Source of the DNA: Eremomyces bilateralis CBS 781.70
Taxonomy: Eukaryota
Length of the DNA stretch: 38,161 nucleotides
Assembly: GCA_010015585.1 (NCBI GenBank)
Contig: ML975189.1
Strand: one strand, 5' to 3'
Made by a program: the position numbers and the translations under genes. The notes beneath the pieces are model-generated. The model saw nothing but the letters and a program-made list of their open reading frames with translations, made no database searches and had not been told where the DNA came from. Below, one piece after another: positions 1 through 38,161 of the stretch; the first letter of the stretch is position 1; every line of letters begins with the position of its first letter.

Positions 1-139
1 CAGGCGGGAGGCCGTGCTGAGCAATCTCGACAAGGCGTCAAGGCTGTCCACTGTCCAGGCCCCGGAAGTTTAACTCGCCAATGGCGGAGCGGCAAAGAAA
101 CGGATCCATGTCGACAAGAAAGGTGTCCTCGCCATCCAT
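1..139 (-). CDS. Possible 5' end of an unidentified gene running off the window (MDGEDTFLVDMDPFLCRSAIGELNFRAWTVDSLDALSRLLSTASRL...)
   Basis: ATG at 139 (an in-frame ATG also at 148) and an open frame to position 1; no recognisable motif. Confidence 0.3.
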
Positions 140-1355
140 GGATCTCATCCTTTCATCTAATCATCGTGTCAGTTGTCTCTCATTCGAACCTTACTAGGCA
201 ACTGGAATGACAGGATCGGCCTGTTCCAGCAAGGATGGTCCTATCATGTTGTCCGGGTTCCTGGCCACCTGACCGCGTCGAGGGCGTGGTCGAACAATAC
301 GGACGGGATCATCTTATCAATGATCAATCATGTCGATGAGCGCTTCGGAACTCCGACTGATCATCCCCAGTCCCTGTAACATTCCTTTTGACCTTCCTAG
401 TCCTTCTATACTATCGGCAGGCGGCATCTCTTTGTTCGTTTCGATCGACAATGAATGGTGAATTCGTGATAATGGGGGATGTGATATCATACCGCTCGGT
501 GGCGGAACATCAAATATCCAGCCGCACGTGATGTGAAACCGGCAAATGATTAGTCAGCTTCATTGACATACATACATGATTCAACGGCAATCCAAGCCAT
601 CTCATGAAGGATGGCGGTAAAAGGGCTGGTAATAGAGCTGGCGCGATCCAAAATCAAGGCACCATTTTGCGTAGTGGCGCAGTCGAAATGGTGCCAGGTT
701 TAATGGGAGATAGGTGCTATTCCGCGGCAGTTTCGTGCCAGGGCCTAGGTACCGTCGTGGTCCTTCATCAAACTGTCCTTGATATACTTTCCAGGGCTAC
801 TAGTGGCTGATATCAAACCTCCTAGATTTCTGTCTCGCAGCTGGGAGCCAGAGTCAAGTGTCGGCTTGAAAAATCAACGGTGTGTTTCGGTGCTCCCAGA
901 ATCATGGAGTGTCGCATCCGAGACCTGTCTCATAGTCATAAATCATCAGCGATGGTACCAAGGGGTGTGTTAGTCCTGTCCTCCTGAATCGACCCCTCAA
1001 CAACATTGCTCGGTCTAAACAGAAATCTGTCAGGAATTGGCCTGTTGGCCGAACTCTCTTCCTTTCTTCTCTTCCTTCTCTCCTTCCTACTTCTCTAGCC
1101 ACGCTCGATCAACCAGCCTTTGCTGATGGTCCGACGACGGCATCAAATCCTAACGGTTGCGATGCTTGCGCCGGCATTTCCTAGGCAACGCAACCTGCCC
1201 ACTGCCGATCTTGCCTTTTCGATTCCTTTTTGATGACGGACTATGCTGGGGTTTATACACTTCGGGATACAGGCAGCCCAAATCTTCTACGTCCCGAGTC
1301 CGGACGAGGCAGTTAGAGGGGATTGTGCGACTAGCGCAGAGGAGTCTTACCAGGT

Positions 1356-2117
1356 CTAGATCGCCGATTCGAACCGAAAGCCATCGACATATATCATATG
1401 GGGGCGAATTCTCGGTCGAGGACGGCAGTGGCAGGCCTGGAAGTGCTCCGTGGTAGTTGAGTTTATACGTCTGCTTGATGAAACCGAGGCTAACGAGGGC
1501 AGTTCGCTTTTGAGGACGAATCTGTCTGTGTTGACAGAAACGAGGCGGTTGACCGCGCAGGCCCCGACAGCGACCGTCTGACCGCTTTCCCTCGGTTGTA
1601 GCTCGCGGTTCCCCGCCACGAACTCCATGTTCCTTTGCACACGGATCGTCGCGATAGCATGACCGACTAAGTACGAGATTATGATGTTACGATCGATTGG
1701 GCGGTGTAGATAGGAGATGCTCACTGGCATTGTCTGCGTCACGATACGCTCTGTATACCTCATGAGATCCTTGCTTAGTTGAAACGGACAACCTCCGGTC
1801 CTGGGGAGATGGGCGCCGGAAGGAATCCCGGTTTTCATGCTGAATTTCCCGCTCATTCCTATTCCACGCCGATGCCGTCGTCCAACCGGGATTTGAATTT
1901 CGCCGCGATAAAACATGGTAAACCTCCCGTTTCCCCTCCCGATGGGATCCGTATATTCAGTTCGGACCGTCTCGGTCGACTGTCGGAACGCAGTGGAGGG
2001 CAAAGACAGAGCTTTTACGCCTCGATTCTCAAAAGGCATGTGACAGCAGTGGCGGGAATCGCTTTGAGGCTCGGACTCTGACAAGCCACCGAAAGGGAAC
2101 ATCATCCAGACTGCCAC
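1356..2117 (-). other. Unidentified 253-codon open frame, possibly part of a decayed gene
   Basis: Long ORF with a non-ATG start and no recognisable domain; the upstream frame contains stops. Confidence 0.2.
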
Positions 2118-3103
2118 CCAAGTGGGACTTTATACTTCATCCAACCCCAAACGTCACCAGTGTGGGATAGCATTGGTCGAAGTGTTACCGACTGGTTTCT
2201 GGCTCACAGTATCGCTCCGGAGACTCTAACCCTGGCCCCAATGATGTACTCTCTCCTTCCACTCAGGGTAGTCTTCTCCCCAAATCGAGGATTCGACGCT
2301 CTAACTTATCGCCCCGAGGGAACTTCGCCAGCATCCAGCGGGGGCTTGGAACATGGTTAGAAGGGACCAGCAACACCTGCCTGTGTAGTTCCCCTATCGT
2401 CGCAGACCATTCCTTTGTGACGGTGGATGTCATATCCTCAGTAATTCCAATCCCGTGCAATACAAGCAGTTCCAGTCTCATTCCTAACCCTAATACACTC
2501 GAAGTCCATTCAAGTGCCTTAATTGGCCAGCGTTTCTGAGTCCTGATCTATCAATGCTTCGACCCTAGCTGCGGTTTCTTTGAGGGCCCGAATTCAATCG
2601 GCAGCCCTCGACCGTCCGTAGGCAGGTTAAAGGGTCTCTTACAAACAACCCGCTCTGCAAGTTTTTGAAGACGGCGTCATACTTCTCGCCTGTTGCTTTT
2701 TTTTATCCCTCCCATTCCGTTGCACTTAGAAGTCGGCCTCCGGAAGCCATGGGGACAGCAGTCCATGCGGTGGTCCTTTTTTCAGTTATCTTTCAAGGAC
2801 CTTTTCGGATCCGAGACAACGCTCACATCATGAGGCGATATCCACGTCTCTCGGCCCAAGAAACACTTAGAAATTAGCACTATCCCAAGCCAGGCTTCTC
2901 CGATTCCAGGATGTCATTGTCATTGTTATTCGTATTTTAATATTACATGCTGTGATGAGAATGCTTCTGCGGTATAGTCACCTTACAAGCAGTGAAGAGC
3001 AAAAAGCATGCTGATATGCCATCGAACTTCTTATCAGAGTCGAAAGTGACAACAGCCATATTACTTGCTCGACGATGATATTTCGCACGCTTCTCGAGAT
3101 TCT

Positions 3104-5369
3104 TTAAAAATTGGCACCTCCAAGCTCCACGGCCTCAAAAACCTCGTCAATTTCCCTCATTAGCTCACGGTTGACATCCGCCGCTAGACCCATGCGAGGG
3201 CATTCGGATGTGCCGCTGTGACGATCACCCGGACCCACTGGGGCACTGGACGGCTCCGCTCGCTTGGTACGATCAACTCGTTTCACAATTTCCACATACG
3301 GAGGGGGTCGACGCTGCTGAGATATGTTGTGTTGTTTACGCTTCAACGTCGTACTCATCTCCAAGCGCCCGACATGGCCCAGAATGGTGTTCGGGGGAAT
3401 ATCCGTGACCGCTAAACTTGAAGCTACAGATTGTCGCAGTGATTCGGTAGATCCCTGAGCAGCACCAGATCTTCCTGAAGCGTTGTAAGGCGAGACAAAC
3501 GATGAAGTTCCACGCGGAATGATGTGCCCTGATAGGTCCGGTTTCATCATCAACCATTCCTCCTCACCCTCGTTGGTCCCTCGAAGGTCGCTTTCCGATC
3601 CGCTTCCCGATGGTCGCCAGTTTATATGATCACTATCCATGGAGAAGTCGGAATCCCCCTCAGAACTAGTCTCTGGGATTGGAGGCCGTTTCAATCGCTT
3701 TTGTCTAGGCATTCTTGAAATCGTCTGTGAAGCTCGCTTCAGCGACAATGATTCCGAACGACTTGCAGCACTGGAACCGATGGCCCTTTTACCAGGACGA
3801 ACGCTCGTCAGCAGCCAACCATAGTCACGAGCTGTCAAAATTTCGAATTTAGATGGATTGTCCTCGAGCGCTTTCGCAATGCTTAAATAGTGCTTTGAGA
3901 TCTCTGCGAACAGCACACCGGTCTGAATGGTTTCTCCGGTGCCAGAAATGGTCTCGAGCGGGTCCTCGAACTGACACCTGAGATGTTGGATTCGATTGAT
4001 ATAGGTATGAACCGATTCCCCCTGCTGTTCCTCTGCAGTGTTGTTGGAACCCAGCCGCTCACTATCGGGTGCTATACTTTCGACGAGTCCAAACGAAGAA
4101 GAACTGTCCGCGGGGGTCAGAGCTGGAATACTCTCGTTGCGGTCGGAAGAGCTCGCACTGGGCCGTTGGGTACGGTTCATGGTTACCGGAGCCCCTCCAG
4201 GCGTATGTCCCGATTGCGTCTGCGCTGTCAGATCGCGGTGTGGTACGAAGGCTGGTGATCCACAAGAATGATCACCCATAGGAGGAACGCTGCTCAGCCC
4301 GACTGCCTCCGCTGGCGAATACCGTTCCTCGTCAGAACCCACCGAGCACTCCTAGTATGTTTCTAATCGTTGCAGGGGGCGCCTGCTGGTCTGACTCTAT
4401 TGATCGGGCTTCCTCTCGGATGGCGTCGGTAGGCGACGAGAGACATGGCCGGATAATCCAGGAGTATAGGTCGAATCTCGTTCCGAATAGAGTCGGGGGG
4501 TATCGAGCGGTACAACCGAACATTCCGAATCAGATTCCTCGTCGACTAAGAACACCCTCTGCTGTGGTTGGTTGCTGGGTCGGCCAAGCCTTTTTCGGGC
4601 CTTGATCGGTGATTTGAAGCGGTATATAAATTCGGCAAACGGTCGATCTTCAGGATCGATGTTTTCAACCACATAGGAATGTCGATCGCGACTTCCATTC
4701 GACTTGGCACGCTCCCTCTCAAATTCCACACCAGCACATTTGTTGTCCGTAGCATCCTCGAGAAATTCCAACGAGTCCGACTCCAGAGGCTTCTCCCCAA
4801 GCATCCGAACTCGGTATGCCCGGACCGTGATCTTTCGGATCCGCTCGGGCTCCTCCTCTGGCTCTTTCGGAAACTTCCAACGATGAATAAAATCATCACC
4901 ATTCCGAGCAACCTCCCGATTGCCCCTGAAACAATCGGTGTACTCCCAATTACTTTCAGAAAAAGGCGCAGCATTGATTCGTTGAATCCCAAATTCCTCA
5001 TTGTCCCCAAATATGACTTCCCTTAACGTGAATTGAATGTTAGTGCCAGCCTGTTCTTCAAGGCTAAACGAAATTATCGAGGTGTTCTCACCATTGTACA
5101 TAGTCTGAAATGTAATTCAATTGTTTGGTGTGCACATGAAAGCGCGACCCAGGCGCCCTGGGGTTTATCCATATCGAGATTCTCCGATTAACAACGTCCT
5201 CGCGCCTATTGTCTTCGCGCAAACGCTCCCATAACCCGTCTTCTGCATGGTCAGGGACGAAAATAAAGCACTTGAAGCTCTGGTATTCGGGTATCTTGAA
5301 TAGAAGGGAGTGGTGTTGGGGGTATTGGAGAGACTGAGGAGTATCGAAGGCGGGCGTTTCTCGACGCAT
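3104..5369 (-). CDS. DUF7918-like hypothetical protein (paralog A) with a long disordered C-terminus; frame interrupted by two in-frame TAG codons
   Basis: Exon 5369-5092, intron 5091-5022 (GTGAGA...CTAAC...AAG), then one reading frame from 5021 to 3104 with TAG at 4399-4397 and 4354-4352; motif ENIDPEDRPFAEFIYRFKS resembles the DUF7918 C-terminal signature. Confidence 0.55.
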
Positions 5370-6008
5370 AGGATGGGCACCATATGGGGATGGCTGGAGC
5401 CATAGTGATTATTTGGACGTGCCTAGTATCAAGTTTCGACACGGGTAGTCAGGCTTCGATCGATTAGATGGTCACTTAGATCGCCGAGAGTGGAAACGCC
5501 CAAAACACCAGTATGCATTGCGGATACGTGCTATCGACCCGCGGCCTGGCTCACGCACGTCCTTCCGCCCAACGGGAGTCCATACCTTGACCGTCCAGAT
5601 GTGAGAAACTGTCACGTCGCACTAAAAGCTCCTGAGGCCTGGCACAAAATAGCAGATTGGCAGCGCCGTCCGGAATATGCGGCAAGTGGTGGCCGAATTT
5701 GAATCGGCCAATGTTCACGGCCTGCTTGTCCACGGGAGCCACATACGAGAAGCTACTTGGCAGGAATTGGCCTGTCCCCTCCATCAAAGTTTAGACAAGT
5801 GCGATGAGATTATTGGAAATATATATCATACCGAGAAAGAGTTGAAATCTATGGTCTTGATCCCGCTTCTCCAACCAAAACATTTGCCCGACCAATTAGT
5901 CAAATCAGTCAAGCCCTACAGATACAGTAACCACAAAAGCTGTCGATTCCTCGAATGAGTCTCTTAAAATAAGTTCCGCACTGCTTTGCTGTGAATATGG
6001 ATGAGCTG

Positions 6009-8390
6009 CTACCAGAACTCAGTTTCGGTCTTGCTCTCCTGGCCCAGCTCAGTCATAGTAGCGTCGTTGATTTTATGCCGGCAGGGCGATGACAAACAAA
6101 CACAGTCCACAGCTCTCCACTTCTCCACCTCCATTTCCAGCATCTGTGCGAGTGAAGGGTTTCTCCCACCATTTTCCTCTGCTACAATTGTGGTTGGATT
6201 CCCTATGAGACACTGGAAAACATAAGACGAATGTCATTCAGTGGGCAGCGAGTACTCACTTGGTCATCAACTTGATCCTGTCTACCTTTTGACCGAACCA
6301 GATGTTGTGGCCTTTTGTAGGATTTGGACCGTGAGATGGGAAGTCAGGTGCCTGGTGCTGAGCTGCCCGAGGCCCGATTGTGGACGGTGGCACTGATCGC
6401 GTCGAAATTGCACCTGAATATAATTTCTGTTGATCCTGGATCGTAGAGGTCAACCCCTGGGAGTTCCTTGCCGTGGAGGATGACGCTCGGTATGGCCCCT
6501 CTATGCCTCCGCTGTGAAATTATTACCAGTGGCGATAAGGACCTGGTCGTCCCCCTGGAATTGCCGCCCTGCCTGGTCAGTTTGATCTTTCAGTTCCTCC
6601 GCTAACGCCGGCACTAGGCCACGTGCACCAGATTCACCGGAAGCTCTCGCTGGGGAGTTGGTAGTAGATTTTCTCACTACAAGCGAATTCCCAGACGTCG
6701 TACTATGCATTCTAGCATGTGGTTCGTTCTCTCTCATGCCGAAAGTGAATGAAGAGGGTGTCACATCTATTTGTTGGAGGCGATTGGGGTGGATCAGCCC
6801 GCTATGCCAAGTGAGTGGGTTGCATGGAATGGGTTGGCCATTGTTACGGGTCTGTCGAGGCCAGGTGCTATCAATACAAAGGGAGAGATAATGGATGTCA
6901 CCTTGATCTCGCTAGTGACTTCAATTCTCGTCGAGGCGGTGTGTGTCAGACCCGGCGGCGCAAAAATGCTCCCTGAGGCTGGAAGCTTTCCTTTCTTCTT
7001 GCCATACGAGTACCTCGTAGCAGTCCTGTGGTTTCACGGATTAGTGGGAATGGATTAGGTAGTGCATGTAGTCGGGAACCTGGAGTTATCCTGGTGTCCC
7101 TCAGTATCCGTGCTGCCTTGCCGCCATGGCGCGCGATCAACGGGCGAGTCGGTGCCATCACGATATACCATATTCCAGCTGTGCGGCGCATTAGATGTGT
7201 CTGTTCGTGTGGGAATAATCGCTAGTCGTGATGGAAATGGTTGGTGCTTAGACTTTGGGGCAGAATGATAATAGTTATCTAGAGACTGTGGACGGTTGGA
7301 GCTCGTGGCTTCGTTTAATCCCCTATGTGGTTCCGAAAGGTTAGGCACCAATGTCAACAACGGCTTTCAAAGCTCTCTGCCAACCATTTACCTCATTATC
7401 TCAGCACATTCCGACAGATCGATCGTTTCTAGATCTCTTCCTTCGCCAGGATAGGCAACATATCACTGTGATGGGACAACTCCGAGTGGCAGGCAGATTG
7501 GATACCATCCTCAGCTTCGGAGAGAATCTCCTCTATTGGGATGAAATCATCCTCACATCCGGATTTAGAGTCATTGGGCTTGGAAGACCCGAAGACCTTT
7601 GGGGATGCAATTCCCATAACTGTCGCCCTTCAGGGGCGATCGATTCCAGGCGAACAAAACGCAGGTTGTTGTTGACTCGGCGTTTGGGGGCCGTGTATTT
7701 GAACAGGAACTCTGCAAACGGGTTTCTCTTCTCTGCTCGGACAAAATAAGTGTCTTCCAACAACCATGGTCTTGGAGAAGCCCCGCTCCAACCGCCAACG
7801 AGAAACTCTGGACTTCATACGTCCGGAATATTTCAGTGAACAACTTCAGTCTCCTTTTTTTTCAGTCCCTGACTTAATCATAGTCGAACCGGATGTAGGC
7901 CTCGGCATGATGAACTTCGGGGTCCAAAGAATCGATCGGTTGGAAATAGAAGGGCTTGCTGATGCCATTGAACCCCGTTTTGTTGCTACGGCATAGTGAC
8001 TCTCCGATACAGAGCCGGGCACTTGGCCGGTGCTCGGAACGAGCCGACGGATTCATTCGACGAGCCCACATCTGTTCTTGATGGAGCACGACACTGGCGC
8101 AAGCAGTCGCTGTTGGCATCCGGAACGTTGTCGGCTGCAGCATAGCACTGACACTTCCACAAACTCCCCAATGAAGTCTTTCCACGAAATCGCAACCCTG
8201 AATCGGCCGAAGTTTGCGCATACATGTATTTCGATCGACGAACCGTCTTCAGATGTACGAGATTCCTCCAAAGTAGACCATTGGCTCGAGTTGGCATCCA
8301 ACTTTTGTGCAGCCTTTGCTCGTGAGCACTTGCAGCGAGCATTGAACACCCTCGAATTCAGGCGTGATGATATTGAAAGACAATGAGGAT
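6009..8390 (-). pseudogene. Decayed paralog B of the DUF7918-like gene
   Basis: Collinear similar segments: TPEFEGVQCSLQV vs IPEYQSFKCFIFV; RNPFAEFLFKYTAP vs DRPFAEFIYRFKSP; PIEEILSEAEDGIQSACHSELSHH vs PLETISGTGETIQTGVLFAEISKH. Several stops (TAA 7876-7874, TGA about 7864) and frameshifts; canonical intron 6259-6213 before a last exon ending at TAG 6009. Confidence 0.5.
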
Positions 8391-8479
8391 ATGGAGGGAT
8401 GATAGAGGAAGGTTCGAGATTGAGAACAGAGTATAGTGGAGTTTATACTAGAATTGAAAATCAATGAACACGTAGAAGT

Positions 8480-8500
8480 CGCGTCGACGCGTCGACGCGT
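8480..8500. promoter_or_regulatory. Tandem MCB-like (ACGCGT) cluster CGCGTCGA-CGCGTCGA-CGCGT
   Basis: ACGCGT at 8487-8492 and 8495-8500, about 100 bp upstream of paralog B. Confidence 0.4.
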
Positions 8501-9379
8501 GAGTTAGACCTTGGGTAGCAGACATCCCCATCTCCACAGCTCCGCAGTTCTTACACCACGGACTGCTCGACTGGTTCTTTGCGCCACCAAACCGCGGGTT
8601 GGCATTTGGCAGAAATCGATGAATGTAGTACAATGAAGAGGGAAGAATCTAGTCATCATCTGATTGATACTGTCCTAGGCGGCTGGACCTGGCTCAAACG
8701 CAAGCATCTGCCGTAGATCAAACAAAACTGTCATTCCCCGATGCCAGTTGCAGCTAAGCGACGCGGAGATCTGCATAATTCAAGTGATTTTGAGGGTGGC
8801 TTGGGGAAGGCGAGACTCCATGGTACACAGCAGTAGACGAAGGTGCCGATGTGATAAGTCGTTTACGCCCAAGTTTGGGTCACCTGCATCCAACCATACA
8901 TTCAAAATTAAGGATGGAAAAATACCCCACTGACCTGCATTTACTACTCGTATGTGTCGACAAATCCTTAATTGAGGCTAATGAAGGCGGAAGAAAGTTG
9001 CACGATGTTTCAAGAACAGGGATAGGCGTCCAAGTATCGGTGAAAGTTGGAAGCCAAACATGCAGCGGAAATCCATTGCTAGTGTCATTAGGGACATCCG
9101 TTCAGATATCAGGGTTCAGCTGTGGACAGTGAGATGCAACCGAAAGCAGTGGACAAGTTCATGGTTAGAGGTAGTCGCTCCAACGCTGGATTTGCAGTAT
9201 GCATGCTGATATCAGTTTCGAATGACCCCTGCCCTGGCTGTGTGGTTGTCGTAAACTCCATTTCCCATATCTGAACCATTGGACATCACCAAATCTGAAA
9301 AGCGGCGTCCATTCCCCGTCGATTAATCCTATATCGCAATCCTCCAAACTCCACATCGTTGGCAATGTCGTTGCGATCA

Positions 9380-12410
<3,031 letters not shown>

Positions 12411-12669
12411 GGCGGGGGTGGAAAGGATGGGTGGGATGGATCAACAAACAAGGACCCTGAGATGCAGAAGAGTGAGCCAAGGTGTTCGAGAGGGAGATGG
12501 CTCGGTCCCTGATGATTGATGGTTCTGCGGTAAGGTAAAGTGAGGTAGAAGTTAGGTAGAAGTGCAGCAATGGCAAGTATTAATAGTAGCACTGAAGCCT
12601 TCCACTCTTCTTGTTAAGTGAACTTTCCTCCTCTCCCCCTCTCCCACGAAATGATGTTGAGTCGACAAG

Positions 12670-12686
12670 ACGCGTCAAGAAACGCG
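12670..12686. promoter_or_regulatory. MCB elements upstream of MCM3
   Basis: ACGCGT at 12670-12675 and ACGCG at 12682-12686, about 260 bp upstream of the MCM3 ATG; MBF control of replication genes is established in ascomycetes. Confidence 0.55.
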
Positions 12687-13120
12687 CTAATCCGATCGGG
12701 AATGGTACCGTACCAGAGCATTGCTTACATAGTACGTAAGTAATACCTAATCCGATGCGGTTGGAGCTACCAATTCATCCTTCATACCTCATACCTCATG
12801 CAGTCATGCTTCATACTTCATACTCACTCACTCGCTCATCATAGTGGACGGGAGGTCCTTTCGAGTTTCTATACCGCAAGATGGGGACAGTATTCGCGCT
12901 AAAGATGCAGAAATTGATCCAATCCGCTCAAAATCTATCAGAATCGCTCTTCCTTCGGTACGCGAGAGTGAGATTCAACTACGGAGTACTTCGGTTTGGT
13001 TCGGATCCATAATTCCATATTTCCATTGCTCTACGATTGTCACCAGATACGTCTTGGTAAAATCGTTCTGGAAAAGTTTGGACCGCTGCCCACTCTCGAT
13101 CCTATGTAAAAGACTACAGG

Positions 13121-13307
13121 TACGTCGTGCTCAAATGGTTGGGGGTCAGGTGATTTGGTGACAGCAGCAAAGTTGTTGTATTGTGTGAGTTGTGTGTTCT
13201 ATGTGAATGCCCGTTCCCTGGCCCTGCAGATATACGAGACTCATGGCAAGATTATTAATGCAGTTTGTAGCCTCAGGCCCCTGGATCTAATTCTTTGGCC
13301 TGCGACA
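13121..13307. mobile_element. Degenerate solo LTR, same family as 35332-35545
   Basis: Collinear similarity including the identical block GGCAAGATTATTAATGCAGTTTGTAGCCT and the TTGGCCTGCGACA end; left terminus eroded, no exact TSD. Confidence 0.75.
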
Positions 13308-13899
13308 GCGGGTTTGGGACGGATATTTGCGTTTTTGGAAAGTTTCAATCACGCTAATTTCATATGATAGCTTCGGGGAATCGAGGGCTAATGCCTTGGC
13401 GACAGGTCGAAACAAAGTTTTAGGCTGCGCTTCGGCGGAAGCCAATTTCGCTATTAGTGACTGTACCCACGCCGAGGCCATGCGGAGATGGGGTCGGAGA
13501 TCACATGCTATGTCTGCCTCCTTTCATATCCATATATGTTCCTGGGAATGTTATCTGCGCCTTAACGTGTATATGATTTCTTTGGGTCTGCAGGTTCCAC
13601 CGGTCCGTTGGAAACAGACGGAAAAACAGTAGTAGGGGCCTGAGTCTTTGGGTTCAAAGATCTGATCGTTCTGTCAAGTCCTTTCACGTCTATGCCGTTG
13701 CCAATCAATCACTCTCTATCCATGGTTCTATCCGAGAGGCCTTCATTGTGAAAGACCACAATAATGGCTCTCCCTTAGTTTCTGCAACAAATGGCGGACA
13801 CAAACGACTCTGGAGTGGTCCATTACCGCCTACGCAGGGCGAGATGGAACAGGCTAGGTCAATCTCAAGGCTAGACGGGTAATATATCTCGCCATGATG

Positions 13900-14776
13900 A
13901 AAGCCGGCCGACCTCGTCAAGGTGTTGAAGCGCCCACGCGCGCGCAAAGTCATTACACGCCAAATCGAACGCGGTGGTGACCAATTCGGCGAGTGGACAG
14001 GATGTTGGCTCGTCCGATCCGCGCTAAGGATCTGGTGGATCGACTGAAACGTTATCCGAACGTGCGAGAATTCTCGAACGCCCGGCTCCAACAAATCGCG
14101 GCGACCAAGGATGACGCGTCTGTACCGGAGTTCATGGCCACACATAAACAATCCTTTGATTTGCATCGGGTGGCTTTCCTTGCCTACCATGGTCGGCTTC
14201 CAGCGGGCAAGCGCGGAGTGAGCCACGTGTGCCAATGGATCGTGCTTCGCCGTTGAGTACTTACTCGACAAAGACCATGCGACGAACTTGGGTCGGATCC
14301 CGTGCGCCGGCATCGTCTACTGCCTAAATCACAAAAAGCTGCACCTTGTATTTGCGAGTTGCCATCACAAGTTCTTTGTCGGAAGCGGCACGACGATGTC
14401 CACTGATGCCTCACGGCGCAATCAGGTGTGGCCGGACCATTGGAACCAGGAGACGACCAGCAAACGTGGCTGCGGAGGGTGGAGGCGGATAACGTTCGAC
14501 CCGACACCTCGACGATGGGGGACCGGCTAGCCCAGGCTTCTCGACGCAATCCGATGGAATGAATCCCTCGAGCTCGCCTGGGATCACGACATCTACGGGG
14601 AGTCTGGTGATACCATGGACATCGAAGGTGGCATCCTCGAAGTGGCCGCCATCGAATCGGTCGTGGAGTGGGACCTGCCCGGGGAGAGCTCAAGCTGCGA
14701 TGATACCGACGAGCATTCGACGTCGACTGGAGATCGGGCGGACGAGGACGCGGACATGAAGATGGATGAGCCGTGA
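13900..14776 (+). pseudogene. Frameshifted His-Cys box (zf-His_Me_endon, I-PpoI-like) endonuclease relic with an acidic tail
   Basis: Joined across frameshifts: GEWTGCWL...LHRVAFLAYHGRLPAGKRGVSHVC/NGSCFAVEYLLDKDHATNLGRIPCAGIVYCLNHKKLHLVFASCHH/VLCRK, matching SHxCxNxxCxxxxHLxxxxxxxNxxRxxC...CxHxxxC. Confidence 0.75.
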
Positions 14777-15189
14777 CCTGAAGGTGGTGGGGATCACGCG
14801 TGGAAGGACTACATGGGCTGCTTCGAGGCGGAGCGGCGTGGCTTTAGTTCCCACTCCACTCCGATCATCACCTGGGCTCCCTAAGGAATGAGGACTGGAA
14901 TGGATTCTGTGGAGTTGGCAGTGCACACATCGAGATGGCATCTGACCACACTGCACAATCTGCCGTGATACCTGTCAGTGTACATACCGCAAGATCTTGA
15001 GACAATCTACCTAGACTGGAGGATCAGAATCCAACATAGTTAGCTCAAATTTATACACCTGTGAACGGATCAAATCAAATACCCATCCTGCGAAAGACCT
15101 TGCGGTATCTGATGAAGTACTTAAATCTCAGTCCTCGCTCCTCGGATGAGTCGGACACTCGGACAGCTGAGGCAGATCACCAGATCTCC

Positions 15190-15229
15190 AGATCACGTGA
15201 TCTTATATCTCTGACTCATGCACGTGCAT
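15190..15229. promoter_or_regulatory. Two palindromic E-boxes (AGATCACGTGATCT, ATGCACGTGCAT) flanking TGACTCA upstream of RPL40
   Basis: Seen directly at 15190-15203, 15212-15218 and 15218-15229. Confidence 0.45.
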
Positions 15230-15406
15230 AGCCCATCAGGCACCATTGCCACCATATCAGCGCCTCAGGCCACAATCCTCCGGAACATCGATTTTCCCGC
15301 GGCACAACCTCTCTCCCACTGGCAATTTCTTTACATCACCGCCGCATCCAACCCTACCGAACTGTATCGTCAAGAACCTCGCAACGCCGAAAGATCCACG
15401 ATCAAG

Positions 15407-16064
<658 letters not shown>

Positions 16065-16424
16065 TCGGGTTCGGTGGAGGGCGATGTGTGCCGACATGGG
16101 CATATCCGGCCGCATCTCGAACGAGTTTTCCCATCGATATGTGGCGGGATCTCTGCCCTTGACGACGCAAGAAACGGGGAACTGTGGCATACTCATCAGG
16201 CGCTTCTGAGGTTCGGAATTGTATTTTCCATTCAATGCAGACGATTATGAATATCCAATTTGCACCATGCACGTCCAACCCATCCATGTCTCGCCGGATA
16301 CGCCGCCTCCTCGCAAGTGACACCCTGATTGAACCATCCACGCGTCGCTAGATCCGCCACACATGCAATCACAGCAGTCTTTCACCACAATCCTTTGCAG
16401 CGCCTGTAAAACGTAGAATTCGAC

Positions 16425-17681
16425 TCATGCCAACAACCCATCCATCGCTTTCTGCCTCTGGTCCTGCAGTTTCGATTTCTGCAGCGACGAATCCTTGGCC
16501 GCAGCTTTCCCTTCACCCAGTTTGGCCTTCTTTCCCGAGCTCTCCGCCGCGTCTTGATGGCGGGATTTCCGCTTGCCCGATTCGGCCGGAACCGCATCGC
16601 CGGCCTCCACCACGTCATCATCCATCCACAGATCCTCGGACAGCCAGATCGGCAGGGCGGTGGTCTTCTGGCCCTTCAGATGGATCGACTTCACGTTCCT
16701 CCAGCCTCCCGGGATGATCCGCTCCGCTTTCTCCCCGCCCTCCAACATGCCCGCCAACAGCGCCTGCACGTTGGCCCGGATCTTCTCCACATCCCACGAT
16801 GCAAACGCAACCCGCACCGAGGTGGTCGCCGCCGGGCTCAAATTGACCAGAGCGCTTTGCAGGGCCTTTTGAATTTCCTTCCCGACCAACTCGGGGGAGC
16901 CAACCACGGTGGTCGACCGGTTCTCGGCCGCCTGCCTCTGCTTCTTCTCGCCCTTCAGTTGCGCGCGGCGGTCGCCGTGGGCCGCGTTTCCCTGGAGGCT
17001 CACGGGAATGGGCCGCTTGGCCGTGGACTGGTAGAAGGTCTTGCCCAGAACATGGGGGAGGTAGGTGATGATGCGATCATCGGCCAGGAAATGGGTGTGT
17101 TCGGCCAACAATTGCCGACGTGACTCGAACGACTGGTACTTCTTCTTCAGTTTCGTGATGCCAATCACTCGTTTGACGAGCGGACGAAGCTGCTCCGGGA
17201 AGTTGGCGTGAGCAATGACGTCCTTGTACGATCGCTGCGGGTCCACCGTGATGAGACAGATATTGGTCCCTTCGGAAACTTGAGGAGCATGCGGGAGAGG
17301 CCTAGGGAGCATTAGCCGGGTCACCGCACCAAAAATGGTGACAATCGACGTACAATTTGAACGGCTTCAGGCGCTTCTTGTCCGAGATGAACTTCTTCGT
17401 CGCGAGGATCAGCCATATGGCGTCCGACGCGGCATCTGTGGTGGTGGAAGTTTCTTCATCCGCGAGCAAGTCCACCGCGGTGGACGACTTCGCTTGGGAT
17501 TCGCGAGAGGTCTGAATGTGTTTCACCAGCGCCTTGGTTGCACGTAGGATCTACCGATGGGGTCAGAACCGCGAGAAAGCACGGGGTATGTCGTGAGGGT
17601 GCTTACTTGTTCCGGGTCAACTTGGTATGGCGACTTTGAGGGGTGCGGTGCCGCCACCGAGTCTTTGGACGGGACAGCCAT
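16425..17681 (-). CDS. Ribosomal L1 domain-containing ribosome biogenesis protein (UTP30/CIC1/RSL1D1-like); exons 17681-17607, 17550-17354, 17301-16425
   Basis: Motifs ICLITVDPQRSYK, FESRRQLL, FLADDRI, WRNVKSIHLKG..TTALPIW; canonical introns in frame. Confidence 0.9.
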
Positions 17682-18051
17682 GGTGGATAGGACTGGGCGG
17701 GAGTTTTCTCTCTACGGTCGGCAATATATGCAGAGGCTTACAACCAGCGGGCACCGAACAGTCGTGCGTGTCGGGAGTGGAATGGAATTGGGAGGAGCAT
17801 GTGCAGAAGTTCGATGAGGAAAACCTCCCACTCCACTCGTTGCAGGGACTTCGAGGGAAAAATTGGCGCCACAATCGCGAAATCTTGGCAGTGGCAGAGG
17901 TGTGGCTGGTGATTTACACGTGACACTCATTTTCCCCCCGTCCCCTCTCACCAGCTCCACCTCACCACCACCAGCACCACCAGCACCACCACTTCACCAG
18001 CCACTCCCACGCGCAGTGCATCTTCTAGCCTTGATGCCTCAGGCCACCATC

Positions 18052-18065
18052 CTCGACGCGTCGAG
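18052..18065. promoter_or_regulatory. Palindromic MCB element CTCGACGCGTCGAG upstream of the Tos4-like gene
   Basis: 14-bp palindrome with an ACGCGT core; Tos4 is a known G1/S (MBF/SBF) target in yeasts. Confidence 0.5.
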
Positions 18066-18647
18066 TCTCTCCACCTGCAACTTCCCCCCACCAGCATTCG
18101 GGTCCTTTCATGTTATTGATTTCTTGTTTCTTCACGCGGGTTGTTGCTTGGTAAATCCTGCAATTGGACTCGACTTCCAGTGTTCGATTCCCCTTCCTTT
18201 CCCCTCCAATCCTTTGGTAAAAAAGCGTGGCGTGGTGCCTCGGACGAGAAGCTTTGGCCGCAGTTACACGCGCTCTCGCTCCGACACGCTCACACGCTCC
18301 AACTTAGACACGCCCACATATTATACACGCCTCTACACGCCCAATACACGTCTCGCGCTTCCTGGCCCTCCCTTGACCTTGGCCCACCACCGTCCATCCA
18401 TTTTTACCTTCGAAACACTTGCTTCTCTCCTTCTTTGTCTCGCTTCGCTTCTTTAACACTGTCTGCGTGCTTGGTCGGTTCATCGGTATCCCACTGCCCT
18501 CCTGTACCATTGCACGTCGCCCTTGACCGAATCGTGTCGATTCTGGGTTCACTGCAGCGCGTCTTCCTCGGAAATGTCGACGGTCCTGTCCTAGGATCAA
18601 CCGAACATAATTGCCCTCGCCGGTGCTGAGCACGCCACGGATATCAA

Positions 18648-20266
18648 ATGGATCTCTCATCGCCATGGCCGGAAGATGCTGATCCGCGTTCCAGCGCGTC
18701 GGAGCAGCTGTCCAAACCTCCCTCTCTCCTTCCGGCCTTCGAGCCGTTCTCCTCCTCTCCACCGCACCGTCCATCCCTCAAGCGAAAGCTGGATGGCTCC
18801 CCCAACCAGTCCAAGGCCACGTCGAGGTTCTATCCCACCCCCATCCCAACCTCGTCCACCGGAATCCTCCCCTCGTCCCCCGACCGTCCCGCCCTGCAAC
18901 GCACCGTCTCGACGCTCTCCGAACGTGCTCCGTTGAGCACCGTGCCCGACGTGAAACTCCCCGCCGACGGGCAACCCGTCCTGCTCGGACGGTCGAGCAA
19001 CTCGTCCAACTTCCAGCTCTCGTCCAATCGCGTCATTTCCCGCGTCCACGTCCGGGTTCGATATCGAAGCCCGACACCCTCCAAATCCTCGGGCGAGGTG
19101 ACGATCGAATGTCTGGGGTGGAACGGAGTGAAGGTGCACTGCGGCGGACGCGCCGTGGATTTGAAGAAAGGAGAGGAGTTTTGCTCCGACGACCCATCCC
19201 AGGACATCCTCCTCGACGTGCATGACTCTCGCGTGTTTCTGTCGTGGCCCACGTCCGACCGCTCGAGGCCGGCATCCACCAGTTCGGACGAGTCCGCCTC
19301 CGATACGCCCTCGCCGTCCCAACGCCATCGACCCCAGACCATTCCGTCCAGCCCTCCTGCCGTGGATGACCTTCTCAAAAGCCGAAGTCGATCATCGCAA
19401 CGGTCTTCCCATCACGAGACGTTTCGCATCTCGGACCTTTCCAGCCAACTGTCCGAGCATCAGAACGCAATCAAGGTCTACGAGGACCCGGACTCGGAGC
19501 AGCTCGATGGCCGTGCGGCCGAAAGCAATCTCGCCACTCCGACTCGGAGCCGTGAGCAGCGCCGATCATCGCAACCGAAGTTGGCCAAGTCCTTGGACGA
19601 CTTGTCGGATCACAATGAAGAGAACGATCCGGTGGTTCACTCGTTTGGCCCCTTTGGGGAAAACATCCTCCCTCGGTTCGCGTCGTTCAATACCTCGCAC
19701 AGCCCTCGGCAACCGTCGCAGACGCGGACGAAAACCCCGTTGAAACCTCCGTCGCAACCGGTGCATGGTTCTCCGTCACGATTTCATGTGTCTCCCATCA
19801 AGAACCATGTGGTCAATCAACTAGCCTTCTCGCGTTTGCATTCCGTCCCCTTGTCCACCATCTTCGGCAATCTCCCGGACGAGCTGAAGAGGATCCGATC
19901 GTCGCGGGCGAAAGACGGCGCCAGCACCAGCGTCGGCCCGCCTGCCGATTCAGCTGGCGCGGCTCTAATGTCCACGAACGGAGACTTCACCCCATCGCAG
20001 CTTCTCGCTCTTCTCAACGGCATCCCGAGTGTCGGGGAGATCCCGCGGGAGGGCAAAGATGCCGCCGGGAAGCCGCTGGAAACCGAATTCTACTACGTCC
20101 CGGAGCTAGACGACAACGATACGAGGCGGGATGCCGTGCTGGGAAGTCGTGGGGGTACGGGACTGCGATCGGTTCGCCGGACGCACAAGGTACTACCTCT
20201 GTCCAATATCCGAGATACCTCGCTGACTGAATATAGCAATACTACTGGAAGAAGCCGCGTCACTAA
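18648..20266 (+). CDS. TOS4: FHA-domain transcription factor, Tos4/Plm2-like; exons 18648-20189, 20237-20266
   Basis: FHA motifs LGRSSNSS...NRVISRVHV...CLGWNG; C-terminal REGKDAAGKPLETEFYY and RSVRRTHK|QYYWKKP. Confidence 0.88.
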
Positions 20267-20590
20267 AATAGTACTCTCCTTTCGGACTGGCGGTGCACTG
20301 GACTAAATTATAGCGGCGCATACCAATGTTTAAGCGACCACCAGCGATTCAACTGCATGGATCCGGCGTTTTGTTGGACATGATCGGTCTCCCCAAGCTA
20401 TGATTCCACTAGATGAGAGGGTATCCCGATCTTTTTGAACGTGTGGCGATCAAGCGTCTTTTTCATGTGTTGGGACCTTTCCGTAACGATAGTCAACGGT
20501 TATGGACGGAATGTCAGCACCGAGTTTCGACTTCACTTCATGTGTATATTTAAGCATTCCGCAATAAAACAAGCTGGGGAGAAGCCAATT

Positions 20591-21574
20591 TTACAGCTCC
20601 CAATCATGGAAAGCGACCGTGTCAGCCTCTGCCGAGCGCAAATTGATGGGACCGAAGTACTCTTTAAAGGCCGGTTCCAAGATGTCGTCGCTCAGATGCA
20701 TGTGCTCACCAGGAACGGTCCGAAAGACAATTCCTCCCCTCTGGTCCACTGCCTTCAAGCCCAGCCAATCGTCGCGGTATATATCCCTCTCAACGAGGGG
20801 AGTCACATCGCCAGTGGCACGGTTGACCTCCGCAAACCACGCGCTCTGCTTCGGGATGATCACCGTATCGTCCTCGAACATGTACATGATGAAACGACGC
20901 AGGCCAGCGAGATTCCGCGCATACCCCTTATTCTTCGTGTCCCGCTCGTTGTTGATATCGGCGAGGAAGTTGGACCGGTCCAGGTACTCGGACGAGGGCT
21001 TTCCGGTTTCGTCGTCGAAGTTCCGATAGTACTGCGCCGGGACGACGCGACCTTGAACCCATCCGGCCCAAACATTAGACCGGAACAGCGCGATGGCACC
21101 CTCGCACAACCAGTCCCCCGATTTGCACGGTCGAACGTCGACGATGCCGTTGTGCGGGCTGCCAAAGGTCACGAGGTTGGCGATCCGAGGGCCGCAGCGC
21201 TCGGCCAATCCCCGCAGGAAGACTCCGCCTTGTGAGAATCCGAGCGCATTGACGACCGGGGCGGACGAGATGTTGGGGTGCTGGGAGAGGTCGTCGCAGA
21301 CTTGCTGAACCTGGACGTTCAGGTCGCCGTAGAAGGTCGCGGTTCGATCGGCCGACGCGTCCTCGCCGAGGCGAATGACATGGACATAGGTCGATGGATG
21401 AACTTCAGCGGCAAGTTTTGCGACGGACTGCAACCCTTCGCTGTCGAAGGTGTCGCCTAGGCCATGCCATACGATCAGAGGAGGCTGGTATGGCGGGTTC
21501 GGGGAGGCGACGACCAATGTCAAGCAAGCAAGCAGCGCGGAGATGGAAAGAAGGGCGTTCGCTGCGGTGAACAT
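20591..21574 (-). CDS. Palmitoyl-protein thioesterase (PPT1-like) with signal peptide; single exon
   Basis: IVWHGLGD, nucleophile motif GFSQGG, LVTFGSPHNG, VPAQYY, FLADINNER, PGEHM. Confidence 0.92.
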   Translation of the reverse strand: MFTAANALLSISALLACLTLVVASPNPPYQPPLIVWHGLGDTFDSEGLQSVAKLAAEVHPSTYVHVIRLGEDASADRTATFYGDLNVQVQQVCDDLSQHPNISSAPVVNALGFSQGGVFLRGLAERCGPRIANLVTFGSPHNGIVDVRPCKSGDWLCEGAIALFRSNVWAGWVQGRVVPAQYYRNFDDETGKPSSEYLDRSNFLADINNERDTKNKGYARNLAGLRRFIMYMFEDDTVIIPKQSAWFAEVNRATGDVTPLVERDIYRDDWLGLKAVDQRGGIVFRTVPGEHMHLSDDILEPAFKEYFGPINLRSAEADTVAFHDWEL

Positions 21575-22134
21575 GTTGGCGACTGGGAACTAGCAAAGGG
21601 TTCAAACGCTCGACAGGAACGTCGAGAACATATGCGGGTGGTTTGGAATATGGTAGTCGAGTGTCAGGACATATTTAGATGAAGCCAGTTGCTACCCGAA
21701 CATTCCATATACCGTATCGCATCAACGATATGTTGATAGAACTCAGAAGGGTCGGGCAATAGTCAACAAGTCGTAACTATGTAACTACGGATACTAATGT
21801 ATGCATGAGGATGGCGCCAAGCACGATACCCACAATTTCGATGCCGGACCATACCATGTACGGAGTAACGCTGTGTGCTACCGAAATGGCCTCCAAAAAC
21901 GGAGGTTTCTGACACTGTTTTCTGCGGTTTTCCGCCTAGGCGACACGCCCTCGTTTCGGGGAGCGCATCGATCCACCACCCCACGTGACCCTCAATCCAA
22001 CCCCACGTGATATTGAGCCAAAAGAAGCGCTCTGATTGGTTGAATTGCTGCTGGCGTATTTGCGTTGATGCCCTGCTCTAGAAGGTCATTGCGCTAACTT
22101 GGGTTAAATTGGACGATTAATTTCCATTATTACT

Positions 22135-22312
22135 TGTGATGGATCAGAGGTCTATCGACCTGGATGCCTTGTGGCCTTGTGGCCCGTTCAGGTTTGCTCT
22201 GTAAACACCAGAACAGATAAACGCCTCGCACACCTTAGATAGATTCCTCCTTCATAGCAACAATTCAATGTTTGCCTCACGATTGGAGATTCCCTACAGT
22301 GAGACCCTTACA
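22135..22312. mobile_element. Candidate degenerate solo LTR
   Basis: TGTGATGG...CCCTTACA termini, 178 bp; shares TTGTGGCCTTG(T/C)GGCC and a CAATTCAA motif with the reverse strand of the 37465-37652 LTR; flanks only near-matching (TACT/TCCT). Confidence 0.4.
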
Positions 22313-22419
22313 TCCTTCTATTATCAGGGGTGCTTCGGAGCGGAAATTCCTTTGATTTCACCCCTTTGGCTCCGGCAAGCACGTAAGATGTAAGATATTT
22401 TTGCGAGCCTATTTTCAGC

Positions 22420-22668
22420 CTCGACGCTAAGGGAGTCTTCGACTATACGATTACCCATGGCCGGACACCGCTGCCGTGGGCCGCGGATAATGGACACGGG
22501 GCCATGGTCAAGGTGCTACTCAAGATCAGGAAAGTTGACGTCTACTCAAAGGATGAGATCTATGGCCAGACGCTGCTGTCGTGGGCCGCAGAGAATGGGC
22601 ATGAGGCCGTCGCTCAACTACTCAGCGACGCTAAAAGAACTGAATTTCATTCGAAGGATTCATTTTAG
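22420..22668 (+). pseudogene. Ankyrin-repeat gene fragment (about 2 repeats)
   Basis: GRTPLPWAADNGHGAMVKVLLKIRKVDVYSKDEIYGQTLLSWAAENGHEAVAQLL; no ATG before the first repeat, upstream stop. Confidence 0.8.
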
Positions 22669-23087
22669 AAACCCTGTGTCAGGGATTGAATCAAATGGAT
22701 CGGGAGCTTTTTTTCGTCAACCGATTTAAAGAAGAGTCAAACTCAGCGACGCCTGAAGTTCAAGCATCTGTCCACCGTTCCTCTCTGTATGGCGAGTAAT
22801 TTCTGGCATTCTCTTCGACTGGTTGCTAGGTCGGTACTTCACCGCATCTATGCACCGCTCTGGGTTGGGATGATAAAGGAACCGAATTATAGAGTGGATT
22901 GAGCGACTGACTATACGAACACAAAGCTCCGATCTTCTACAAGGGCCTGACCCACTTCCTATGACCTTACCCCTCAAGGTCACATGCAGTACCTTGGGTA
23001 ATTGGAAAAGTGAGTAGATGAAGGGTTAGACTGGGTATTCCAGGGCTCCAGGGTGTATCGCAAGTGAGAATAGGAAGTCTGCCATGC

Positions 23088-23978
23088 TCATGGTTTCCAG
23101 CGCGTCGCTTCCCCGATATCGACGGTCACGTTTTCCATCCAGACACCGAACGCCACGGGCTTCACGCTGGTGGGCCACCATTTCGTCGCCTCACGGTTTG
23201 CCTGGTCATCCGCAGGTGGATGAACCTCGACCCAAGCACCACGCGTACGACCGGTCGAGCTTCCAATACCGTACTCGGCCCAGGTATCCGTGCCAACAAG
23301 GTAGTCCGCTTCGCCACTGGGGATGGGAGGTTGGGTGAGCGATATGGAGACCGGGAGGTATCGACTCGAAAAGGGTACGGCGGGAAAGCGCCGGAAGGGC
23401 TTTAGGGTCACGGAGAAGAACGACTCCGTTGCAGATTCCGATGGAGGAAACACTGCGACATGCAAAGACTCCGGAGGTTTCGAGCCGGTCTTGGTCGCGG
23501 GAGCGGAGAAGGCGAAGCGGGCGAGATGTTTGGGGATATTCCAGTTGGTGCGACCTGGTCTCGTCAGCCATTCGCTCCTTAGCCCCAGCACGGCGCATAC
23601 CATTGTATGTGGTCTCCTTCTGGTTCACATAGATGCGGGCGATCCTTCGTTTACTGCCGTGACCCGGGACCTGGTAACTTCCAGGCACGATCATGAGCTC
23701 GTCGTATGGGCCTGGTGTAGCGTAAGCATCTGACCCAGTGTGGAAATGGACGTTGACTCACCGACTGGAGTCTCGGTATATCGCACGATGAGGATAGCCC
23801 CCAAACCTCCCCGGTGTTTTCCTGATCGGGCTGGATCGGAGAATGCTTCGGAGGATGCTTCCAGAGGGTCATATATGCCATCTGGCAACGTCTTGGGTAA
23901 TCGTACCATCAACAGATACGATTCGGATCGAAGCTTCCATGGCGCAGGTGCCGACGGAAAGGGAGTGATTTGAGCCAT
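23088..23978 (-). CDS. Acetoacetate decarboxylase-like fold protein; exons 23978-23762, 23711-23601, 23554-23088
   Basis: APAPWKL, IVRYTETPVG|PYDELMIVPG, IARIYV..YNG|RTNWNIPKHLARF; canonical introns in frame. Confidence 0.82.
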
Positions 23979-25256
23979 GGTTGGTTAGTGTAGCGATAGA
24001 GAGGCATGCAGCAGTCATGTCAATGATGATACCGATGCCATTGAGGGCATGCCTTGAAATCCATGACTTAGGAGATATGCCGTCATCCTGGTGGTCTGCG
24101 CCTTCCACATGCTCGGGGTGTGCATCCTATTGTTGTCGGCATGCTCGGGCCGAACGTGTCTTCAGATTCGCGACCGAAAGTCACACCACCTCATGAATTA
24201 CCTGCACTGCTGAGGATATAATCAGGCCATACCGCCATACAAGTTTGGAGTCATGTTGTGACGGCAATCAAAGATTCGAAGTGATCGTCATTCCGTCATG
24301 ACTGGCGGGTGGTGGCCGCTAGGGTGATTCGCATCTTGCATATTACGGGAATAACGGCCATAACAATAAATAGTTAATAGTTAATTCCTGGATCTATTGC
24401 GATGATGCGAATCATGTGATTGATGGCTCAACACGAGTCAAGTGAGAGTGCGGAATACAACAACAGCAACAAATTCACGAGTCATACTCGAGTCGCAATC
24501 AATTGCCTCGTGACTTGAACTCTCTTTCGTCCCCCATTACAATAGGTACACTGCACTGATACAGGTTTCAAGTTTCAATCAGCCCACCGGTTGCGTATAT
24601 CGTCGGATCCTGCGACGAAGACAATCTCCAGTACTGTCCCCCACGCTTAGACTAGCAATATCATTCAGCGTTGTGGCTGCAACGGCTCAACTGTAATTGA
24701 AAGTCATCAACGATCGACACCCTGTCCCGATTCAATACCTATCTAGCCGACGCCATACCACCCAATCCCCATCCATGATCTATCTGCGGTACTTGGTTCG
24801 CCGCCGCGTGTCGTACCATAACCCGTGCTGACGGGATCCTGTGGATGTGGATCCCATCGGGCCTATCCCGTCGTTCCTATTGGATCTCATTCCCCCGCCA
24901 ACGCTAACCGCACCATGGGGAAGAGGAACAGAGGATCCGAGATCATGGGAGAAATCACAGGTGCCGGTCCAGGACCTAGGAGTGGAGAGCAGCGACGATC
25001 AAATCTTCGCCCAATGGATTTGGTGCCATTTTTCAGCGCCGGTGTCGACGTTGGCAGCAGTGAAGCGGTAGAACCTGGAAGGTAGGCGATGATCATCATG
25101 CAGAGTCCTGAGTTGGTCGAGCTCGCGTGGCCCTGGAGTCCCGAACATTACCGTGGAGCAGCATCCTCAAGTTACGGGTCGAGGTATAAAGTGAGTTGAT
25201 AGCCACATATCTTGGCCATTATTTCCCCACTTCAAATCTTTTGCTTCCTGTCCAGT

Positions 25257-26950
25257 ATGAATACCACTGCGGTTCCTGGGACGATCCAGCTCGTTGGGGT
25301 GGGCCACGATCAAGGCGGAGCGGCCATCGTCCTTCACCCCCAACCCACGTCGGACCCCCAAGATCCTTTGAATTGGAAACCATGGCGCAAAGGCCTCGCC
25401 GTCGCGTCCGCCTATCTGTACACCATCGCCATCGGGATCGCCACGGCGGTTCAGTACTCGGTGTTAACGAATATCGAGGACGACACCGGAATCACGCTCG
25501 CGCAATTGAATACCGGAACAGGTGGGACCTTCGGGGCGACATCCCACGACCCGTGGCTGACGAAATGAAGGGCTCATGTTTTTGTTTTTGGGGTGGGGTA
25601 ATCTGATATGGCAGCCCATCGCTCTCGTCTACGGTCGCCGCGGGGTGTACATCATCTCTTGTGTCCTCGCCATCGGGCCCATGATCTGGACGGCGTACTC
25701 GTCGTCTGTCGGCGAGTGGTACGCCCATCGCATCCTGATCGGCATCTGCGCGGCTCCGGTCGAGTCGTTGCCGGAAGTGACGATCCCGGATCTCTTCTTT
25801 GCGCACGAACGTGGCACCTATATGGGCGTTTATGCCTTCATGCTCTTCGGCGCCAATTTTCTGGCCCCGTTCTTTTCCGGCTTCATCCTGGATGCGATGG
25901 GTTGGAGCGCCGTGATGTGGTTTGGAGCCATCGTTCTAGCGGTCACGGCCGTCCTCATGTTCTTCTGCATGGAAGAAACCATGTACTTCCGCCAGACCTT
26001 CGAGGGGGTCTCGGTCGACCGTGGACCCGCGGACACGGAGAAAGTCAAAGGTGCCGACGAGCCCACCCTCGCCATGAACAGTGATGCGAGCAGGGTGTCC
26101 ACGGTGGAGCCGTCGTATCGCCCGGAGCGCAGCTATCTCCAGAAACTTCACCTCTTCGTCGCTTGGCCCGAGCGCCCCTCCAACAAGCAGCTGCTCACCA
26201 TGGCCTGGCGTCCGCTGGTGATCTTTTTCCAGTTCCCCAACGTCACCTGGGCGGGATTCCTGTACGGCACGAACCTGTCGTGGTACAACGTTCTCAACGC
26301 CACCATGTCGCTAGTTCTGGGTGGCGCGCCGTATAATTTCAGTGCGAGTATGGTCGGGACGGCCTATCTCTCGCCCTTCGTCGGGGCGTCGCTGGCATCG
26401 GTGTGGGCCGGCTGGGTCGGCGACAAGGTGGCGCTTCGACTCGCTCGACGGAACAGCGGGATCCGCGAACCCGAACACCGGCTGTGGACGCTCCTCGTCT
26501 CCGGCATCATCGCCACCGGGGGCCTCATTTTGTGGGGTGTGGGTGCAGCAGAGGGCGTACACTTCATGGGTAGGTCGAACACACCACCTCGATGGCATTG
26601 TAGCTCACCGCGTACCAGGGTTGATTTTCGGAACGGGAATGCTCACGTTCGGGGTGGTGTGCGGCGGCTCGACGGCCCTTTCCTACGCGACGGATTGCTT
26701 CAAAGATCTCACCGGAGAGACCATGGTCACCGTCATCATCATCCGCAACACGCTCGGATTTGGGTTTTCGTATGCTATCACACCCTGGATCGAAAACCAG
26801 GGGATGCTGAAATGCTTCGTCGCGGTCGGTATGGTATCATTGACCTGCACAGGATCGTTTCTGCTAATGGTCCCCTTCGGCAAGCGACTGCGAATATATT
26901 CTGCAAAGACATACTACGCGTATGCTGCAACCACGTTGGGAGCGCACTAA
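25257..26950 (+). CDS. MFS transporter, HOL1-like (DHA1-related); exons 25257-25521, 25571-26569, 26619-26950
   Basis: PQPTSDPQDPLNW, YGRRGVY, DLFFAHERG, MEETMY, REPEHRL and about 12 hydrophobic segments. Confidence 0.9.
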
Positions 26951-28135
26951 GGCGACTGCATGCGGCGTGGGGACCAACCGCGGGAAAGCTGGGGTCAATT
27001 TGCTCCGGGTGCTCCTCGCATATGGCGCTCGTCCCATTTCTTGTTCATAACCGATTATACCCGTTAGACTTGCAACGAATCGAACACGTGATGAGAAGAG
27101 CTAGAACTTGTACATCACGAAGACTAACTAGTCTTAAACGAATAGATTATTCAGATTCCCTTCACATGGCGTCCAAGTTACATTCGAATGCAAGGTCAGG
27201 AAAACGGCTTATCCAGTATGTCATTCTGCCAAAATCCAACAATTCCATGGAAGCCAGAATATTCTTGCAAGTCCCACGTACCTGAGAGCCCGTCGAAAGT
27301 TGCGATTAATGAGGTGGTTCCAAAAGCAAACTGGGTGAGTTCCAGATGATTCTGGAGAGTCCAGTAGAAGAGCCCGAAGAAGATCCATGAGACGCACCAG
27401 GCGACATGAATGACCCCAATGTCCGTATGGTTGGAATGTGCAGCCTGCTGCGGTTGAAGTGTTGTGCCAGCGTATGAACATCTGGATAAGGTTGAGAGCT
27501 GTGCACTAACGACGCAATCATGAACAGGAAGAGAAGCAATGCCTAGTCAATTTGCTCTAGAGTGTCAAGTAGTATTCAGAGGATAGGCAGAATGTGATCG
27601 GATATTCCGTCTCTCCCCAATTTTAGACGAGTAGACCTGAGAGATGCCGGAGTCATAATCCAGATAACGGGCAAAGAAAGAAAGCGAACTTGTACTGGTG
27701 ACTGAACGTAGAGTAGTTGACTCAATTGATGACAAGAAACCAATATTTGAATAGCTTCAGTGAGTGACAAGTTCTCGTTGGACATTGATCATCGGGCTTG
27801 TTGGTCAGGTCGGGAAGTTGCTAAATGAAAACCAAGCAGGACGCGAGCGCGCCACGTATCTGCATGTCTAAACGCATAATCAGGATACTTCCGGCACGAT
27901 TGCATAATTACTACCTGTAGCTGACGACAATAGACAGGAAAGAGAAGCGAGGAAGAGAGGGACATGGACATGACGCGGGCGATATTCACCTCACCTTGCA
28001 GCCGGGATTTAGCCGGCTGGTGTGGAAAATCCGCTGCTTGTCATCGTGGAGGGCGGAGTTTAAACTTTCATTCAATAAGTCGTCCACCTTTCGAATCGAC
28101 AACTCAAGTCGTGGATTCAAATCGTGATATCTCCA

Positions 28136-28677
28136 ATGTCACACCGTCGAGCAGGTTTCAAGGTCGGGCCCGACAATCTACCCGATGGAGTCCACAAACG
28201 GAAAGGCAAGAGATGATCGAGTTCCGTCCACGCATCGTTGCTAACCGTTTCACAGTTCAAGCCATAAAACGGAAGTTGATCGAACGATCCAAGATCAAAC
28301 GACAGTTCTTCAAGTCCCAGGCAAATGCCGAGCCACAACCTCCGACTATTCCGTCGTATTCTCCCGAGCCATCGCCGGGGAGCGGACACGAGATTGATCC
28401 GGCCCCCTTACATCCAGACCGACAGCGATTGCTGGATGGGTCATCTGGGCCCTCTCAGCGCGCGAAGGAGCCGAACTCAGTTGCTGAACCACCGGCCATG
28501 TCTCGCAAGGATCGCGAACAGGAGAAACAGAAGAAGTTGCAAGATCGTGCTCGCCACCAGAAAGCCATGCTGAAAGCACGCGGTGGCATCCATAGCGTCG
28601 ATCGTCGACAGAAGAAACTCGGGAAGGAGGCGCCGTTATTGCTGGAAAAGGCAAGGCGGCTAATGAACAGCGGATGA
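28136..28677 (+). CDS. rRNA-processing protein FYV7-like; exons 28136-28205 and 28256-28677 (GC-AG intron)
   Basis: GFKVGPDNLPDGVHKRK|VQAIKRKLIERSKIKRQF, LHPDRQRLL, KLGKEAPLLLEKARRL. Confidence 0.72.
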
Positions 28678-29821
28678 AAGGACAGACGTCTCTCAGACTC
28701 CATTCCGTTGTCCAGCCGTCTCATGGGCATTTTCTACAAGATCTCGCGCTTGGTAACACGCTGCGCGGCGAGCCAGTGGACCCGCCGCGACCACCGCCTC
28801 GTGGCCGTGCCAGACTTATTGAGTGTGACGGAAGCCACAGGCTGTGTAACGGGCGGCTTCCGGGATGGCTCTCATCGTCCACGCATGTTCTAGCCGATCA
28901 ACCCTTTCGGTGCGATGCGACGTGGGAGCGCCCATAGCCAGACAAGCATCGTGTCGAGGCGCATGTCATGACTTTGTCGAAGAATATGCTAGGTAGACAC
29001 GACACAGGAGGGGAATGGACTCGTCGTCCACGGGACACTTATCATGTCATTCACCACAACTAGTCGCTCACAATTTCTGTATGTATACAATCGATGACCG
29101 GTGGGATACACGGGAATGTGGAATTGATTCCGGTCGAGGTGTTATTTATCCCTATGGCGGGTTTTGATCTGCTTGTCTTCAGCAAACCCACTCTCTGGCA
29201 GCCGAGACTTTCATACCTGGGGTCTCTGCTGCTGCCTAATTCTGGTATGTATTGTCTGGTATCGTCTTTCGGTGCAGTACCAGACTGGCGACGGTGGCGC
29301 AGCAATCACGTGATATGCGCCACAATCCATGTATTACCTAATCATCTAATCAGCCTGTGTGTTCAGCCGCCTCAGCAATCAGCACCACATGCAGAAATCA
29401 TCATCATACAAGTATCATATCCTGGAGACTGGAGCACCTTGCTGTAACTTACTCGCTGCATCAGGACTGGACAGAACAAGGCATGGTTCCAATTTCCATT
29501 CGGTTTCTTTATCTTCCTCGCCACATCTCTCCAGCCTCAGTGGCACCGTTCATGCCTCAGGAACCAACCTGCCTTCAGTCATGGGCCACCACGTCTTGAC
29601 CAATCAAGGGCATGACGGCATCACTCCATTCTATGCTTCGCCATGCCCCCCACACCACTCATCTTACCTGCCCGACTCATACATTCGACGAACGCCTGCC
29701 CGAGAAGGAAACGGTCCCCTAGATGCTTCCGTCGAGTCTCAAAGAATCCTTGGTCCCCGTGTCCGAGCCGAGAGTCGACAATTGCCCCGGATGATTGAAC
29801 GGCGAAGGCCACGATACCACG

Positions 29822-31976
29822 ATGCCCATCCTCAAAGATGACTCCTCCCGCCCGCCCTTCGACCACCCGGCCGACGTTCGCTCTCCTGAGCAACGCCGGG
29901 ACCATGAACCAGGACGACGTGTCGAAGCCTCCCCGGAGTTCGGCTTATTACAACCCTCCATCTCCCGGGAGCAGCTGATCCTTCGAATCAAGGAAGGAAA
30001 TCATTATACGGGATGGCCTGCCGGTGAGGTAGGATCGCCAGCTTGCCGTGACTGCCCGTCGGAGTTCCTGCTGAATCGAAATATAGACACGGTCGAGAAC
30101 CCCGTCGCTGGGATCGCCCTCGAGACGTCCACCGAGCCCACGTCTGCTGCCGCCCTTCCAACCAGGTATCCAGACCCCCGATGCCAGCCCTGACCCGATG
30201 ACGAGCAACCACGCGGCAGGACTGGAGATACAACGGCCTCGTTCTGCTTTTCATTCGGGAGATTTTCGTGACCGATCCCCTGCCGATACGCCCTCGGACA
30301 ACCCGGAGCCCTTGGCTTCACGCCCGGGGAGTGGCGATGGGACACCACGGTTGCCCGCAAAGGCCGATCCCATCGTGTACGAGAAGCGTCCGGTACGCTC
30401 CCGAGCCGTTTCCAATGCCTCGACCACCAGCTTGCTCTTCATGCCACCGACAAGTCCACTAGCCAAACAGTCCACCTCCGACGGGTCACGCTCCGATGTT
30501 GAGGCCGCCTCCCGCCGCCATACGCTATCTCCTTTCGCTTTCAGGGGATTGTTCTCATCATCGCCTCTCAACGTGTCTGATCGGAACGATCCGACCCACC
30601 CATCTCAATCCTACCGATCGAGTTTGCAGCATATTTCCCGCTTCATCCCCCAAACTCCGAGCTCTCGTCGTCCGTCGTTATCGTCGGACAGTCCCCCTTT
30701 GCACCATGCCCCCCTGGTCGGCTCGTACGAGGAGTCCATTTTGCGGGGTCGCATGTCCACCACTCCCTCACGACCATTGAACTTCGTCGCTCAAATCGGC
30801 GTCTTGGGGCGTGGGGAATGCAAACCCAGCTTACAATGCCCACCACACGTGATGGTGGGATTTCCTGCCGTATTCTACAGTTACAATGGCGGTACCCGGA
30901 TCGCGGATAGTCAGCCGAGCCCATATGTCGGCCTGATCGACCTCGAGGGCACGGCATCGGAGCGATCGAAGCGGCGCCGCTCGCCAGAGGAGCGACGTGC
31001 GAGGAAACAGAAGCGACTGAGACGGCTACGATGCGATGCGGAGGCGAAGGACTCCAGTCCGCTAGCACCCACCGGTCGCCAAGGAGGCGGTGATAGGGCC
31101 CCGCTCGAACCGCGCTCCCGATCCGGCTCGCCTGTGCCGCGGTCGATCCGAGCCAGCGGTGCGCAGCGACCGGGCGAAACCGTGGGCCCCATCACAACGC
31201 CCGTTGGTGGATACCGGATTCCCCCTCAGGGCCATCTTCAAATCATCATCAAAAATCCCCACAAGACCGCCGTCAAGCTTTTCCGGGTCCCATACGATGT
31301 CTCGGACATGCCGGTTGGGACCAAGACTTTTGTCCGTCAACGAAGCTTCGTGGAGAGCACGGAAGCCTGGGAGCCTGGAATGGGCGGGATGAACGCCACA
31401 CAGTCGGCGTCGAGAGCCCCGCTGCGTTACCTGGTGCACTTGAACATCTGCTGCACGGCACCGAAACGACATTGGCTGTACGGAGACATTCGAGTCGTGT
31501 TCGCGAACCGTGTCCCGGATGGGAAAGAGAGCTTGCGATGCGAAACACAGGTTCCGGAGCCGAGGTGGAGTGCCTACCGTCCAACAGTCCGGCCGAACGC
31601 TCGGCCAACCAACCAAGGCCAGCCGTTCGGCGCCCTTGCCTCGGAAACCAAAGATACACGTCATTCCGTCGCTTGGTCGCCGCGGTTCAAACAATTCGGC
31701 CACCTGGAATCGGACCACCTCGACAAGGTCGACGGGCTACAAGGTCTGCACGCTAGGAGCAGAAAACTTCCACAGAACGACACATTTACGGCGCAACCGC
31801 CCGGAAGAATCCACGATATGAGCGCGGAGGACCGTGCGAAGACGCAGGCGGAGGTACAGGCCAAGTTCGAGGAGACATATGCCCGAGCAGAGGCAAAGGA
31901 GCGGATGAACCGCTTGGGACGGGGCGAGGAGTTTCTCACCAGACTTCACGGATATGGGATGTCCCGGCCTCATTGA
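29822..31976 (+). CDS. DUF4210/FAM214 (Atos-like, Chromosome_seg domain) protein; exons 29822-30028, 30087-31976
   Basis: LVGSYEESILRGRMS, FVAQIGVLG, PSPYVGLIDL, GGYRIPPQGHLQIIIKNPHKTAVKLFRVPYD, TKTFVRQRS, LRYLVHL, IRVVFANRVPD. Confidence 0.88.
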
Positions 31977-32422
31977 TACGGTTGTTAGGGGTTGGATCCT
32001 GTGTAATCAGCATGACGGTATTTAGGTGCATCGTTTAGGTTGGCGATTATTGTTCTGATAGATACCCTTGTCGATGAATCAAGTATATATGCATTGCCAT
32101 CCTCCCATCTCACGCTGATTTGGAACGCTCTCGGTCCTCATGGTCGATGCTGTCCTGGCATGGAGGGTTCGTCCCTTCGGCTCGAATCCGATGACTGGTC
32201 AGCCGTCAGGGGCCGGAATCCGGGAATCGGCCAAGGATGGTGACATCACCGATTGCCCGAACATCATCCGTATCCGACTGAACACCTCGGTTGTGTTCCG
32301 CATTCCGTGTTGTCACCAACTCCGTCGTTGAGCCGCGATGATAGAGATGTCGTCCTACAAGATCCTACGTATTGACGATTTCGGTTGAGCTCGAGCGCAT
32401 TGATTCCATCCACTACTCAACC

Positions 32423-33559
32423 ATGCCGTCCGCCATTGTCATCCGCAAGATCGAAGGGAAGCCAGGAAAGGTCTACTATCCATTGGAGCGTATCACGCTC
32501 CCGTCTCCCGCGCCCAAACCCGATGAGGTCGTCGTTCGCCTTCATGCCGCGGCGTTGAACCATCGAGATCTCTTCCTCCGCCAGCATCTGTACCCGGGCA
32601 TCGCCTTCGGCGTCCCGCTGCTCGCCGATGGCTCCGGCGTCGTCGTCGCGACCGGTTCCAACCCCGAGGCGAAGCGATGGCTCCACAAACGCGTCGTCTT
32701 GAACCCCGGCACGGGTTGGGAGTCGCATCCGGACGGCCCCGAGGACCCCTCGGGATATGCCATCCTTGGTGGGACACGCATGAACCCGGTCGGGACGTTG
32801 GCCGAGGTGGCTACGGTGCGACACGGCGAAGTCGAGGAAATTCCACCGCATCTGAGCGACCACGAGGCCGCCGCCCTACCATTGACAGGCCTCACAGCCT
32901 GGCGAGCGGTGGTCACCAAGAGCGGAAACGCAATGGAGGGACGCAACATCCTCGTGACTGGCATTGGTGGAGGGGTCGCCATCATGGCGCTACTCTTCGC
33001 CGTCGCCAAAGGCTGCCGAGTCTATGTCACCAGCGGAAGCGAAGAGAAGATCGAAAAGGCGAAGAAGCTGGGCGCCGTGGGCGGAGTGAACTACAAGGAG
33101 GCCGGCTGGGACAAGAAGCTGCAGGCAATGCTTCCGAAGGAGCGGAAAGTGCTGGACGCCATCATCGATGGAGCGGGAGCCGACATTGTCGAGAAGGGAG
33201 CGAAGCTCCTCAAGGTAAGTTCCGATCGGCACCGAACCGCCCCGTACTAACTGGATCAGGCTGGCGGTGTCATCTCCATCTACGGCATGACCGTGTCACC
33301 CAAGATGCCGTTCCTGATGCCGGCGGTGCTCAAGAACATTGAGGTTCGAGGCTCAACCATGGGCTCACGCAAGGAGTTTGCCGAGATGATGCAGTTTGTG
33401 AAAGACCACGGCCTGCAGCCAGTGGTATCTCGAGTTTCCAAGGGTGGCCTGGACAACCTGGAGGGCATTGATGGCCTATTTGAGGACATGAAAAAGGGAA
33501 GTCAATTTGGCAAGTTGGTGGTTGAGATCGTGAAGGATGGCGACTCAAGCAAACTCTAA
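32423..33559 (+). CDS. MDR-family zinc-type alcohol dehydrogenase/quinone oxidoreductase-like protein; exons 32423-33214, 33260-33559
   Basis: AAALNHRD, LADGSG, AAALPLTGLTAW, ILVTGIGGGVA, RGSTMGS, QFGKLV. Confidence 0.92.
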
Positions 33560-35331
33560 CCTTCCTCATACACCGCTCTATGATGAAGTGGGATTATGTG
33601 AACGATGCGCATGCGCATCGGGATTGAACGCCATATTGCCTTGGCTGTACACAACAATAGCCAGCATGCCTTCTCTTTCACATACTTGGGAAGGAAGTGA
33701 TTGGATAGGAGATGTTCGGTAGAGGCGCGAGACATACGAGCATGCATTCGGCATACGTTTTAGACTTCGCAATGAAACGAAGGGGTGTTGGACAGCACGA
33801 AAGCCAGTCCGCCAGGACGACCTAATTCATCCACTCATAAGTGATCAGCTCCTCCCTCCATGGATGATATGAATCCATTTGATATCTCTAGCAGTCAATG
33901 ATGCCCAGAACTGCTGCGATCAGTAAATCTTTGATTGCTCGAATCCCCAATCAATCCCTGCAACAGTAAGTGTTCCACGCCTGAAAACAAGATGCAAAAT
34001 GCAAGGCAATCCGCGAGAGGGTATCCCTCACGGCCGATATACCGTGTCTCTTCCGGTCCAGGTGCATAGCATCCTGGAAACATCAGTGATGGAGGAATTG
34101 AGACGAATAGAGATGGACTGCGCATGTGGACGTCGACCAAGAAGTCGAGGGCCTGGTCTCAGTTCCTGCTAATGATTGATAAATAAACTCGCCGCCAACT
34201 GCATGTTCGTTGCTCCTGCAGCAATTGGAGGAGATTAGGAAACCGAAGAAGGATTTGAACTGGCTGGCCACGCGAGGATAATATCTCTAAGTCTCAACTC
34301 TCAATTCCGTCAACTGTGCCTGGTAGACCGTTTTGAAACTGGCAATCATCCAATCAGTCGCTCCAGTGCAAAGTGCACAAGTCTGGCCATGATTGATTTC
34401 TTGAAAACAGAGCAGGCAGATACGAGGCCCACGTAGCAAACTGGGGGACGAATCAAATTTCTCTCCATGACCCTTACTCCTTAGCTGCCAATGACATAGC
34501 TTGCTCGCGTGGCTTCATAGCTTCAGGAGACGGCCGCAATCCGCATGGAACGATCGCTCCAGAACTTTGGGCTCTCTTGCCGGGAATTTGAGAATTTGAG
34601 GCCGGTTCTCTCCTTCACATCTGCGGCTCCTCAGCTGTACTATGTAAATTACTATAACTATTTAACTTAGTCGAGCTTACTTTTTGGGGGCGATCAAACG
34701 ACATCCGCGTGTCCTACATCTATGGAATCGGCGTCCGCGAACGCAAAGAACACTGCCAAAGCCCAGACTATCCTTTTCAAGCTCCAACGTCGTTCATTTT
34801 CGACAGCCAAAACGGATCACGTCCTTACATCGTTCCCCAACAAGCGACCCGGAAGCTCTGAGTGGAGAGAATTGTACAGCATGGCTCAAGATCGGCCAGG
34901 AAACTAATATGCCCTGAACTGTGGACAAAACTGGACCAGCTCCGAGAGTTCGGCAACGGACTACCGGACATAAGTAAGTTGAGTTATCCCCTAACTATCC
35001 AACTGATGTTTAGGCTTCGAAAAACGGTAAAGATTGAGTTCATATTAATACTCTACTACATAATACATATGGAGTCGCTCGCCACCAAGTACCGGTCCGC
35101 ATCATATTGCCGGAATCGTGTTCCCACCCCAGTCATTCCAATTCGAGCTTCGGTCAATGAGCAAGGGACTTCCATGCGTTCTACGGCTGTACAGACTACA
35201 GACTCTGGGTTCGTGAATCCTCACACATCCTGCTTGTCAGGGGAACATGCAGAAATTTCTTGCCTCAATAGGATCTCACTCTGCTCAGACCGATTTGATG
35301 TAAGCAAGATAAATACAACAGAATGGACCAT

Positions 35332-35545
35332 TGTCGCACGTGATGTGCTAAAATGGTTGGGGTGAGGTGCTGTTGTTCCAGCAGCGAAGTTGTTTTATTG
35401 TGTGTTGTGTGTAAGTTGTGTGTAAGTTGTTTTTTCTAGCTGAATGCCTGGTCCCCCGGCCCTACAGATATACGAGAGTCACGGCAAGATTATTAATGCA
35501 GTTTGTAGCCTTGGACTCCTAGAGCTCATGCCTTGGCCTGCGACA
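35332..35545. mobile_element. Solo LTR (214 bp) with 7-bp terminal inverted repeats and a 5-bp TSD
   Basis: ACCAT|TGTCGCA...TGCGACA|ACCAT (TSD at 35327-35331 and 35546-35550); second copy at about 13121-13307. Confidence 0.88.
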
Positions 35546-35741
35546 ACCATTGATGAGAATACGTCAACATTATTACTCAGCAGAGGTTGGCTTCTGAACA
35601 AAATCTTCAGTCAACCCGGAACTCCGAGTGCAAATTTTAGACGCTGTTACAGATCGCCCGTTCACTCCGAATTAGCTATTCATGAGGCAAGACCACTTCC
35701 TACGTACTCCAAACTGATTGATGTAATCTACTCAAGAAGCC

Positions 35742-37270
35742 ATGGAGAAACCTAGATGCTCTCGATGCGAAAAGTACTTCAGCAAAAGTAAGTAGTCGGC
35801 TACACTCTTCGGTCGTAAGGATTTAATCCAACTCGGCAGCGTCATCCCTGGTTCGACACATCAGAAACAGGAAATGCGAGAAAGGGTCAGTCGTTATTCG
35901 CCAGAAATCCTGTCAGAAATGTTCGGATTCGAAAACGAAATGTGATTTACGGAAACCAACATGCAGTCGTTGTTCGCTGAGAAGCCTCACCTGCCAATAC
36001 CCCGGTTCCGACGATGCAAGCTCTAACAACTCCTCGGACCCCCGTGACGCTCCCCACTATAGACCCCCAATAGCGAGGACGGATGTAGTGGGTTTGGATG
36101 CTTCCACTCAAGCCACTCCTCTGGATCAATTGTCGGACGATGCTTTGCTATCCGCTAATTCCAGAACGCCGACGCAAAGAGCATCCGACAATAACATATC
36201 CAACACGTTTGATGTTGTGCGGGGAACAATGCACGACTTCGATGATTTCTATGTGTCGTGGATAACCGGTACTTCCATCCCAGACCCAACTTCCCAGCCG
36301 GATCTCGCCTTGATTCCATCGACGGCGACCACGCCAGTTCTGGCCACCCACAGCATGCATACCTTGTTTCGTTGTCTGCGAACATGGCCACGTATGATAG
36401 CGAAGGGCATCTTCGCCCCGCCAATTATCCACGATACAGTGACATCCGAACGTCTTATGCCAGCATCTTTAGCCAGATGCTATACCTTGACCAAGATGTG
36501 GGATGGACAGTGTCCTGGAACAAGCTCCATGGTACTAGAAGCTGTTAAAAAAGAAATGCAAACTCTGATCGATACAGTAAAGTTGCTCCGTTTCCATGTC
36601 CGATTGTTCTAACCTGACATATTAGTATCAATCCCTTACGGAAGACACTCTCGTCCCAGCTATCCAAGCCCTCGTCATTTACACCATTCTTTTGCTCTTT
36701 CCTACCAAATCCCAACGCTCTGTCTCGTTGCTCCCCGAGTCCCTGTTCCGTGATCTCAGGAACATTGTCTACCACACCATCGGCACTGGTCTTACCTTAC
36801 CAGAAGAATACGCTCACGAGCGTCCTACCTGGTCGTCTTGGATTCGCGTTTCATCCAAACGTCGTGCGGTATTCGCTTTGTATCTGATACACTGGGCTTA
36901 CTCGGTTTACCATTGCTTGCCGAGCTACGACTGTCAAGATTTGGGTATAATGCCGGCGCCAGCGGCGAAGTATCTTTGGCATGCAACAAACCAGGAGGAA
37001 TGGGAAAAGCTCTACTTGAAGTGGCTAGTGATATGGGATGGGAAGCAATATATGCAATGGGAGTACTTTACCATTCAATCTGGAGTGGGTCTGGATGGAC
37101 GAGCTCAGCTATGGTTAGAAGACGCCGATGAATTTGGTATCATGTTCATGGGCATTGGTAAGTCAACTTTCCTCGATCTCATGACAGCTTGGGAACCAAA
37201 CTAATGCCGGCTGGTTGTAGTCAATGCTACTGATAGAGAACCCATATTTGAAGTTGAGCATCTGCCTTAA
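35742..37270 (+). CDS. Transcription factor with an N-terminal C2HC-type finger plus Zn(II)2Cys6 cluster; exons 35742-35787, 35840-36576, 36626-37157, 37221-37270
   Basis: MEKPRCSRCEKYFSK|TSSLVRHIRNRKC...RQKSCQKCSDSKTKCDLRKPTCSRCSLRSLTCQYP; C-terminal WSSWIRVSSKRR, PAPAAKYLWHA, WLEDADEFG. Confidence 0.88.
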
Positions 37271-37324
37271 GGCATTACGGAACATTTTGGTCGAAAACAT
37301 ATCCACCTCCCACTCATCTTTGTC

Positions 37325-38046
37325 TCTATATCAACAAGGTCAAGGTATTGCCCAATGATAGCCTTCATCGTACCCTCAAATGTCGCAAACTTCCAACCAA
37401 AGCCTTATCGGTGTCTCAAGAATCGACTCTCCACTTCATCGTTGGCAATGTTCCACCTAGTGACTGTCATGGGCCCAAACCACGAAGGATTTGGTAAGCT
37501 GGTAACGCTGTTGAATTGCTAAAGAGAGAAGGAGAAGATCTCTCTCACTGCGATCTGCTATTTACATCTGTAGGCAAACGGCCTACCCATCCCTTCTGCC
37601 TTAGGCCGCAAGGCCACAACACACAGACTGGGCGAAGCCCAAGACTGTCACAGTGACAACTCTTTGCTTCCCACTCGGTCCGGGAAATATTTCTTAGCCA
37701 CTTCATTCATGGAAATTGGAATCCCACTCTATACCTTCCGGCGACTCGGCAGAAAGAGTATAATCAATGTTCCCCGGAATAGACGACTTGATGGCCTCGA
37801 CGTGCGCTCTCGCTACATCGGCTACATCGACTGGAATGCCAAGCATGGGATCAGTTTGTTTTTCTCCGAGGACCGGCGACATTCTCAAAGCCCATTGAGG
37901 CGTATTATTGTTCAGATCCGTTGTGATCGATGCACGATCATCTGGGCCAATAACCACACCAGTGAGCATTTGAATTGTCACGAATTACGGTTTAAGGGTC
38001 TCCACAAAATCACGAACACCGGTCCAGTATCCTTCAAAGGGATGTG
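37325..38046 (-). pseudogene. Gre2-like NAD(P)-dependent aldehyde reductase/epimerase pseudogene (C-terminal part), disrupted by an LTR
   Basis: GVVIGP, VDVADVARAHVEA, AKKYFP, FGWKFATFEGTMKAIIGQYLDL; frameshifts, a stop and an inserted LTR. Confidence 0.78.
37465..37652. mobile_element. Solo LTR (188 bp) with a 5-bp TSD inside the reductase gene
   Basis: GTGAC|TGTCA...TCACA|GTGAC (TSD at 37460-37464 and 37653-37657); removal restores the frame GSKELSLGGTLP. Confidence 0.88.
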
Positions 38047-38161
38047 AGACTGAATGACTGGGGTTGTGTTGTGAAGACGACAAAAGTAGAAGACTGATTA
38101 TATTGATTGATTTCTATGGAGCCTAACTAGTTGGGGATGTCTAGATACAGATGGTTGATCA

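Follow-up and report, generated by a model that had tools for sequence, protein, structure and literature searches.

An I-PpoI-like His-Cys box nuclease relic between MCM3 and RPL40 in Eremomyces bilateralis CBS 781.70

The window, i.e. the whole stretch of DNA analysed, is 38,161 nt of Eremomyces bilateralis CBS 781.70 contig ML975189.1 and corresponds to C41:78415-116575 of the genome searched (26.9 Mb, 95 contigs). The 5' ends of MCM3 and of a ubiquitin-RPL40 fusion gene are separated by a gap of ~3 kb, which contains a solo LTR, a second small repeat and a nuclease relic. MCM3 is transcribed away from the relic. The genes and repeats bordering the relic are:

9457..12410, minus strand: MCM3, the left neighbour, with ATG at 12410 and Pfam matches to MCM and WH_MCM3_C.
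13127..13307, plus strand: relic of a solo LTR whose abundant family has TG...CA ends and a 7-bp inverted terminus; the 5' end is eroded here.
13310..13467, plus strand: second small repeat relic; C6, C16 and C10 have partial copies of it.
15409..16065, plus strand: ubiquitin-RPL40 fusion gene, the right neighbour, read from the sequence.

The solo LTR at 13127-13307 bears out an earlier remark that the nuclease relic adjoins an LTR relic. Its family has dozens of copies in the genome; 43 of 44 non-self matches fit 13127-13307, a lower bound in which some matches are pieces of one copy. Another solo LTR of the family, 76% identical, lies at 35345-35545 upstream of a Zn2Cys6-type gene. The repeat at 13310-13467 is 73% identical to its copies over 162 bp and 88% over 57 bp. 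The MCM3 promoter region includes cell-cycle boxes resembling ACGCGT and a tandem array in which a 7-bp unit occurs 7 times (12668-12690 and 12774-12824), and two long minus-strand frames of 415 and 239 aa lacking a Pfam match are found to the left of MCM3 at 3104-5116. The start codon of RPL40 is apparently split (A / TG) by the first intron, which is followed by an 8-nt second exon (15409-15535; intron structure read by eye).

The nuclease relic is made up of five pieces, with frames numbered by start position modulo 3:

13901..14011, plus strand: N-terminal piece, defined by frame reading and ending in a G-C-W motif (likely the first Zn ligand); CW precedes the core in the intact relatives P0004-P0008.
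14034..14232, plus strand: frame 1; an insert specific to the subfamily, followed by the H-R motif and by SHxC with the general-base His; matched by HNH_3 (E 0.0022) and by a paralog on C24.
14234..14368, plus strand: frame 2; second half of the beta-beta-alpha-metal core and a Cys/His-rich second Zn region, with equivalents of C105, N119, R122 and C125.
14371..14562, plus strand: frame 1; contains VLCRK with the last Cys, an in-frame TGA (14404-14406) and a probable linker.
14558..14776, plus strand: frame 2; acidic tail ending at TGA 14774-14776, with codon-usage scores of +6.4 and +4.3.

The motifs are GEWTGCWL (13988-14011, frame 2), LHRVAF (14161-14178) and SHVC (14221-14232) in frame 1, NGSCF (14234-14248) and NLGRIPC (14285-14305) in frame 2, and VLCRK (14371-14385, frame 1). 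Frame reading confirmed that these motifs, and the acidic tail up to the TGA at 14776, stand where the first-pass annotation had put them. The two frameshifts that it named are also present, but its count was too low, as there are four frame changes (14011-~14034, 14232-14234, 14368-14371 and before ~14560) in addition to the in-frame TGA. Stops at 13880 and 13895-13900 shut off the first piece on its upstream side; it lacks an in-frame ATG, and no paralog of it was found in the genome. No start codon was found for the relic gene. A codon-usage model trained on 2648 codons from the window genes traces the identical frame path through the relic, acidic tail included. Between 14371 and 14562 the model prefers frame 1 weakly, and homology support for that segment is lacking. 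The acidic tail has no Pfam match and no paralog in the genome; codon usage, its sole support, indicates that it was probably once coding, and the tail would then have been attached to the nuclease. RIP was considered as the cause of decay and rejected, as the values for TpA/ApT (0.42), (CpA+TpG)/(ApC+GpT) (1.06) and GC (0.56) give no RIP signature.

The segment 14221-14305 is in gap-free register with residues 97-125 of I-PpoI, provided that the break after SHVC is counted as one residue. The relic keeps S97, H98, C100, C105, N119, G121, R122 and C125 of I-PpoI. H110 is altered to Tyr, the codon at 14258-14260 reading TAC as had been pointed out, and E114 is altered to Lys (AAA). H110 and E114 are described as conserved in the I-PpoI-type group (PMC9587614). 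H98 and N119 are active-site residues, and C100, C105, H110 and C125 are zinc residues (PMC9548176). In the relic, the His98 equivalent in SHxC and the metal-binding Asn119 equivalent lie at the I-PpoI distance from one another, across one frame break. The first zinc site (C100/C105/H110) is incomplete, with both Cys residues present and Tyr for H110, owing either to decay or to a subfamily trait; the only close paralog, on C24, stops short of this codon. In the second zinc site C125 is kept, and a later C-x-H and Cys match the C132/H134/C138 spacing across a frame break, in a part that no profile aligns. We take C138 to be a zinc-site position of I-PpoI.

The separate natural frames of the relic were aligned with three other relics of the genome (see below), and the resulting six-row profile was matched to PDB. 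The only matches at E<=10 were five I-PpoI sequences (best E 6.1e-5). This match gives the register but not an independent score, because only two of the six rows stem from the relic. PF05551, proposed earlier as the profile for the repaired peptide, did not reach the relic either as repaired peptide or as separate frames, and the only match was to HNH_3 (PF13392), where the E value of the first frame given above became 7.5e-4 on reading through the break with X, at 18-19.5 bits against a cut-off of 24.8. BLASTP aligned the second frame to the intact relative P0004 with 10 of 29 residues identical (34%, E 5e-4); the first frame had no match to an intact relative. A genome-wide HNH_3 search (26.9 Mb) returned three places from three candidates, namely the relic (E 0.075), the C24 paralog and a PF05551-positive relic, all below the cut-off. 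With a profile built without window sequence, frame 14222-14527 was at the top of the non-training segments (E 0.016, 2910 segments), a result that is weak alone because the runner-up has E 0.095 and frame 13984-14250 is unlisted at E<=20. A DNA pattern of the I-PpoI Cys/His/Asn/Arg spacing, picked after the relic was known, has one match in the window, none in 714,383 bp from 80 other loci and two in 400 simulated windows. The residue register, the chance controls and the C24 paralog together uphold the initial reading of a decayed I-PpoI-type His-Cys box nuclease scattered over several frames.

No group I intron was detected by Rfam in 12400-15600, where the only matches were three chance ones to snoRNAs (E 2.9-9), and neither the window nor the four other His-Me loci of the genome gave a match at gathering score. 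The claim that the relic is outside rDNA and lacks a group I ribozyme therefore agrees with a scan of the window that was empty at that score.

The first frame matches one paralog in the genome, C24:95348-95530 (E 3e-7, 36% identity; reciprocal E 9.7e-7). At the DNA level, 14034-14232 and the paralog are 61% identical over 199 bp, the only gap (1 bp) being in the paralog. For the 64 codons compared, pS was 0.67 and pN 0.30 (corrected dN/dS ~0.23; Fisher p 1.5e-5), and because of this excess of synonymous change both the relic and the paralog must have been working genes under purifying selection long after they split. The C24 paralog is also broken, ending just past its His-x-Cys motif. The two occupy unlinked single-copy places. 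Three further His-Cys box relics were found:

C36:153091-153279: PF05551 E 9.6e-15; CW motif in a frame other than that of the core.
C10:410534-410704: PF05551 E 1e-5; contains stops.
C3:1888754-1888873: PF05551 E 1e-3; contains one stop.

The C10 and C3 relics are alike (52% over 31 aa). All five His-Me loci found carry stops or frame changes; they are spread over five contigs, each flanked by ordinary genes, and fall into at least three divergent groups. Because only top candidates are scored in the genome searches, these counts are lower bounds and an intact copy may be missed.

On C24, a ubiquitin C-terminal hydrolase gene that looks intact (Peptidase_C12) is followed after ~900 bp by the nuclease relic on the same strand, and the relic runs straight into a decayed copy of the last 190 bp of the hydrolase gene (core 73% identical over 82 bp, E 5e-9). 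This layout is at L022:3814-3913 and 5059-5219 (C24 ~94.3-95.7 kb). The local score of the hydrolase fragment was 100.5, compared with 49.8 +/- 5.2 in 300 shuffles. The genome has four ubiquitin C-terminal hydrolase loci, and the fragment did not match the other three. A hydrolase pseudogene of this family, interrupted by stops, is located at C10:185138-185257. The old hydrolase fragment is followed by two adjoining (nested) inverted repeats of 142 bp at 76% and 197 bp at 66% (L022:5213-5533), for which no copy was seen in the genome.

Close homologues outside this genome were not found: none of 78 candidates was at E<=1, a further 3 candidates gave none, and none of 114 stretches was confirmed. 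Among 1.84 billion representative sequences there were two matches, both to repetitive proteins without the motifs. Viral contigs held no homologue, phages gave 12 records at the chance level of E 0.8-1, and a PDB search with the relic gave one match (E 1.3). The relic profile, on the other hand, identified intact PF05551 proteins of 277-278 aa in 2 of 535 candidates, and five intact PF05551 proteins (P0004-P0008) are 266-295 aa long. The nearest Atlas clusters of the intact proteins are PF05551 families of 58 and 274 members, mostly eukaryotic and commonest in Ascomycota. The I-PpoI group, group 12 of the His-Me enzymes, is reported to hold 62 fungal proteins, in a source that does not give the group a section of its own (PMC5714182). 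No description of free-standing His-Cys box genes in fungal chromosomes was found in the titles and abstracts searched, subscription journals being outside their coverage.

The relic resembles I-PpoI (PDB 1a73; His-Me group 12, PF05551) in residue spacing and identity and in the upstream CW and H-R motifs. In contrast to I-PpoI, it has no intron and no rDNA around it, a long insert before the H-R motif, an acidic tail and changed H110 and E114, and it is broken. It shares its core with the fungal-type proteins P0004-P0008 and would have a similar length (~290 codons if the pieces join), but identity is 34% over 29 residues. The insert is without a database relative, and the relic is therefore assigned to a separate subfamily; it is a dead representative of this subfamily, which is apparently unsampled and belongs to a known kind of enzyme. 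Nuclear His-Cys box enzymes have been tied to intron homing (PMC9548176). KolobokP DNA transposons, described from animals, carry an I-PpoI-like nuclease outside an intron (PMC9587614), and WHO elements of Torulaspora and Lachancea are free-standing nuclear nuclease genes, mostly pseudogenes, that encode LAGLIDADG and zinc-finger domains and target FBA1 (PMC7282813). KolobokP, however, has a DDD/E transposase, long terminal direct repeats and multiple copies, which the window locus lacks. The likeness to WHO consists of a free-standing nuclear nuclease and, at the C24 paralog only, of the layout; at the window locus the relic is flanked by two 5' ends, and no fragment of a neighbouring host gene was found beyond the nuclease there or at the other three relic loci. 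Judged from its sequence, the relic is I-PpoI-like, yet is neither an intron-encoded homing gene nor KolobokP nor, at this locus, WHO.

Evidence of mobility was sought at the window locus. No DNA copy of 13468-15350 was found elsewhere in the genome, the interval has no direct repeat >26 bp and no inverted pair >19 bp, and in 12400-15400 there is no frame >219 aa and, in the 7 frames scanned, no Pfam transposase match. The suggestion of an element-borne nuclease marking an undescribed mobile element thus found no copy, long repeats or transposase-sized frame to stand on. KolobokP-type long terminal direct repeats and multiple copies were not found, nor was a target duplication (TTAA in KolobokP) apparent at a locus whose element ends could not be defined. 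The flanks of the relic and of the C24 paralog aligned with scores of 91.5 and 181, inside the shuffle ranges (maxima 121 and 200.5), and shared element ends were rejected on this basis. The LTR was rejected as the carrier, its family being unrelated and none of 14 copies examined having a His-Me match nearby. The relic had also been placed at a conserved intergenic site. In the best 80 of 117 MCM3 loci from metagenomes (39 of the 80 span >=4.5 kb upstream), none had ubiquitin/RPL40 or a His-Me match nearby, and the upstream neighbours differ. These loci are distant (<=76% identical on the exon used), and for this reason the survey withdraws support from the idea of a conserved site but cannot reveal an empty one. 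Neither an empty allele nor a target site nor an intact copy was observed.

The observations comprise active-site residues and zinc ligands spaced as in I-PpoI, long purifying selection of both paralogs and their present breakage. With moderate confidence, we interpret the relic as a pseudogene that once encoded a free-standing His-Cys box endonuclease, outside introns and rDNA, and that was a selfish homing gene before it decayed. By analogy, the intact protein would have been a zinc-stabilised homodimer with a long DNA site, His98 as general base and an Asn119-bound metal. In a cross, such a gene would cut the allele that lacks the nuclease, at its own locus or close to it, repair would copy the nuclease gene across, and occasionally it might land at a new locus; once cleavable alleles were gone, it would decay. 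Decay after homing is known for WHO elements (PMC7282813). The LTR and the second repeat would have arrived independently of it in this dispensable gap of 3 kb. The term selfish is suggested by the family and by the breakage of all five loci found. The relic itself is dead today and has no function.

Purifying selection followed by loss would equally suit an ordinary host gene that is dispensable. A family of dispensable host nucleases with a role in defence, non-self recognition or spore killing, which does not itself home but turns over through duplication and loss, would account for the long selection between paralogs, for an acidic tail and insert unlike those of the intron enzymes compared, and for the absence of mobility marks at the locus. 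We nevertheless hold it to be unlikely, given that all five loci are broken and mutually divergent, that no intact close relative was found and that the fold group, as far as its members have been characterised, consists of homing enzymes and transposon cargo.

The nuclease might instead have travelled as cargo in a DNA transposon or retroelement, either similar to KolobokP or of an undescribed kind, whose other parts have been deleted. KolobokP sets a precedent (PMC9587614), two repeat relics share the gap with the nuclease relic, and nested inverted repeats follow the C24 paralog. The missing transposase frame, long terminal repeats and second copy, together with flanks that align no better than shuffles and 14 LTR copies without a His-Me relic, make this origin improbable.

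WHO elements at FBA1 leave the order host gene, nuclease, old 3' fragment (PMC7282813; bioRxiv 10.64898/2026.08.13.744650), and the C24 layout suggests a resemblance to them, in one case only. The subfamily could accordingly be imagined as a WHO-like homing element with a His-Cys box nuclease, which would insert at an ordinary gene without intron or intein, supply a new cut-resistant 3' end and push the old one downstream, the window copy having strayed and died. This proposal is decidedly speculative. At C24 the relic and the fragment meet at a deletion, and a tandem duplication with later deletion also explains the layout.

An intact gene, in which assembly errors or tiny introns mimic the breaks, is very improbable, even though the four frame changes sum to zero. 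Five breaks occur in ~0.6 kb beside unbroken frames of 698, 558 and 313 aa, and assembly error is unlikely given these long unbroken frames of neighbouring genes. Two conserved residues are changed as well, the break after SHVC leaves no space for an intron, and two runs, which may be the source of the assembly, contain 0.98-0.99 of the sampled words. Two other runs, X3 from a second isolate and X4, contain 0.81 and 0.62 of the words and carry no weight here, and no RNA run is on record as containing them. Motifs that arose by chance in intergenic DNA would explain why no piece alone passes a Pfam cut-off, but are effectively refuted by the existence of the paralog (E 3e-7, with codon-position bias) and by a pattern rate of 0.005 per simulated window.

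The presence in a single small fungal genome of five dispersed, dead and intron-less copies, of which two demonstrably experienced selection, indicates that His-Cys box genes live outside introns. The C24 layout names the ubiquitin C-terminal hydrolase gene as a candidate target, and the WHO-like proposal, if true, would mean that replacement homing arose twice independently in eukaryote nuclei, the second time in filamentous fungi. These fungi would carry a class of natural selfish nucleases that has been overlooked and has new DNA specificities, if such genes do home.
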